DNA of 64,000 nt, taken from positions 1-64,000 of IMG/VR virus record IMGVR_UViG_3300031823_000003; one strand, 5' to 3'. Source of the DNA: a virus. Position 1 is the first letter of the stretch. Each line of letters starts with the position of its first letter. The translations under genes and the position numbers were made by a program. The notes under the pieces are model-generated. The model did not search any database. It saw nothing but the letters and a program-made list of their open reading frames with translations, and had not been told where the DNA came from. Below, one piece after another: positions 1 through 64,000 of this stretch.

Positions 1-139
1 GAGCACAGGCACGAGCACAGGCACGAGCACAGGCACGAGCACAGGCACGAGCACAGGCACGAGCACAGGCACGAGCACAGGCACGAGCACAGGCACGAGC
101 ACAGGCACGAGCACAGGCACGAGCACAGGCACGAGCACA
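1..139 (+). repeat. Tandem 12-bp repeat (GAGCACAGGCAC)x11+, running off the window edge; in frame with the polymerase as (STGT)n
   Basis: Read directly. Frame +2 is stop-free from position 2 into the 182 ORF. Confidence 0.95.
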
Positions 140-181
140 CGTCCGTCATTCCGCCGCTACGATCCATTTGCCAATCGGCCA

Positions 182-2767
182 TTGCGACCAGTCCCTCCTG
201 TTGGTCCGGTTCCCGCCCGCGTCTATCTGATAGGTGAAAAACCGGGACGTGATGAAGCGCGGCGCGGCGTGCCCTTTGTCGGTAAGTCCGGGCAGATATT
301 GTCAGTATGCCTGTCTGCCGCCAACGTCGAACGCTCCGAATGCCGGATCAATAATCTGGTATCCACGTTTACTGAATATTCCAAACCGACCACCGAAGAG
401 ATCGCCCGCGACCATGATGCGCTGGCCGCTGACATTTTGATGTGTGATCCGGAAGTGATCGGGCTAGTCGGTGCATACGCCGTCGAGCATGTACTTGGCA
501 ACGGTCCCGCTGAGATGGAGCGTGTACACGGGATACCTCAGCATGTAGATGCGCTATTCGGCGGCGAACTGCCCCGCGACGGTGGATGGACGATCATTCC
601 TCTCCTGCATCCCGCCGGGGCTGTGCATGCTCCGGACTCCATGCCACTGATCCTTGATGATGTTCTGCAACTGGGCCGACTCCTCGATCACGAAATCGCG
701 GTGCGCGAACCTGATCCCTATGCCGGAAAAGAGGATTACCGCGACTACCCGTATACAGGCGGCACAGTCATCATCAACAAGCCTGCCGGATGCGACACCG
801 AAGGCAGCCGCGAGCACCCGTGGTGCATGACGGCGAGTACGCGACCGGGAACCGGGAGATTATTCAAGCCCGGATGGAGAGTCAGGTTCAAGGACAAAGT
901 TTACCTTTGGAACGCACTGCATGATTTAGGCGTATTGAGAGAGTTAGGAATTGAACTGGAAGACGGGCAGTATGTTGATCTGATGATCTATAGTTATTTG
1001 CTTTGTGTCGCCCCCCAAGGCTTGAAGCCATCGGCGTATAGAAATTGCGGCATGCACCAGGATGACTATGACGATATAGTCCGCGATGCCCGACTGGATA
1101 AAGCCATGAACTATCTGCTGGCGGCGGCGGACCAAGAGTGGCCGAAAGCCGAACCACAGGTAATCGCTGAACGTGGGACATATCGAGTGTATAAGCCTAG
1201 ATCGGTTAATTTCCGCATCAACAAGATACTCGATGACTGGACCAAGTGGCAGATAGGGGACCGCGAAGAGGAAGTGGATTTACGGAAGCGCTGGCGCGAG
1301 GTAGTAAGCAAGTCTCCGGAAGTAGCGGCACCCGTGATCACGGCAATGGGCGACATGCCGGACGCTACTCTGGATGACGTGCCGTATGCCAAGGCGCAGA
1401 GGTATGCGATCAGGGATAGCGATGCCACACTTCGCATGGCTCCAATATTAGAGCAAAAGATCAAGGATATGGGACTTGAGCAGATCGCCGAAATCGACCA
1501 TGCGATCCTGCCCATGCTGGATTCCATGCAGCAGAACGGGATCAGGCTGGCATACACGCCATTTTGGGACGATATCGAAGCTCAGTGCGAAGCGCAGATG
1601 TCTAGGGCCCAGTTTGAGATATTCAAACTAACTGGTGAAGATGTCAATCCGGCATCGGGGGACCAGGTTGCAGAATTACTTTACGGCAAACTGGGAATGA
1701 CGCCGCCAAAGTATACGGACAGTGGTGAACGCGGATCAGTGAATGCCGTATGCCTTGAATCCCTGTTAGGCCAGCATCCGGTCATCCAGCACATCATGGA
1801 TTTCACCGAAGCCAGCAAGATCAGAGGGACGTATGTGGAACCACTACGGTTACTCTGTACAGTTGGCGACCGTAGAGTGCGGTCCACGATACGATCGACT
1901 CGCACTACGACGGGCAGGCTGGCAATGGCTGATCCGCCGTTGCACCAGATTCCGATTATGACCGATCTGGGGAAGCAACTGCGTGACGGGTTTATTGCCG
2001 AGTCCGGGTGCGTGCTGTATGACATTGACGTTAACCAACTGGAAATGCGTATTATGGCGCACGACTCCCGCGATGAGGAACTGTGCTGGCTGTTCCATGA
2101 AAACCGCGACATTCACGCTGAAACTGCGTGCAGCATATTCTCGGTGCCGATGTCGGCGCTGAGCGTGGGAGCTAACGGTAAGATCAACGACTATCGGAGG
2201 ATTGTGGCCAAGCACGCGGCGTTCGGTATCATCAACGGTATCACCGAACACGGTCTGGTTAATTACATGATACTCAATCGATGTCGGCGACCGGATGGCG
2301 AACCTTGGACGGTGGATGATTGTGTAATCATGCGCGCGGAGTGGTTCAAGAAGTACAAGGGCGTAAAGAGGTTCCATGAGGAGTGTATGGAAGAGACGCG
2401 GCAGACAGGACTAGCGCGCGAGACTATTGGTGGCCGGATCATCTATCTGCCTCAGGTATGGAGTCCGGACAAGCGGGTCAGGGAAAGCGCGGAGAGAATG
2501 AGCTATGTCATGCATACACAGGGCGGCGGACAGTCGCTGATTAAGCGGTGCATGGCGGTGGTGTGGCGGGAAGTGTGCAAGGTGTATATAGAGGTAAAGT
2601 CGTTGTTGCAAATGCACGATGAATTGCTGTTTGAGTTGCCGGATGATGCAGGATTGAAGAAAGATGTTGATGAGACCTGTACCCGGATTATGTGTAATGC
2701 GGTCAAGTTGAGAGTTCCGGTGCTGGCCGATGGCGGGTTCGGGATGTCTTGGGGGACGGCGCACTGA
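182..2767 (+). CDS. polA: Family A DNA polymerase with N-terminal uracil-DNA glycosylase (family 4-like) domain and 3'-5' exonuclease; true start may lie upstream of the window
   Basis: UDG motifs GEKPGRDE..PFVGKSG and LHPA. Exo motifs DTE, WNALHDL, YAIRD. Pol motifs TGRL..PPLHQIP, DVNQLEMRIMAH, RRIVAKHAAFGIING, QMHDEL. Confidence 0.93.
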   Translation: MRPVPPVGPVPARVYLIGEKPGRDEARRGVPFVGKSGQILSVCLSAANVERSECRINNLVSTFTEYSKPTTEEIARDHDALAADILMCDPEVIGLVGAYAVEHVLGNGPAEMERVHGIPQHVDALFGGELPRDGGWTIIPLLHPAGAVHAPDSMPLILDDVLQLGRLLDHEIAVREPDPYAGKEDYRDYPYTGGTVIINKPAGCDTEGSREHPWCMTASTRPGTGRLFKPGWRVRFKDKVYLWNALHDLGVLRELGIELEDGQYVDLMIYSYLLCVAPQGLKPSAYRNCGMHQDDYDDIVRDARLDKAMNYLLAAADQEWPKAEPQVIAERGTYRVYKPRSVNFRINKILDDWTKWQIGDREEEVDLRKRWREVVSKSPEVAAPVITAMGDMPDATLDDVPYAKAQRYAIRDSDATLRMAPILEQKIKDMGLEQIAEIDHAILPMLDSMQQNGIRLAYTPFWDDIEAQCEAQMSRAQFEIFKLTGEDVNPASGDQVAELLYGKLGMTPPKYTDSGERGSVNAVCLESLLGQHPVIQHIMDFTEASKIRGTYVEPLRLLCTVGDRRVRSTIRSTRTTTGRLAMADPPLHQIPIMTDLGKQLRDGFIAESGCVLYDIDVNQLEMRIMAHDSRDEELCWLFHENRDIHAETACSIFSVPMSALSVGANGKINDYRRIVAKHAAFGIINGITEHGLVNYMILNRCRRPDGEPWTVDDCVIMRAEWFKKYKGVKRFHEECMEETRQTGLARETIGGRIIYLPQVWSPDKRVRESAERMSYVMHTQGGGQSLIKRCMAVVWREVCKVYIEVKSLLQMHDELLFELPDDAGLKKDVDETCTRIMCNAVKLRVPVLADGGFGMSWGTAH

Positions 2768-2780
2768 TCGACAATTATCT

Positions 2781-3260
2781 ATGTATACCGATGCCTTCCT
2801 CTCCGATGACCGTAAGTACAGATATTGGCTAATCCGCATCTGGGATTACTCGCTGCCCATCATGGGAAATATCGGAGTCAATCCCTCGGTCGCGGATGAG
2901 CGCGATAACGACCCGACGATTCGCAAAGATATCGGATTCGGCGAGCGCCTAGGATTTGGTGGAGTGCTCAAGCTCAATGTCGCCGCGCTAAGGTCTACTG
3001 ATCCGGTGGCGTGCAGGAACGCTTATGCGCCGATAGGGCTGTTTAACGACGCGAGCAATCTTGTAAGCTACTGTGAATTGTTCGAGGTGAGCAAAGTGGC
3101 CGCCGCCTGGGGACGCAATGGCCGCTGGTTTCCCTATGAGACTAAGCGTATAGTGGCGGCGTTACCCGAACTGTGGTGTTGGGGAATGAATAGCGATGGG
3201 ACGCCGCGACACACTTTGATGACGCCGTATGCGACGGAGCTAGTCAGGTACAGAGGGTAA
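2781..3260 (+). CDS. DUF1643-family protein
   Basis: S.D.KYRY.L.R.W...GVNPS.AD...DPTIR...NV.ALRSTDP...AWG...N.DG.PRH pattern. ATG at 2781 follows the polA stop. Confidence 0.85.
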   Translation: MYTDAFLSDDRKYRYWLIRIWDYSLPIMGNIGVNPSVADERDNDPTIRKDIGFGERLGFGGVLKLNVAALRSTDPVACRNAYAPIGLFNDASNLVSYCELFEVSKVAAAWGRNGRWFPYETKRIVAALPELWCWGMNSDGTPRHTLMTPYATELVRYRG

Positions 3261-3265
3261 GCATA

Positions 3266-3646
3266 ATGGACATCGTTACCGTCGCAATGGGCCGCAAGAA
3301 TTCCGCTGGAGATTGGATCGTCACCGAGCGTGTTGAATCGGTATGCATCCCGACCAGTGTTACTCAGATCGCAATCACTCCCTGTGTGCCGGATGTGCGC
3401 GTATCGTCCGCATCGGGGTACAATCTGACCCACGTACAGAGCGGGTACTTTTTGCTGGGGCCGTTTGCAACCATTGCCGAGGCTCAGAGCGCGGCGGATA
3501 TACTGGCGGATATATTACCGGTCGAGGACTGGAACATTATGGGGCAAATATCGCGGAGCTGGCAGCGGTCGCAGGTGAAAGCGATGTTCGGGAGGCTGAC
3601 ACCTGAGCAGCAGAAGTGGATGCGGGAACGGGGAGCAAAGTTGTAA
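3266..3646 (+). CDS. Hypothetical protein
   Basis: Tightly packed ORF in the + strand operon. Confidence 0.6.
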   Translation: MDIVTVAMGRKNSAGDWIVTERVESVCIPTSVTQIAITPCVPDVRVSSASGYNLTHVQSGYFLLGPFATIAEAQSAADILADILPVEDWNIMGQISRSWQRSQVKAMFGRLTPEQQKWMRERGAKL

Positions 3647-4113
3647 TCGCGGGTGATGGGCAATTGGACGTTGGGCTGCCGATGGCGAAATACAGGAACG
3701 GTCAGCACATCCATAAAAAAGGCTATCCGCGTATGTCGGCGGGTCCCCTCCGGCACCAACTCCTACACAGGCTAATTGCAGCAGCGATGATCGGCAGGGA
3801 TTTGAAGAAAGACGAATCCGTTCACCATAAAGACGGCAATCGGCTCAACTGTCACTGGTCTAATTTGATTATCATGGGATTCAAGGATCACGGCTGGGTC
3901 AGCAGTAAGCAAGAGTGGTATATGCGGGAAAAAGACAGGCGCGAGAAATTGCAGTGGGACGAGTACATGGCCGAAAAAGACGCCGAGTTCCGTGATGAAG
4001 TGAGCGCCGCCAAGGCTGAGGGAGTGCCGTGGCAGAATACGCATATCGACGGGGAGATGCAGCAGGAATGGGAGGCACGGATCAATGTCGATGCCAGTGG
4101 CAGTGGAGATTAA
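3616..4113 (+). CDS. HNH endonuclease-like protein
   Basis: GY..M....LLHRLIA...VHHKDGNRLNCHWSNL motif. Start may be the ATG at 3682. Confidence 0.8.
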   Translation: MDAGTGSKVVIAGDGQLDVGLPMAKYRNGQHIHKKGYPRMSAGPLRHQLLHRLIAAAMIGRDLKKDESVHHKDGNRLNCHWSNLIIMGFKDHGWVSSKQEWYMREKDRREKLQWDEYMAEKDAEFRDEVSAAKAEGVPWQNTHIDGEMQQEWEARINVDASGSGD

Positions 4114-4333
4114 GGACAGTCATGCGAAGTTGAACTGCGCGGCGGTGATGAGGACAGTACTGGTCGATTCACATAATCGCCTGCGGCAATCGAAAATAAA
4201 TTGCGGAAGCTCCAATGATACGCATGAATACTGGGTTGTAGGGCCGCTGGGCAGGGTGCGAGTGAGATTATGCAAGGTGCATCATACGCCGGATAGTGCG
4301 TCAAGCGCTCCAAGTGATGCTGTCACGCCCTGA
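4085..4333 (+). CDS. Hypothetical small Cys/His protein
   Basis: ORF overlaps the HNH end; C..H..C..H residues. Confidence 0.35.
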   Translation: MSMPVAVEIKDSHAKLNCAAVMRTVLVDSHNRLRQSKINCGSSNDTHEYWVVGPLGRVRVRLCKVHHTPDSASSAPSDAVTP

Positions 4334-4344
4334 TATTTTTTTCC

Positions 4345-4373
4345 TTGACATCGTATACGACTTGCACTACTCT
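4345..4373 (+). promoter_or_regulatory. Sigma70-type promoter TTGACA-N17-TACTCT with palindromic TCGTATACGA in the spacer
   Basis: Consensus -35, 17-bp spacer, TAnnnT -10; lies upstream of the AbrB-like gene. Confidence 0.7.
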
Positions 4374-4416
4374 CCTGTCAGTACAGGGATTCACGAATAA
4401 TAGTGAATAGGCACAC

Positions 4417-4692
4417 TTGGCAATGTCATCCTCAGTCACAGATCCGAATGGGCGTACTCGATCGGCGGGCGTAACCGTGGATGCCGTAGATGATGTGTCG
4501 ATCACTGTCACCCGGTCTGTCAAAGTCTGGCGGTCCAGCTACAAGACCAACATGCTGCTGATGTCCATTCCCATTGATGTGGCTGAGCTGACCGGGATCA
4601 AGGACGGAGACATGCTGCTGATTAAGGCGAACGCCGAGGGGCAGATGATGATTGTGAAAGCGGATGCCATAGCGGCGGGGACAGGGGTATAG
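4417..4692 (+). CDS. AbrB/MazE-like DNA-binding protein
   Basis: MSIPIDVAELTGIKDGDMLLI matches the AbrB 'IP..+.+.LGI..GD.+' signature. Confidence 0.7.
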   Translation: MAMSSSVTDPNGRTRSAGVTVDAVDDVSITVTRSVKVWRSSYKTNMLLMSIPIDVAELTGIKDGDMLLIKANAEGQMMIVKADAIAAGTGV

Positions 4693-4696
4693 GGAC

Positions 4697-5308
4697 ATGA
4701 ATACCGGACAGTCCATAACGTTTCCAGAGTACTCCGGCATCCGGTGTCTCATGATGCCGTACATTCAAGGCGATCCCGATTCTGTTCTCAGAGATTATGC
4801 TCCGTACCGTGACATCCTGGCCGAACTGGTTATCGAACGTGGACGCATCGGATTCCTGACCATTGATGAGTCACCTGTCACCGCCGGGACCCCTCACCGG
4901 GGAGCACGGGCAAAATATGGGCGGGCATTACATACAGAAGTGGGCCGCGACCCGAACCGGATTTACTGCTGGGGCAGCGGAGGCTGGCACAAGCCACCTC
5001 ACCGCGTAACGCTAGACCGCGATACGCAGATACTCCTGGCTAATAATCTTGACGACAGCTGCGCGGTGTGGGACGCCGAGCATGAGAATACCTCACCGGA
5101 TGGCGATATCGGGTATATGGCTGATTTGTATCCGTATAGCAATGCCACGTTTATTAAAAGCGGCGAGGTGCACAAGATTGGTATCTTCACTCCTCATGAG
5201 AGCATGCCAGCTGAGCATGATTTCAACAGGCAGTTCCTGCGTATCGTGTCGTCCGGTGTTCATGGGCGCGAGGAATATTTTACCGAAAACGAACTTGTAC
5301 CATTGTAG
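4697..5308 (+). CDS. Hypothetical protein, possible 2OG-Fe(II) dioxygenase-like fold
   Basis: H-x-E (LHTE), distal HES and RQFLR spaced like a double-stranded beta-helix oxygenase (inference). Confidence 0.45.
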   Translation: MNTGQSITFPEYSGIRCLMMPYIQGDPDSVLRDYAPYRDILAELVIERGRIGFLTIDESPVTAGTPHRGARAKYGRALHTEVGRDPNRIYCWGSGGWHKPPHRVTLDRDTQILLANNLDDSCAVWDAEHENTSPDGDIGYMADLYPYSNATFIKSGEVHKIGIFTPHESMPAEHDFNRQFLRIVSSGVHGREEYFTENELVPL

Positions 5309-5312
5309 TGAT

Positions 5313-5531
5313 ATGACAGCCAAAGAAGCTAAGATCGGCATGCGTGTCCGGGTATCGGAAAATAAGCCAGACGGATCGCCTCATCCGCATGCCGGAAAGA
5401 CTGGGCGTATAGAGCACATTCATTACCTCGTTGGGCCGCAGCCCACAGCGCATGTATTGATCGACAAGGGATTTAGCGAGGCCGGACGGATAGCTGTGGT
5501 ATCGCCGGCAAGTTTGACAAAGGAAGGTTGA
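5313..5531 (+). CDS. Small KOW/SH3-like protein
   Basis: MTAKEAKIGMRVRV...HAGKTGRI pattern; C-terminal part of the 5049 ORF. Confidence 0.5.
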   Translation: MTAKEAKIGMRVRVSENKPDGSPHPHAGKTGRIEHIHYLVGPQPTAHVLIDKGFSEAGRIAVVSPASLTKEG

Positions 5532-5974
5532 ATAATTTTATGAGCCTCAATCGTTCGCAACTCGCAACCCTCGCCAGTGAGATCGAGCAGTCGCTGCCGA
5601 CGCCGGAATGGGATACGGTCCCGGAACTCAAACGGTTCCGCCATGAGATTACAGGCAAGGATGGCAAGAAGGCGAAGCTGTCGTTCGATCAGATGGTCGT
5701 CAAGTATAAGGAATTGGACGCCGAAATAAAGTTCCGCGAGAAGATCAAGGCGGACCTGAAAGACGGCCTCGAAGCCGCCATGCTTATTGCCGATTGTGCC
5801 GAATGTGAGTGCGAAGGCTATCCTGTGCAGAGGATCACCAAGCAGGGGAGCCGGAAGATTAGCGCTGAGAGACTGCTGGGCGCGGGTGTTTCAGCGGATA
5901 CGATTGCACACTGCACCGAGGTCGGGCCGGAGGTCACTTACGTTCAGATCGGCAAGCCAAAGAAAGATCATTAA
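5528..5974 (+). CDS. Hypothetical phage protein (coiled coil plus short beta region)
   Basis: Coupled ORF; AAGGAAGG upstream. Confidence 0.6.
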   Translation: MNNFMSLNRSQLATLASEIEQSLPTPEWDTVPELKRFRHEITGKDGKKAKLSFDQMVVKYKELDAEIKFREKIKADLKDGLEAAMLIADCAECECEGYPVQRITKQGSRKISAERLLGAGVSADTIAHCTEVGPEVTYVQIGKPKKDH

Positions 5975-6545
5975 TACAGGTTTCGGCAGTCTCAAAGCCC
6001 GCTTGGCCCGAGGCTGATATGGTCAACAGTACCCGAATACCGATTCCTACACTTACTCTCGAAGGAGAGCAGATAGAAGGGATAGGGAACGTTGCATGTG
6101 AGCGCTCACATGTCCAACGCAACTAGGGGCATCGCAGGCATGCGGTGGATCGGGCAGAGAGAAAAAACCGATGGGACTGCCGAATATTAGTTCGCACCGG
6201 GCGGCCACTCATAACGCCAACAGGCATATGCTGTGAGCACGGATTACAGTTCACGGACTGACAGCCGCCCGGTATCACAGTTTTACTTAGGATCGTTGAA
6301 AGGTATCGCGTCTTGATGACTATTTCATCTTCGTCTTCTGCTCGATCGCACCGTATGAAATCCAGTCCCCGCACCTCACGGCCTTTACGCTCCGATGATG
6401 CAGTATCTCAGTACAACACCGATGTCAGTGGCGGGCAGCCAGTGTACAGGTGCGTCGAGAACGGCTGCCGGGAGATACCGATACATACGCATCAGCGGAG
6501 ACCGTATCTGGTGTGGAGCAAGTCTCGGAGCACGGGTAAAGCTGA

Positions 6546-6809
6546 GTGATGATGGAGATCAAAGCATACAAATGCGATGCTTGCGGTAGGGAGCGGCAGC
6601 AAGCGAACCACTGGTTCGTAGCCCGGATCGGCGAGGCATTCCATATCTATCACTGGGAGTTTTTCTACGGCGAGTGTGATGGGGAGGGCAGCAAAGATAC
6701 CAGTATTGATATTAAGCATATCTGCGGACAGGAGTGTCTCGGGAAAATGTTGCAGCCTTTCCTCGACAAGCGTTCGCAGCCGCAAGAGAGTACAATTCAA
6801 GGCCAATAG
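6546..6809 (+). CDS. Zn-finger hypothetical protein
   Basis: CDACG ... HICGQEC motifs. Confidence 0.65.
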   Translation: MMMEIKAYKCDACGRERQQANHWFVARIGEAFHIYHWEFFYGECDGEGSKDTSIDIKHICGQECLGKMLQPFLDKRSQPQESTIQGQ

Positions 6810-6836
6810 AGATATACATATACAGGAGAACATCCA

Positions 6837-7442
6837 ATGATGCTTACCCGCCGCAAGTTTGCAACCGCTTCTATTGCCACCGCTGTCGGCATGAGCGTGA
6901 GTATCCCCTTTGAATCCGCCTGCACTTTCTCTTCGGTGTTCGCCAATATCGAAAAGTACGTCCCGGTCGGGCTGCAAGCCGTATCAGCGGTATTGTCAAT
7001 ACTTACCGGAAACGGGATTGCCGTGGCGGGAGTGTCCGGGATCATCGCTCTTATCAAAGTGGCATTCGCCGATTTGTCGGCGGCGGTGTCGCAATATCAG
7101 AATGCCCCAGCGGGACAAAAAACAGGATTGCTCGGAGCGATATCCGAAACCATGACCGTGCTCGAAGCCAATATCCAGAAGCTATGGTCGGACCTGTCAA
7201 TCCCCGATGCCAGGCTCAGTTCGCTTATAGAAGGGTTATTGGGGGTGATTACGACTACTCTGTCGGGATTTATGACGCAACTGCCTGCCCCTGTGTCCCC
7301 GGCGGCGCAGACAGCCAAGACGATGAAGATGGGTTTGGCGAAACAGTTGCCGTCGAATCCCGTACAGCGGTCGCCGAAACAGTTCAAGCGTGATTTCAAT
7401 GCGGCGCTGGGAAATTCGTATGCCCAGCACGCGATCAACTAG
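6837..7442 (+). CDS. Putative exported/membrane protein with twin-arginine-like signal
   Basis: AGGAGA RBS; LTRRKF followed by a hydrophobic stretch and ESAC. Confidence 0.7.
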   Translation: MMLTRRKFATASIATAVGMSVSIPFESACTFSSVFANIEKYVPVGLQAVSAVLSILTGNGIAVAGVSGIIALIKVAFADLSAAVSQYQNAPAGQKTGLLGAISETMTVLEANIQKLWSDLSIPDARLSSLIEGLLGVITTTLSGFMTQLPAPVSPAAQTAKTMKMGLAKQLPSNPVQRSPKQFKRDFNAALGNSYAQHAIN

Positions 7443-7456
7443 GCGGCTCGCGCTCA

Positions 7457-7897
7457 GTGAATGCGTCTAACCGTATCGCGGTCCACTGCCGGTATTGCAA
7501 TCTCAATCAGTACGAAACTGTGTCCCGCAAGTGCCGGAGGTGCGGGAAATGGCTGTACAAGCAGGACGAGGATAAAGACAAGAACAAGGGCGAAGAGACT
7601 TTGCCTGCATCGGACGTATTGGCTACATCAGTAGTATCTCCATGCATACACTACGATTCCTACTCGTTCTGGTTTCCACTCATTATCACCGCTCTGCGCG
7701 AGTTAAACGGTCTGTCACAACGCCAATATGCTCATCAGGTAGGCGTGAGCAGGCAGTACCTGAGCCGGATCGAGCGCGGGCACACCATACCCTATGTAAG
7801 ATTAATGCCGAAGTTTACAGATGGACTAGGTGTGTCGATGCACAGGATGCTGGAACTGTGCGAGGCGTGCATGGCGGCTACGGCTATGACAGGATAA
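7457..7897 (+). CDS. Zn-ribbon plus XRE-family HTH transcriptional regulator
   Basis: CRYC..CRRC; LRELNGLSQRQYAHQVGVSRQYLSRIERG. Confidence 0.85.
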   Translation: MNASNRIAVHCRYCNLNQYETVSRKCRRCGKWLYKQDEDKDKNKGEETLPASDVLATSVVSPCIHYDSYSFWFPLIITALRELNGLSQRQYAHQVGVSRQYLSRIERGHTIPYVRLMPKFTDGLGVSMHRMLELCEACMAATAMTG

Positions 7898-7901
7898 TAG
7901 G

Positions 7902-8303
7902 CTATGGAATGATCACCGGAAACCTCATCGGGTCGGTGATGGACTCGTAAGGCGACTGGTACCTCTGTATAAACGAACACAAGCTGCAAGCAATCACTGC
8001 TACGCTTATCTGTTGTACGTTGTCATAGTCTCGAAATATTGTTATGCAATTCTGCCAGTGACCGCAGCCGCAAACCCATAAACCTGAATTTTCGGCCCAA
8101 ATTTGACCGCTCGTAGGGTAAGCCAAAAACGGCTGGTTAACCTGCTGTTGCGGAAAAACCGTTGTGTTAGGGCCATTTGGCTGACTCCACCGCGTCCCAC
8201 CGAAGTTCTTGATATATAGCGTTCCTTGGGGCGGAAGATTTCCGGCAGGCATAGTCAATTCCTCTCGCGTGAATGTTACTATACTGTTGTCTGTCTGTGC
8301 CAT
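7902..8303 (-). CDS. Hypothetical protein with C-terminal Zn-binding motif
   Basis: CGCGH...CSLC. Start is either 8303 or the internal ATG (MPAG) preceded by GAGGA. Confidence 0.6.
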   Translation of the reverse strand: MAQTDNSIVTFTREELTMPAGNLPPQGTLYIKNFGGTRWSQPNGPNTTVFPQQQVNQPFLAYPTSGQIWAENSGLWVCGCGHWQNCITIFRDYDNVQQISVAVIACSLCSFIQRYQSPYESITDPMRFPVIIP

Positions 8304-8384
8304 GCTTAGCCGTGTTCAGCTATGTATCCGCTCAGCTCAGCCATGTCATGCCGCGTTGCGCCGAGTCTTGCTGTGGTTTGTATC
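8299..8384 (+). repeat. Pentamer array 1: 17 units of G-Y-Y-N-N (one 1-nt slip at 8329); candidate guide ncRNA
   Basis: gccat gctta gccgt gttca gctat gtatc c gctca gctca gccat gtcat gccgc gttgc gccga gtctt gctgt ggttt gtatc. Confidence 0.85.
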
Positions 8385-8385
8385 A

Positions 8386-8432
8386 GGCCGGGAGACTCCA
8401 ATCTTCGATGGTCTTCCGGCCCGCTATTTTTT
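8386..8432 (+). terminator. Hairpin (GGCCGGGAGAC...TTCG...GTCTTCCGGCC) plus T-tract directly after array 1
   Basis: 11-bp outer stem with one G-U pair, C(UUCG)-type loop, TATTTTTT downstream. Confidence 0.7.
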
Positions 8433-8434
8433 CC

Positions 8435-8463
8435 TTGACTGATTAACTTAATTAAGTTAATTT
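8435..8463 (+). promoter_or_regulatory. Promoter TTGACT-N17-TAATTT overlapped by a perfect 20-bp palindrome ATTAACTTAATTAAGTTAAT (8442-8461)
   Basis: Read directly; the -10 lies 6 nt before the GTG of the HTH gene. Confidence 0.75.
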
Positions 8464-8469
8464 GTTCAT

Positions 8470-8685
8470 GTGAGCGGGCACAAGCATTATACGGAACAGC
8501 ACCTTCGTAGTCTTCTTAAAAAACACCTTCACTTTGGCGATATGCATCAATCCGCGCTGGCTCGGCGCATCGGTGTGTCTCCGGCGTTTTTATCAAAGGC
8601 GCTGGGAGGAGAGCCGTTGACGGGGAAGATTGTGAAATGGCTGGGGTACAGGAGAGTGAAGATCAGAGTTTTTGAAAAGTTGTGA
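8470..8685 (+). CDS. Small Cro/XRE-like HTH protein of the pentamer-array cassette
   Basis: QSALARRIGVSPAFLSKALGG HTH. Confidence 0.8.
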   Translation: MSGHKHYTEQHLRSLLKKHLHFGDMHQSALARRIGVSPAFLSKALGGEPLTGKIVKWLGYRRVKIRVFEKL

Positions 8686-8688
8686 TCC

Positions 8689-8823
8689 GTTCCGCCAAGC
8701 CGTGCTGTGGTGTATTCAGTTGCGCTCTGCCTGGTCGAGCCGCGCTAGGTTACGTTGTGCCGGGTCAGGTTAAGTCGTGTTTTGTATCGTTCGGTTTAGT
8801 CGAGCCGAGCTACGTCTCGCTGT
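8689..8823 (+). repeat. Pentamer array 2: 27 in-phase G-Y-Y-N-N units; candidate guide ncRNA
   Basis: 24 of 27 units start GYY and there is no phase slip (gttcc gccaa gccgt gctgt ... gtctc gctgt). Confidence 0.9.
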
Positions 8824-8851
8824 CGTGCCAAATTTAAAGTAGAATCACGCA

Positions 8852-9505
8852 ATGCCAAAAAGTGTACTCGAAAGCGGTAACAAAGACCATCTGTCCAATA
8901 CGAGCAACGGAGCGTCCAGTCAGATAGAAATGACCGAGCCTTATGTCGCGCATATCGACCTACAGGGCGTATGCCCGATCATTTTTCACCGCTGGAACGT
9001 GGAATCAGTCGAGGCCAAGTCCGCGTCAGCCAAAGGATCAAAAGCGAAAAATACGGACGACGTGGAATCGTTTGTCAGCCGCGACGACAAGGGAATCATC
9101 TGTGTTCCGGGAGAATATCTGCGGCAGGCCGTGCTGCATGCCGCCAAGTTCCGCCAAGACCCGAGATCGCCGCGCAAATCATTTTCGGACTTGGCGAAAG
9201 CTGGAATATTTTCTATCGACGAACTGGTGCCAATCACGAGTGCATCCGGCAAGCTAGCAAAGGAATGGGACTATCTGGATCGCCGCCGCATGACGGTACA
9301 GAGAAATTCGATTACCCGGTCGCGTCCGGCATTTCACGCGGGATGGCGGGCACAGTTTCACTTGCAGGTGGTGCTACCGGAATACATCAGCCCTTCGTTT
9401 TTGAATGACCTTATTCAACTCAGTGGGAAAGTTATCGGTTTAGCCGATTCCCGTCCTTCGTATGGGCGATTTCTTGTGGTAGGGTTCAAGACATCGGAAG
9501 TTTAA
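8852..9505 (+). CDS. Solo Cas7/RAMP-like protein
   Basis: N-terminal strand IDLQGVCPIIFH; VPGEYLRQAV (RAMP 'IPGSSLKG'-like); thumb region R..V......RSRP; W...F.L.V strand; C-terminal Gly-rich loop GKVIGLADSRPSYGRF. Confidence 0.75.
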   Translation: MPKSVLESGNKDHLSNTSNGASSQIEMTEPYVAHIDLQGVCPIIFHRWNVESVEAKSASAKGSKAKNTDDVESFVSRDDKGIICVPGEYLRQAVLHAAKFRQDPRSPRKSFSDLAKAGIFSIDELVPITSASGKLAKEWDYLDRRRMTVQRNSITRSRPAFHAGWRAQFHLQVVLPEYISPSFLNDLIQLSGKVIGLADSRPSYGRFLVVGFKTSEV

Positions 9506-9508
9506 ACA

Positions 9509-9728
9509 GGTGAGGCGAGCCGGGATTTGCCTTGCCGTGTTGAGTTCCGCCCGGATTCGTTCTGCTTCGCTAAGCTATGTTTAGTTGAGCATAGCCGAGA
9601 TACGCCGGGTTATGCTTGGCTCCGTTTCGATTGGCCTAGATTTACTTAGCTGAGTCGAGTTGTGCTGTGCTGTATTGAGTCCCGCTTTGACGGGCCGTGC
9701 TTGGCTGCGCCGAACTGCGTTGCGCTAT
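9509..9728 (+). repeat. Pentamer array 3: 44 in-phase G-(Y)-Y-N-N units; candidate guide ncRNA
   Basis: G at position 1 in 41/44 units, pyrimidine at position 3 in 43/44, no phase slip over 220 bp. Starts 4 nt after the RAMP stop. Confidence 0.92.
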
Positions 9729-10213
9729 TGACCTGCGGCTCCAGTGGTGCTAACTGCTGGGGCCGTTTGTTCAGCGGGACGGACCGCTGACCAGTCTCCA
9801 AAACAGTAATTGGTGATTGCGTCCGCCGCTATTTTACGGACAAAACTATCAAACGGCTCCCCGGCGGATTCAGCCCAAGTTTGCATCGGCTCGCAGGCTT
9901 CCAAGGGGATTTCTATTTCGACCAGCAGACCGCCGCCCGGACCCTTGCGCGGCCCGGTAGATATACCCTGCGATGCGGCCAATTTTCGGACTTTGGCGAG
10001 CTGGTCCGGGGATAGTCCGGAGATGAACGCGCTGAGATCGGCGGACACAGTAGGATCAGTCTTGGCGATTGAAGCGCCTGATGCCGCTGCCTGCTGACCT
10101 GTGCTCGGCGGATCGGCGAGTGGATTAGTATCTGGTCTGTCGCCCGGTACTATATTCGCAGGCGTACCTGTGCCCGTGCTCGCGCTTGTGTTCGTGCTCG
10201 TGTCCGTACTCAT
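9725..10213 (-). CDS. Hypothetical protein
   Basis: GAGGTG RBS before the ATG at 10213 (MSTDTST...); the longer ORF-track start overlaps the endolysin. Confidence 0.65.
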   Translation of the reverse strand: MSTDTSTNTSASTGTGTPANIVPGDRPDTNPLADPPSTGQQAAASGASIAKTDPTVSADLSAFISGLSPDQLAKVRKLAASQGISTGPRKGPGGGLLVEIEIPLEACEPMQTWAESAGEPFDSFVRKIAADAITNYCFGDWSAVRPAEQTAPAVSTTGAAGQ

Positions 10214-10251
10214 AGTCTCACCTCTTCGTAGCTGCGCTCTGAATTGGCGTT

Positions 10252-10740
10252 TCAAATCAGTCCTACTTCCTGCCACACGGCTTGTATGCCGCCGTCCATA
10301 AACAATTGCCGCAGATTGTCGTCTGGCTCGCCTTCCGGCCAAGGCCCGGTGAGCTGAAAATGCGGCGCGTCCGGAAAGGTCCGCCACAATACACCTGAAT
10401 CCAGTCCCAGACTGATACCCTTGGCCTCCATACTTTTCCATACCGGGTGGGATGAATTCCAGTCAGGGAAGTATGGCTTATCGGGTGCGAACTGGGATGG
10501 CACACAATCAACGGCCAAGCCGTAATTGTGATAACTGTATCCGCCTTGAACGTTGGTGACAATGTTACCCGGAGCGGTTCTGCCTTGAGTGTACAGCGTG
10601 TCCTGCTCTGCCCATGTCCGCATACCCTGTACGACGCGGATATACACGTTATCCTGCTCCAGCATGGCGGCGAGAGTGTGAGTTTTAGCGGCTAGTGCCG
10701 GACATACCTGTCGCAATCGGGCTTCGGAGACGGCATCCAT
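10252..10740 (-). CDS. Endolysin, M15 family L-Ala-D-Glu peptidase
   Basis: RTWAEQDTLYTQGRT..GNIVTN..GGYSYHNYGLAVD...DAPHFQ. Confidence 0.92.
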   Translation of the reverse strand: MDAVSEARLRQVCPALAAKTHTLAAMLEQDNVYIRVVQGMRTWAEQDTLYTQGRTAPGNIVTNVQGGYSYHNYGLAVDCVPSQFAPDKPYFPDWNSSHPVWKSMEAKGISLGLDSGVLWRTFPDAPHFQLTGPWPEGEPDDNLRQLFMDGGIQAVWQEVGLI

Positions 10741-10776
10741 AGTTGATAGTCTGTATTCGCGGTTCGCGGCTCGCGT

Positions 10777-11241
10777 CTATGATACACCCGAAGCGCCAGC
10801 AGCCGATGATTCAGCCGATGATTCAGATTCGGTCTTTATCGGCCTCGATTTAGCTGGCCTGTTCTTTGCGCATGTCCTGCATGCTATCCCCTGGCGGCCC
10901 GGTCTGTGGTACGTGTTCTCCGGTGTGTACTCGTGGCCGTGCGGGCAGTGAGTCGGCGGCGCAGGCGGCACATGCTTTCCGATATGGCTGTGTGGCGCTG
11001 CGGACCGCGCTGGCTTTATATCGCCACTATCCACTTGTAGAAACCACAGAGCGGCGGACTGCAATGCATCGGCGAATTCCGTGGGAGTGTGATTATGGCT
11101 GAGCACCGTGATCGTGCTGAGGATGCAGTGCCCGGACGAGGCTTGCTGAGGCGACGGCGTGTAGTGGAAACATTCCAGTATCCCGCTGATAGTAGTAAAG
11201 TAACGCACGTCAGCGATGCTCATTTCTCTGACGGCTGTCAA
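10777..11241 (-). CDS. Hypothetical protein with phage Zn-finger (THCPHGHEYTPENT...CRTC)
   Basis: Motif typical of phage HNH-associated Zn fingers. Confidence 0.65.
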   Translation of the reverse strand: MTAVREMSIADVRYFTTISGILECFHYTPSPQQASSGHCILSTITVLSHNHTPTEFADALQSAALWFLQVDSGDIKPARSAAPHSHIGKHVPPAPPTHCPHGHEYTPENTYHRPGRQGIACRTCAKNRPAKSRPIKTESESSAESSAAGASGVS

Positions 11242-11551
11242 TGATCTCTACCCGGTCCCGTACCTCCTTGATGCTGTCCTGAATCTGGTCCAGCCGCTTG
11301 TTTAGTTCCGTGTCCCGAAGTAAATGCTCGCTGCGCGGCACCAGTTGCGTCTCCAGAGCTTCCACGCGCCGCGTAATCTCTGTGTGCTCGCTCCGCCGCA
11401 CCACGTCCTTGGTTTGGTCTTCGAGATAATTGACACGCGACTGGAGTACAGCGAAACTGGCAATCTGTCCGCCGAGCAGAATTACGACTGTGATGACGGT
11501 AGCCAGATGCCGGTCAACAAAACCGGTGCCGTTTCTACTTCTCATCTTCAC
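11210..11551 (-). CDS. Single-TM coiled-coil protein (lysis module candidate)
   Basis: LATVITVVILLGG TM followed by heptad repeats. Confidence 0.65.
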   Translation of the reverse strand: MKMRSRNGTGFVDRHLATVITVVILLGGQIASFAVLQSRVNYLEDQTKDVVRRSEHTEITRRVEALETQLVPRSEHLLRDTELNKRLDQIQDSIKEVRDRVEIIDSRQRNEHR

Positions 11552-11756
11552 CCGTACCTGTGTATCCTCCGACTGCCACCCAAGTCACGTTGACCGCCTG
11601 TTCGCCATACACAGGTGAAGGAACAGTAGTAACCGGACCTGTGTATCCCTGCGCCGACAGGTCAGATAATGCCTGCGCGTATTCGCTGGGATCGGTCATG
11701 CCTTTGGTTGAGAACGCCGACCACTTATTTGGCGGGCCTCCGGGTTGTGTGCTCAT
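11535..11756 (-). CDS. Small hypothetical protein
   Basis: ATG overlaps the upstream stop (ATGA). Confidence 0.5.
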   Translation of the reverse strand: MSTQPGGPPNKWSAFSTKGMTDPSEYAQALSDLSAQGYTGPVTTVPSPVYGEQAVNVTWVAVGGYTGTGEDEK

Positions 11757-12409
11757 TGATCTGTCCTCGCATATTTGAAATTGTTGTTCCTGTCCTTGAA
11801 CCAGAATCCGCAGTCGGCGCGCAGAATGCTCTTGCACACGCCGCGCTCCTCCCATACCGCATAGTCGGCGATGTACCCGATTGCCTGGGTCAGTATTCCT
11901 GTCGTATCGACGCCATTATGCTGGTCAGCCGCACAGGGACGAAACGATCCCCCCTGTGGTTCTTCGTCGCTGATGTAGGTAAAATCGCCGTCATTTTGCT
12001 GTTCCAAAATCTTTACGTGGTGTTCGATTACTGTATCGGCTTGGTATCTGAATAACTGAGTTTCAAGCCCCTTTATCCGCTGATGATCCCTGAATGCCAT
12101 CCCTCCCCACAGTGCCCAACTGGCGGCGATTACAGCCAGCAGGAGAGTGCTCCATATACGGGAGTACCCTCTGCGGTCGTCGGCGCGGCTGTCGGGTGGC
12201 TTCCCGGTTAGTTCTCTCAATCTCGCCATCGCCTCTCTAGCCGCCTGAGTCTCCTGTGCCTCGGTCGGGCGGTATCGGATCAATCCCAGCCTTCTCGCAT
12301 AGCTGGTTAATTTTTGCCTCCAGAGCCGCCACGCGGCCAGTGAGAGAAAAAATAAGATAGCAAAGTCCGCCAACCACCCACTTAGTTCCGACATTGAAAC
12401 TCTGAGCAT
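11753..12409 (-). CDS. Two-TM membrane protein with soluble C-terminal domain
   Basis: Two hydrophobic helices; GGAGAG upstream. Confidence 0.65.
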   Translation of the reverse strand: MLRVSMSELSGWLADFAILFFLSLAAWRLWRQKLTSYARRLGLIRYRPTEAQETQAAREAMARLRELTGKPPDSRADDRRGYSRIWSTLLLAVIAASWALWGGMAFRDHQRIKGLETQLFRYQADTVIEHHVKILEQQNDGDFTYISDEEPQGGSFRPCAADQHNGVDTTGILTQAIGYIADYAVWEERGVCKSILRADCGFWFKDRNNNFKYARTDQ

Positions 12410-12421
12410 CCACGGCTCTCC

Positions 12422-12910
12422 TTACTGCGCGGGCGGTGGAACGATTGTCGTGGTAGTCGTCTGTAGCTGCGTGACCTTAGTCGCCTGTTCCACTACTTGA
12501 GACTGAACTACGGCCTTTTGCGGCAATGGAGGCGGCATCTGCGGCCATATATCCCTCAATACTGGTATCTTCACAACACCGAAATCACCCAGCACATCTC
12601 CGCATAATCCCATCATGCAGGTAACCGGAGCGAACTTCACCATCAGTTCGAGAGTGGAAGCGATGCTCTCCCAGCCGAATGCGTGCAGTACCGCCGGGGC
12701 CAGTTGCGGATTAAGCAGCATCTGGAATATTGCGTTCTCGGCTACGAACCGGAATAGCAATGGCCCCCATGCGCGTTTAATGAAGTCGATGTACCCTGTC
12801 GCCACAGGGCGCGGCCCTCGCACCATGAAATGCGCCCGCATGGACATATACGTCAATTCTCCGACAATGAACCAGAGTGTCAGCCAGATGCCGCGAGTCA
12901 TGTCTATCAC
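12422..12910 (-). CDS. Multi-pass membrane protein (holin candidate)
   Basis: Hydrophobic segments; near the endolysin. Confidence 0.55.
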   Translation of the reverse strand: MIDMTRGIWLTLWFIVGELTYMSMRAHFMVRGPRPVATGYIDFIKRAWGPLLFRFVAENAIFQMLLNPQLAPAVLHAFGWESIASTLELMVKFAPVTCMMGLCGDVLGDFGVVKIPVLRDIWPQMPPPLPQKAVVQSQVVEQATKVTQLQTTTTTIVPPPAQ

Positions 12911-13107
12911 CAGACACCCAATCCAGACCAGTTTAGCAGCATAAGCAGCAGAACGATAAACACGATGATGCCTAGAATCACCATGAGTGGCTGAGGAATT
13001 GCTATTCCCGCTAGGGTGCAGAGCCAGCGCACACCGATAATCAGGATTGCCAGAACGCAGAACAGAATGAGCAGGCCCACGGCGAAGTGGATGAAGTTGA
13101 AGGACAT
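12907..13107 (-). CDS. Small two-TM protein (holin candidate)
   Basis: Two strong TM helices; TATACT-N6-ATG at 13107. Confidence 0.65.
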   Translation of the reverse strand: MSFNFIHFAVGLLILFCVLAILIIGVRWLCTLAGIAIPQPLMVILGIIVFIVLLLMLLNWSGLGVW

Positions 13108-13171
13108 GCCGCGAGTATATTGCAATGTGCCAAATGCTATTGGAATCAGGGTTGCCATTGTATTAGTCCTC

Positions 13172-15091
13172 CTACGATGCTGGTACGTGGCCAACGTTCA
13201 CCGTCAGCGCCTTGCACACCTTGACTCCGGATTTCGCCGTTACCATCACCGCGAGCACGTGTTGACCCTTGAGCGCGGGTGGTATGGCAAACGCAAATGG
13301 ACCACTACCAGTGATTAGTTGACCGCTCGCAGCCCAGTCCATCAGCAGAGTAGAACTGGCGATGCCGCTGGGATCGGAGGCGGCGACTTGGACTGTGCTG
13401 CCGCTATCGGAGGGATCGGAGGCGGCGCTGAACAACACGTTCGGGTAACCCTTCTGGTAGACGGTATCGACTGTCCCGTTCACGTCCGCGCCCGACGACT
13501 GGTACTGCTGGAATGTCTTGGCGGCATTACGCCCGGAATTGTCGTTGTCGTACATGAACCGGGGCACAGTTGTATTCGCCGCGTGGTACATGTTGAAGTC
13601 CGGCGTGTGATTGACCGAGAAAAACTTGGGTTGCCTGCCTATATCCCCCTGCATATATCCGGCGCTTCCGGTCGGCCCGTCGAATATCACGGTGTTGTGA
13701 TGGAACCAGTTCCCGATGCTGATGACGGGCTGCCCCTGCATTGGTGGTGCCGCGTTGTTGCCGCGCGGGGATGCGAACACGATCCATGAATGGTTGACGG
13801 GGCCGTTATCGACTTCGATCACGTTGCAGTAGCAGTTGACTCCACTACTGTTAGCGCTCACAATCTGGTTATTCGGTCCCTGCGTAGTGCCTGCGCCATT
13901 GAAGCGAACAGTGTTGTTTCGCACCGTGAATTCGCCATTGCTGATCTCGATGGCAATCCCGGCTGAGGCTGATCCGCTGCCCGCCAAGTCGGCTTCATAC
14001 TCCACAATATTGTCTTCGATCAGCCCGCCGTAGCTGTTGTCGTCGAGATGAATCCCTTGGCCGTTGTCGTGATGGATATGATTGCCATGGATCACCGGGT
14101 ATGCGGTGTTGCCGAGCTTGATCCCGCCCGCCTGCCAGCCCGGCGCGGCATGAGCGTAATTGTTCAGCGTGATTGTGTTGCCTTGGATCAATAGTCCAGA
14201 GGGAGTGATATTGTTTCCGGCAGGTAGACCGCCACTGATACCGATATCGCCATTGCGGACGATCTGGGAGCTGGTGATCCGCATGCCGAACCCGACGCGG
14301 ATGCCAGCGCTGTGATTGAGCGTGATATAGGAATTGTGGATGATCCAGTTCGCGCCGCAGGCGGGCGTGGCGTTGAGACCGTAATGAGAGTCGATCCCGC
14401 CGCCTTGGCCGAGTTGCGCAGCGAACTCTCTGACGGTGAGGTTCTGGATGGTGACGCCATTTGCGCAATTAGGCTGGAACACGGTGCTGGTCGAGCTTAA
14501 TTCGACGGAGTGACCGGTCGGATTCTGGTGAAAATAGATAACGTGGCGGGCGTAATCAAACCACCATGTTGCGGCGGCCAGTGCAGGCAGGGTAGCGGAG
14601 TTAACATGGCGCAATGGCAGGCCATCAACGAACAGGTCTTCCGGGTAAATGCACCCGGACCAGCCGGAGTCGCAGTCGGCAACCGGAGCTTGGGGGCCGT
14701 TCTGAGGCATGTTCGGGACCGACCAGTTGCCGTGAGCATCGGGTCCGGAACAGGGATGGGACTGGCCGCACAGGGGCACACCGCCGCTGAGCACGGATGG
14801 ACAGGCGGCGGCAAGTGCGTTGCAGGTAGACATGCCGATGAACACCTGGTTGCTTTTGGCGGCGATCGGCGCGGACAGGCGGTTGACGCCGGAGATATGA
14901 AATGTGTCACCGGGCGCAGATAGAGACTCGGCATGCGCCAGTGTCAGACACGGCGCGGCGGCGGAGGTGCAGGCGTTGCTGTCTTTGCCGGAGGAATTGA
15001 TGTAGTAGTCAGTAGCGGGGGCGAGGCACGGCAACAGGACAGCGGCGGTAGTGGCAAACAGGGACAGGCGTAGTCGCATCCGTATACGCAT
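13172..15091 (-). CDS. Secreted right-handed beta-helix (pectin lyase-like) protein with C-terminal Ig-like domain; possible depolymerase
   Basis: Signal peptide, YYINSSGKDSN..T...PC.T motif, parallel beta-helix repeats, ASDPSGI Ig-like end. Confidence 0.8.
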   Translation of the reverse strand: MRIRMRLRLSLFATTAAVLLPCLAPATDYYINSSGKDSNACTSAAAPCLTLAHAESLSAPGDTFHISGVNRLSAPIAAKSNQVFIGMSTCNALAAACPSVLSGGVPLCGQSHPCSGPDAHGNWSVPNMPQNGPQAPVADCDSGWSGCIYPEDLFVDGLPLRHVNSATLPALAAATWWFDYARHVIYFHQNPTGHSVELSSTSTVFQPNCANGVTIQNLTVREFAAQLGQGGGIDSHYGLNATPACGANWIIHNSYITLNHSAGIRVGFGMRITSSQIVRNGDIGISGGLPAGNNITPSGLLIQGNTITLNNYAHAAPGWQAGGIKLGNTAYPVIHGNHIHHDNGQGIHLDDNSYGGLIEDNIVEYEADLAGSGSASAGIAIEISNGEFTVRNNTVRFNGAGTTQGPNNQIVSANSSGVNCYCNVIEVDNGPVNHSWIVFASPRGNNAAPPMQGQPVISIGNWFHHNTVIFDGPTGSAGYMQGDIGRQPKFFSVNHTPDFNMYHAANTTVPRFMYDNDNSGRNAAKTFQQYQSSGADVNGTVDTVYQKGYPNVLFSAASDPSDSGSTVQVAASDPSGIASSTLLMDWAASGQLITGSGPFAFAIPPALKGQHVLAVMVTAKSGVKVCKALTVNVGHVPAS

Positions 15092-15163
15092 ACGCGCATT
15101 GTATACGGCGGGTCAACTACCGTGCCATAAGCCTAAGGATAAACAACGTTTAATCCGGACCGA

Positions 15164-15397
15164 TCATCTTGCTGTGATTGCCACAATAGTGTCAGCAGTG
15201 TGATCTCCCCCAAGCTGCTGAATCTGATTGGCTACTGTAATAGTGTGCTCTAACACACTTGGCTCCGAGTCGGTTCCGTTCAGGATTACAGCGACCACAA
15301 CGTCACCAACCTTGGTTCCGGTTACGCTAATCGGACCGGGTCCGTTGATGCCTGTGACGGTCGCCCGATGAAGAGTCGCTGATACGAAAGTGTTCAT
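15164..15397 (-). CDS. Small beta-rich structural-like protein
   Basis: AAGGAGA RBS; VTGTKVGDVVV. Confidence 0.65.
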   Translation of the reverse strand: MNTFVSATLHRATVTGINGPGPISVTGTKVGDVVVAVILNGTDSEPSVLEHTITVANQIQQLGGDHTADTIVAITAR

Positions 15398-15411
15398 TTA
15401 ATTTATCTCCT

Positions 15412-17022
15412 TCATTTGTGGAATCCATAGCAAGTGACGCTGGTGAATCCGCCAGAATTAGTTGTTCCACGGTTGTCTATATTGACGGTTACGGCGGCAG
15501 CTGTTTGGGTACCGCTGTTCGGATAGAGAAACGCCGGCTGTGGGTTGCCTGTCACAGGACTAATTCCAGAACACACCACGTAATAAACGTTGTCCACAAA
15601 CGGGGAGTCCCATGTCACGGTGACTGTGCATGGCGTTCCGAGACTGGACGTACATCCGGCGACATTTTGCACCTGTTGTGTTCCCGATCCCGCGCTCGCC
15701 GTACACCATGAATTCGTACCGTCGGCATGACACTCGGTTGTCGAATTACCTGTAAGCGAGAACGCTGGCTTACCGTTAACGTTTCCGCTGTCCCCGGCAA
15801 TAGTCAGGATATTTGCAGTGTTATCAGTGCGCGTGATCGACCAGTATGCGCCAAGCACACTATGCGGGAGAGTGATCGTGAATGACCCTCCGGCGGCGGT
15901 CGCGTGAATGATGCAGTCGTTGGAGGCGACGGTGTACGTAGTAGTGACCGTGCTATTGATTGGACAGTGCCAGCCGATGAGATTGACAGTATTAGACCCC
16001 CCGCCTATGACTCCGGCGGTGAAGGCGTTTACGTTCGTCCATACATTCGACCCGTTGAGCAGTGGAATCTGGGAAGCAGGTAGAGTAGTGGCCGCAATAT
16101 CGGAATTGGCATTGGACTGCAACAGTATGCCGTTTGACCATGATCCGGTGGCGGTGGCCAGTTTGGTCCCGGCGGACCCCTGGAATCCGGTGGCGAACTG
16201 CGAGCCGTTGAGGCTGAAACTGGGCGCGGACAGGCTGCCGCTGAGAGTAGTAACACCTATAACAGAGAGTGACGTGCCGACTGAGAGTGATGACGCTAGT
16301 GTAGCCGCCCCTGTGATACCGAGAGTGCCTGTGGCTGACAGATTGCCCGTGATGGCGACGTTGCCGTTAAAGTTGGTCCCGTTCAGAGTGCCGGGGATCA
16401 TGTTGGCGACGAGATTACAGAATGCCGGAGTAGTGGATGACCCGGTACAGTTGGCGAATACGTTGTATGGGCCTTGGCTGCCGAAGTCGATCCCGTTGGA
16501 TTGGCGGAACATGGGGAGGCCGGGACCACCGAGCGGGGAGCCGAATACCAGACCGGGGGACTGGGATGCAAAGGTGACGTTGATGAGGCATGCAGTCGAG
16601 CACGACGAACTGGATACGTTGAACACCGTGCTCGGCATGTTCAGGGTGACGGAAGTGACGGTGCCAGCGACAGCCTCCATGAGGTATGAGTAAATTACGC
16701 CGTTGATCGGAGTGACTTGGACGATTACAGGGCCGGGAGTCACCCATAGCGACGTGTTTCCGTATTGGTCTGTAGTGGCTGGATTACCCGTTGATATTGT
16801 CAGCGCCGGATCAAGAAATAGTGACGACAGGGGAGAGCATGGCGTGCCGCTGCCTGTAACCGGGCATACGCGGACAGATGCAAACGCCGCTGGACCTCCG
16901 GTCCCGGTGGGTGGCGCTGGCTGAATGACTTGTAAACTGATCGATCCGCCTTGAGCGTGCGTAAAAACGGGAGCGCCCCAGATCAATGCGATCAGGATAA
17001 GGAGATGAGCTCTTAATCGCAT
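15412..17022 (-). CDS. Fibre/adhesin-like protein with Sec signal peptide
   Basis: GAGGGAGGA RBS; MRLRAHLLILIALIWGAPVFTHAQ; G/T/S-rich repeats; C-terminal VTWDSPF...Y.V lectin-like end. Confidence 0.75.
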   Translation of the reverse strand: MRLRAHLLILIALIWGAPVFTHAQGGSISLQVIQPAPPTGTGGPAAFASVRVCPVTGSGTPCSPLSSLFLDPALTISTGNPATTDQYGNTSLWVTPGPVIVQVTPINGVIYSYLMEAVAGTVTSVTLNMPSTVFNVSSSSCSTACLINVTFASQSPGLVFGSPLGGPGLPMFRQSNGIDFGSQGPYNVFANCTGSSTTPAFCNLVANMIPGTLNGTNFNGNVAITGNLSATGTLGITGAATLASSLSVGTSLSVIGVTTLSGSLSAPSFSLNGSQFATGFQGSAGTKLATATGSWSNGILLQSNANSDIAATTLPASQIPLLNGSNVWTNVNAFTAGVIGGGSNTVNLIGWHCPINSTVTTTYTVASNDCIIHATAAGGSFTITLPHSVLGAYWSITRTDNTANILTIAGDSGNVNGKPAFSLTGNSTTECHADGTNSWCTASAGSGTQQVQNVAGCTSSLGTPCTVTVTWDSPFVDNVYYVVCSGISPVTGNPQPAFLYPNSGTQTAAAVTVNIDNRGTTNSGGFTSVTCYGFHK

Positions 17023-17110
17023 TGGTCCTCCCTCACCGCGACGCCCCCAAGTTGATAGTGTCGCCATCATCGACACATACCCACGCTCACACTGATATTT
17101 ATATCCGCAT

Positions 17111-17383
17111 TCATGCGCACTTGCCCTTGTGGATCGCGCGGTTGACCGTGCCATCGGGACATTCCCTGAACTCGAACCGCGCATCCGTCCACGGAAGAAA
17201 GTTACCACATTTCGCGCATAAACTATTCTGTTGGCGGCGTTGCTCGGCTAGGGCATCGCGTTGGGCGGCGCGGCCATAGACATTGTGCATGAACCGGGTC
17301 GTGGATGACCTGCCGTCGATGGAGGTACGGCGGGTGGTGCGGGGAGGCTTGGGCCGGATGAAACGTTTGCGGGCAGAACGCAT
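17111..17383 (-). CDS. Small basic Zn-binding/HNH-like protein
   Basis: QQNSLCAKCG...HKGKC; TACAAT upstream. Confidence 0.45.
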   Translation of the reverse strand: MRSARKRFIRPKPPRTTRRTSIDGRSSTTRFMHNVYGRAAQRDALAEQRRQQNSLCAKCGNFLPWTDARFEFRECPDGTVNRAIHKGKCA

Positions 17384-17403
17384 GACAGAGTGATTGTATA
17401 CCG

Positions 17404-17628
17404 TCAGGCAATACGCTCGCCGGGAGACAGTGGAAGGATCGCCGATTTCAAATAGTCGGTCGCCGATAACGCCTGACTGAACCCGTCCGCCGTGTTCTCG
17501 TCGATCCCGGTGTAGCGGTATACGGCGTCCTGATACCGGAATTGTACGAGCAATGTCTGAGTGTCCGGGTCATAGGAGATAGCGACGATATTCCCCGAAG
17601 GCGGTGCGCTGATGATGCGGAGAGCCAT
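17404..17628 (-). CDS. KTSC domain protein
   Basis: SGNIVAISYD.DTQTL.VQF....YRY.GI.......A.S...Y. Confidence 0.85.
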   Translation of the reverse strand: MALRIISAPPSGNIVAISYDPDTQTLLVQFRYQDAVYRYTGIDENTADGFSQALSATDYLKSAILPLSPGERIA

Positions 17629-17652
17629 GCGGCACGATTATAATTTCAGTCT

Positions 17653-18402
17653 ATGGATAATGCCATCGACTCGGCGTCAGATGCGTCTGTGACTGTACCC
17701 GCCTCTGCGCCTGCATCCACGCCTGCACCTGTACCTCCATCTAGTCCCGATCCCAGTCCTGTCCCCAACCGCATCCCCGTCACTCCTAACGACCTCGCTA
17801 TCACTCTCCGCACTACGCCCAAAATTGTCCGTTCTCTTATCGGCACTCACATCACCCGCATCGACCACCGCCACGTCGAGATGCCGACACCATCCAAGCT
17901 CAGGTGGCTGCGCTGCATGTTGGGACCGTTGCCGGAACGCCCGCTGATTGCGCTGCGCGACATCGCCGCGCGGACTAAAGTTACAGTCGAGCGCCTGCGT
18001 GATATATGTGCAAATTGCAAGCCCAAGCCGATCCCCATGCACGAAGATAAGGTACTGGGTGCACTGGTGGCCCCGAATCATGCCTGTGAACTCATCCGGC
18101 AGGCGATGGCGACCCGGCAGTCGTTTGACCGGATATCTCTGCTGATGTGGATGTGCGGGCTGGATATGGATGTCGATATCAGGCGCAAGCCGAGACCGTA
18201 TGCGATCGCCATAGAGTACGAGGTACGGAGGCTGAGAAAATTACGCGACCCGGAGCGGACGATTCAGGCGTTACGGTTGTTGAGCCGGTATGTGGATGCG
18301 AAAGTAGTAGCGGAATCGGTGCTTAAAAGCAGGTTCCCGTGGGAGGCGGAAGAGATTGGCAGGCAGTTGGAGAAGATGACCGGGGGAATGGTGGACGAAT
18401 AG
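17653..18402 (+). CDS. Hypothetical protein, possibly DNA-binding
   Basis: Long ORF divergent from KTSC, sharing an ATTATAAT -10 element. Confidence 0.6.
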   Translation: MDNAIDSASDASVTVPASAPASTPAPVPPSSPDPSPVPNRIPVTPNDLAITLRTTPKIVRSLIGTHITRIDHRHVEMPTPSKLRWLRCMLGPLPERPLIALRDIAARTKVTVERLRDICANCKPKPIPMHEDKVLGALVAPNHACELIRQAMATRQSFDRISLLMWMCGLDMDVDIRRKPRPYAIAIEYEVRRLRKLRDPERTIQALRLLSRYVDAKVVAESVLKSRFPWEAEEIGRQLEKMTGGMVDE

Positions 18403-18425
18403 ACAGGGCGATCAGCGATCGGCGA

Positions 18426-18677
18426 TCAGACTTTCTCCCTGTCCGCTTCGACCTCTGCCAATAATTGAGATGCAAACGTGTGAGCTTGAACCTGCTGTAA
18501 TCGCTCGATCACTTCCTCGCACGGCAGGTCGATCAGGTGTCCGCCGTCTGCCGCTGACTGCCCGGCTGTAAATATCACCGTTTGATCGTCGCTGACCGGG
18601 CGGACTACCGCGACCAGCGAGGACTCGACATATACGCCATTGAAATCCATCCACACTATTCCGGTCTCCAGTTCCAT
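18426..18677 (-). CDS. FlbD-like small protein
   Basis: NG.YV.S.LV..V.P...TVI...G.....EEVIERL resembles the FlbD family. Confidence 0.45.
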   Translation of the reverse strand: MELETGIVWMDFNGVYVESSLVAVVRPVSDDQTVIFTAGQSAADGGHLIDLPCEEVIERLQQVQAHTFASQLLAEVEADREKV

Positions 18678-19381
18678 ATCGGAGGCCGCAGACTTACTTC
18701 CGGCAGATATTTACCATCTTCTTTGTCGGGACGAACCCACTTGGCCATGAAATCAAATTGCCCCTTTCGCTCCACACGCCAGACAGCACCTTCTACTTGG
18801 TCGATCGCTCCGTGGAAAGACACTTGGGTATCAAGATTCCCCACAGGAAACGGCGGTCCGTCGCTCAGAACATGAGGAGTAACGAATCCAGCCCGGTGAC
18901 ATCGATCAACCACAGCATCCCAGGGGGTACGATCCGGGCCTTTCATCAGATCGAAGATAATGAAGGGTTCACCGGAAAGGTTGTAACGGGTTCCGTGAGC
19001 CTGAGCCATCCATTCTCCAACAGCTCGCTCGCCTTCCTGCAATAGCCCTCTGAATCTTTCTGCGTTTGCGCGCACCCAGTATGCGAATAACTGATGCTGC
19101 TCGAATTTTGAGGACTGAGCCATATACCCCGCTCGTCCCAGCGCAAGTATCTCTCCGGAATGAAGCGCAACTCCGCAATTTGACCCGTCAAGTTTCTCGG
19201 TAACGATTACCCGGTCACGCCTGTCACGAACTTTGATGCAGCATATATCGGCTTGCCCCTCTGGAACATGATGGTCGCCGATGCCGATCCGGCTATTGGG
19301 CAGATGTCCGATACTGCCGTAGTTTTTACGCCCTATCGGCTTAGGCTCTTTGACTGTGCTTGGTAATCCGGTATTTTCCAT
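18656..19381 (-). CDS. RNA ligase family (Rnl2-like) nucleotidyltransferase
   Basis: Motif I TEKLDGSN, then GEW, FIIFD, EGAVWR, AKWVR. Start uncertain. Confidence 0.85.
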   Translation of the reverse strand: MENTGLPSTVKEPKPIGRKNYGSIGHLPNSRIGIGDHHVPEGQADICCIKVRDRRDRVIVTEKLDGSNCGVALHSGEILALGRAGYMAQSSKFEQHQLFAYWVRANAERFRGLLQEGERAVGEWMAQAHGTRYNLSGEPFIIFDLMKGPDRTPWDAVVDRCHRAGFVTPHVLSDGPPFPVGNLDTQVSFHGAIDQVEGAVWRVERKGQFDFMAKWVRPDKEDGKYLPEVSLRPPIWNWRPE

Positions 19382-19531
19382 TGCATCTATTCCGTTGTAG
19401 GAAATTTTTGTTGCTCTTTTTGTCATTCTCGCTCTAGGAGCATGACTAGAGATCACTCAACCGATGACCATGTATCACCGGAATGAGATTGCGATCCGAG
19501 GCGCGCCCTCAGGGACCGCATTTTCATTAAC

Positions 19532-22267
19532 TCATTTCCCTCGTGCCTTGCTCACACGCCGCGCGGCTTCCTGTAACTGCTGTGACAGTGTCCACTCCGG
19601 GTGTTCAGACTGTACCTGTTTGAGTACGGAGTTGTCGAATGACGCGCCCTGGGTAGTCTGTGTATTCGGCGGCGGCGGCGGCGATGACTTCTCTAATTCC
19701 TGTTTCGCCGCACCACGGGACTCCAGTTTGTTCTTCAGGTCGTCCAATGCCGACTGAATGATCTGTATAGACGCCCGCTGATCCTCCGGGACTTTGTTCT
19801 CAGTATCGGGGGGAGTGGCAGATGCACTGACAGGCTGACGATTTACTCTGCGTGCCATCTCGACATCGGATTCAGCAGCAGGACTGGCAGTGGGAGTGGA
19901 TGATTTACCTGTCGGACTGCCTGTCGCCGCCCGCATCACTTTGCCTATTTGTTCTTTGCTGAGCACAGTCTGAAACGTGCTGAGCGGAGGAATTCTATCT
20001 CCGTGCCGCACTCTCTGCACTAGTCCATCGGCCACAGCCTGTGTTACTGGCGTTCTCTCTTCCGGCACCTTGTCCAATACCTCGTTAATGACCTTGATAT
20101 CCTGCGGCGTAATGCTGCTCAGCCAAGCCTGCCCGAATCGTGAATTGACCAGCGCCATCTCGCCGAATCTTGCCACCGTATAAGGGATTGCGTACCCGAT
20201 GTTGTGACCGATGACAGGACCTAACAGGCTGATGCCGCCGAGCACGGTGTCATATTTGGTCCACGTCAGGGACTTCTCTCTGGCTTCCCTGGCTTTCTCG
20301 GCCTTGGCTTCTCGGAGCTTGGCAACGATATCGTCCACGGTCGGATTCGGCTTGATATTCGGGGGAGCGGGAGGATCGGTGCGCGACAGTTTCTTGGCGC
20401 GCGCGGACTCAATCTCGGATAGATGCGGTTCGACAGGTGCAACGGGCGCAGGCTCGGCAGGCGGCGCAGGCGGGACGAGGCGCGCAGGAGCAGATGGAAC
20501 TCTGACTTTGGAGAGCGCCGACTCAAGTGCATTATAGTTTCTGAGCTTTGCCATCAGAGTCGGTGCGGCACCGTATTTGTTATAACGTGCGAACGTCTCC
20601 ATCAGGCGGTTGCCGAATTTTCCCAGTACTTTCGCCGCGACCACGGGATCATCTACAGCGCGATACAGGCGTGCCAGCGGGCTACCGCCAGTACCCTCGG
20701 CCCGCATATCGTGCCAGTCCTGCATGTACTGCTTCCAATCAGACTTGATCGCGGTGTATTCCTTGCCAACGCCAGCAGCCTCGGCAGTCGCGTTGAGAGA
20801 TTTGTCATAGGCGTCATACAGTGTGAACAGTGCGCGGCGTAGATTGCCTTCGGCGGAGTACGCCTTTTCGCCAATCGCCGAATATTGTGTGCGGGCGTCA
20901 TCGAACGGGATCGACTCTTTGGGCACTGATCGTAACTCGCCTTGCTCCGTCTCTACCTTCTCTCCCTTTTCGGTGATCTCCTTGACGATGTCGTTGAATA
21001 TTTTTAAGTCAGCGGGTACTCCGGCAAGCATGGCGCGAGCAGACTCAACAGCGGCGTAGAGTGGAGGCGCTTGTACGGGAGCATCAACGCCGACCTTTTC
21101 GCGCAGTTCGTTCCAGCGGTTATCAAGTTCGCTACGGACAGCAGTGTGAGTAGACTTGACGTTGTCATCGACTAACTTTGTATACGCCTGCTGTCCGTAC
21201 TCTAATGCTTCCCGGCGAGCAGCGGTGGCAGCAGCTTCCCGTCCAGCTTGCCGCGACTCATATGCTTTTCGCACCCATTCGGCGCGAGCCTGAGCTACTT
21301 TTTCCGCGTGCTGGCCTTGGAGTTCAGCTACTTTCCGGTCGCGGGCGGCTACGTTATCGCCGTGCTCCTGTCTGGCCTTGGTGATCTTTTCGTCAAAGTC
21401 CTCGTTAATGTGCTGGACTTTGGTCTGATAATCCGCGTCCCGGCTGGCAAACTTTTCTGTCTCGCTTACATTGTGCTTGCCTACGTCCTCTACCATTGAC
21501 TTTGCGGTCTGTTCAGCTAGTCGCGGACCAGCTCCGATTGCGCGTTGAGCAGTGACGGTAGCCGCCTCCTTGACTTTAGGTGCCGCCCGCTGAGCGCCCT
21601 CGATCGCACCCGCTGCTCCACCTGCAACCATGCTTGCGCCCAGTAATAGGTCTTGGACGTTTTCAGGCGTAGGGTGAGTGCGGGCCTCTTTGATTTGTCG
21701 TGGGAGAGGCGCCGCCGCCTGTGTGCCGAACACCACCGCCGGTATCGCGGGATCGACTGCGCCTGTCGCGGCGATAGCGGCGTTCTTCTTGTCGGCGAGC
21801 GAGCCTTCGGCACTGACTGCGACGCCACCTGTTTCGCCTAGTAGTGATTTCACCCAGTGCGATGCCCGCGCCATCCAATTGGACGAATCTGCTGCTTTGT
21901 ACTGTTCCCGCTGGGCGTAGGCTTTGAATCCCAGCGACAGCACGTGAGCTTTTTCGGATAGTGGCAGGTCTTCAAAGCGGCGGTTGCCGAGAATAGTCTT
22001 GATCTCGGTCTCAGGCGGTGATCCGGCTGGAGCTTGCTGTTTTTTGAGTTTTCCTCGTGGCTCAAATGTCCGGATGCTGTGAATCAGTTCCGGGTGAGAT
22101 TCGAGAGCGCGGCGGGCGACGATGGCATCCGGGATGGATTGCAGATCGGGGATGCGGCGCTTGATGCCGGATGCGAATTGCGGGATCGTCAGCAGCGCCG
22201 GGGACTGAGCGGGCACTGTTGTTGCTGAGTCCTTGGTTGACTGCGCGGCAGTGGGGTCGTCGGCCAC
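19532..22267 (-). CDS. Large helical protein, probable internal virion/DNA ejection protein
   Basis: 911 aa, Ala-rich and helical; last of three increasingly large genes after the tail genes. Confidence 0.6.
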   Translation of the reverse strand: MADDPTAAQSTKDSATTVPAQSPALLTIPQFASGIKRRIPDLQSIPDAIVARRALESHPELIHSIRTFEPRGKLKKQQAPAGSPPETEIKTILGNRRFEDLPLSEKAHVLSLGFKAYAQREQYKAADSSNWMARASHWVKSLLGETGGVAVSAEGSLADKKNAAIAATGAVDPAIPAVVFGTQAAAPLPRQIKEARTHPTPENVQDLLLGASMVAGGAAGAIEGAQRAAPKVKEAATVTAQRAIGAGPRLAEQTAKSMVEDVGKHNVSETEKFASRDADYQTKVQHINEDFDEKITKARQEHGDNVAARDRKVAELQGQHAEKVAQARAEWVRKAYESRQAGREAAATAARREALEYGQQAYTKLVDDNVKSTHTAVRSELDNRWNELREKVGVDAPVQAPPLYAAVESARAMLAGVPADLKIFNDIVKEITEKGEKVETEQGELRSVPKESIPFDDARTQYSAIGEKAYSAEGNLRRALFTLYDAYDKSLNATAEAAGVGKEYTAIKSDWKQYMQDWHDMRAEGTGGSPLARLYRAVDDPVVAAKVLGKFGNRLMETFARYNKYGAAPTLMAKLRNYNALESALSKVRVPSAPARLVPPAPPAEPAPVAPVEPHLSEIESARAKKLSRTDPPAPPNIKPNPTVDDIVAKLREAKAEKAREAREKSLTWTKYDTVLGGISLLGPVIGHNIGYAIPYTVARFGEMALVNSRFGQAWLSSITPQDIKVINEVLDKVPEERTPVTQAVADGLVQRVRHGDRIPPLSTFQTVLSKEQIGKVMRAATGSPTGKSSTPTASPAAESDVEMARRVNRQPVSASATPPDTENKVPEDQRASIQIIQSALDDLKNKLESRGAAKQELEKSSPPPPPNTQTTQGASFDNSVLKQVQSEHPEWTLSQQLQEAARRVSKARGK

Positions 22268-22276
22268 AATGGGATT

Positions 22277-24148
22277 CTACTTCGGCTGCGGTTGTGATTG
22301 CGCCGGCAATAGGAAATATTTGTCGAGCAACTGTTTTTGCTCCGGAGTTTCGGCGGCACCCGGATCGCTGGACGCAGGCGTACCCGTGCTTGTCTTGGCA
22401 AACCGTTTCAGGTCGTTCGGCAGCGGCTGACCGCTCATGTTCTGCTGCCAGTCGGCGGCGATACTCTCTCCGGCTTTGGTGGTCTCGCGCTGCACAATAC
22501 CGAATAAATCTTTACGCTGATCTTCCGGCAGCAGACCTTCGCTGGCAAGCGAATAATAACGCCGTAACTTATCCCATAGGCTACCCGTATGCTGTTCCAG
22601 TTGCAGTTCCTGTTGTGGCAAACGCACGCTTCCGGGATTCATGGCGCGCACAGCGGCCACTACCATAGCCAAGTCTTGTCGGGGAGTGGCTTTGGCTGGA
22701 TCGCTATCGACCTCTTTCATGTAATCTTCCTGCGCGTTGAGCAGGCCGAACAGTGGCTTCATTTTCTGATACGTAGTAGTCGTGGTCTGCTGTGTCTTGG
22801 CTTTGGGCTGAGATAGAGTGTGACCGATTACCCGGTCACCTGATACGCCTGCACCTGCTGCTGTCGGAGTTGATGCGGCTGTGTGTGAAGGCGCGGCAGC
22901 AGCAGTAGTAGTCGATGGCTTTGTCGATCCGGCACTGGGTGTGTTACTAGGTGTACTGATCGTGCCACTCGGATGAACCGCTGGAGTCCCGGTCTTTTGC
23001 GGCGTCGTGGTCCGTTGCAGTTTGACCACGTGAATCTCGCCTGTCTCTTTATCCGTGTAGATGTAGTTTTGCTCACTGACTTTGCCCATTTGTCCGGACG
23101 CTACCCACGACTGGCGTAATTGCTGTAACGACTCCGCGCTCAGTTCCTTTTCGGGGATACCCGCTTCCTTGGCGACCCGCTCAATGTACTCCTGTTCACT
23201 CCCCGGCTTGGCGATCTGCGATGCAGGCGCACGGACCTCTCCGGCGTCAACCCAGTCCGACACTTTGCCGTCGGCGCTTTGATAGCGTTCGTATTTATGG
23301 TTATCAGGGCCGATACGGGTATCGAAAATTTTCTGCTTCTGGCTGTATCCGGACGCTGCTTCGCCGATACGATCGCGCAGTGATTGTACTTTTTGATCGT
23401 GCGCTGTCTTTTGTTCGGGTGTCATCTGGGACGTATCCGCCATTTCCAGATTACGGAGATCGAGTTTGTCCTGAGTCAGTCCCTCAGCGAGTGCCTGGTC
23501 GCCGCGCATCAGTTTGAGTTGTTGCTGGTACGCGGGACTGGTATACATTGCAGCTTCGCCTGTGTAATCGGGACCAATCTTCTGCCGGATCATCACGGCG
23601 GCCTGCAACTTTTGTAATGGGTCGTTCGATGCCCACATGGCCAGCGGATTTTGCTGGTCACCGGATGCAGATGGACCCGCACCTGAGCCACTTGATTTGC
23701 TCTTGGACTTTTTGCCCTTGCCGTCCTGTTGCCCGAATAGATTCTGGTAGAACTGCTGTTGCACTTGCCATGCGGCGTCGGCTGCGGACTTGGCTTCCTG
23801 CACCTCTTTGGAATTGGGATCGGCACCGGATTTCAGCATCCCCAGATAGTTGTTCCGCGCTGTCTGATAGTTGTAGTTGAGACCCTGTGCGAGACGTTGT
23901 TGCTTGTAGGCGCGGACCTGATTCGCGTAGTCTCTGCCCCGGAGAGCACCCTTGAGCAGGGAATCAACGACAGTGGCAACTTTGGTTATACCCGCGCCTC
24001 GCCCACCGATCAGCGATGGAGACTGAGGCTGGGCAGTATCCTGCTGCGGTACAGGCGGAGGAGCGGTGATCTCCGGAATCTGCGGCGGAGGGGGAGCCGT
24101 ATAGGGTGTAGCGCTCGTAGGATCGTAAGCGGCTGGGTTTTGAGCCAT
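22277..24148 (-). CDS. Probable internal virion/ejection protein
   Basis: 623 aa, Gln/Ala-rich; synteny. Confidence 0.55.
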   Translation of the reverse strand: MAQNPAAYDPTSATPYTAPPPPQIPEITAPPPVPQQDTAQPQSPSLIGGRGAGITKVATVVDSLLKGALRGRDYANQVRAYKQQRLAQGLNYNYQTARNNYLGMLKSGADPNSKEVQEAKSAADAAWQVQQQFYQNLFGQQDGKGKKSKSKSSGSGAGPSASGDQQNPLAMWASNDPLQKLQAAVMIRQKIGPDYTGEAAMYTSPAYQQQLKLMRGDQALAEGLTQDKLDLRNLEMADTSQMTPEQKTAHDQKVQSLRDRIGEAASGYSQKQKIFDTRIGPDNHKYERYQSADGKVSDWVDAGEVRAPASQIAKPGSEQEYIERVAKEAGIPEKELSAESLQQLRQSWVASGQMGKVSEQNYIYTDKETGEIHVVKLQRTTTPQKTGTPAVHPSGTISTPSNTPSAGSTKPSTTTAAAAPSHTAASTPTAAGAGVSGDRVIGHTLSQPKAKTQQTTTTTYQKMKPLFGLLNAQEDYMKEVDSDPAKATPRQDLAMVVAAVRAMNPGSVRLPQQELQLEQHTGSLWDKLRRYYSLASEGLLPEDQRKDLFGIVQRETTKAGESIAADWQQNMSGQPLPNDLKRFAKTSTGTPASSDPGAAETPEQKQLLDKYFLLPAQSQPQPK

Positions 24149-24162
24149 ATTCTAATCCTGAT

Positions 24163-24786
24163 TTAGAACGCAGCTAGCGCATCCAGCAGGCTTGCCCCGC
24201 CCTGCTGGCTGCTTGCGATGGAACCGATGGTGCCGCCTAGACTACCCAGCATACCGAACTGTTGGCCTTTCTCCTGTGCTTGCAGTTGCTGGCTCTGTAT
24301 CTGTAACTGTCCCAAACTAGCTAATCCAGAATTGGCGGTGCCTAGGCCGCTGATTCCTGTCCCCGCTGCACTGATGGACTCGCCGACGCCTTGACCAGCG
24401 AGTTGCCCCAGAGCGTTTGGAGCGGCCAGAGTGGCCCCGGATGCAGCAGAGGCTATCTGCGCGCCACGGTTAATATCGGTGGCCTCAAGTGCAAGATTTT
24501 TCTCGCCGCCTGCCGGACTGTTAGCGAGGATATTAGATTTAGCACCAGCGGTTGCCTGAGCGGTCTGTTGTGCGGCAGGCGCGATTGCCTGCATGATGGC
24601 AGCGGGATCGCCGCTAGCCAGAGCTTGGTATTTATCTTCGGCTATTTGTAGTCCAGGTTCGGTAAGCTGGTACAGTTGTTCGGCGTTCTTGGCCTGCCCC
24701 TGAGCAATGTTAACCAGAGCGGATTGATTGCTCTCCATTTCCTGCTGGACCTGCGGCGTGAGTCCGGCTGGCTGTCCCTTGCCCAT
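24163..24786 (-). CDS. Probable small ejection (pilot) protein
   Basis: MGKG start; G/A/Q-rich; C-terminal GxxG amphipathic segment; GGAGA RBS. Confidence 0.6.
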   Translation of the reverse strand: MGKGQPAGLTPQVQQEMESNQSALVNIAQGQAKNAEQLYQLTEPGLQIAEDKYQALASGDPAAIMQAIAPAAQQTAQATAGAKSNILANSPAGGEKNLALEATDINRGAQIASAASGATLAAPNALGQLAGQGVGESISAAGTGISGLGTANSGLASLGQLQIQSQQLQAQEKGQQFGMLGSLGGTIGSIASSQQGGASLLDALAAF

Positions 24787-25507
24787 TTGTGATCGAATCT
24801 CCAGCTAGTGCCAGCAGTTTACGCCGGCAGCATAGCTCAAAGTCTGCTCTGGTCAGCGCAGATACCGTACACTCTACCAGACCGCCATCGTGGGTGCGAA
24901 GCAGATCGGGGATATTGCCAACGTCCCTCGCGCCGTACTGCTGCATCCATTTCCCGGCTAAGATATTTGAGGTATAACGCTGGCCTAGGATCGTCCGCAA
25001 TGAGTGTTGGGAGAACAGGTAGGCGAGACCGAGCATACCGAGGATAACGGATTCAGAGGTCCCCCACCAAGGCTTAAAGTAGCAAAAAGCTGCAAAGGCC
25101 GAGTTGGCAGATGGGGATAGGATAATCTCCGTCGGCCAAGCGAATCCGGCGGGAGTAAACTCAGTGAGTGATGTGTGCTTGCATAATAGAATGACCTGAC
25201 GGTTAGCCAGATAAGAGCAGATCGCATCCGCCGACAGATCAGCCATTCCGCAAAAAGTCTCCGGCAGAACTCCGTATGGAGATGATGGACGGGACAACAG
25301 GCATTGTGAATAGAGATAATGAATATAATTTGTGCCGAAAACTGGAACCCGCGTGCGGTCATAGGGAATGACTTGCAGATCGCCGAGTCGGTAGTTGTCC
25401 AGTTTGAGCGCGTCGATGATGGGAGAGTCACTCACTCGGCGCATCCTCATCGTGGCCGTCGGGAAGTTTATCCCAACCGTTTTCCATGCGGACAGCGTGG
25501 TAGTCAA
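24710..25507 (-). CDS. GNAT-family N-acyltransferase (start uncertain)
   Basis: F.PWWG...LGLAYLF..HSLRTILG....NILA.KW.QQYG..DVG.IP is a RimJ/RimL-like C-terminal half. Confidence 0.65.
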   Translation of the reverse strand: MTTTLSAWKTVGINFPTATMRMRRVSDSPIIDALKLDNYRLGDLQVIPYDRTRVPVFGTNYIHYLYSQCLLSRPSSPYGVLPETFCGMADLSADAICSYLANRQVILLCKHTSLTEFTPAGFAWPTEIILSPSANSAFAAFCYFKPWWGTSESVILGMLGLAYLFSQHSLRTILGQRYTSNILAGKWMQQYGARDVGNIPDLLRTHDGGLVECTVSALTRADFELCCRRKLLALAGDSITNGQGTASRTHAAGPAGNGEQSIRSG

Positions 25508-25543
25508 TGCTGCGGGTGTCCTTGCGTCTGATTCTGTGCTGGC

Positions 25544-25822
25544 TCATTGTGCGGCCGTCTCTGCTTCTGCTGCTATCGCTGACTTTTTATCAATCCACGC
25601 CTCGGCGTATCTCACGATCTGGTCCACGGTGACGAGCTTGAACAGGTCATCATCGGGAATTGGACCGATGGATAGTTTTTCATCCAGCGCAAGTGCCAGA
25701 TGTACGAAATCAAGACTGTCCAGTCCGAGATCACCGATCAAAGTGGAATCGAGACTCGGCGATTTCCCTGATTCTTCGGCGACACAGTGCAGGACGATAT
25801 TGACGACCTCATCGTGAGTCAC
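25544..25822 (-). CDS. acpP: Acyl carrier protein
   Basis: DLGLDSLDFV phosphopantetheine site; IPDDDL..L.TV.QIV.Y. Confidence 0.9.
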   Translation of the reverse strand: MTHDEVVNIVLHCVAEESGKSPSLDSTLIGDLGLDSLDFVHLALALDEKLSIGPIPDDDLFKLVTVDQIVRYAEAWIDKKSAIAAEAETAAQ

Positions 25823-25827
25823 AGAGA

Positions 25828-26319
25828 TTACCTCTCCAGTAGAGTTTTGATCGTGTCGGCCAGTCCGAGTATGAATAGTGCTATCGACGAATACGCCAGC
25901 GCCAGTGTGGTCGCATATTTCGGAGCGGTGTAATTGGATGAACCAGTGTATTTGGCGTTCGGTGGCGGTGGGGCGTAGTCGAACGGCGGCGGCAAATTCT
26001 TTGGGTACTTGGCATGCAGGTACGCCTCATAGCAGACCGCCGTCCAGACATTGAACAGTAGAGCTTGAATCGCAGCCGCAATCAGCAGGGTAGCGGGTAC
26101 AGGCTGACGATGATAAGCGCAGAGCAGAGCGAGTGCCAGAGCGACGCCGAATATGACGTAATAGAACCTGCGGAATAATGCGTAGGGCGCGAAGAACGAT
26201 CCCCGGTCAGCGCCCCAGTCCATTTCGTAGACGCGGCCACGGAGACCGGCCCAGAATGAACTGCACAGACCGAGAGGGAGCAATATGACCAGAAGTATTA
26301 TGAATAACGTGTCACTCAT
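25828..26319 (-). CDS. Four-TM membrane protein
   Basis: Four hydrophobic helices; AGGAG RBS. Confidence 0.7.
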   Translation of the reverse strand: MSDTLFIILLVILLPLGLCSSFWAGLRGRVYEMDWGADRGSFFAPYALFRRFYYVIFGVALALALLCAYHRQPVPATLLIAAAIQALLFNVWTAVCYEAYLHAKYPKNLPPPFDYAPPPPNAKYTGSSNYTAPKYATTLALAYSSIALFILGLADTIKTLLER

Positions 26320-26329
26320 GCCTATGCTC

Positions 26330-26608
26330 CTACGCTCTCCCTGCGCCCGGAATAAATTGTCCCGCTCCGGGTACTTGTATCTTCGGCGGGTCCAGTGCCT
26401 GGATCACACCTTCGATATTGATGCATGCCGCCGCCAGTCCCTGCATAGCCGGATGATATACAGGCATATCGAATGACAGGAGCGCATTGCGGTAGGCGAG
26501 GCCGATGGCATCGCGGACCTTGCGCAGTTCGACAGCGAGAGCTTCGGCGCGGGGGCTGGGATCGATAGTGACGGTGACGGTGAGAGATTGTTGCTCGGTG
26601 ACAGGCAT
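26330..26608 (-). CDS. Hypothetical protein
   Basis: Packed ORF. Confidence 0.55.
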   Translation of the reverse strand: MPVTEQQSLTVTVTIDPSPRAEALAVELRKVRDAIGLAYRNALLSFDMPVYHPAMQGLAAACINIEGVIQALDPPKIQVPGAGQFIPGAGRA

Positions 26609-26616
26609 GCTCGGAA

Positions 26617-27030
26617 TTAACCTTTCTTATAGGCGCGGTTAGCTAAAAATTCTTTCACTGCTGTCTCCAGTGCATCCCCGATCCCGGTGAATTTTTCCCG
26701 GCGCACTACTTTGTACAGTTGTTCCCTGAGACTGGATTCCAGCCGGAATGACACCGTGACTCTGGGAACCGATTCGGGCGTGTATTGGCGGTATTTGCGG
26801 GATGATTTACGAAGAGATCGAGACGGCTTACGAAGAGACTGAGACGACTTCTGCTTACTCCGGGTACGGCGGGGAGAACTGGAAGACTCAGCATGAACAG
26901 TATCAGCGGAGCCAGCCACTCCATCTGCGTCGCCGTCATGCCCCCTCGTATTGTCGTTCTCAGTCTTCCCGCTTGCGCTTTCAGCGCTATCATCACACAC
27001 GCTCACTGAGGCCGCACCCGGTTCCGTCAT
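26617..27030 (-). CDS. Ribbon-helix-helix DNA-binding protein (C-terminal)
   Basis: RVTVSFRLESSLREQL......GIGDALETAVKEFL. Confidence 0.7.
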   Translation of the reverse strand: MTEPGAASVSVCDDSAESASGKTENDNTRGHDGDADGVAGSADTVHAESSSSPRRTRSKQKSSQSLRKPSRSLRKSSRKYRQYTPESVPRVTVSFRLESSLREQLYKVVRREKFTGIGDALETAVKEFLANRAYKKG

Positions 27031-27038
27031 TGCTGGTT

Positions 27039-27067
27039 AACGTATACGAACAGGTATACGATGTCAA
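27039..27067 (-). promoter_or_regulatory. Promoter TTGACA-N17-TACGTT carrying two TCGTATAC boxes
   Basis: Minus strand reads CCTTGACATCGTATACCTGTTCGTATACGTT. Confidence 0.7.
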
Positions 27068-27085
27068 GGCAAATTTGCGAATGGG

Positions 27086-27379
27086 TTACTCAATGGGTAT
27101 GTCGATCTTCGTCCCCTGCCATGCCAGCAGCCGGGCATTGATGGATTTGCGGGTAGAGTGGCGGTTACGCAGAGCGGGGATGATTACGTTCTCCCGCCAT
27201 TTGCCGATGTCGCCACCGAATCGCTGCTGGAGTTCGTCGAGGCTGATGCCGAATGTTTCGGCGACACCTTGGATTACGTGACCGTCATCGTCGGTCTCTT
27301 CGATCGACGCGGTGATGGTGTGATGGCCATTGACGGCGTTGATGTCAGCGGAGTGCGTTACCAGTTGGAGCTTAGGCAT
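27086..27379 (-). CDS. Hypothetical protein
   Basis: Packed ORF; GGGAG upstream. Confidence 0.6.
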   Translation of the reverse strand: MPKLQLVTHSADINAVNGHHTITASIEETDDDGHVIQGVAETFGISLDELQQRFGGDIGKWRENVIIPALRNRHSTRKSINARLLAWQGTKIDIPIE

Positions 27380-27385
27380 GAACAG

Positions 27386-28414
27386 TCACAGTCTCCCGAA
27401 TAGACGAACACCGGCACCAATGTTAACGACAGGTGGAGTACTGCCCGCACCTGAATTTACGGTATCAACCCCATTATTATTTACCACAACTACAGCAATC
27501 AGCGTGCTTCCGTCGAGACTGGGATTGGTTCCGCCAGCAAACGACAGCCGGCTGGTCCATAAATCAGAAGCAAAAGGTCCGGTGCGGAACAGCACACTTT
27601 GTCCTACTCGTCTGCTGTAGTAATACACTCCATTCAAGGATACAACTCCACCTGTAGCCGTGGCATTCGGCCCACTTTGATTAAACGTGAACGTCGGCGT
27701 CGATGTCGGCGCAACTAGTAATTGCTGCCCGTTGAACGATGGATCGGTAGCTCCGGAGATCACCACAGTCTCGCCGGGACCGAGAACATTGATACCGGTA
27801 GTTGATCCCGTGACCACGCCGCCCGCTCTGGTCATGGTGGCAATCCCGTAATTTGTCGGCAGGGTAAGCGAGTCATTGAACGTTGCGTAGGGTTCCTGGT
27901 GGCCGTCCACAAACTGATGAAATCCTGCGGTGATGGTGACAGGCACGAATCCACCGGACGGCGTGCCGGGGATCACAGCGGACGTATTGGACGTAGGAGC
28001 CACACCAATTACGGAATTGAGGAATGTTGAGTATCGTTCCTGCTGTACCCGGTCATTGATACGGCGATAGGACTGGAGCACCTGTTTGCCAAGCGCTTGG
28101 AATTGCGGCGCGAGCGCAGCGGCTCCAAAATTGGAGTTGGCAAATGCCAATGGGACTACATCGCCGTCGGTCTCCGGCATACCTACGTTACGGACCGGCT
28201 TACCTCCGAAGTTTGCGCCGGCTTTGAAATAGGGAGGTTCGCCGCCGTGGCCGAGGATGTAGTTCAGGAGTTGAGCGTGGTTCTGGATGATGTTGTTGAG
28301 CAGAGCCGGGTCTTTAAGATCGTCGGCGGTGAGAGTGATCTGTTGCAGAGGCGCAGGAGGAGACGATGATGGAGCCGATGGGGCAGCAGGAGGAGTGGTG
28401 GGGATGGTTGCCAT
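27386..28414 (-). CDS. Tail-associated structural protein
   Basis: 342 aa, beta-rich; follows the tail tubular gene. Confidence 0.6.
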   Translation of the reverse strand: MATIPTTPPAAPSAPSSSPPAPLQQITLTADDLKDPALLNNIIQNHAQLLNYILGHGGEPPYFKAGANFGGKPVRNVGMPETDGDVVPLAFANSNFGAAALAPQFQALGKQVLQSYRRINDRVQQERYSTFLNSVIGVAPTSNTSAVIPGTPSGGFVPVTITAGFHQFVDGHQEPYATFNDSLTLPTNYGIATMTRAGGVVTGSTTGINVLGPGETVVISGATDPSFNGQQLLVAPTSTPTFTFNQSGPNATATGGVVSLNGVYYYSRRVGQSVLFRTGPFASDLWTSRLSFAGGTNPSLDGSTLIAVVVVNNNGVDTVNSGAGSTPPVVNIGAGVRLFGRL

Positions 28415-28825
28415 CTATTTCCTCGATTTCGGGCGCGGACGCGGCACCTGACAGATTGGTTCCGGTGCACAGTCCCGCACTCGCTTGTCATGCCCAGCCT
28501 GAATAAAATCATCTTCATCGTCACTCAGCCGCATGACCATCTCCGGCCCGATCTCATGGGACTCGAAGTACTCGTTAAAGTGGACGTTGCAGGCATCCAT
28601 AACCACGCCTTCTGGTGTAAATATCCGGTAGACTACTTTCCACTTGCAGTACTTTTTGACAATGAAGTCCTGCGCGGCGGAATGAGTGCGGGTAGAGATT
28701 TTGTAGCATTGCAATGCGGGAATGGAGATGGGCACAGGTGCAGTCACGGGTTCAGCGCGGGGCAGAGATTTACCGTTCGATCGTTCGGCTACCGTAGCTG
28801 TGGCTGCACTCGCTCCCGCGCTCAT
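28415..28825 (-). CDS. Hypothetical protein
   Basis: Abuts both neighbours. Confidence 0.55.
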   Translation of the reverse strand: MSAGASAATATVAERSNGKSLPRAEPVTAPVPISIPALQCYKISTRTHSAAQDFIVKKYCKWKVVYRIFTPEGVVMDACNVHFNEYFESHEIGPEMVMRLSDDEDDFIQAGHDKRVRDCAPEPICQVPRPRPKSRK

Positions 28826-28827
28826 AG

Positions 28828-31800
28828 TTAACCCGACACCAGTTCGCTTCTCTGATAACCCTTCGATCCCGGCCCGATAACAGGTTTTTGTTCGACCACA
28901 ATTGGTGCCCAGATTTGCAGGTCGTTGTCCGCCGGATTAGGACTGGTACTTGCCATAATAACCCTGAACAGTCTTAGCTTCATAGCTGGCAAACGTTCCC
29001 GTACCGGGACTTCGATGCGATTGGGATTGGCCGGGAGAGTCAATGTGTAGTATGGCACACTCGATCCATCGGCGAAAAAGCTGACTACTACCGGGAGAGA
29101 TGCCGTGTAGTCGATGTAAATTTGTTTCACCAGCTTGGATTCATCGCTGCCCCACTTGACGAAGTATGAGTCATAAGTGGCGCGCTGTTCGGGTAGGACG
29201 GCAATTTCGATGTCAGCTTGGTAAATGATCGGCGCGGCGGTTACCGATCCTGTGATTACAAGGCTGGTGCGATAGGCTTCCACTCCATCGCCTGAGTTGA
29301 TATCGAACTGGTATTTGGTGCGGATAGTGCCGGTGAGCGTGCCCAGAGTGATCGGGGGTACTGAGCCGTTGTTGTCGTCGAACTGTAATTGGACGGTCAG
29401 GGTTTGATTGTTTGGATTTGCGTCTATCGCTAGGTTCTGGATTTGTTTCTGATTGTTCGGAGCGCCGAAGTCCAGAAATGGAGTCTGGAGATTAAGTGCA
29501 ATTGGTATCTTGACCAGTGCCCCGCCGACCCAGCCGCCGTCATCGTAATCCTTGGTAATATCCTCATAGACGATCGCCCAGCCGGATTGCGATCCCGCTG
29601 TGATTGGGATTGAATAGACGAGTTGATTGGTGTCTTCCTCAGCCAATATAGCGGTTGCCGCAACGTCGTCATTGCGCCAGCGTTTATAGGACTGGCTCCA
29701 GCGTAGCCTGTGCTGGTTGCCATCTATGCCCGTATACACAAATGTAACCGTATTGTTCTTGAACGCCGACACCACATTGCCCAGCAGCGACAGGTTGACC
29801 AGTGGCACCGGAGTCAGCGGATTGTTGCGGTACAGCCACTCGATAATCAGCGACCGATAATCCGCCAGACTTCCCGAAAACGCCCTTATACCGTCGAAAC
29901 TCTGTTCGTACACTTCGTTCTCTGTAATCGACCAGTCGAAACTCGCGGGCGATCCATGCTTCGATCCAGTGCTCTGCATGTATGGCGGCGATCCGGGGAA
30001 TACCTGATAGTGGGACGAAAATGTACGTACAAATATTGTGCCCCGGAAATTGTACACCGCGCTGATGGGGTCACTGGGTCCACCGGGACTGGGAATATAG
30101 TTCTGTGGCGGGCAGTTCTCCGGGTATCCGCGCGGAGTGTAGTAAAGCAGATGGGGATTGTTCGGGTCGCCCGCCAGCCAAGTTTGACCATAACCGGACG
30201 CTGCTAGATTGCATGCCACAGCAGGCTTCGAGAATACCTGTACCTGTTCGCCGATCGCATGCGGCAGGAATATGTAACAGGTGAACGTCCCGGTCCCGCC
30301 TGCCACGACAAATGCCTGCTCCAAGTTTTGTGGGGTGCCGATGACGACGATCTGGCCGACGAGGAATGTAGCGGTTGCGTTAGTGACATTGACAGTGACC
30401 AGCGTAGGAAAGTTTGTGCCAGCGGGAGCAGGAGCAAGCGCGCCTGTCAGTGTAGTCGCAATTGGATTCTGTAACGTGGATGTGACAGGCACGTCATTTT
30501 GTAGATTGAGAATGTTGCCTTGGCTCAGCGCGCTGTCAGGAAGAATGTACTGATAGCTGAATGTTCCTGTGCCCGTGACATTGGGGAATTGATCCGCATA
30601 ATACCAGTTATTGCCATAGAGTCCGCCGCGAGCGTAGACACGGACATGGGTGACACGCGGATTGGGCGAGTACTGGCCGCTTAGATTGATTGCCTGGCGC
30701 AGCGGGACCAGAGTGGACTCGCCCCCCGGATTCGACGGCGTAATCGAAAACATTGCCTCCCAGCACCCATTCGACTCCGTCATCGTAGTGGCGTCGTAAT
30801 ACGTGTACCGGAAATCGTATCCGACCCCGCCGTAGCTTGATGCACCCGCGTTTGTTCCTACACCTGATGCAGTCGGATTACCCTGAATATACAGCCCGTT
30901 AAACGCGATCGTCGTGGACCCCTGCGTGTTGGTGACTACCTGCACCTGCCATCCTGTGATCGCCGACCAGTCATTACCCGGCGTGCCCGCGTTGCCGACC
31001 GGCAGAAAGTCCCCCAGTTGCATGTAGATCACCGACCACGAACCTTGACCAGATGACATCTGCGACGGCTGGATTTGCGGCAGAGTGGGATCGTTGCCGG
31101 GGAGATTAGTAGGCTGACCCAACTGTTGCACGTTGGTGATCCCGGTGGCGAGAGAGAATACCTCATTGACCATCGCGGTGGTCGGATCGTTGGTTTGCGG
31201 GAGAGAGATATTCCCTTGGTAACTGACCGGGACGATTGTTTTCGAGTAGTAGTTTGCCGTATACCCGCTGCCATTGACATCGAATTGCACGCTGATCTGC
31301 TGCACGGCGGCGGGATTGGATACTTTCATCACCAGCACGATAAGGTCAGCGGGATTGTATTTGCCGAAATTGAGCGCGACGGTTTTGCCGACGTTGGTCG
31401 TGGAGTTAGAGGCGAAGGTGAACTGGACCTGCTTGAACACGAATGAGTCTGTCGGCGAATAAGCGTTGTTGAGCGCGACGATATCATAAGTGTTGTTGGC
31501 GCGATTAGTATTGAATTTGAGACGGAGAGCGGCGTCGGCCAGAGTGCCGGAGAGAGCGAGCATACCGTCGGGAGCGGCGGAATAAGAGAGAGTGGCATCG
31601 GTGTACTGGTCGTAGTTGCCCGATAATATGGGCGTGGCAGATGTACCCGCGACAGTGGCAGCGGTAGAGAGCACGCCGGATACGCCGTAGCCGGATGCGG
31701 ACTGGAACGAGTCAATCAGGGATATTTGCGGCGCGTACTGAATAGCGGTAATCGGGACTACCGGAGGAGCGATGCCGATAGAGGTAGGGGAGCCGGTACC

Positions 31801-32247
31801 ATTATCTTTGAGCGGATTGAGCGAGTCATAATGGAAAGTGAAGGGGGTAGCCGACCCAAAACACGTATTCACTAGAACCGAATATCGATTGCCACTAAGC
31901 CCAGAGGCAATTGCAGTATAGGGGCCTTGCGTGTCATTTGCTCTACGCCAAAGCGTACCATTAGAGAGCGCAGCGTACCTATAAGTGCTGCCGTTTAATC
32001 CCCGCATACGAGCCAACACCATAGGAGCCGAAGGTAAAAAATAATTTGTTCCAGATGGAGTACCGTCTGGCGATCTGTTGATAATAGTGCTGCCAAATCT
32101 GCTGCTTAGACCATTTTCCTCTCTCTCTAGAACACTATTCATATTCAAATAACAATGAGGTGGTGTTTGATCTGTGACGTTACGAGCAATAAGGCCAGTG
32201 CTCTTAAAAATCCACGATTTTGATTCGTATTTTGTATCGCTGGCCAT
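28828..32247 (-). CDS. Tail tubular/nozzle (P22 gp10 / T7 gp12-like) protein
   Basis: ~1139 aa, beta-propeller-like; LQTPFLDFGAPNNQKQI and KWGSDESKLVK segments; position in the module. Confidence 0.65.
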   Translation of the reverse strand: MASDTKYESKSWIFKSTGLIARNVTDQTPPHCYLNMNSVLEREENGLSSRFGSTIINRSPDGTPSGTNYFLPSAPMVLARMRGLNGSTYRYAALSNGTLWRRANDTQGPYTAIASGLSGNRYSVLVNTCFGSATPFTFHYDSLNPLKDNGTGSPTSIGIAPPVVPITAIQYAPQISLIDSFQSASGYGVSGVLSTAATVAGTSATPILSGNYDQYTDATLSYSAAPDGMLALSGTLADAALRLKFNTNRANNTYDIVALNNAYSPTDSFVFKQVQFTFASNSTTNVGKTVALNFGKYNPADLIVLVMKVSNPAAVQQISVQFDVNGSGYTANYYSKTIVPVSYQGNISLPQTNDPTTAMVNEVFSLATGITNVQQLGQPTNLPGNDPTLPQIQPSQMSSGQGSWSVIYMQLGDFLPVGNAGTPGNDWSAITGWQVQVVTNTQGSTTIAFNGLYIQGNPTASGVGTNAGASSYGGVGYDFRYTYYDATTMTESNGCWEAMFSITPSNPGGESTLVPLRQAINLSGQYSPNPRVTHVRVYARGGLYGNNWYYADQFPNVTGTGTFSYQYILPDSALSQGNILNLQNDVPVTSTLQNPIATTLTGALAPAPAGTNFPTLVTVNVTNATATFLVGQIVVIGTPQNLEQAFVVAGGTGTFTCYIFLPHAIGEQVQVFSKPAVACNLAASGYGQTWLAGDPNNPHLLYYTPRGYPENCPPQNYIPSPGGPSDPISAVYNFRGTIFVRTFSSHYQVFPGSPPYMQSTGSKHGSPASFDWSITENEVYEQSFDGIRAFSGSLADYRSLIIEWLYRNNPLTPVPLVNLSLLGNVVSAFKNNTVTFVYTGIDGNQHRLRWSQSYKRWRNDDVAATAILAEEDTNQLVYSIPITAGSQSGWAIVYEDITKDYDDGGWVGGALVKIPIALNLQTPFLDFGAPNNQKQIQNLAIDANPNNQTLTVQLQFDDNNGSVPPITLGTLTGTIRTKYQFDINSGDGVEAYRTSLVITGSVTAAPIIYQADIEIAVLPEQRATYDSYFVKWGSDESKLVKQIYIDYTASLPVVVSFFADGSSVPYYTLTLPANPNRIEVPVRERLPAMKLRLFRVIMASTSPNPADNDLQIWAPIVVEQKPVIGPGSKGYQRSELVSG

Positions 32248-32299
32248 GTTAAAATGATTCCAGTGCGGCCTGACCCGCACGTCCTATGGGAGTAGGAAC

Positions 32300-33043
32300 A
32301 TGCGCCTGAGTAAACAGGTTGTCAAGCCGCGATTCGATTCTAGCAACTATCGCACACACAAGGACAAGGATAATAATCGTTACAACGAATGCCCATCCTG
32401 TAAAGGCACAAAGCGAAAGGATGCCGAACTCTGCTGGAACTGCAAAATGTGGAGTCGGCGACCCCCAATAATCTATCGTACATTCGTAGTGAGTGGCGCG
32501 GCTTGTCGCCTTATTCCCCTTACTAGAGGTCAATACGCATTGGTATATAAAATTGACTATGAATGGCTGATGAAAAAGCCGTGGGTGGCCGCTTGGAATC
32601 CATCCACAGAAACATATTACGCAGTAACAGCTAACGATAATCCCGGCAAACCCGGCATAAGAATGAACGTACTCATTGCCGGAAAGGTTGGATATAGAGT
32701 CGTTCATCACCACAACCACGATACGCTGGATAATCGTCGGAGCAACCTTAAACCGTGTACACACTCGCAGAATTCTATGAGTCGTAAAATTCACTCCAAC
32801 AATACCAGTGGGTATAGAGGAGTGTCTTTTGATAAGTCTTCTGGCAAGTGGATGGTTCAAATTGGAACTGCCGGAAAAAGGAACCAAGGACGGTATAAGT
32901 CTGCCATAGAGGCTGCAAGACTGTATGACAAACTTGCGATAAAACTTTATGGGGAATTCGCCATGCTTAATTTTCCTGTTAAGCACACAACCCTCGTAAG
33001 GATAAAAATACTAGCGCGTATGGAACAACGAGTCCAAAACTGA
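32300..33043 (+). CDS. HNH-AP2 homing endonuclease
   Basis: HHNHDTLDNRRSNL..CT.SQN...NTSGYRGV...W..QI...EAARLYD...YGEFAMLNFP; inverted relative to the operon and AT-richer. Confidence 0.92.
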   Translation: MRLSKQVVKPRFDSSNYRTHKDKDNNRYNECPSCKGTKRKDAELCWNCKMWSRRPPIIYRTFVVSGAACRLIPLTRGQYALVYKIDYEWLMKKPWVAAWNPSTETYYAVTANDNPGKPGIRMNVLIAGKVGYRVVHHHNHDTLDNRRSNLKPCTHSQNSMSRKIHSNNTSGYRGVSFDKSSGKWMVQIGTAGKRNQGRYKSAIEAARLYDKLAIKLYGEFAMLNFPVKHTTLVRIKILARMEQRVQN

Positions 33044-33084
33044 GGTAGTCGTCCACTGTTATATCACGGTATTATTTTCGTCCT

Positions 33085-34239
33085 CTATTTGCGCCCTGCA
33101 CCCGCTATCTGTTGCTGGGATTGTCCGCCCATGCTGCCTGCCCATCCAGTCCAGCGCCGGGAGATAGCGACACCTCTGTCGTAGCGGGCCTTTGCATACG
33201 CCTGTAACTGTGGACTGCGTTGCTCGCCATCTTTGCTCCATGCGAATTCCAGCGCTTTGTATTTCACGTAGTGCAGCATTGGATCGGGTACCAAGAAACC
33301 ATCTGTCATAGCCAGCACATCGGTATCTCGAATAGAGCACAATATTTCTACAGGGAAATTAGACGACGGCTGGCCATTCAATCCAAAAGTATAAAGTCCA
33401 ACACGGTCCTCGTAAAAGGACGATAAGCGCGTGATGAACCGATCTCGCCAGAAAGGGTCCTGCATCGACAGTTCTTCCTGTGACACTTCGAGCAGCCTCA
33501 GCCACAGTCCCGCATATCCGCCGCCGCTGACACTTTCATTTGCTCCTGATTGCGAATATGTCCAGTGCGTAGAATCGACGATTGCGCCGACTGTGAATGC
33601 GCCATTGAACCCCGGATCAGGAGCTTGCAGTATGGCGAACTTTTCGCCGACAGTCATACCATGAGGGGATATGGACGCAGCGGTCACGGTGCCACCAGAG
33701 CGGGTGAGAGACGCGAGAGCGATATTCTGATAGGACGATGCGATGCGAGCTATGCTGACACTATCGCAGACGAGAGGTTGCAACACCTGCCCAACCTGCA
33801 CTGTCTGAGTGTTGAGCGCGTAGATCATCGGAACGTCCGTCAAAAAGGTATTCTGGGCGCGGGCAATGTACGACAGTATCTCGGACTGTGTGTAAAACTG
33901 ATCCCCTAATGCCGCTTGCGTAGGGAACGTGGCACCGATTAGTTGTACGCCGGATGCATGCGGTACCGAGAACGTGGCGGTGATCGTCGGCGGGACACTG
34001 GCGGCATTGAACGCTGTGACTGTGACGATCTCTTGGGAGAGGCCGATGTCAATGACAAGCTGAGCGCCGACATAAACGGCAGGCACGGGATAGCCCAGAG
34101 TCGGGACTTGAATCGTTGCCGGGCCGGGAGCGGCAACAGCAGAAGAGGTAGTAGTGTAGAGCCACGGTTCCACCAGCGCGAACCCAATCTCCAGCATCAT
34201 CGACCAGACGGTCCGGTAGCCCAAGCCGGGAAAGGCCAT
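33085..34239 (-). CDS. Head-tail adaptor / tail tubular A-like protein
   Basis: EILSYIARAQ...LHYVKYKAL.FAWSKDGE helical adaptor pattern with beta insertions. Confidence 0.6.
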   Translation of the reverse strand: MAFPGLGYRTVWSMMLEIGFALVEPWLYTTTSSAVAAPGPATIQVPTLGYPVPAVYVGAQLVIDIGLSQEIVTVTAFNAASVPPTITATFSVPHASGVQLIGATFPTQAALGDQFYTQSEILSYIARAQNTFLTDVPMIYALNTQTVQVGQVLQPLVCDSVSIARIASSYQNIALASLTRSGGTVTAASISPHGMTVGEKFAILQAPDPGFNGAFTVGAIVDSTHWTYSQSGANESVSGGGYAGLWLRLLEVSQEELSMQDPFWRDRFITRLSSFYEDRVGLYTFGLNGQPSSNFPVEILCSIRDTDVLAMTDGFLVPDPMLHYVKYKALEFAWSKDGEQRSPQLQAYAKARYDRGVAISRRWTGWAGSMGGQSQQQIAGAGRK

Positions 34240-34251
34240 ACGCTGAGAGTA

Positions 34252-34641
34252 TTACACAGCGGCAGGCACAGGTGCTACAGTTTGCTTCGCCTGCTCCGTG
34301 TCGGCTTCATCATCGTCTTTCCAATCAGCGGGCTGGTTGACTGCAAAGTATCCCGTCGAGCCACACGGGTTGCAGGCGGAATGATGCGGGACATCCCCGC
34401 CACCGAATGCCGCTGCCGATCCCTTATAGATGCCGTCGCCGCCACAGTTCGTGCAGATGGCAACGAATCCCCGGCCAAGGCAGACTGTGCATGCCCGCCC
34501 CAGTGTCATACGCTCGGCGCGCACGGCATCGGCGACAGCGGATGGACGGTTGCCGAGAGCACATTGCGGGCAACGGGAAATTTTGCCGCGATATTTTCGG
34601 AGGTCCAAAGTATTGTCATTGATTTGAAGCACGGTGGTCAC
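34252..34641 (-). CDS. DnaJ-type CxxCxGxG Zn-finger protein
   Basis: CTVCLGRG, CTNCGGDG, CNPCGSTG. Confidence 0.75.
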   Translation of the reverse strand: MTTVLQINDNTLDLRKYRGKISRCPQCALGNRPSAVADAVRAERMTLGRACTVCLGRGFVAICTNCGGDGIYKGSAAAFGGGDVPHHSACNPCGSTGYFAVNQPADWKDDDEADTEQAKQTVAPVPAAV

Positions 34642-34790
34642 CTCATTTTATCGGACGGATATGCCCGGCTCCATCTCCCGGTCGGGCACTTCACCCACCA
34701 TCCGTCAGCGCGTTCAACATAAACATGCTTATGCTGAAAACATTGACGGCACAGCGGGCATTGATACTCTTCGGTGTGTTCACAAGCCAT
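34638..34790 (-). CDS. Small Cys/His peptide
   Basis: MACEH...CPLCRQC...WWVKCP. Confidence 0.4.
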   Translation of the reverse strand: MACEHTEEYQCPLCRQCFQHKHVYVERADGWWVKCPTGRWSRAYPSDKMR

Positions 34791-35170
34791 AAGTACCAAT
34801 CGAATTGAAATCGAACCTGCGGGCCGTTCCAAGCTGGATGCCATTGCAAGTGGTTCCGTTTCCAGCGGATAGCACCAAGCATACCGAGCGAAGGCGAAGC
34901 TAAGGAATACCGGGGCCGAGACAGTGTGCGTGTCTTAACACGTAGTAACCCCCTCCGCTTCTTTCTCCCGATGATTCGACCCGACCGTCCCTGCTCCAGA
35001 CGGCCAGCACCCTACGGCCCGCATATTCAGCAGAGTCACGATTATGCCACGCTCTTGTCGGCGGCTTTGTACCCGGTTTTCGCTAGGCTACGAGGTTCCT
35101 TGTCCCTCATGGGGATTTGACCCCAATTCGACAGTGTTTCTCGCCGGTTGTTGGTGAGACCGTCGCTCCT

Positions 35171-36220
35171 CTACCGTTTGACGATTTGATTCGTCCCGGC
35201 CATTATACCGAAGTCACGACTAAAGACGAGATTATCTCGTCTATCCTGTATTTCGCTCATTCTTGCCGCGATCTGATAGAACTCCGCGAGCATCGGCAGA
35301 GCGTTATGTAGCTCGGAAGTCCCCTCTTTTAGCCTGAGTAGAACGCTGGCATACATCTCCAAAGCCTGAAAATAGTTATGCTCGAACGGGACAGTTTCCG
35401 CACCTGTATACGGAAATGGCGCAGCAACCGGATAGGCGACGGCGTTGACCGCTACTTGTTGCGTGGCATTGGCTGCCGGATGCACCACGAATATATTCAG
35501 TCCGATCGGTGCCCAGCGAACAGGGGTGCTCGCTGAGTCGCATTCCCAGTCAGACCCGGACGCAAACTGCTCATAGTCTAAACTGAATAGGCTGACCTTT
35601 CTCAGCGGCGACTGCGGCCCATACACATCGGTCAATGCGAGCATTCCTTTCGGCAGGTATTGCCAGACGCTATTCGGATTGAGATTGAATATCGACTGCA
35701 CGATCATCGTGGGACGACCCACTAACAACATAAGTTCATTGAGCGCTTCAACGATTGCTGTGAAAATTTCCAGTTGCAGATTCCAGAACACGGGCGGGTT
35801 GCTCTCTTCCAGCCGCTGAATAACGTTCTGCGCGAGCACGCTGATCGGCACATTACAACTGGCATTCGCTGGAGTTGCCAGTCCCGACTGCATGATGCCG
35901 TTGGCAAACTGGATGAAATACACAACTGCATTAGGCGCACTCACTAACAGTTGCGTCGGCAGTCCCGATACCGTTGGCGATACCGGGTCAACATGCAACA
36001 CTCCCTGCATACCGCCAGATTGAGATGGACTTGGCAGCACGACCAGATGCCAAGTGGTGCCTGTCACCGCATCGTTAATCAGCATCCCCGGCAGGGCGCT
36101 AAATCCCGCTGCCGGAGATAATCCTGTGGTCGTGACGATGCCATTGTTTGACACCCCGATCAGCCATGTAGTGCCATCAAGAGCTTGCAGATACGTCGGA
36201 TTAGGGATAGGGATGCTCAT
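35171..36220 (-). CDS. Second adaptor-like structural protein
   Basis: C-terminal half RLEE...FW...EI..AI.EA...VPF..NY.QAL.MYA resembles head-tail connectors. Confidence 0.55.
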   Translation of the reverse strand: MSIPIPNPTYLQALDGTTWLIGVSNNGIVTTTGLSPAAGFSALPGMLINDAVTGTTWHLVVLPSPSQSGGMQGVLHVDPVSPTVSGLPTQLLVSAPNAVVYFIQFANGIMQSGLATPANASCNVPISVLAQNVIQRLEESNPPVFWNLQLEIFTAIVEALNELMLLVGRPTMIVQSIFNLNPNSVWQYLPKGMLALTDVYGPQSPLRKVSLFSLDYEQFASGSDWECDSASTPVRWAPIGLNIFVVHPAANATQQVAVNAVAYPVAAPFPYTGAETVPFEHNYFQALEMYASVLLRLKEGTSELHNALPMLAEFYQIAARMSEIQDRRDNLVFSRDFGIMAGTNQIVKR

Positions 36221-36232
36221 GCCAGCGTGATT

Positions 36233-39200
36233 CTAGTGATCCGTCCAAGTCTCAATCCATCCGAAATCCGCCTGCGCCGCCACGCTGGCGCTGCCGTTGT
36301 TGGTGATGAACTCTCCGGCGCGCAGAGTCGCTGTAGGCAGAGTCGTAGTGATCGGCGAGCTACATTTCGATACGCCGTCGATGTAGAAGTACCACTTGGA
36401 GTTCGCCGTGTCTTCGCGGATATCAAACACATGCGGCGTGCCCGCTACCACGGCAACGCCGCTATCAACTTGAGTCTGGGTTCCAGTCCCGCCAGCATTG
36501 GTGGTACATAGAAAATCAGTCGAACTAACTGCGCTGGTAGACGAGTAGGTGAAAGCCGCGCAGTGAAACGTCGAGCAGGTATCCGTACCGCCTATATTCG
36601 CGGTAGTTGTGTTCGTGAATCCCAGCCACCAGCGTGTGGTTGCTAGAGTGCCTACCGCCGCATAGGCATTGAACCAGATGTTCACGGCTCCCGGTATGTA
36701 GACGGCTGACCCGTTGACGTTGGATACGTTTCCGTTTGTAACAGTAGTCAGGCAGGCCAGCATCTGACTGGCTGTGGATGTCGGCACAATAGCGCTGGAA
36801 GTCGAGCAAGTGATAGCCAGCGCATCATTGTTCAAGAGAACCGAAGAGGTTGCCGCGCCGCCCGCATATGTCGTCCAGCGATGGTAGCGCAGCGCCTGCG
36901 ATCCCGGCATGTAATACATGCCGTTCAGCGTGCCGTTCTGGGAAATCACGCGGTTATTGGAGACTGTGGCTTCCACTGAGTTGCCAGCGACGCTGGCTGC
37001 CGGGAGCGCGTTCAATGGGCTGTTGGTCAGTGTGTCTGTGAAAGTGTTGACCCCGGAGCCGCCGACCAAGGCAGTGCCCCACTGGCCGGTGACTGAGGGC
37101 GCACCCGTCGCCGTGCTCCATGTCCATTTGAGATCGAACGTATGAGCGATTGTGGTGTTGATCGCTGTAGTACCAGAAACCGCTAGCGACCCGCCATTTA
37201 ACGTAATGGTGGTTGTGTTCGTGGGCAGCAGTTGCACCGGGCAGCCAAACGCATATGTCCCGCTGACGCCCGCCGTGTAAGTGGTCAACTGGCACTGCAC
37301 CGACCAGCTGCCATTGGTGACCGCAGTGCTGGGAACAGAGAACGCTCCCGTGGTGGCGATCTGTGCGCCATCGACGAACGCAGCAATGGTTACTGTGCCC
37401 GTATAAGAGGCTGGCAAAGTATAAATGCCTCCGATGTCTATGTTGAGCGGGGAAGTGGCGACCAAGTTACCGGCGGGGATTGTCTGTGCGCCGCCCAGCA
37501 TGGAAGTTGCAGTCGTACCTGTATTGGTAGTCGCGATAGTGACATTGAACGCGGAAGAACCGATGCCGATTATCGCGCATCCCGAACAGGACGTGACCGT
37601 AAGAGCGCCCATCTTGACGTTGCCGCTGGTGTTACCCTGCGCACCGTTGCCGATGTCGAGAGTCCCGGCGGATTCGCGTGAGATGCCCACGTCATTGACT
37701 CCGCTGCCGTTCGTCCAACCCAGCACTCCGCTGGTCGTGATATTGCTGTCAAACACTGTCCCCGGCCCCGACTGGTCGCCGGCGTAGGTGACATCGAAGT
37801 CCCATTGGGAAGCGGAGTCCAGGAAATAGATATTCCCGGTGATGTTGTTGTTGAATACTTCCGTGCAGTGATGGCCCCCGTTGATCCGGCCTGCGACATG
37901 CATGCGGCCCTGGTTATTGGCGACTGTGTGGTAGAGGCCGATACAGTCCGCGACGGCTGGCCCGACGTTCCATGCCAGGTTGGGCGCTTCCAGATTGCGC
38001 ACGTTCTGCACCGCCATGTACTCGGAACCGGGCTGCTGCGCGGCGTTGCCTTCGATATAGCTGTTGTCGATGTGGATGTTGTTAAGCGTGCTGCCGCGTC
38101 CGGCTGCGCCATTGAGATCAATAAAGCAGCCGTTGCCGCCGACGCATCCCCAGTGGGCGCTACCCGTGGTGGTAATCGGCCATCCGGCGACTGTGGTGAC
38201 ATAGAGCACGGTGGATGTGGGATCGACAGCCAAAGAACTGCAACCCAGATAGGATGGCCCACATATCGTGGCCGCGACGCCATTTACCCAGAATAATTCC
38301 CCGGTGTGAGCGGTATTGAAATTAAAAGTCGAACCGCCGTTGAGCGTAACCTGATTGCAGTTCGTGCCACAGTTGACGGTAGTGACCTTTTCCGTCATCG
38401 TTACGCCGCACATGGTCACACCGTCGAACACGCCCATACAGCCGTCGCCGCCATTCAGGTTGGTAAATACATATCCATCCCCGGAACCGCCCGCTCCTCC
38501 GAACACCGCGTAGTCGATGGAGTTGACCTTGCCGCCGGAATAGGACTTTGAGTTGTCAAGGCGCACGTTGTTGTTGTCTGCGACTGACCCGCTGGTGGCG
38601 TCTTCAAAGGTCCAATTGATTGTATTGGCGATGCCTTGGATATTGACGTTACGGATGTCTGTATTGCCCTCGACGGCGTTGATGCACACGATTCCGCAGG
38701 TGATGACTGACGTGTTGGTGGGCGCGATCTGCAAGCCGCTCATGTTGAATGAGGTTTGCAGGCCGGTGGTGACGGAATTGGTGATGACGGCGGTGCCGGT
38801 GAAGCCGATGGTGGTGGTGATAAGAGTGCCCGAGCTTAGATTTCCTGGCGAGTAACCGACTAGATTTCCGTTTTGCCCGATGGAGAAACAGGCGCCAGCC
38901 GTAGTGTTACATTGAATATTAGCACCATGCAGATACATCGTGACCGACTGCGTTGTAGAACCGATGACCACATTCGTGGCCGTAACAGGCGTAGAAGAGA
39001 GCGGAGCATCAATATGAACGTTGCAGGGCAGCGTGGGAGTAATATTGCATAGTGCCTGCATGGAATCAACCGTGAAGCCGGGGAAGAGAACAGAGTGAAA
39101 CTCCGGAATCTGCGTTTTAAGCCCGCCCACCCCACCGCCGATCGGCTTCCCCTGCGTGAGGGTAGTATTCGTTTCAGGCACAGTGAGCGTCTCACCCGAG

Positions 39201-41950
39201 GCATTGAGTTGCCGCGTCCAGTTGGTGCCGTTCGGAATCGCGTTGAGATAGTCGCTGATCGAGGTGGCGGCGCGAGTATAGTAACCGCCTGCGGCATCTG
39301 CACCGATCGCCGTATCACTTGCATCTCCTGACGCAACTGCCGCCGTAGCCGCTGACTTCGCGGGGTTGGAATCCACCAGCGTAATAATGTCGTTCGGCGG
39401 TGAGGCAAAGGGGCCAAAGTTAATATCACCCTTGGAGTTTAGTGTTTTCCCGGCAGGCTGAAACAGATCAGTCCACTGATTGGCATTGGTTTTACCGAGA
39501 CATGTCATTCTTGCGGGAGAGCGAAAAGGCGCAGTTCCGCCTTGGCTGCAAGTCGGAGCCACGAAAGATATACCCGTAGGCCCCAGCGTAGAAACTGTGC
39601 CTAGGGCAGTTGATCCGAAATCCGCCTGGATCGGAGTGTTTGCGTCGTTAACCAGATTAGCTGGCCAGAACCAAAAAGCGGTCTGAAAGGTAGTCGTGGA
39701 TGGCACCGTATAAGAACTGGCGGAAGCCTGCGTATCGGTAAAACTGCAAATCCCCGCCGTATTACATGACCCGCTGATGCCGGTAGCGATGGCAAAGTTT
39801 CCCGTTCCAAACGGCGGCACAGCAGACGACCCGACTGTCACTAACACATCCCAGGTCAATGTTCCGATGGAGGTATGGGCCAACCCTTCTTGTAGATCAA
39901 TCGAAGGCCACTGGAGAGGAATACTCACAGCGCCACTGGTAGGCTGTGCAAAGCCAATGAACAGCGGTGGATTAGCGCCGTATACCGAACCATGCGGTAC
40001 CACAAAATAATTGCGTTGGGTTGTGGGACTACCGCCACTCGCAAATGTTGGAACCGCGCCGGCAATGGGGAACGTTCCTACTATCTTGGAGCCGAACTGA
40101 CCACCAGCTAGCAGCATACCCATCTGCGCGTTGGTGATGCCATACAGAGGGTTCGTTATACCGCCCTGAGCCTCATAGATATTGCTCATCGTGCCCGATA
40201 CGAACGAGCCGAAATAGCGGATCCCGAATACCGGGTTAGCCTGGCAAACTGTGTTATCGATTGATACACCGTTACCGGCATTGCCGGAGTCATAGCAGTT
40301 GATATTGGTCAACTCGGTGTTGTGAATGTACATGATCCCGGCGTTTCCGGAATCGGTCCGGGAATAAAAGAAAGCTCCTATAGGCCAGTTCGCTGTGGTT
40401 TTAATGACCGCTGTAGAGCGGTTAGTAGCTCCTGTAATCTGAAGCTGCTGATCGTTGTCGTCCACAACGCCATAGCTGAATGCGCCTGTCGCTGCCGAGG
40501 GAAACAACTGGATCAAGTGGAGATTGTCGATGATGACGTGGTCGGAAGCGTCTTCGATCGCGGCGTTTTCTATCCCGGTGAAGCCGAATGTGGTATCGCC
40601 CGCTGAGAATGTACTGCTGCCCAGCGAAACTGTATAACTGGTCGAGCTCGGCGTGGTGAGCACCGTGGCAATGAATTTAGAATCTGTCGTCTGGGAGTGG
40701 ACTTCCACCGCAGCCTGATCGCCGACTACAAAGGGGTGAGTGGTTGCCGTAGTGATTGTGATTGTGCCGCTGCTTGCCGATGCACTGGAAATCTGAGCGC
40801 CGTCTATGTTCAGTGTCGATCCCATCGAGAGATTAAAGAGCTTGTGGTAGCCGATCCCAGTAGGAGGGCTGCCGACGTAGATGCACCGGTCACGGGTGGA
40901 GCAGGCAATGAATGCGCCTGCGCCGTCCAGCACGCCGCCGCGTCCACGCATGTATACAGTGGCATACACGCTGTAGGTTGTGCTGCTCATTAATTTGACG
41001 TAAGGCGAGGCTGAATTGCTGGCATCGTGCGGAGTGTCCGAGGTCCATGCGTCGTTCCACGCTTCCTGGATACCGGAAGATGCGGAGCCGACCGTGTACC
41101 CGGCAGAGTGCGCGTTGACAGTGACGCCTGTGATGGTTCCGCTGCCTACCCCAGCGGTACAAGTGCCGCCTGTGACTACAATCTGTTCCGGGGTGCCGGT
41201 GCCCGCGATCCGCACCGGGTAGACGTAGTTATTGGCGGCGGAATTGGTATCGATGCCAAGCGGACAGGGGGCTAAATGGATCGTAACCGCTCCCGGAACA
41301 GTGAGATTGTCCGAAGGCGATTGCGACCAGTTCCATGACGGCGTGACGTTACGGACGAAATTCTGGTTGTTCATGGTGAACGGGGTGCTCTGACAGGGCG
41401 ACCCCGAACAGGGCTGTATGATGTTTTGCGCGGCAACGGGGATTTTATTGACATCGCCGGTGCCGGCGGTCGCGCACACCCATGCGGAGCCATTCCATTG
41501 AAGGACTTGGGAGGCAGAGCAGGTGGTAATGAGACTGATGGGGACCGTGCCGCTGGTTCCGCCGCCAGTCAGACCTGTGCCGGCGGTGACGCCTGTGATA
41601 GTGCCGCCGCCGCTGGACCCGCCGCCTGTATTGCACACCCATGCGCCGTTGAGATATACGGCGATGACTTGAGAGGAGCCGACGGTGCAGGGATTGGAAC
41701 TAAGAGAGCAATTGGAGCACAGGACGGTGGTGCCGGGCTGGGGAAATGGAGTGGAAGTGATCTGGTCGAAGGTGAGCGGTCCGGTGTAAAGGCCGAGGGT
41801 GAAATCGTTGGGAGCGGTCCACACATTGGGCAGGTCTGTTGCACCGTAAGAATGCTGAACCTGAGTTTGCGCCGCAATCCCGATGAATAAAAATATTGTT
41901 GCCAGCCCCAAACGGACGAACCTGCCCATGCCCGTACTCATGCGTTTCAC
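36233..41950 (-). CDS. Giant (1905 aa) fibre/adhesin-like protein with signal peptide and beta-helix regions
   Basis: MGRFVRLGLATIFLFIGIAAQ; VTAGTGLTGGGTSG and QVLQWNGSAW fibre motifs; Cys pairs. Confidence 0.75.
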   Translation of the reverse strand: MKRMSTGMGRFVRLGLATIFLFIGIAAQTQVQHSYGATDLPNVWTAPNDFTLGLYTGPLTFDQITSTPFPQPGTTVLCSNCSLSSNPCTVGSSQVIAVYLNGAWVCNTGGGSSGGGTITGVTAGTGLTGGGTSGTVPISLITTCSASQVLQWNGSAWVCATAGTGDVNKIPVAAQNIIQPCSGSPCQSTPFTMNNQNFVRNVTPSWNWSQSPSDNLTVPGAVTIHLAPCPLGIDTNSAANNYVYPVRIAGTGTPEQIVVTGGTCTAGVGSGTITGVTVNAHSAGYTVGSASSGIQEAWNDAWTSDTPHDASNSASPYVKLMSSTTYSVYATVYMRGRGGVLDGAGAFIACSTRDRCIYVGSPPTGIGYHKLFNLSMGSTLNIDGAQISSASASSGTITITTATTHPFVVGDQAAVEVHSQTTDSKFIATVLTTPSSTSYTVSLGSSTFSAGDTTFGFTGIENAAIEDASDHVIIDNLHLIQLFPSAATGAFSYGVVDDNDQQLQITGATNRSTAVIKTTANWPIGAFFYSRTDSGNAGIMYIHNTELTNINCYDSGNAGNGVSIDNTVCQANPVFGIRYFGSFVSGTMSNIYEAQGGITNPLYGITNAQMGMLLAGGQFGSKIVGTFPIAGAVPTFASGGSPTTQRNYFVVPHGSVYGANPPLFIGFAQPTSGAVSIPLQWPSIDLQEGLAHTSIGTLTWDVLVTVGSSAVPPFGTGNFAIATGISGSCNTAGICSFTDTQASASSYTVPSTTTFQTAFWFWPANLVNDANTPIQADFGSTALGTVSTLGPTGISFVAPTCSQGGTAPFRSPARMTCLGKTNANQWTDLFQPAGKTLNSKGDINFGPFASPPNDIITLVDSNPAKSAATAAVASGDASDTAIGADAAGGYYTRAATSISDYLNAIPNGTNWTRQLNASGETLTVPETNTTLTQGKPIGGGVGGLKTQIPEFHSVLFPGFTVDSMQALCNITPTLPCNVHIDAPLSSTPVTATNVVIGSTTQSVTMYLHGANIQCNTTAGACFSIGQNGNLVGYSPGNLSSGTLITTTIGFTGTAVITNSVTTGLQTSFNMSGLQIAPTNTSVITCGIVCINAVEGNTDIRNVNIQGIANTINWTFEDATSGSVADNNNVRLDNSKSYSGGKVNSIDYAVFGGAGGSGDGYVFTNLNGGDGCMGVFDGVTMCGVTMTEKVTTVNCGTNCNQVTLNGGSTFNFNTAHTGELFWVNGVAATICGPSYLGCSSLAVDPTSTVLYVTTVAGWPITTTGSAHWGCVGGNGCFIDLNGAAGRGSTLNNIHIDNSYIEGNAAQQPGSEYMAVQNVRNLEAPNLAWNVGPAVADCIGLYHTVANNQGRMHVAGRINGGHHCTEVFNNNITGNIYFLDSASQWDFDVTYAGDQSGPGTVFDSNITTSGVLGWTNGSGVNDVGISRESAGTLDIGNGAQGNTSGNVKMGALTVTSCSGCAIIGIGSSAFNVTIATTNTGTTATSMLGGAQTIPAGNLVATSPLNIDIGGIYTLPASYTGTVTIAAFVDGAQIATTGAFSVPSTAVTNGSWSVQCQLTTYTAGVSGTYAFGCPVQLLPTNTTTITLNGGSLAVSGTTAINTTIAHTFDLKWTWSTATGAPSVTGQWGTALVGGSGVNTFTDTLTNSPLNALPAASVAGNSVEATVSNNRVISQNGTLNGMYYMPGSQALRYHRWTTYAGGAATSSVLLNNDALAITCSTSSAIVPTSTASQMLACLTTVTNGNVSNVNGSAVYIPGAVNIWFNAYAAVGTLATTRWWLGFTNTTTANIGGTDTCSTFHCAAFTYSSTSAVSSTDFLCTTNAGGTGTQTQVDSGVAVVAGTPHVFDIREDTANSKWYFYIDGVSKCSSPITTTLPTATLRAGEFITNNGSASVAAQADFGWIETWTDH

Positions 41951-42011
41951 CTCGAACGGTGTCTATTACGAAATTGTACCCGACGAGTCCAGAACTATCA
42001 GTGCCGGGAGT

Positions 42012-44819
42012 TCAGTGCTGTGTCTGTGTGGTTTGCAGGAACGCGGCGTTCAGTGTGGACAGATTGACGCCATAGTCGGTGCCATCGGACGCCGAGTTGT
42101 GATAGACACTGGTGGGAACCAGACCATAATTACCGATGCTGGCGTCATTTGGGTCAAATGCCGCGCCGTTCATCATCCCTATCATGCCGATACACGCTGA
42201 GGTTGCGGTCGATCCGGGGCATACCGTGGCAGCGGGAAATGTCAGGGTGCACGTTGCGGAGCCGCAATTGTTCCCGGCGTTGACGCCGCCGACCTCCATA
42301 TATTTTGCCGAACATCGACCGGGAAACGGGTTGTAGGTCACAGTCGAGTTCGTGGTATCGACTTCATTTTCTGAACATCCTATTGCTGATGCTCCGGATG
42401 CACAGCCCTCGACGTTGCCATCGCCTTGTGCAACCCAGCCAGTCCAGCCTGTGCCGGGAGTAGCTGGGCACGACGGCGCGGAACTGAGGTCGAACGCAAA
42501 TAGGTTGTTCTGCCAAGTTGCGTTTTGCAGGAATTGATTCGCCGGACATGTGCCCATCTGCTCGACAGTGCCGAATCCGGATGCAGACTCGGTTGCACCA
42601 GTTTGCAGCCAAGTGATGTTGCCGCCGGATTGACCCGCGTAATAGAACGTCCCGTTGAGATCAGATGGCGTCATGCCACTGACTTCGACAATGATCTCGG
42701 TAGTGCCAGCGGCGACAGGCCACCCGGTAAGACTGGGAATAGTTGCGGTGACGATGCCACCAGAGCGCGATAATACTGTCGGTGTTTGAGCGTGCGTCGG
42801 GCCGGGGCAGTTAGTACCCGTGTCGCTCCAGATCGTGGTCGCGGTGCCAAAGAACATGCGGCCATTATTCTTGGCTGCGTCCGTAGTCTGCATGACGAGT
42901 GTATTGTGGGTGAATTGTAGGTAAGCGGGGACGCCTTCCATATTTTGCACAACGCAGCCTGTCGCACTGGATGAGCTGGCGGACGGTTGAGAATAGACGA
43001 CGGTCAGTCCATACGGGTTAGTGCCGGAGAGAGCGATAGCGCCACGGGACGTAGAGAGAGTGAAATTGTTACCTGTTCCTGTTGGCGAATTCCAAGTTGA
43101 GTCCGAGCATCCGGTCACGAGCACCGGATCACCGGGGAATATCTGGGTTTCTTGTAGACCCGCACCGCCGTTACCGCATACAAGTGAGACTGTCCCACTG
43201 GTCTGTGTACCGTTGCAAATGAATGCCTGCCCGAACCCAGTGACCTGCATCCCGGACGGAAATGCCACTATGCCGGATGCGTCGTACACGCTGGAGTTGC
43301 CGAGATCGTAAAGGAGATTGTTCGTGATATTGATGCGGCGTGATGCCCCGGCAGTGCCGCCGCCGTTGCCGATGGTGTAGTTGGAGCGGCCAATCATGGA
43401 TAGTCCCGTGAGCGCGTGGCGGCAGAGATTGTTGCGGTAGGTAATGTCGGTGATGGTGGCGGTGTAGTTATCGCATGGACTGGTGTTCGAGCAATTCCGG
43501 GGATTGGCGGTAAAGCACTGCCCTTGCTGCGCGCCGGAAGTGTCCGAGTATTCGACGATATTAGTGTCGTACAGCACACGCTGTGCGGTCTTGAGTTCAG
43601 TGCGGTTCTTGAGATCGAGAGAGGTAGCGCCTGTGTATGCCGTGCCGACCCATGACGGAGGCTGCGTGAAGCGATTGTGCCAGAGATCGAGATCGTAAGC
43701 GTAATAGTTGGAGTCCTGGCTGGATACGCCGCCGACAAAGAACCCGCTGGATGCCCCGGAGATCCATGAATTACCAAGGAAAAATGGTCCGGGAGTCTCG
43801 GCGATGGCGACGGCATGGCCTTCGTTGGCCGCGCGAATGTCGTAGTCGATATAGGTGTCGGTGATCCCGCAGCGGCGGCAGTTGGCCATATGCATGAAGG
43901 TTGAGATTTGGTTAGTGCCGGGGCCGCCACTGTTCGATGAGGTGACGCATGAGCCTGTGCCTGTAGCTGTGGTACACCAGTCCTTGGCATCGCCGTGGCC
44001 GTAGATGCCGACGAACCAGATGTCCGAGGCGGTCTGGGATACGAGAGTGTGCGGCGTGCCGTAGGCGTCTACATCGGTGTTGATGACATTGCCCGCGAGG
44101 GTGACGGTGGTCTTGGGCCGGAACTCAAAGTACATAAAGGCGTAATGTGACGGTCCGATATTGGTGGTTGCGTCCCATGTGCCGGATTGGATCAGTAGTC
44201 CCTGATTACCGGGAGTCCAGTTGCCCTCGAATGTAGGCATGGAGCCAATGTCGTTGGAGCAGCCATTATTACCGGATGACCACCATGTAGAGATGTCGCC
44301 TGATGGCGGCTGACGAGTGGCAGTGGCGTCGGTGATCCCGTGCGAGCAGACGGTCTGGCCGAGAGTGAGCGGAGTGTCGGACTCGAATACGATAAATTTA
44401 GCGGGGGCTGATCCACTGACTATCTTAGTTACCAGTGTCAGATTGACAAACGGTCCTTCTCCCTGAGAGCACGTGTATCCCGGCGTCTGCATGGAGATTA
44501 GCGTTCCGTGCGTCACTTGGATCAGCCACCACTGGTCGGCGGCGGCCACCCAGTCACAGATATCTTGTTGCAGGTTGGCAAATGTTGTGGCCGTGCGCGT
44601 GACATCGAATACGCCGCCGGGAGGAAATATTTCGGCAGGTTCGCCGAGCGATGTGAGCGGGATGAATTGTGGGAGGGCGGCAGTGGTCAAGTTGGCATTG
44701 CTGAGCCGGATGTTATTGCTGATCCGGGTGCCGGGAGTAACGCGCTCTTGAGCGCTCAGCGATACGTGCAGCAAGACGACAACCAGAGCCATCGCTACCG
44801 ACTTGGCCACCATCTTCAT
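42012..44819 (-). CDS. Secreted beta-helix protein (935 aa)
   Basis: Signal peptide ...VSLSAQ; KNRTELK.AQRVL...NI.E, DITYRNN, RRINITNNL; C-terminal ASDGTDYG. Confidence 0.75.
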   Translation of the reverse strand: MKMVAKSVAMALVVVLLHVSLSAQERVTPGTRISNNIRLSNANLTTAALPQFIPLTSLGEPAEIFPPGGVFDVTRTATTFANLQQDICDWVAAADQWWLIQVTHGTLISMQTPGYTCSQGEGPFVNLTLVTKIVSGSAPAKFIVFESDTPLTLGQTVCSHGITDATATRQPPSGDISTWWSSGNNGCSNDIGSMPTFEGNWTPGNQGLLIQSGTWDATTNIGPSHYAFMYFEFRPKTTVTLAGNVINTDVDAYGTPHTLVSQTASDIWFVGIYGHGDAKDWCTTATGTGSCVTSSNSGGPGTNQISTFMHMANCRRCGITDTYIDYDIRAANEGHAVAIAETPGPFFLGNSWISGASSGFFVGGVSSQDSNYYAYDLDLWHNRFTQPPSWVGTAYTGATSLDLKNRTELKTAQRVLYDTNIVEYSDTSGAQQGQCFTANPRNCSNTSPCDNYTATITDITYRNNLCRHALTGLSMIGRSNYTIGNGGGTAGASRRINITNNLLYDLGNSSVYDASGIVAFPSGMQVTGFGQAFICNGTQTSGTVSLVCGNGGAGLQETQIFPGDPVLVTGCSDSTWNSPTGTGNNFTLSTSRGAIALSGTNPYGLTVVYSQPSASSSSATGCVVQNMEGVPAYLQFTHNTLVMQTTDAAKNNGRMFFGTATTIWSDTGTNCPGPTHAQTPTVLSRSGGIVTATIPSLTGWPVAAGTTEIIVEVSGMTPSDLNGTFYYAGQSGGNITWLQTGATESASGFGTVEQMGTCPANQFLQNATWQNNLFAFDLSSAPSCPATPGTGWTGWVAQGDGNVEGCASGASAIGCSENEVDTTNSTVTYNPFPGRCSAKYMEVGGVNAGNNCGSATCTLTFPAATVCPGSTATSACIGMIGMMNGAAFDPNDASIGNYGLVPTSVYHNSASDGTDYGVNLSTLNAAFLQTTQTQH

Positions 44820-46723
44820 CGCATACTCGTTCCCGGCGTGACCCGTGTCCCCGGTGTAAATCTAGTTGCCCCGACTACCGTTCCCGGCGGTGGAATCGGA
44901 GCCTGACTCGTATTCAGCATCCCGTCTGTGTTTGACGCCAGCGTTCCTGTACCCGCGCATAAATCCGAGGCGTTCAGGTCACGGTTGTTGAGACGGCCCA
45001 GATTGAATACCTTCTCAATGCACTTCATGATTGAAGTGAATTCGTAGGGATTGCCGGATGTGGGACCGTGAACGACAGTGTTCTTGGCGAACGGGCCGAT
45101 CGAGAGGATCGGGGAACGCATGCCAAGACTGAGTGCATCCTGAGAGACAGGTGCAACGTGATCCGGCTGCCCGCCGAAATCGTCCCATACGATGAATATT
45201 TGGCTGTGGTAATAGAGATATTTGTTGGCGAACACTGCGGCGAGCTTGGACTGCACCCACCCCTGTCCCGCTTGTAGATCGGCGAGCGGAGTAGCAAATC
45301 CGGTGCTCGCGTGCTCCGTGTTAGCTTCGACATTCGCGGTCAGGAATGCAATCTGTGGGAATGTGCTGCTGGCAGTGTTATCGACACATTGATTGCCTTG
45401 GCTCAGAGTGACACAATCCGAATCCAGACTACATGCCGCATGCGGAGTGTTTACACATTGCCCCGTGAGCGCGGCGGCATCGGTATTGAACACAGCGTCG
45501 GAAACGTTATAGACAGTCGAATAATTGGACCGGAAGAATAATTGTGGCACAAACGTGGACGCCGCGAGCGAGGCATAGTTGCCGTACCATTTCCACGGAT
45601 GCGGTAGTCCGGCGGTCTCGGCGAGTTCCGCGATGGTGGTCACGTTAGGACACGCTGCGCCGGGAGTGTTGCCGATAGAGGCTGAAAGTTTACATGTGCC
45701 CGAACTGCATGCGGTTGCTGAGATACCGTCATTCGTGCATGACCCGCTGACTACCGTGCTTCCGTCGGTGTAGGACGTGCAATTCGCTGATCCCGCACCG
45801 TTGATGTATTTACCAGATTGGCAGAAACATTTGCAGGCGGTTGTGGCACTGGCTGAACATGATCCCGCTGAGTACCCGGTGCCCGCCGCGAGGCCGTCTC
45901 CGGATGGGCCGCAATTTGGGTCGCCGGACGCGCACACGTTATAGAACTTTGTGCCGTTGTAGATTTCGCCTGGCCCTGTGTATGGAGAACTGGGAGGGGT
46001 GCCGGTGCCGCCATTGCCGCATCCCCATCCGATACTGGGATTGTCGCTGGCCTCGTTGCTGGTCGCGGCGATAATCATCAGGTGATTCGGGTAGGTTGGT
46101 CCGGTGAGAGACGAGAAAAACTGATCGTTGATACCGTAAGTATTGGCCAGTGACCAGTAGTAGTTGAGGGCGCTGGAGTCGGCGTAATAGTACGAACTGC
46201 TGAGACAAGGACCATTCGCGCCCGAGCTACAATTTGTACCGCCACTTTGAGTGCAGGCTGCGCCGCCAACTGCACAGGTGCCGCCGGCGTTCCAGCCGTT
46301 CATCGCCCCGGCGTGGATTGCAGTCAGAGAGTTAGCGCGGGAGTGGAGCCATGCCGAGTCCGGGAGATTGCCCTGCTGTCCTTGAGGGTTGGTGACAGTC
46401 ACGAGTTGCTTGTCAATATAGTTCGTGGTGGACTGAACGCCGATCGTGACATTGCTGCATGTGCCGCCGCCTGTGCATGGAGTGTTGTTGCCGACCGTGC
46501 ACGAGATTCCTTGCAGAGCATGGTTGAGGACGCACTGACCGCTGACTCCGGGGAAGGAGCCGAAGTAGTTATCGAAGGTGCGGTTCTCTTGGATGATATA
46601 CACTACATGATTGACGCAGGGAGGGCTGAGAGAGGCATTGTAAGGACAGGACTGCCCAGCGCATACTTCTGCTGAAATCATCAATATAGGAATCAGGGAG
46701 CGCCAAACAGTCCCGCATCTCAT
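44816..46723 (-). CDS. Secreted phosphoesterase (phospholipase C/AcpA family) with Cys-rich insertions
   Basis: HVVYIIQENRTFDNYFG; DQFFSS..GPTYPNHL; EH; WDDFGG.PDHV.P; G.R.P. Confidence 0.88.
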   Translation of the reverse strand: MRCGTVWRSLIPILMISAEVCAGQSCPYNASLSPPCVNHVVYIIQENRTFDNYFGSFPGVSGQCVLNHALQGISCTVGNNTPCTGGGTCSNVTIGVQSTTNYIDKQLVTVTNPQGQQGNLPDSAWLHSRANSLTAIHAGAMNGWNAGGTCAVGGAACTQSGGTNCSSGANGPCLSSSYYYADSSALNYYWSLANTYGINDQFFSSLTGPTYPNHLMIIAATSNEASDNPSIGWGCGNGGTGTPPSSPYTGPGEIYNGTKFYNVCASGDPNCGPSGDGLAAGTGYSAGSCSASATTACKCFCQSGKYINGAGSANCTSYTDGSTVVSGSCTNDGISATACSSGTCKLSASIGNTPGAACPNVTTIAELAETAGLPHPWKWYGNYASLAASTFVPQLFFRSNYSTVYNVSDAVFNTDAAALTGQCVNTPHAACSLDSDCVTLSQGNQCVDNTASSTFPQIAFLTANVEANTEHASTGFATPLADLQAGQGWVQSKLAAVFANKYLYYHSQIFIVWDDFGGQPDHVAPVSQDALSLGMRSPILSIGPFAKNTVVHGPTSGNPYEFTSIMKCIEKVFNLGRLNNRDLNASDLCAGTGTLASNTDGMLNTSQAPIPPPGTVVGATRFTPGTRVTPGTSMR

Positions 46724-46726
46724 TTG

Positions 46727-46993
46727 CTAGATACTGTCCTTGTCACACGGGATTAGATCGACATATACGAACTCCCCCGGTTTCAGCTTATTAAATGCGG
46801 CTGGATTACTAACCGTCATCGTCAAGCTGGCAGATGGCGTCCATTTGGACCATTGTGCGTTGGCCGAACCCTCTTTGTTGCTGTAAACGGCGCTCAACGC
46901 AAGCTCCTGCTGATATGGCTCTCCTTCGTTGCCGTGAACGGTATTGACACTGTTGACCAAGCACTTCAACCGGAGCACAGCTCCCTCACTCAT
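46727..46993 (-). CDS. Hypothetical protein
   Basis: L.AVY....SAN..WSKWTPS..L.M.V.NP.A...LKPG...YVD pattern, common in phages. Confidence 0.7.
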   Translation of the reverse strand: MSEGAVLRLKCLVNSVNTVHGNEGEPYQQELALSAVYSNKEGSANAQWSKWTPSASLTMTVSNPAAFNKLKPGEFVYVDLIPCDKDSI

Positions 46994-47369
46994 CTACTTT
47001 CTCCTTTCGTACACTCTTCCAAAATTTCCACCACGGACGCCTCTGCACCCTGCTATCATCGCCCGCTTCTTTGTCCGAATCCGGGTAATCATACGTATTC
47101 GGCTGCCCCACGAAGAACACATCCAATATTCGCCCTGTCTGCTCATCTAATCGAGCACATGCCTCAATCGGATCGCACTGCATCTTGCCCGGAATGACTT
47201 TGCCATCTGTATCATGGATCGCGTGACAGAAATTCGCTCGTCCCGGCACGGTTCCGGTAGCACAGTGACGCGCCGCGAGCACAGGCCGATGCGGGCGCAC
47301 ACATCCGCCGGATGTGAGCACGATCGCCATCAACGGGAACAGTAATTTTACTAGTCTCACCGATTTCAT
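46986..47369 (-). CDS. Putative lipoprotein
   Basis: MKSVRLVKLLFPLMAIVLTSGGC lipobox-like; ATG overlaps the upstream stop. Confidence 0.55.
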   Translation of the reverse strand: MKSVRLVKLLFPLMAIVLTSGGCVRPHRPVLAARHCATGTVPGRANFCHAIHDTDGKVIPGKMQCDPIEACARLDEQTGRILDVFFVGQPNTYDYPDSDKEAGDDSRVQRRPWWKFWKSVRKEKVDE

Positions 47370-48085
47370 TGCACCGTAGGTATCGCCGTGCCTGCCGTTG
47401 CCGCAGAGGTCTCTTTGATCGCAATCGCACCCAGTGCAGCATGCCCCGAACTGGCCATCGTCCACGTAGGAGCCGTTCCCGATGTGGTATTCAGGCTCCA
47501 CGCAAAACACATACGGTTCGCACCGCAGGTCTCGATAGTATATGGAGCATTGATCGAGATACTGGTCTGCCCGGTGCTGGACTGGGCGGTCTGAAGGATT
47601 ACGTCGTTTGATCCGGACAGGGTTAATGTCACCCCGGCAGGAGTAGTTGTGTTCGTGGACTGATCGCGGTTGCCGACTACATCCAATACAAACGGCGTGG
47701 CAGTGGATGATAGTTCCAGTACTTCGCAGCGCCATGTGCCTGTCGTAGTGGATGTACGAGTCACCGTGATTGTAGTAACGCCGGAAGTGGAACTGAGATT
47801 GTACGCGCAGCTTGTACTGGACGTAGTACTGTCTGCACCTTCGCAGCCTCCCGGGACCGTGTATGTTCCAGCGCCAGACACGCTGGTGATAAAGTCCGCG
47901 TTGCTGATCGACATGCCGATCAGGATCAGGTGCCCGGTTCCGGTCGAGGCGACTGTGACGTTACAGGTAGCGGACGATACATTGCAGGCGCTGGAGAACA
48001 CGTGCTGCACGAGGGTGAATGTCGCCCATGCAGGAGATGACAATGACAGCAGAATGGAAGCGATTCCGGGTAATAGGCGTTTCAT
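47366..48085 (-). CDS. Secreted beta-sandwich protein
   Basis: MKRLLPGIASILLSLSSPAWA signal; Thr/Ser-rich. Confidence 0.75.
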   Translation of the reverse strand: MKRLLPGIASILLSLSSPAWATFTLVQHVFSSACNVSSATCNVTVASTGTGHLILIGMSISNADFITSVSGAGTYTVPGGCEGADSTTSSTSCAYNLSSTSGVTTITVTRTSTTTGTWRCEVLELSSTATPFVLDVVGNRDQSTNTTTPAGVTLTLSGSNDVILQTAQSSTGQTSISINAPYTIETCGANRMCFAWSLNTTSGTAPTWTMASSGHAALGAIAIKETSAATAGTAIPTVQ

Positions 48086-48088
48086 CGG

Positions 48089-51000
48089 TTAATTGGCCTG
48101 CACCACGATTAGTCTGGGGAACGTCACCGTGGCTGACACAAATGCCGCTTGCGTAGCGGTATCCGTGGCGCGGCCTACCTGCACGATCATCAGCGCTCCG
48201 GCTACGCATCCCGTCATATCGGTGGAGTTCATCTGCACGTTCGAGTTGGACCAGAACTGGTTGGCTGTGGTATTCAGTGTAATCGTTGACAGGGAGTGCG
48301 AGGCATTGAACGTCACATCGTCGGTTGTGGTGCCGTCACCCTTGGCGCACGATACCTGGATCGCGGGGATAATCGTATGCCCGCTGGTTGTATCTGTGGA
48401 CGCGACCTGAAACCGGATAAACGGGTTGGACGCGGAGTCCCAGTCCTCGGGGATAACCACGGAGAACTGAGCGAAAGTAGAGGACGTGTCCGTGATCGCA
48501 ACGAATCCACTCTTGTTGTTGGTGCCCACCCGGCAGGTGACGGTCCCGCCTGATCCGATCGACCATCCCGCGCCTGCCGTAGTGTTATTGCAGTTGGCAG
48601 CGGGGATTGTTTTGACATCGGGAAAATCTATGTAAGCGTTCGCGCCAGCGGTCGCCGTAGACACGACTACCTTGTTCGCAGTGGTGGTGGTCGAGGCGAA
48701 TACATCCAGAGTGCCAGTAGACGCAGGCAGAGACGCCGTGACGGAGCCGAGCGCGCCAGTGACGGGTTGTAGTGTGACTGTCCCGCTGGTGGCGTTTCCG
48801 AATGCAATTGATCCGGCGGTGCCGCTTGCGCCGAGAGTAGGAGTGGAAGTCCATGATGTGGCTGTCGTGCTGGTAGTATTGGGGATTTGCCCGGTCGCCG
48901 CGCTGGTCGCGTTAGTGCCGCCGCCAGCGATAGGTATTGTAGGCAGATCGGCGGTCCCGATAGTCTGGTATCCGGGTGCCGCCGTGGAGCCTGTATTATT
49001 CCCCCACCACTTGTGCGCTCCGGCGTTCCCCAGAGCGAGGGTTACCGCACTGGTAGAGGCGCTATTTGTAATCAGCGTACCATCCCCGGAGACTGAAACA
49101 ACCGGGCCACCGCCTTGCGGCATAATGGCACCCAAGAGTTGCTTGTAGGAATTCGACGCACCTGTCGCAGACTGCTGCACGAAGAAATCAATAAACAGAG
49201 CATTGGTACAAGTTTGATTGGGGGAACTCACTGCTGTATTGGAATCGGTATATACGCTATCGGCTGCGGCCAGCGATGCGCCGTTCTCAATCGTCAGACC
49301 CGGTGCACCTTTGACGATCAGATTGCAACTTGCTCCGGTTCCAACCGTCGTCGCAATGATTTCATAGTTCCAAGATGCGTTCGTGATCGCTACCGTGTTC
49401 AGTGCGCTGGATTGAATTGCGGCGAGCGGGGTCACCGTACCAGAGCCGCATCCCGATACAGAACATAATTTCGCGGTAATGGTCACCTGCGGCGTACTCG
49501 CCGTGGTTGTGCTAAGAACTCCGGAACCGTGAATAGCAAAGGGCTGCCCCGCACTGTTCAGGTAACTGGCCGCAAGAGACAATTCCATCAGTTGCACATC
49601 GGTAGCCGCAGTAGGATTCGATTGAGTGACAGAGGTTGTATTTGTAACAGCGGCTAAGGCGGAAGTGCCTGCTCCGCCTGATCCACAGGCTGCTCCCGCG
49701 TCTATCGTGTTGCCGTTAGCGTCGAATTTTACGCAATCGTTGGTGGTGGTGGTACCTGTAGATAATTGCAGTTTAGAGCCATTGCCTTGTTCGGATGTGA
49801 CCCCTGAGATAGCGATAAGTCCGGCACCACTCACGGTTACTGGGGATGTTGCGGTCATTGCCCCGCCGCCGGAGCTGGTTACGCAGGTCGCGCAGGCAAT
49901 AACTCCCGCCGCTGAAATCGTCGCAGGAGATGTTGCGGTGAGCGCTCCTCCGTTGGTGGTAGTCGCGCAGGTAGAGCACGCGATAGTCCCGGTGCCAGTG
50001 ATTGTGCCGCCTGTGATCGGGGGGGTGGTGGCAATGCTGGTAACCGATCCAATACTAAAAAATGACCCGCCATTCTGCGAGGCTTGGATCGTGTTTGTAC
50101 CGGAGTTAGGCCAGAGGATGTCAATGCCAGCAGTCGGAGTAGGCGAGGTCGATCCCGCTGTCCAGCAGAGAGCGGTTACAGTGGAAGGGCAGGCAGCACC
50201 CAGTGATCCAGCGGAGCCGATTTGCACTGTGCTGCCAAAAGTTCCGGTGGTACCTACACTCAGGCTGGTACCGACGCTATCGCTACCGCCGTTTATGATA
50301 TTGCCCGTCTGATCCACGGTAAACACATCAACGTTGGTGTTGGCAGAGTTTGATTTCCCCTCAAACAGAAACCCGGTATTGCTCACGGTCGGAATGTACG
50401 CGAATACGACGCTGTCCGTGTTGGTGACTTGGGTGGCATTCAGTTCCCCAAATGGAGTCGCGGCAGTGCCCAATCCGGATGCGCCGGCGGAGGCGACGAG
50501 TAATGGAGTATTGACGGCGACAGACGCTAAATTGGAGAGCGCGGTGTTCGCCCCGCTGCTGGCTGGAGTGGCACAGGCCCACGCTGATCCGTTCCATGCG
50601 AGCACCTGATTGGTAGAGCAACTGGTCAACAGTCCAAGAGTGGTTGTACCTGTCAGACCGCCACCGGAGGTTGCGCCTATCACTGCCGCTGCACATGCGC
50701 CATCGCCGCGCAGGTACGTGCTTACTGAGCAGGTGCCGCTGAATAACGCGATTACGTCAGCACTGGCCGCAATGGATGGCACGCCCGAAGTGGTGGTGTT
50801 TTTGAGTATGCCCGTGCTCAGCCCGGAGAGCAGAGTGCCATTTATCCCTTTGACTGTAAGCACAGCGGAACTGCTCAATGTACCGTCACCGCTCACGGCC
50901 AGGCTTTTAATTGAAGTAGTGGATGCCCAGATCGCAATCTGTCCCGGTGTAATCGTTCCCGATGTTGATACGTTCGCGGTGCTGGTGCCACACGTGGGAC

Positions 51001-51163
51001 AGGAGATCACGCTGCCCGTCACTACAATCGGAGAGGTACCCGTGTAGGTTGTGCCACCGCCTGCACCGCCTCCGCCTCCGGATTGCTGTGCGGATACGTA
51101 CGCACTGCCGAACAGACCCAAGGAAAGCACGGCGACGGCGACAGCGGAGATGATTTTTTTCAT
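48089..51163 (-). CDS. Fibre-like protein (1024 aa) with signal peptide
   Basis: MKKIISAVAVAVLSLG...SAQ; repeats TSP.T.SG.G.IAC.TC; QVLAWNGSAW; ANTALSNL. Confidence 0.78.
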   Translation of the reverse strand: MKKIISAVAVAVLSLGLFGSAYVSAQQSGGGGGAGGGTTYTGTSPIVVTGSVISCPTCGTSTANVSTSGTITPGQIAIWASTTSIKSLAVSGDGTLSSSAVLTVKGINGTLLSGLSTGILKNTTTSGVPSIAASADVIALFSGTCSVSTYLRGDGACAAAVIGATSGGGLTGTTTLGLLTSCSTNQVLAWNGSAWACATPASSGANTALSNLASVAVNTPLLVASAGASGLGTAATPFGELNATQVTNTDSVVFAYIPTVSNTGFLFEGKSNSANTNVDVFTVDQTGNIINGGSDSVGTSLSVGTTGTFGSTVQIGSAGSLGAACPSTVTALCWTAGSTSPTPTAGIDILWPNSGTNTIQASQNGGSFFSIGSVTSIATTPPITGGTITGTGTIACSTCATTTNGGALTATSPATISAAGVIACATCVTSSGGGAMTATSPVTVSGAGLIAISGVTSEQGNGSKLQLSTGTTTTNDCVKFDANGNTIDAGAACGSGGAGTSALAAVTNTTSVTQSNPTAATDVQLMELSLAASYLNSAGQPFAIHGSGVLSTTTASTPQVTITAKLCSVSGCGSGTVTPLAAIQSSALNTVAITNASWNYEIIATTVGTGASCNLIVKGAPGLTIENGASLAAADSVYTDSNTAVSSPNQTCTNALFIDFFVQQSATGASNSYKQLLGAIMPQGGGPVVSVSGDGTLITNSASTSAVTLALGNAGAHKWWGNNTGSTAAPGYQTIGTADLPTIPIAGGGTNATSAATGQIPNTTSTTATSWTSTPTLGASGTAGSIAFGNATSGTVTLQPVTGALGSVTASLPASTGTLDVFASTTTTANKVVVSTATAGANAYIDFPDVKTIPAANCNNTTAGAGWSIGSGGTVTCRVGTNNKSGFVAITDTSSTFAQFSVVIPEDWDSASNPFIRFQVASTDTTSGHTIIPAIQVSCAKGDGTTTDDVTFNASHSLSTITLNTTANQFWSNSNVQMNSTDMTGCVAGALMIVQVGRATDTATQAAFVSATVTFPRLIVVQAN

Positions 51164-51174
51164 AAACTGATCGA

Positions 51175-51825
51175 CTAATCGACTACAACACTCACATTCC
51201 AGATATCCGTGCCAGTGCCAAATATAAATATCTCGCTGATATCGAACGGATTTCCCGGCGAGAACATCGCCGACGAATAATATGCTGGTTGCACTCCCGT
51301 TGCGGTATTAGCCAGCTTGAATATCCGGTAGGCAGTGGCGGTCATGCGATAGTCGCAGCCGATGTACAGGAATGTTCCGGTACCGCCGTCCTCGAAGGTA
51401 ACGAGGAAGTTATTGGCTAACTGCTTGGGGAACAGATATGCCCCGGTTCCGAGCGCGCCGACCGGATAGCCGCCGGCAGCACGAGTAACAGGATTAGGAC
51501 CACCTTGTGCCGACATATCAGTCTGTTTGCCAAGCGTGACCGTGTTGCCGCTGACTGACTTGATGAGCACGGTTTCGCCGCTGCCGGATACGTAGGGAGC
51601 AGCGGCCCCGGATGGCACTTGCAGCCATGCGGGTTCGCCGGGGATGAAAATGTTAGCGGCGTCATTTCCCGCTGTTGATGCCGTGCCGAGTGTAAGCACT
51701 ACCGGCGAACCAGCGGGAGCGGAGGCAAACGATCCTGTGGCGGCGGTTACCCACGATCCCAGCATGGGCTGCGGAGTGTTGGTAGTGGCCAGTTTGAATG
51801 TGCTGCCGATCTTGCGGTATGCCAT
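51175..51825 (-). CDS. Structural protein
   Basis: Beta-rich, G/A/T-rich; position in the module. Confidence 0.6.
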   Translation of the reverse strand: MAYRKIGSTFKLATTNTPQPMLGSWVTAATGSFASAPAGSPVVLTLGTASTAGNDAANIFIPGEPAWLQVPSGAAAPYVSGSGETVLIKSVSGNTVTLGKQTDMSAQGGPNPVTRAAGGYPVGALGTGAYLFPKQLANNFLVTFEDGGTGTFLYIGCDYRMTATAYRIFKLANTATGVQPAYYSSAMFSPGNPFDISEIFIFGTGTDIWNVSVVVD

Positions 51826-51833
51826 AGAAGTGG

Positions 51834-52196
51834 TTACCGGGCCTTTCGACGTTTGCGGGTGGACTTGGGCACGGATGGAGACGCGACTGCCATTCCGTAG
51901 TTCAGGTAGTCGGGCTTGGGATCAGGATGGGTGCGCTCCGATGTGACAGTACAGGTTTTCAGGCGGGTAATGTGCTTCTGCGCATTCTCTAATATCCCGC
52001 AGGACACTTCCCGATATTGGCCTGTGCGCCAGTCCCATTCCCGGTGTGATCGCAGGCTGGCTGGATCGGTGAATGTGTCCAGTGGGATCGCGTTGGTGCG
52101 GACAGGAGGGTAGTGCGCTCCGGCTGATGCTGGTTGATTGCGCTGCGGTACCATGTGAGCGTCGAAGTCGTCGAACCGGGATGGGACTTTAGCCAT
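51834..52196 (-). CDS. Hypothetical protein
   Basis: AGGAGAG RBS. Confidence 0.6.
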   Translation of the reverse strand: MAKVPSRFDDFDAHMVPQRNQPASAGAHYPPVRTNAIPLDTFTDPASLRSHREWDWRTGQYREVSCGILENAQKHITRLKTCTVTSERTHPDPKPDYLNYGMAVASPSVPKSTRKRRKAR

Positions 52197-52210
52197 AGCG
52201 CAATCTCTCC

Positions 52211-52657
52211 TTATGTCGCGTTCGGTCTGTCGATCAGCGTGTCACGCTTCGGGTCGGCGGCGATCCCGGTACTGACTCCCGATGGATTGACGTAGGCAGC
52301 GGGGTCGCGGTTCCACACACGGGCCTTGCCGTGAGTAATGTCACCCGCAAACTTTTCGTGCTGCGGCGGCTTGTTAGCTGTGCCGCCATCGTCATCGAAT
52401 ACCGCCAATGCGTACCCGTAACGCTTCTCAGAGGCGCGCAATTCAGCCAGCGAATGCACCACTGGTTTATGCCCGCGCTCATCCCGGATATGCTCTATTA
52501 CCATGCCGCCCTCGAATACATTGCGCGCGGCGACCAGCGCACGCCGGGATGCGGGATCGTGAGGCTTACAATATTCCGTAAAAGTACCGTCGCGTAGATA
52601 ACTCACTCCCCGTGGATGCACGTTGCGACCGGGCGGACACTTGCAGCACGTAATCAT
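52211..52657 (-). CDS. Hypothetical protein
   Basis: TAAAAT-N6-ATG; Cys/His N-terminus. Confidence 0.6.
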   Translation of the reverse strand: MITCCKCPPGRNVHPRGVSYLRDGTFTEYCKPHDPASRRALVAARNVFEGGMVIEHIRDERGHKPVVHSLAELRASEKRYGYALAVFDDDGGTANKPPQHEKFAGDITHGKARVWNRDPAAYVNPSGVSTGIAADPKRDTLIDRPNAT

Positions 52658-52679
52658 GTTAAGATTTTACTATGCGTGT

Positions 52680-53705
52680 CTACCAGTCGGCGGATTGAGC
52701 CGTCATGGCACGCAACGTGTCTCCTCCACCGTAGCTGCCGTCCGGACCGATCAGCGGCATCTGCATCTCCTGAGCCATAACTATATCGCTGCGCCATAAA
52801 TTTTCATCTTCCTGTGCGGCAGTACTGATGCGCGACTCGAACTCTTTCATCTTCTGCTGAGCCAAGGTGACCGCAGTTGCTTCCGAATAATTAGGATTAT
52901 CCTTCGGGCGATACATTAGCGCCTGCGATATTGCATATGAGATCAGCGCGTCTACCCGCGTGAATGGTGGAAAGTTATCAGTGTCATTGACCAGCACCGG
53001 GGGAGTTATGTACCCAGTCCACGGATATGCTGTCTGGACATTCGACGCTGGCCACATCTCAAATTGATAATTCCCACTTGGGTCCGGTGGCATCGTGGCA
53101 ACCAGTCGCGGGAACATGACGATCAGCCGCGATGGGTCATAGTTGTCGATGAACGCCTGCGAATAATTGGTGGCGAGGCGATAATAGAGTTGCAGATTGC
53201 GTACCGAGAAGAAAAATTTCAGGTTGGGGATACTGAAATACATCGAGGTCAGATAGTATCCCGTCGATGTAACCGTCGGGTTCCCCCACGGTAAATCCAG
53301 AGTGAGCACCTGATGCGCCTGGTCGAGCGCAATCACATTGTAGATCGGGGCATAGTATCCGACGCGGAGAGACTGTTGTGTGATCGGTAGTCCGCTCAGA
53401 CTCGGAGTCCAGCCTGTGCCCGTGCCTTGGACGCTGGTACTGCCGTATGTGAGGGTGATCGATCCGGTTGAGTAGAACCCGGAAGTGAGGATTTGCCCGC
53501 GTGTGAGCTGTGAATACCAGAGGCGGCGACCAACGACTTCGCGGAGAGCGTCGTTCAGCCACGACTGCACCATTGCCACGCTGGCGGATGGATTCCACGA
53601 GAGAACTTGGCCGATTGCCTGACCGTAGTTGTACTGCTGAACATAGGGCGCAACGCCGTTAGGAGTGATCTGGCCGGGAATCTGCGGGGGCGGTGTTATC
53701 GGCAT
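52680..53705 (-). CDS. Head-tail adaptor-like protein
   Basis: SWLNDALREV...WP......Y...P...D.D..P...DALISYA pattern. Confidence 0.6.
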   Translation of the reverse strand: MPITPPPQIPGQITPNGVAPYVQQYNYGQAIGQVLSWNPSASVAMVQSWLNDALREVVGRRLWYSQLTRGQILTSGFYSTGSITLTYGSTSVQGTGTGWTPSLSGLPITQQSLRVGYYAPIYNVIALDQAHQVLTLDLPWGNPTVTSTGYYLTSMYFSIPNLKFFFSVRNLQLYYRLATNYSQAFIDNYDPSRLIVMFPRLVATMPPDPSGNYQFEMWPASNVQTAYPWTGYITPPVLVNDTDNFPPFTRVDALISYAISQALMYRPKDNPNYSEATAVTLAQQKMKEFESRISTAAQEDENLWRSDIVMAQEMQMPLIGPDGSYGGGDTLRAMTAQSADW

Positions 53706-53746
53706 ATCGGCAACTCGGTGTCACCCAATTGTATCCCCAGAGCACA

Positions 53747-53774
53747 AAGGCCAAACCGATTAAAGTTTGGCCTT
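53747..53774 (-). terminator. Hairpin AAGGCCAAAC-N8-GTTTGGCCTT after the capsid/decoration genes
   Basis: Perfect 10-bp inverted repeat in an intergenic gap. Confidence 0.6.
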
Positions 53775-53824
53775 CATAGCGGCAGCCAGCGGAGGAAAAT
53801 CCACTGTGCACCGATCGCCGGGGA

Positions 53825-54226
53825 TTATTGTCCGCGCACAGTCAGCAACCAGATCGCGCCCGCAAAGTTAAATCCAGCGGCGGCTTCGGTGAGTGGTGCA
53901 ATACCCGCAGCAGCCGGGGAATTGAATACCTGAAATTTCAACTGTGAGTACCCCTCGAATCCTGCTCCGGTTGATACCGCGCCCATCTGGGCGAGTGCCA
54001 GTGTCACTTGGGGAACGTAGCCAGCGGCAGTAGAATTCTGTCCGCTTATCCACGCGCACATGATGCCGTTGGTGGAGAGGGAGCGCAGCGCGAGGGCACT
54101 GATGACGTATCCGCCTGTGACGTAGTCGCTGGTGCCGGGGACGATGAGAAAGGTATCTTCCCAGAGGCCGGGACCGAGAACAAGACGGGAACCTTGGACC
54201 GCTGGAATCGGATTAGGCAATGCCAT
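53825..54226 (-). CDS. Head decoration-like protein
   Basis: GTSDYVTGG motif; GAGGA RBS; position after the capsid gene. Confidence 0.55.
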   Translation of the reverse strand: MALPNPIPAVQGSRLVLGPGLWEDTFLIVPGTSDYVTGGYVISALALRSLSTNGIMCAWISGQNSTAAGYVPQVTLALAQMGAVSTGAGFEGYSQLKFQVFNSPAAAGIAPLTEAAAGFNFAGAIWLLTVRGQ

Positions 54227-54239
54227 TTAAGTGTCCTCG

Positions 54240-54668
54240 CTAATTTCCGATGATCGTCAGAAACATACTGTACGGGTTATTATGAGTTCCGCCGAAGTAT
54301 GTCGTATCCAAAGTCACCGCATTACTAGCCGTAACGTGAATCGTAGCAGGAGCCAGGCCGTTACCCGAACCACAACTAGCGGCACCCCCAGACTTGGAAT
54401 TAGCCCCGGTATCGTCTGTCCAGTTAAGTTGATAGCTTACCGTCGTTCCGCCAGAACACGGGGTGTTTAATATTTCGGTGTAGATGAAAATTGTGTAATC
54501 TCCATCCACAGAAGGAGTAAACAGCGTATCCCCAGTGACAGATGACGTTGAACTGACTAGGGAAAATTTGGAGTAGCTGAACTGAGTGGTAGCAGCGGCA
54601 TGTAATCCCAGATAACTTAATCCGAGAAGCGCAATCACCAACAGACCAGCAAAGTACCTATTATTCAT
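54240..54668 (-). CDS. Secreted beta-sandwich protein
   Basis: Signal peptide ...GLHAAA; TAGAAT-N6-ATG. Confidence 0.7.
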   Translation of the reverse strand: MNNRYFAGLLVIALLGLSYLGLHAAATTQFSYSKFSLVSSTSSVTGDTLFTPSVDGDYTIFIYTEILNTPCSGGTTVSYQLNWTDDTGANSKSGGAASCGSGNGLAPATIHVTASNAVTLDTTYFGGTHNNPYSMFLTIIGN

Positions 54669-54704
54669 AAAAATATTCTATCTCTCACCGCCCAAAGTGG
54701 ATCA

Positions 54705-55343
54705 TCAGAACGGCGACACATACGCCATCACATCGCATAGACCGCCCGACACTGCCGACATTGCCCAACCCAAAACCTTGTTGGTCGGGGCTGTACCGGA
54801 AGCGATATGGTTGACAGCAAAGTTCGTTGCAAGCCCAATGATGGCATCGCCAGCCGCAGTACCAGCCGCCGCCACGCATCCGGGGATGAATCCGAGTAGT
54901 CCGATGAACACATAGCTGCCGTTGCCGCCGCCGTTAAGTACGGTGTTGGTAAACCCGGCTCCAGCACCAGTCGCACCCGTTGATGTATTCGGCAGCAGCC
55001 AGCCAGCGACCATATTGACACCACCGACAGACTCAGTGGATACACCGGAGACCACGGTCAGTGTTTCATCCGTGTAATAGACTGGAGCGGGTCCGCCGAC
55101 GGTCGCGGGGTTTCCGGTGGACAAGTATTTTACGTATTTCACCCACAGGAATGAGCCGTATCCAGCCGCCGACGGCAACCCAATTGATCCCTGCGACGGA
55201 GAAGGCATGCAGTACAGTGATCCCAGAGGGTTCTGCGCGCCGTTGTTCAGCAGACCGGAGTTGAACGGATCACAGGTTGCATACAGACCGTTGCCGATCT
55301 TCAAATTGGAACTGATTACCGGATATTCGTTTGTCAGAGCCAT
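54705..55343 (-). CDS. Capsid cement/decoration protein
   Basis: G/A-rich; KYVKY; GGAGAA RBS; position after the capsid gene. Confidence 0.6.
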   Translation of the reverse strand: MALTNEYPVISSNLKIGNGLYATCDPFNSGLLNNGAQNPLGSLYCMPSPSQGSIGLPSAAGYGSFLWVKYVKYLSTGNPATVGGPAPVYYTDETLTVVSGVSTESVGGVNMVAGWLLPNTSTGATGAGAGFTNTVLNGGGNGSYVFIGLLGFIPGCVAAAGTAAGDAIIGLATNFAVNHIASGTAPTNKVLGWAMSAVSGGLCDVMAYVSPF

Positions 55344-55384
55344 TGTCTGTTCTCCGTTGCTACGAAATCGAAATCGCTAAAATC

Positions 55385-56089
55385 CTACGCGGCGATTGGT
55401 CCCGCCAATGTTGCTACAAAATCTTCGTTGCGCTCGTAAATCTTAGGAAGGCTGGGCTGTGCTGCCTCTTTGTCCGCCTCGGGGTTTACAACTAAGTCCC
55501 ACCTGTCTTCATAGGACCTAATCAAGCTGAGTTTGCAATTGCGCTCACGAAAGCCCTTACCGCGCTTCCATATCGTCGTCTCGCAGCAACCCAACTCTTT
55601 TGCTATTTCCGTCTTAAGCATGCCCTTGCCCAACATTTCGTTTATCTTTAGCAAGGTCGGAGCGCTGTCACACTCGCGCATGACAATGGACATATCCCCA
55701 TATGCATCGATCAGTGTAGCTGGCAGTATCCAGAAGCGTCTCTGATCCAGCCCCACAAAGATTACAAAGTCGCACTCGTTGGCGAATGTCCTACGCTTCT
55801 GTATACGCCTGTAACCGATGCCGTATACATTTTGAGCACACGAGAACACATATGATCTGCTTCTCCCCTTATTCGGTGCTGATAAGTGGGCAGACTTAAC
55901 TTGAAGGCGTAGCCCATTCAACAGCATTAAATCCACACCATGATCATCAACGACTGGTCTGTACGGATTGATCCCTTGGCGAAGCAACTCCTCCATGACT
56001 AAGAGAACTCCTCGCTCTCCCGTCTTAATTACTGATCTAACGGTTTGTACTTTCCCTCTATATCTCATAAATGGTTGAAAATTAACCAC
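55385..56089 (-). CDS. PD-(D/E)XK free-standing homing endonuclease with HTH
   Basis: GE.G...V..ELL.QG...Y.PV.DD.GVDL.....RLQVKS; C-terminal EIAKELG HTH. Confidence 0.8.
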   Translation of the reverse strand: MVNFQPFMRYRGKVQTVRSVIKTGERGVLLVMEELLRQGINPYRPVVDDHGVDLMLLNGLRLQVKSAHLSAPNKGRSRSYVFSCAQNVYGIGYRRIQKRRTFANECDFVIFVGLDQRRFWILPATLIDAYGDMSIVMRECDSAPTLLKINEMLGKGMLKTEIAKELGCCETTIWKRGKGFRERNCKLSLIRSYEDRWDLVVNPEADKEAAQPSLPKIYERNEDFVATLAGPIAA

Positions 56090-56094
56090 TTAAG

Positions 56095-57069
56095 TCACTG
56101 AACGTTTTGGAGCACGAATCCCAGCCTGGGAGCGGTTACCACGACGTTCCCGCCGAACACTGTCTGTGCCGCCATATCCAGCGAGTTCGGGAGCTCTTTC
56201 CAGCCTGTAAACCCGAAGTTGAACGCCGGGTCCTCGGATACATAACTGTCAATGAAGTCGGTGTTCATCCCGAAGATCGTATTCGCCGGGCAGTACTGAT
56301 CGACTACTACTGACATTCCGTTGAATTTGAAACTGCGGAATCCTGCGGACTGGAGATCGGGGTCAACTTCATACGTCCGCTGCATGGGCAGCATTTTCGC
56401 CCAGAACGAGTTGTATATCGACTGGGTAGTGGCGATGAAATTGGGTTGATCAGGGCCGAACGTTGCTTGGCCATATGCCACTTGGAGCTGCTGTAGTGAG
56501 AACGGCCAGTTGACGCCGCCATTGTTGAAAAAGTATCCGTTGATGCCCGCAGATGCGCCTGTCCCGACCGATGACCGTGTGATCGAGCCATACGTCGGAT
56601 AATTGGTGCCATCGTCGTAGCCCGCGAGGATGCCGTCGAGCGCGATCAGGGGAGTGACGGTGCCTTGGCCGTCGGCGAAAAATTGTGTGATGAGGGTCTG
56701 CGCCAGCGCCTGCTCGGCGTTGACCACTTTCGGTTCCAGAAAGTTCATCACCGCTGGCCAGCCGCGATTGATAGCGAGATCGGTGCGGCGCACGGTGACG
56801 TTGGCATACGAGAACTTGGGATTGAACAGCATGGCAGTCTGCGTCTGCACGTAGGAGATGTCGAATACGCCGCCGGGAGCAAAGGGTCCGGCCTTCAGAG
56901 GGGCGTACTGGAAGGGGACCTGGATTTGCAGGCCGCCCGGATAAGGTTTGGCCATCGTGCCGCCCTTCCATACCTTGACGAATGTAGGCGACACTTTGAA
57001 ATAACTGTCTAAAAATTCGCTTGAAATGTAGTTGGTCGTGACCGCCTGAAGGTCATTGAAGTTTGCCAT
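56095..57069 (-). CDS. Major capsid protein (HK97-fold)
   Basis: 324 aa; GG..I..P..Y; P....TTQ..Y; AGF...KFNG..VV.D..CP; AGGAGA RBS; follows the scaffold gene. Confidence 0.85.
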   Translation of the reverse strand: MANFNDLQAVTTNYISSEFLDSYFKVSPTFVKVWKGGTMAKPYPGGLQIQVPFQYAPLKAGPFAPGGVFDISYVQTQTAMLFNPKFSYANVTVRRTDLAINRGWPAVMNFLEPKVVNAEQALAQTLITQFFADGQGTVTPLIALDGILAGYDDGTNYPTYGSITRSSVGTGASAGINGYFFNNGGVNWPFSLQQLQVAYGQATFGPDQPNFIATTQSIYNSFWAKMLPMQRTYEVDPDLQSAGFRSFKFNGMSVVVDQYCPANTIFGMNTDFIDSYVSEDPAFNFGFTGWKELPNSLDMAAQTVFGGNVVVTAPRLGFVLQNVQ

Positions 57070-57123
57070 TGACTATCTCCTGTGCTGCGACAGAAATCTT
57101 TTGTCGATCTGCCTGAATCTATG

Positions 57124-57921
57124 TTATTGAACCGTCTGCCGGCTGCGTTCCAGTGCTTCCATCTCCCTCGCCACGCGCATCGCGTTGGACTCGCCGTTGT
57201 CTCCGGCAGCGGTCGCCCGCGCTTTAGCGATTACCTGCTGCGCCGGACTGAGCGATGTGGTTTGGGTCTGCCCCGGTACTGTTCCCGCTGACCGTGCCTG
57301 CTTGAGCGCCTCGGCGACGGCGGCATCGATACGCGCCTTCTCGGCGGCGGCCTGAGCAGTGACACGTTTATCTTTGACGAACACATCGTGCGCTGCGGAC
57401 ATCGACGGGAATTTAACTCCCGCTGTGTTGCTGTCGGCGACGAACTTCTCGAATGCATTACGGTCCAGTGGTTCGTTGAACTCGGCGCGATGGGACTCGC
57501 GGACGGATGCGTAGTCGTCGGCAGACTTGATCGCAAGGGTGAGGAGTTCGGCGCGGTATTCGGGAAGTTTGTCCGTCGTGACAACGTTCTTCAGCTTGGT
57601 TTCGATATCGGTCTTGATACCTTCGAGCTTGGCGAGCACCGCTGCCATACCGTCAGCATTGGACGGAACAGGAGGAGTAACGATAGGAGCGGCGGCTGCT
57701 GCTGCGCTGGGAAGCGCCGGAGTATGCGGCACAGACGCAGGAGGCGTTGTAGTTTCCAGTTCGCCGCCAAAATTGGCCCACACGTCGATCAGTTCCGCGC
57801 CCTTGAGATCGCGCGCGATCAGCTCCGGCTTCGATGCGAACGCGGCCTTCACCTTGGCCTGCGTATCGGGATCAAGCAGTGCCAGTAGGTCTTCGCTAAG
57901 AGTCTTTGCCATACTCATCAT
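57124..57921 (-). CDS. Capsid scaffolding protein
   Basis: Helical, Ala-rich; immediately upstream of the capsid gene; GGAGGA RBS. Confidence 0.6.
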   Translation of the reverse strand: MMSMAKTLSEDLLALLDPDTQAKVKAAFASKPELIARDLKGAELIDVWANFGGELETTTPPASVPHTPALPSAAAAAAPIVTPPVPSNADGMAAVLAKLEGIKTDIETKLKNVVTTDKLPEYRAELLTLAIKSADDYASVRESHRAEFNEPLDRNAFEKFVADSNTAGVKFPSMSAAHDVFVKDKRVTAQAAAEKARIDAAVAEALKQARSAGTVPGQTQTTSLSPAQQVIAKARATAAGDNGESNAMRVAREMEALERSRQTVQ

Positions 57922-57954
57922 CCTCCGTCAATTCGACCGTCAATCGCTTAATCG

Positions 57955-58362
57955 TTACGCCGGGACTGCCTGTCCCGATGCTGCACCGCCGCCTGCACCC
58001 GCTCCACCGCCCGGAGGTGCGCCCGCACCCGGTCCTGCTTCGGGAGTCGGCCCTCCGCCTGCATCCGCACTGGGCGCTGGCTTGCCGTCGCCACCCGCCT
58101 GCCCCGACTGAATCTCTTTGGTAATTGTTGCCAGTTGCTGGATTTTTTCCTTGCGCTTGGGGTCTTTAGTCAGCTTCTCCCACTTGTCATAGACTTCGAG
58201 GAGAGTAGCGATGATCTTGGTTTCTTCGCCAGTGGTATCACCACCTGCACCCGCTCCACCCGGAGCGCCTGCTGACGCACCTTTGCCTCCACCCTGCATG
58301 GCCATATCCGCCGCCACCGAGTAGAAGCTGGGAGCCTTCGAGGATTTAGAGTCAGCCGCCAT
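57955..58362 (-). CDS. Hypothetical G/A/P-rich protein
   Basis: Packed ORF. Confidence 0.55.
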   Translation of the reverse strand: MAADSKSSKAPSFYSVAADMAMQGGGKGASAGAPGGAGAGGDTTGEETKIIATLLEVYDKWEKLTKDPKRKEKIQQLATITKEIQSGQAGGDGKPAPSADAGGGPTPEAGPGAGAPPGGGAGAGGGAASGQAVPA

Positions 58363-58368
58363 TGACGA

Positions 58369-58617
58369 TCAGTTTTTCCCCGACCGTGGACCTGCCGTGC
58401 GCCCATCCCATCCTTGCGGATACCCGGACTTCTGATCGACGCTGACAGGACTCGCTGGCCATACGCCGCTATCCTTTTTGCGGTGCCCGAACATGTGCAT
58501 GGTGCCGCCGCCGATCGCTACCTCGCCGGGTGCGCCGCCGAAGGACTCTTCGCGCGATCCCATAGGCGGGTGTTTGGCGACTTCCTTGTTTTTGCCGGAC
58601 GATTTACGCTCTGCCAT
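58369..58617 (-). CDS. Hypothetical protein
   Basis: GGAGG RBS. Confidence 0.55.
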   Translation of the reverse strand: MAERKSSGKNKEVAKHPPMGSREESFGGAPGEVAIGGGTMHMFGHRKKDSGVWPASPVSVDQKSGYPQGWDGRTAGPRSGKN

Positions 58618-58760
58618 GACGACTGCCTCCGTGATGCCTGCCGATACACTGATATATCGTGTAGCGATGTAACTGTGATTGCGGGACAGAACACAATTTA
58701 TACTGCAACTGCGCTCCGTCCCGCGTATGGATTAGGTTTCGGAGTTAATTGTGTCGGTGA

Positions 58761-58820
58761 TTACCGCTTGCCCCGGCGTCCGCCGTGGCGCTTTTTGCCG
58801 CGCTTTCCTCTACGAGCCAT
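58761..58820 (-). CDS. 19-aa protamine-like basic peptide MARRGKRGKKRHGGRRGKR
   Basis: AAAGGAGAA RBS just before the ATG; TAA stop; below the ORF-track length cutoff. Confidence 0.75.
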   Translation of the reverse strand: MARRGKRGKKRHGGRRGKR

Positions 58821-58973
58821 GAGCGTTCTCCTTTCGATGGATTCAGAACGGGTCGCATTGCATTGGCCCGTGGAGAGGATCGCAGGCATAACGTACCGAC
58901 TCTCCTAGAGGAAAATTGACACACACAGGAAAGTTACTGCAACAACCTTGCGGAGAATAGTTTTAGAGCAGAG

Positions 58974-59231
58974 CTAGTCCCAGTCGGGTATTTCTACAGT
59001 CTGGACCGCGAGAGAGTGATAGCAGTCAGACAGGAATTGTATCTTTCCGTCGGTGATGTGCGAGTGGCAATGCGATTTTGGATCGTGCCTGTTACAGTCA
59101 AGAGACGGCGTAAACGTTGGCTTTTCCATTGATCCGTTCCACGACCAGCGCGGGACGGCGACTGCGTGGCCACACTCGCAGCCGGGACAATGGAATACAT
59201 AGTTGGTGTTGCCGCGACCGTCCGGTCCCAT
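58974..59231 (-). CDS. DUF6527-like Zn-binding protein
   Basis: FHCPGC..GH....W.WNG...PTFTPS....CHS.ITDG.IQF..DC.H.L. Confidence 0.75.
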   Translation of the reverse strand: MGPDGRGNTNYVFHCPGCECGHAVAVPRWSWNGSMEKPTFTPSLDCNRHDPKSHCHSHITDGKIQFLSDCYHSLAVQTVEIPDWD

Positions 59232-59269
59232 GTTGTGGAGCTTGACGCCCGTATGCCGTCCCTTATCTA

Positions 59270-59533
59270 TTATCTATGGCGATCAATCAATTGCTGTTCC
59301 AGTTCCGGACCCATAAGACTATGAAGACGATCAATATGATTGTCGTGTAGGGCAATAATCGGAGCGCTATCGGGGTCAACGTCGCGTAATAATTTGCCAT
59401 CATCGTCCCTAGCCCACACGCTGGTTATCGTATTGATGAAAACCACCAAGTCGCCGTCTATTTTATTGTGAAGCCACACTTCACCTTCAGGTACGTTTTT
59501 ACTAAAGCTAAAAATTATACCCATATCATTCAC
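59270..59533 (-). CDS. Hypothetical protein
   Basis: AGGAG RBS; AT-richer. Confidence 0.5.
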   Translation of the reverse strand: MNDMGIIFSFSKNVPEGEVWLHNKIDGDLVVFINTITSVWARDDDGKLLRDVDPDSAPIIALHDNHIDRLHSLMGPELEQQLIDRHR

Positions 59534-59551
59534 TCTCCTATTCGCTACCGC

Positions 59552-61429
59552 CTATTTTTTATGCTGTCCTTTGCCTGTGGCGGCGGCATTCAAAGCCCCT
59601 AGAGCCAGTTTTATTTTTGCCTCTTCGATCAACTCTTCCCGATTACGTTTGAAATCAAAGTTGGGATCTAACCTTCTCATCAACTCTTGACTGCTAATAT
59701 CTCCCTGTTTCCGCAGAGCCATTGCAATCGGAATCTTATTCTCGCGCTGAATCGCCAGCGTCGAATCGGGACGGATCACGAATGAGTACCTGCGCACAAA
59801 TTCCTCTGGCTTCATGCCGGAGTCTCTGTTCCATGCCTGCCCATACAATGGCCGATAGTCGCTCATGCTGATGCCGCGTGCGCCGAGTATTGCTACTCTG
59901 TGAGCAACTGAGTAAAACTGCAACATGTCGGCCACGCCCATAGAGCCGACTTCTTCGACAAAACTAGTAAGCGCGCGCGACTGAATCCTAATCGGAAGAG
60001 ACCGCGATGACAGGATCATCTCCAGCGCGTCGCCACCGGGGACCTGTTTCTTGTTCAATGCCTGTCCGATCGCGCTGGCACCGGATGACATGTCCAGTTC
60101 CTTACTGATGAGATCGATGGACTGCATCGCCGGAGCGAATGGAAATTCAGCGCGTTTGGCGAACTCGGGTGCTTTCGGCGCATTGTTGTTGTAGGCGATC
60201 TTTCCGCCAGCCGCTCCCGGATCGAGAGACTCCCAATCTCCTTTGGGAAATGCTCCCTTGGGTCCGATCAGGGTAGGCTCATTGATCGAATACAGACTAT
60301 CCAGTGAGCCTCCCAATATTTTGTTGATGACTTGGTTCATCTGCACCCAGCTACGAACACTGCTGTCTCCCGACATCTTCCAAGGCAGGCGATACGGACG
60401 GTAGACGGGAAATGGTTTGCGGGCGTGCCAGTACGGATTGCACTGATCTTCTAACAGTGCTCCACCGGCGGTGCACATGACTCGGCCACGCGGATATAGT
60501 CGTTCGCCGGGTTCCACGCGATAAGCCCAGTTGACCAGCGGTTCCCCGCTGCTGTCGGACGGGCCGACGGTAACTGTATATGACCTGTCGTTGGTACTAT
60601 CATCATTGAGCCAATATTCTTTTAGCAGCGCAATAGGATATGGATTATCGCTGCCCGCTGATGAGCGCACGCCTAACTTTTTTCGGAGAGTTTGACTCAT
60701 CCCCGCCCACGATGCTGCGCTGATACTAGATGGGCGGTTGAAATTACCGCTGAGCGCGGAACCAAAGTCAGCGTCACATTCGACCCGCTCAGCGGTCTTG
60801 CCAAATCTACGGATCAAATGGTCTTTGGTAACCGCGTGATAATAAATTATGCACTCAGCGTCCTGAGGGTCGCCGCCGCATCCGAGTGTCGCCCACTGCC
60901 ACGGTGCGATAGGAACGAGTTGTACATCACCCATGCCGCCGTTCAGGGATGAGTTCCATTGCAACTTGGCAGGCCCGGTATGCAGGAGTCCATACAGTAC
61001 GCAGTCGTAGGTACGATCCTCGAAGTAGTTTTTTTCAGCCCAATGCACACACAGAGCATTGAGGATATCCTCGAACTCGGAATGCTGGCCTTCGTGGTCG
61101 AAGGATTTGATCTGGAAATCCAGAGCGAGATCAGTAAGCAAGGAGACGGATTCGTAGAAGTGGCGGCGGGCTTTATTCAGGACGGGCTTGTTCCTGGCAA
61201 ACCGGGACTTTTCCGCCCACTGGCGGCCATCGAAGATGAACTCGACGAGACGGAGCGTATCCCTGATTTCCTTTTCGTAATCCGGGTCTTGGGTGGCGGT
61301 CTCAAAAAGTTTATCGGTGAACTCGATGACCTGGCGCTCTAGAAGTAGTGCCTGACCGGGAGAGAGACGCGGCGCGGGAGGAGTCTCGGTGATGACCGGA
61401 GTGGTAGGCGCGATAGTCGTGGCAGCCAC
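59552..61429 (-). CDS. Portal protein (P22 gp1-like)
   Basis: 625 aa; F.G.QW...PVLN; NPYWH..KPF; Q..INK; lies between terminase and capsid. Confidence 0.85.
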   Translation of the reverse strand: MAATTIAPTTPVITETPPAPRLSPGQALLLERQVIEFTDKLFETATQDPDYEKEIRDTLRLVEFIFDGRQWAEKSRFARNKPVLNKARRHFYESVSLLTDLALDFQIKSFDHEGQHSEFEDILNALCVHWAEKNYFEDRTYDCVLYGLLHTGPAKLQWNSSLNGGMGDVQLVPIAPWQWATLGCGGDPQDAECIIYYHAVTKDHLIRRFGKTAERVECDADFGSALSGNFNRPSSISAASWAGMSQTLRKKLGVRSSAGSDNPYPIALLKEYWLNDDSTNDRSYTVTVGPSDSSGEPLVNWAYRVEPGERLYPRGRVMCTAGGALLEDQCNPYWHARKPFPVYRPYRLPWKMSGDSSVRSWVQMNQVINKILGGSLDSLYSINEPTLIGPKGAFPKGDWESLDPGAAGGKIAYNNNAPKAPEFAKRAEFPFAPAMQSIDLISKELDMSSGASAIGQALNKKQVPGGDALEMILSSRSLPIRIQSRALTSFVEEVGSMGVADMLQFYSVAHRVAILGARGISMSDYRPLYGQAWNRDSGMKPEEFVRRYSFVIRPDSTLAIQRENKIPIAMALRKQGDISSQELMRRLDPNFDFKRNREELIEEAKIKLALGALNAAATGKGQHKK

Positions 61430-61470
61430 GATAGAATATTAACAGACAACACAAACAGTTCCGCTATTCG

Positions 61471-61980
61471 CTATTGCTGACCAACTCCAGCGGCGCGGAA
61501 CACGGATTCATATTTCTCGATCTGTGCGCGGAGCTGCCTGTTCTCGGCCTCGGTATTATCTATGGCTTCGAGAGCGGCGACAATCTGAGCACCGTTGTTC
61601 AGACCGCGTTTCTTTAATTTATCAACGTCAGGGCCGCTCATAATGAGCACGCTGCCATCGGCAAGTGAAGACAGCAGTACGTCCGTTGTGGCAATGAGCC
61701 TGCCCCGGTACTTGGTTTCTAGTATTTGTTTTACGCGCGGGTGCAGCCATACGGTCATTTTTACGGATGTGACCGGAGGCTGCTCGTTCAGCGGCATGGG
61801 GATCATTCTTGCGCCCCGCGCCACGGCTTCGGCGACTGACGAATACTGATGCGAAAATGGACATTTACAGATATGCATATCGCGGATGAGCGGCACATTG
61901 GGAGTACCGTTGGCATCACACATCGGGCAGTAAAGCTGGGCTTGGGACTGGTCAATAGGTGGGATTAGGTTAGTCGCCAT
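61471..61980 (-). CDS. Zn-ribbon hypothetical protein
   Basis: CPMC...CPFSH; AGGAGG RBS. Confidence 0.65.
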   Translation of the reverse strand: MATNLIPPIDQSQAQLYCPMCDANGTPNVPLIRDMHICKCPFSHQYSSVAEAVARGARMIPMPLNEQPPVTSVKMTVWLHPRVKQILETKYRGRLIATTDVLLSSLADGSVLIMSGPDVDKLKKRGLNNGAQIVAALEAIDNTEAENRQLRAQIEKYESVFRAAGVGQQ

Positions 61981-62368
61981 GATGCGCGGATACCTCCTGT
62001 GTCGATCTCAGCATTGCGTATGCGAACTCGCCGCGATTCAGCTTGAAATTAAGATAACATTTATTGGCTGTGACACTCTCTACGAACGGGATGAATATGT
62101 CCACACCATCATCGGTTGTGACTTCACTCAGGCTGCCCAATATCAAAGCGGCTATTTGTGCCGGTGAACGTTTCAGTAATTTAGCCAGCTTCATTGCAAT
62201 CGTGGACGACAGGTCAGCGTCAACACCAGCGGACTTACCAATGAATACCAGCGGCACACCCTCGTCGTCCGGCAGATCAGCCAAGTGTTCAGGGAACTTG
62301 TGATACATCGCCGCCATCACCGCATAACGGATGCCGGATATAGCGATAGTCAGCGGATCGGTAATCAT
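61970..62368 (-). CDS. Stand-alone arginyl-tRNA synthetase N-terminal (Add-1)-like domain
   Basis: ADLSSTIAMKLAKLLKRSPAQIA..I....VESV.....YLNFKL matches the ArgRS N-domain consensus. Confidence 0.75.
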   Translation of the reverse strand: MITDPLTIAISGIRYAVMAAMYHKFPEHLADLPDDEGVPLVFIGKSAGVDADLSSTIAMKLAKLLKRSPAQIAALILGSLSEVTTDDGVDIFIPFVESVTANKCYLNFKLNRGEFAYAMLRSTQEVSAHHGD

Positions 62369-62703
62369 TATTTCCCCTTACCCTTCCGCTTCTGCATCAG
62401 ATCGTTCCACTCGTTTATCTCATCGGCGGACCAGTCGGGCGCTAAGTTTGACCACATGAAAACGCAATCACACCAGATGAACGAGGCATAACCCAAAGCA
62501 GCAATCTCTGGAATAAATTCCATTGTTCTATCATGTGTTTGAAGTGATGCCCAGACACGCTCGTAATCAGGACGAGATAAGGTAATCACCTTGTGCGATT
62601 GACCATTAACGGTGACTATAGATGGTACGCCATCGTTTGGAGGATATACCTTGTAGATAGCTTCATGCAGGAAGCTGACCGTGTCTACGGCTCTCACAGT
62701 CAT
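62368..62703 (-). CDS. Hypothetical protein
   Basis: Coupled to the terminase stop. Confidence 0.55.
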   Translation of the reverse strand: MTVRAVDTVSFLHEAIYKVYPPNDGVPSIVTVNGQSHKVITLSRPDYERVWASLQTHDRTMEFIPEIAALGYASFIWCDCVFMWSNLAPDWSADEINEWNDLMQKRKGKGK

Positions 62704-64000
62704 TCATCCTCCGCGCTATCACCACCCGTGCTCACGAACTCTCCCATCTCTCCCGGTGTCCGCCCGCCGTTCTTCCGGTACATCTCTTGGTATGCGTGCA
62801 CCAGATCAGGGTGCATCTGCTTGGGTTCGACACCATGATCGGCGTACAATTCGTGCTCAGGACCGGAGCCTTTGTCCCAGATAGGCGACCAGACTGTGTT
62901 GGCTCGTGTGACCGGTATCCCGCGCACCGTCCACGGCAGTTTCATTTTATGCTTGAGTTCAAGATCGGCGATAACCTTTTTTCCCGCGTCCTCGGTGGCG
63001 CATTGATCCACTAGCACCCCGTGTATGTTATATATGCCCCAAACTGTAGGCGTACTGGGCATGAGAGTGGCGCGGTCGCCACGGGCGGCCAAGTGTTCTT
63101 CCGCCCAGTTAGCGCCGCCTTTACCAGCCTGATGAGAAGCGGCAATAGCGATACAGGCACTCATTACCATGTCGTCGTTGTTGCTGATACCCTCGGCGCG
63201 TCCTTCCCCCTCGTATCGACCGAAGTCCCGCATTTCTGATATTGTGTGTTTATCCCGAATGACGATCGTGTTGTCGAGTAACGCTTCGGACATCCGGTTA
63301 ATCATGTCTTCGCGGGTGCGGTATGTAGTCATCCAGTGCAGATGTAGAGTTGATTGTCCACTAACCTTATCGAGATGCTTCCATCTATACAAGTTTGGAA
63401 AATCCAGCGGCCCCTTGAGTTCATCGCCGGTGGTCACTCCCGCCTGCTGGTACTCGACTGCGACTTCCGCTGTGTGATACCAGTACCCAAGCGCGGCTAT
63501 CACGCGGGCGAAATGGGACGGGTTGATCTTGCCGTGCCAGTTGGCGACTTGAACCCAAGATTCTTTGCCGAATCCCAAACGGAACACATCACAAGATGAG
63601 AAATCCTTAGCGGTACCTGATGCGGCATCTACGGCTATGTAATATTCGGTAGACGTGTCGAGATCGTCGGGAAATTCCCATATCCATAGGCGGTTGATGT
63701 TATCCGGTTTTTCGAGCAGTTCCTCCGGCAGCGGCGGGTGCAGATGCAATATCGGCATCGCCTCCGGACCTGCGTACTCCAGTTCGCCGATCTGGATAGG
63801 GTCTTTACAATTGGATTTTTCCTGTTCGGCCAGACACATGCGTGGGAACGCGCACAGGCCGGAAGATATAAACGCCTCGCCGGGAGTGGATGGGTATGAC
63901 TCTTGGTATTTGTACAGCCCTTCCATTGAGCGGGCATTGTTGATATAGGCTTTAATCTTACGGCGCTGCCAGTTGAAGAATCCAAGAGGAATGGAAAATT
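62700..64000 (-). CDS. terL: Terminase large subunit, C-terminal nuclease part (5' end beyond the window)
   Basis: QESYPSTPGEAFISSG; YYIAVDAASG..DFS; VAVE; NDDMVMS. Frame stays open to the window edge. Confidence 0.88.
   Translation of the reverse strand, partial: FSIPLGFFNWQRRKIKAYINNARSMEGLYKYQESYPSTPGEAFISSGLCAFPRMCLAEQEKSNCKDPIQIGELEYAGPEAMPILHLHPPLPEELLEKPDNINRLWIWEFPDDLDTSTEYYIAVDAASGTAKDFSSCDVFRLGFGKESWVQVANWHGKINPSHFARVIAALGYWYHTAEVAVEYQQAGVTTGDELKGPLDFPNLYRWKHLDKVSGQSTLHLHWMTTYRTREDMINRMSEALLDNTIVIRDKHTISEMRDFGRYEGEGRAEGISNNDDMVMSACIAIAASHQAGKGGANWAEEHLAARGDRATLMPSTPTVWGIYNIHGVLVDQCATEDAGKKVIADLELKHKMKLPWTVRGIPVTRANTVWSPIWDKGSGPEHELYADHGVEPKQMHPDLVHAYQEMYRKNGGRTPGEMGEFVSTGGDSAEDE

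What the first reader, a model, noticed from the sequence alone, without database searches (positions are those of the whole stretch)
8280..9728. Solo Cas7/RAMP-like gene embedded among three phased GYY-NN pentamer arrays: candidate non-CRISPR RNA-guided system
Seen: three intergenic arrays (8299-8384, 8689-8823, 9509-9728; 17+27+44 units) keep a strict 5-nt period. Positions 1-3 are conserved (G-Y-Y) and positions 4-5 vary freely. They flank a small HTH gene and a 217-aa protein with RAMP/Cas7 hallmarks (VPGEYLRQAV helix, basic thumb segment, C-terminal Gly loop GLADSRPSYGRF). No cas1, cas5, cas6, cas8 or CRISPR repeat-spacer array was seen in the window. The units differ from each other, so this is not slippage, and a 5-nt period does not fit coding. 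Established: Cas7-type RAMPs polymerise along guide RNA with a fixed nucleotide step per subunit. Inference: each subunit binds one GYY triplet and presents the NN for pairing, so the guide is written discontinuously in the NN positions. It could target competing phages or host promoters, perhaps by silencing. From memory this resembles recently reported viral RAMP + GGY/NN repeat ('VIPR'-type) loci, which needs verifying; here the constant triplet is GYY (RRC on the other strand). The cassette exactly fills the gap between two minus-strand genes, like an inserted module.
Basis: partly seen in the sequence, partly recalled or inferred. Interest (0 to 1): 0.95.

Follow-up and report, generated by a model that had tools for sequence, protein, structure and literature searches.

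The report
Soil-phage VIPR locus with GYY-NN guides
This is a real example of the phage VIPR system described in 2026 preprints (a lone Cas7-like protein plus guide RNAs made of five-base repeats), so it is a new member of a known kind whose only unusual trait is a G-Y-Y rather than G-G-Y constant triplet.

Summary
Three + strand arrays (8299-8384, 8679-8823, 9509-9728) have a 5-nt period: G 93-96%, Y 82-93%, Y 96-98%, then two free bases. They are the only such arrays in the 86-kb phage genome.

The 217-aa protein (8852-9505) is a Vipr homologue. Its only PDB hit is the SUSP1 Vipr protein, 36pp (E 0.0031 alone; 1.8e-10 as a family profile, near full length). In 188 of 209 distinct homologue loci a same-strand pentamer array lies within 200 nt of the gene.

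This scan has also noted it on other DNA: 698 notes in at least 449 genomes.

The local peculiarity is GYY instead of GGY. It goes with Ser in the G-loop column where SUSP1 has W178 and most relatives have Phe. That link rests on one clade and does not hold as a simple rule in distant GTT-NN lineages.

No targets were found in 1.2 Mb of local DNA. No RNA data exist.

The parts
8299..8384 (+). vrRNA array 1: 6 GYY-NN units, one extra base (8329), then 11 units
   Evidence: score 10 for 8330-8379. Its promoter is not identified: no + strand call was made there.
8386..8432 (+). Hairpin (8386-8421) plus a run of six T (8427-8432): intrinsic-terminator-like 3' end, or tail, of the array 1 RNA
   Evidence: -22.2 kcal/mol, z -3.64, 1 of 200 shuffles as good. 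The consensus scan did not list it. L082 has a hairpin plus T-run at the same place.
8435..8463 (+). Candidate promoter TTGACT (8435-8440), 17 nt, TAATTT (8458-8463). A perfect 18-bp palindrome (8443-8460) fills the spacer and is the likely operator of the HTH protein.
   Evidence: Read from the sequence. The block is conserved in the 82%-identical relative L082 while the flanks diverge. The scan tool did not call it. The operator role is inferred.
8470..8685 (+). 71-aa HTH gene with a GTG start about 7 nt after the -10, so probably leaderless. Candidate local repressor or vap-like accessory gene.
   Evidence: Pfam HTH_26 E 0.013 (below the curated cut-off) and HTH_3 E 0.033. phrog_1468 transcriptional repressor, E 9.6e-5. 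Its only homologue among the ORFs of the loci held then (L001-L226, own-genome locus left out) is in L082, at 46% identity.
8679..8823 (+). vrRNA array 2: 29 units between the HTH gene and vipr, with no structured tail before the vipr start
   Evidence: score 23. The 8815-8860 fold is no better than shuffles (z 0.41).
8852..9505 (+). vipr gene: 217-aa Vipr-family (RAMP/Cas7-like) protein
   Evidence: PDB 36pp_D (SUSP1 Vipr): E 0.0031 alone and 1.8e-10 with profile A1, positions 33-204 against chain 5-189. phrog_4652, E 5.9e-12. 5064 relatives at E <= 0.001.
9509..9728 (+). vrRNA array 3: 44 units with no indel, directly after the vipr stop codon
   Evidence: score 32.
9735..9794 (+). Two hairpins (9735-9766, a 14-bp stem followed by UUUGUU, and 9767-9794): candidate terminator or 3' tail of the operon transcript. 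They overlap the 3' end of the convergent gene 9725-10441.
   Evidence: -39.5 kcal/mol, z -3.59, 0 of 200 shuffles as good.

Best explanation
This is a VIPR (Viral Interference Programmable Repeat) locus of an uncultured soil phage.

Shown by homology and anatomy: a Vipr-family protein gene sits among three same-strand pentamer arrays with a fixed triplet and two free bases.

Inferred from the published SUSP1 system: the arrays are transcribed. Array 1 would be its own small RNA ending in a hairpin terminator. Arrays 2 and 3 would be part of a leaderless HTH-vipr operon read from a palindrome-bearing promoter. Vipr protomers would polymerise one per pentamer, sequester G-Y-Y and present each NN. 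The filament would bind double-stranded DNA whose sequence reads NN-x-NN-x (1-nt skip) and block transcription of a competitor element.

Local variant: the second scaffold base is a pyrimidine, not G. The G-loop residue that stacks on G2 in SUSP1 (W178; Phe in most relatives) is Ser here, so protein and guide scaffold appear co-adapted. The 71-aa HTH protein most likely represses its own operon through the 18-bp palindrome.
For: Protein.
- The only PDB match is the SUSP1 Vipr protein.
- Six of the ten SUSP1 contact residues named in 720927 section 5-6 are identical in the alignment: H17=H46, K33=K61, E71=E88, R138=R158, D177=D199, R179=R201.

Arrays.
- 5-nt period with G/Y/Y fixed and NN free.
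- They are the only such arrays in the 86 kb, all on the vipr strand.
- 79 of 80 IMG/VR homologue loci have a 5-nt periodic region.
- 188 of 209 distinct loci have a + strand array within 200 nt of the gene. Only 8 have one more than 1.5 kb away, and none has arrays on the minus strand only.

Guide diversification.
- 8354-8377 and 8688-8711 are 83% alike.
- By my reading, 3 of their 4 differences fall at N4 and 1 is a Y-to-Y change.

Transcript ends and promoter.
- Hairpins follow arrays 1 and 3.
- The promoter and palindrome are conserved in L082.

Context.
- The genome is a phage: DNA polymerase, endolysin, portal and terminase are present.
- No Cas1 and no CRISPR-like repeats.
- No self-target under the 1-nt skip rule, as the paper reports for its systems.
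Against: - No RNA evidence: no RNA run holds the stretch.
- The fold was not predicted (closed).
- No target was found in 831,681 + 364,173 bases of local DNA. The best 1-nt-skip score was 16 of 20, no better than shuffled guides.
- Arrays of 29 and 44 units are far longer than the 9-16 repeats of SUSP1 vrRNAs, and I could not place vrRNA boundaries.
- Array 2 has no tail.
- No Rfam hammerhead or any other family matched.
- In SUSP1, perturbing the GGY motifs abolished silencing, so GYY guides work only if this protein is adapted to them. That adaptation is inferred, not shown.
- The HTH gene is not family-wide: it has a homologue in only one other fetched locus, L082.
Confidence: 0.85

Rival explanations
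1. It is a working Vipr-guide system, but in this GYY clade the targeting rule or substrate differs from SUSP1: another skip length, RNA targets, or one very long filament per array rather than 9-16-unit guides.
For: The scaffold triplet and a G2-contact residue differ. Arrays run 29 and 44 units without internal tails. No 1-nt-skip target was found. The paper itself lists several array architectures.
Against: Skip 0, 2 and 3 gave no targets either, apart from the arrays matching themselves at skip 3. K33, the residue that contacts the target backbone beside the skipped base, is conserved as K61 in all 154 distinct proteins. The local search space was small, so the blank says little.
Confidence: 0.1
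2. It is a decaying or inactive VIPR remnant. The arrays drifted from GGY to GYY after the protein lost its G2 contact, and nothing is guided any more.
For: The canonical G2 and the aromatic G-loop residue are both absent. No targets were found.
Against: G1 and Y3 are still 93-98% conserved and the phase is kept over 44 units. The same GYY scaffold is kept in relatives at 82% and 51% protein identity: L082 has 0 of 28 G at position 2, and L143 has 1 of 21. The protein family is strongly conserved, with 39 invariant columns in A1. An identical locus occurs in a second soil study.
Confidence: 0.04
3. The arrays act as DNA, not RNA: iteron-like binding sites for the HTH or another protein, or a structural DNA element.
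For: The arrays flank an HTH gene. No transcription data exist.
Against: The arrays track the vipr gene, not the HTH gene: 188 of 209 loci have arrays, while only L082 has an HTH homologue. They are always on the vipr strand. The free NN positions do not fit repeated protein-binding sites. The likely HTH operator is the separate 18-bp palindrome. In SUSP1 such arrays are RNAs that co-purify with Vipr.
Confidence: 0.01

Closest known systems
VIPR systems, with the type II system of Escherichia phage SUSP1 as experimental reference (bioRxiv 10.64898/2026.04.26.720920, Results and three Methods sections read; 10.64898/2026.04.26.720927, two Results sections read; PDB 36pp)
   Same: A lone Vipr (RAMP) gene in a phage, with no CRISPR array or Cas1. 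Same-strand pentamer arrays lie upstream and downstream with a fixed triplet and variable NN. A small DNA-binding-type gene lies beside it. The G-loop, helix-1 and thumb motifs, and 6 of 10 named contact residues, are conserved.
   Different: The triplet is G-Y-Y, not G-G-Y. Ser replaces W178. Arrays run 29 and 44 units without the invariant tail or pseudoknot, against 9-16 repeats plus a tail. The protein is distant: E 0.0031 as a single sequence, and tblastn against 50,697 phage records found only Phage DSL-LC04, not SUSP1. The VIPR type (I-VII) cannot be assigned because the type definitions sit in figures and supplements I could not see.
Divergent VIPR-like clusters with non-canonical 5-mers (bioRxiv 10.64898/2026.10.21.760802, passages of section 2.3 read)
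   Same: Period-5 arrays with a fixed triplet other than GGY, next to a Vipr-like fold. That paper counts 21 clusters and 6,318 sequences.
   Different: The motifs named in its text are GAC, CAC, WGT and TGH. GYY, GUU and GTT do not occur in its main text. Its Fig. S10 was not visible, so GYY may or may not be there.
Class 1 CRISPR Cas7 backbone filaments
   Same: Works like them: RAMP subunits polymerise along a guide RNA at a fixed step, and a thumb flips bases out of the duplex. This is as stated in 720927 section 5-6.
   Different: It is not a member. There is no CRISPR repeat-spacer array, no Cas1, no Pfam RAMP or Cas7 match (0 families for this protein and none among the 39 family members), a 5-nt rather than 6-nt step, and double-stranded DNA triplex binding in the reference system.
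Solo vrRNA genes of VIPR-null phages and satellites (bioRxiv 10.64898/2026.10.15.759431, abstract and passages seen)
   Same: Array 1 is a self-contained unit (array plus hairpin plus T-run) set apart from the vipr operon, like a stand-alone guide gene.
   Different: Here the cognate vipr gene lies 470 nt downstream, so it is not solo. Its tail is a plain hairpin, which was not compared with the SUSP1 consensus tail.

Membership tests
VIPR system | Vipr-family protein (homology to the described or solved Vipr) | tested here: met
   The only PDB hit is 36pp_D, SUSP1 Vipr: E 0.0031 for the single sequence and 1.8e-10 with the 39-sequence profile over positions 33-204 against chain 5-189.
VIPR system | RAMP fold: RRM core, glycine-rich loop, thumb | not testable with these tools
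Indirect evidence only: the G-loop and helix-1 motifs align, and 6 of 10 named contact residues are identical. The ESM Atlas holds a model (pTM 0.76) whose nearest neighbours are unnamed viral proteins.
VIPR system | Tandem pentamers with a fixed triplet and hypervariable NN, beside vipr on the same strand | tested here: met
   for the window. 188 of 209 distinct homologue loci meet it.
VIPR system | Canonical GGY triplet | tested here: not met
   Position 2 is G in 4 of 77 called units and Y in 66 of 77. The paper allows 'a related consensus' and lists NNNGG, YNNNG and NNNNG, so this does not exclude membership.
VIPR system | No CRISPR array and no cas operon; viral or proviral genome | tested here: met
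   The record is a virus record of 86,324 bp with phage genes. Cas1 is absent, with controls positive. No spaced repeats were found. Only Cas1 was searched by family.
VIPR system | Accessory vap gene | tested here: inconclusive
   A 71-aa HTH gene lies in the operon, and the paper says types II, VI and VII have DNA-binding vaps. Its only homologue among the fetched loci is in L082. No vap sequence was available for comparison.
VIPR system | Arrays transcribed into vrRNAs that bind Vipr | not testable with these tools
   No RNA run holds the stretch. Only DNA contigs could be laid.
VIPR system | Guides match natural targets by the 1-nt skip rule, with no self-target | tested here: inconclusive
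   There is no self-target: the best score is 16 of 20, equal to shuffles. No target was found in 1.2 Mb of fetched loci either. No database-wide search was run.
VIPR system | Structured 3' tail after the repeat tract | tested here: inconclusive
   Stable hairpins follow arrays 1 and 3 (z -3.6 each), and none follows array 2. No internal tails were found and no Rfam ribozyme matched.
CRISPR-Cas class 1 (Cas7) | CRISPR repeat-spacer array, adaptation and other cas genes, Cas7/RAMP profile match | tested here: not met
   (no array, no Cas1). (no Pfam RAMP family in this protein or in 39 relatives).

The most novel reading that the evidence does not exclude
The two G-loop residues aligned with SUSP1 D177-W178 may act as a small 'scaffold code' that sets which fixed triplet a Vipr accepts.

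Evidence within the family: the pair Asp + Phe/Tyr occurs in 145 of 148 GGY-type proteins. Among low-G sets it occurs only in L212, which has Asp-Phe but 41% G.

Evidence outside the family: it appears in none of the G-pyrimidine-pyrimidine lineages I could read. The window clade has D-S or D-Q. Distant GTT-NN lineages have D-N, E-W, E-L, R-F and T-F.

Switching the scaffold would make a phage's Vipr and guides orthogonal to rivals'. That would protect it from the guide hijacking by solo vrRNAs described in the October 2026 preprint.
Probability: 0.2. Interest if true: 0.55.

Novelty: new member of a known kind. Interest (0 to 1): 0.3.

Why it matters
As a locus it adds little. VIPR is already described, and this scan holds hundreds of notes on it.

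Three things have some value:
- It belongs to a very large, mostly viral clade of soil and sediment Vipr proteins: 5064 database relatives, found in phages and MAGs of many phyla. In Phage DSL-LC04, the only GenBank phage record matched, the homologue is mis-annotated as an HTH regulator.
- It is a natural G-Y-Y scaffold variant with a matching change at a residue that contacts G2 in the solved structure. That gives a concrete, cheap mutational test of how Vipr reads its scaffold, and of whether orthogonal Vipr/guide pairs can be engineered.
- The operon has a clear candidate control element: a leaderless HTH gene behind a palindrome-bearing promoter.

Tried and rejected
- Structure prediction and fold search were not possible (closed).
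- DNA around the closest relatives (P0001 at 98%, P0002-P0018) could not be fetched (closed). The G, N and L variants of the G-loop column therefore remain untested.
- RNA evidence: no RNA holder is listed. The contigs of X2 are identical where they cover the stretch, so they gave no strain variation to exploit.
- Targets: none in the own genome plus 154 loci, and none in 68 further loci that included two terminase relatives at 78-79%.
- Cassette-free relatives, to test the 'inserted module' idea: the flanking gene has no IMG/VR relative.
- Rfam: no family matched.
- Pfam: no family matched this protein or any of 39 relatives above noise.
- Rejected idea: 'loss of the aromatic residue is a general rule for a pyrimidine at position 2'. 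In the tree the S and Q rows that have DNA lie in one clade, together with the L, N and G rows that lack DNA (18 rows, support 97/95), so this is one event. L107 (Gln, 72% G), L019 (Met, 70% G) and L129 (His, 72% G) keep G. L212 has Phe with only 41% G. Distant GTT-NN lineages keep Trp or Phe.
- Rejected idea: the HTH gene as a family-wide vap.
- VIPR type assignment was not possible. Supplements are closed and figures are not held, so fig. S17 of 720920 and Fig. S10 of 760802, which may already show GYY-type logos, could not be seen.
Full report
**Observation.** The region was read directly. The three intergenic stretches show lag-5 autocorrelation of 0.46-0.50 against about 0.2 at other lags. 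The two genes between them show none. A sliding scan of the whole window flags only these three regions, plus a weak stretch at 39931-40002 inside a 1905-aa ORF.

With the G placed first, array 2 is G 0.96 / Y 0.93 / Y 0.96 / free / free. Array 3 is G 0.93 / Y 0.82 / Y 0.98 / free / free. Array 1 has a one-base slip: 6 units, an extra C at 8329, then 11 units. Array 2 begins two units inside the end of the HTH gene.

A phase-aware scan of the complete 86,324-bp record finds only these three arrays (scores 10, 23 and 32), all on the + strand. Twenty shuffled genomes gave 0-3 segments at the minimum score of 6.

**The protein.** The 217-aa ORF has no Pfam family and hits an unnamed PHROG (phrog_4652, E 5.9e-12). 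Against all PDB sequences its only hit is 36pp chain D, 'SUSP1 Vipr protein', at E 0.0031. A profile of 39 relatives (A1) raises this to E 1.8e-10 over profile positions 33-204 against chain residues 5-189, again the only hit.

The family is large. There are 5064 database proteins at E <= 0.001. In IMG/VR, 396 of 418 candidate stretches were confirmed. In species-representative genomes, 65 of 121 were confirmed, spread over Planctomycetota, Acidobacteriota, Pseudomonadota, Bacillota and others.

**Do homologues carry arrays?** Yes. 79 of 80 IMG/VR loci contain a 5-nt periodic region. Among 209 distinct loci with a recognisable gene, 188 have a + strand G-N-Y pentamer array within 200 nt of the gene: 118 of 194 upstream and 129 of 188 downstream. 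Only 8 have one more than 1.5 kb away, and none has arrays on the opposite strand only.

**What is known.** VIPR is in print. I read the Results and three Methods sections of bioRxiv 10.64898/2026.04.26.720920. They describe the following:
- A lone RAMP homologue (Vipr), usually with one vap gene, mostly in phages and proviruses.
- vrRNAs of 9-16 YNNGG repeats plus a 3' tail.
- Recognition of double-stranded DNA by the NN dinucleotides with one skipped base.
- Transcriptional repression of competing elements.
- Seven types.
- Alternative repeats NNNGG, YNNNG and NNNNG.

I also read two Results sections of 10.64898/2026.04.26.720927. One protomer binds per repeat. G1 is read by H17 and D177. 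G2 is held by R138 and W178. Y3 sits in a pocket formed by E71, M72, R179, C173 and T175. K33 lies on the target backbone.

Passages of 10.64898/2026.10.21.760802 report 21 period-5 clusters with non-canonical triplets (GAC, CAC, WGT, TGH) beside Vipr-like folds. For 10.64898/2026.10.15.759431 I saw the abstract and passages.

The strings GYY, GUU and GTT do not occur as repeat motifs in the main text of the three papers searched for them. Paper 720927 was not searched for them. Figures and supplements could not be seen.

This scan has met VIPR often: 698 notes in at least 449 genomes.

**Locus anatomy (part shown, part inferred).**
- Array 1 is followed by a stable hairpin (8386-8421, -22.2 kcal/mol, z -3.64) and six T. 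This fits a separate small RNA. Its promoter is not identified.
- Next comes TTGACT, 17 nt, TAATTT, with a perfect 18-bp palindrome in the spacer. A GTG start follows about 7 nt after the -10, which implies a leaderless HTH mRNA.
- The same block (TTGAC, the TTAACT..AGTTAA half-sites, TAAT) and the same leaderless spacing are kept in L082. Its Vipr is 82% identical but its HTH protein only 46%. I infer an autoregulated operon. The consensus scanner did not call this promoter.
- Array 2 runs into the vipr start without structure (z 0.41).
- Array 3 ends in a 14-bp hairpin followed by UUUGUU and a second hairpin (-39.5 kcal/mol, z -3.59).
- The HTH gene has a homologue only in L082 among the ORFs of the loci held at that point, so it is not a family-wide vap.
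- The end of array 1 and the start of array 2 share a 24-nt segment at 83% identity. By my reading, 3 of its 4 differences fall at N4 and one is a T/C change at position 2. That is what guide duplication followed by reprogramming would look like.

**The GYY variant.** The register is fixed by two anchors. The two free bases directly precede the conserved G, as they precede G1 in YNNGG. The most conserved pyrimidine directly precedes them, as Y3 does. The base that differs is therefore G2.

In the profile alignment, H17, K33, E71, R138, D177 and R179 are identical here. W178 is Ser200.

I compared 154 distinct family proteins that have at least 15 called units:
- The 148 with at least 47% G at position 2 have, in that column, Phe 144, Tyr 1, Met 1, Gln 1 and His 1.
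- The six below 45% have Ser 3, Gln 2 and Phe 1.
- The other nine contact columns do not separate the two sets.

Pooled over loci, position 2 is G in 0.79-0.80 of units beside Phe-type proteins (3133, 1935 and 2126 units). Beside Ser-type proteins it is 0.02-0.05.

Against a causal reading:
- In a 65-row tree the S and Q rows that have DNA fall in one clade, which also holds the L, N and G rows that lack DNA (18 rows, support 97/95). This is one evolutionary event.
- Gln, Met and His rows outside that clade keep 70-72% G.
- L212 has Phe with 41% G.

Ten loci have a distant Vipr-like ORF (A1 profile, E 1.3e-8 to 7.9e-3). Eight of those have arrays within 2.5 kb, with T at position 2 in 0.63-1.00 of units. 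Their G-loop pairs at the D177-W178 columns are R-F, E-L, E-W, E-L, T-F and D-N by hmmalign. For L274 and L294 I read E-W by eye from the C-termini.

So an aromatic residue is compatible with a pyrimidine at position 2. What these lineages lack is the Asp-aromatic pair. That is a post-hoc pattern from a motif-biased sample and low-scoring alignments. I offer it only as the novel case.

**Targets.** Using 10-unit windows of arrays 1b, 2 and 3 and skip lengths 0-3, I searched the phage's own genome plus 154 distinct loci (831,681 bases). The best 1-nt-skip score was 16 of 20, while shuffled guides reached 16-17. The only 20 of 20 scores were the arrays matching themselves at skip 3. A further 68 loci (364,173 bases), including the two closest terminase relatives, gave nothing at or above 17 of 20. 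There is thus no self-targeting, and the natural targets remain unknown. A database-wide gapped search was left out (see Tried and rejected).

**Context.** The record is an IMG/VR virus contig with CheckV completeness of 84% and GC 0.55. The cassette sits between a + strand early/replication block (DNA polymerase, HNH, a repressor-like HTH) and a - strand block (endolysin, HNH, then virion genes). The window has no tRNA.

Two soil metagenome runs from two studies hold the stretch. One is probably the source. The other covers 8200-8589, 9043-9207 and 9360-9850 with no differences, so the same arrays exist unchanged in a second sample.

**Verdict.** This is a genuine VIPR locus: a new member of a known kind, with a GYY scaffold variant. 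The high novelty score is not warranted, because the class was published in 2026.

Noticed in passing
window 1-139: A perfect 12-nt tandem repeat (GAGCACAGGCAC, 11.6 copies) lies at the very start of the contig, just before the DNA polymerase gene. It could be a genome terminus, a terminal repeat or an assembly artefact.
   Followed up: no
L227 3010-3627 (Phage DSL-LC04, OR003939.1 22429-23046): The only GenBank phage record with a tblastn match to this Vipr (48.8% identity, E 8e-57) annotates the gene as 'helix-turn-helix transcriptional regulator'. This is probably a mis-annotation of a vipr gene.
   Followed up: partly
L231, L347, L292, L233, L309, L335, L274, L294 (IMG/VR contigs): GTT-NN pentamer arrays (T at position 2 in 63-100% of units) lie beside distant Vipr-like ORFs with varied G-loops: R-F, E-L, E-W, T-F and D-N at the SUSP1 D177-W178 columns. 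G-pyrimidine-pyrimidine scaffolds therefore recur in several Vipr lineages.
   Followed up: partly
L212 (Candidatus Dormiibacterota MAG contig): This Phe-type Vipr has arrays with only 41% G at position 2. It is an exception to the Phe-GGY association.
   Followed up: no
window 8354-8377 and 8688-8711: A 24-nt segment is shared at 83% identity between the end of array 1 and the start of array 2. Its differences fall mostly at the first free base, which looks like guide duplication and reprogramming.
   Followed up: partly
window arrays 2 and 3 (units at 8714, 9644, 9674, 9714; G-A units at 9524, 9554, 9599, 9629, 9639, 9689): A few units start with A instead of G, or have A at position 2. The unit GTATC ends both halves of array 1 and recurs once in array 2. 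These could mark guide boundaries, but their spacing is irregular.
   Followed up: no
L082 about 75-105: The 82%-identical relative has a run of about 30 C between the array 1 terminator and the operon promoter. The window has nothing there.
   Followed up: no
window 7457-7897: A 146-aa protein just upstream of the cassette has a clear HTH_3 domain (E 5.3e-12) behind an N-terminal segment with two CxxC pairs, plus a weak MqsA-antitoxin match (E 0.0083). It hits phage repressor PHROGs.
   Followed up: no
window 9725-10441 and 10252-10740: The two minus-strand ORFs downstream of the cassette overlap by 190 nt as listed, so the 238-aa ORF probably starts further in. The second ORF is an endolysin (phrog_15351, E 3.2e-25).
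   Followed up: no
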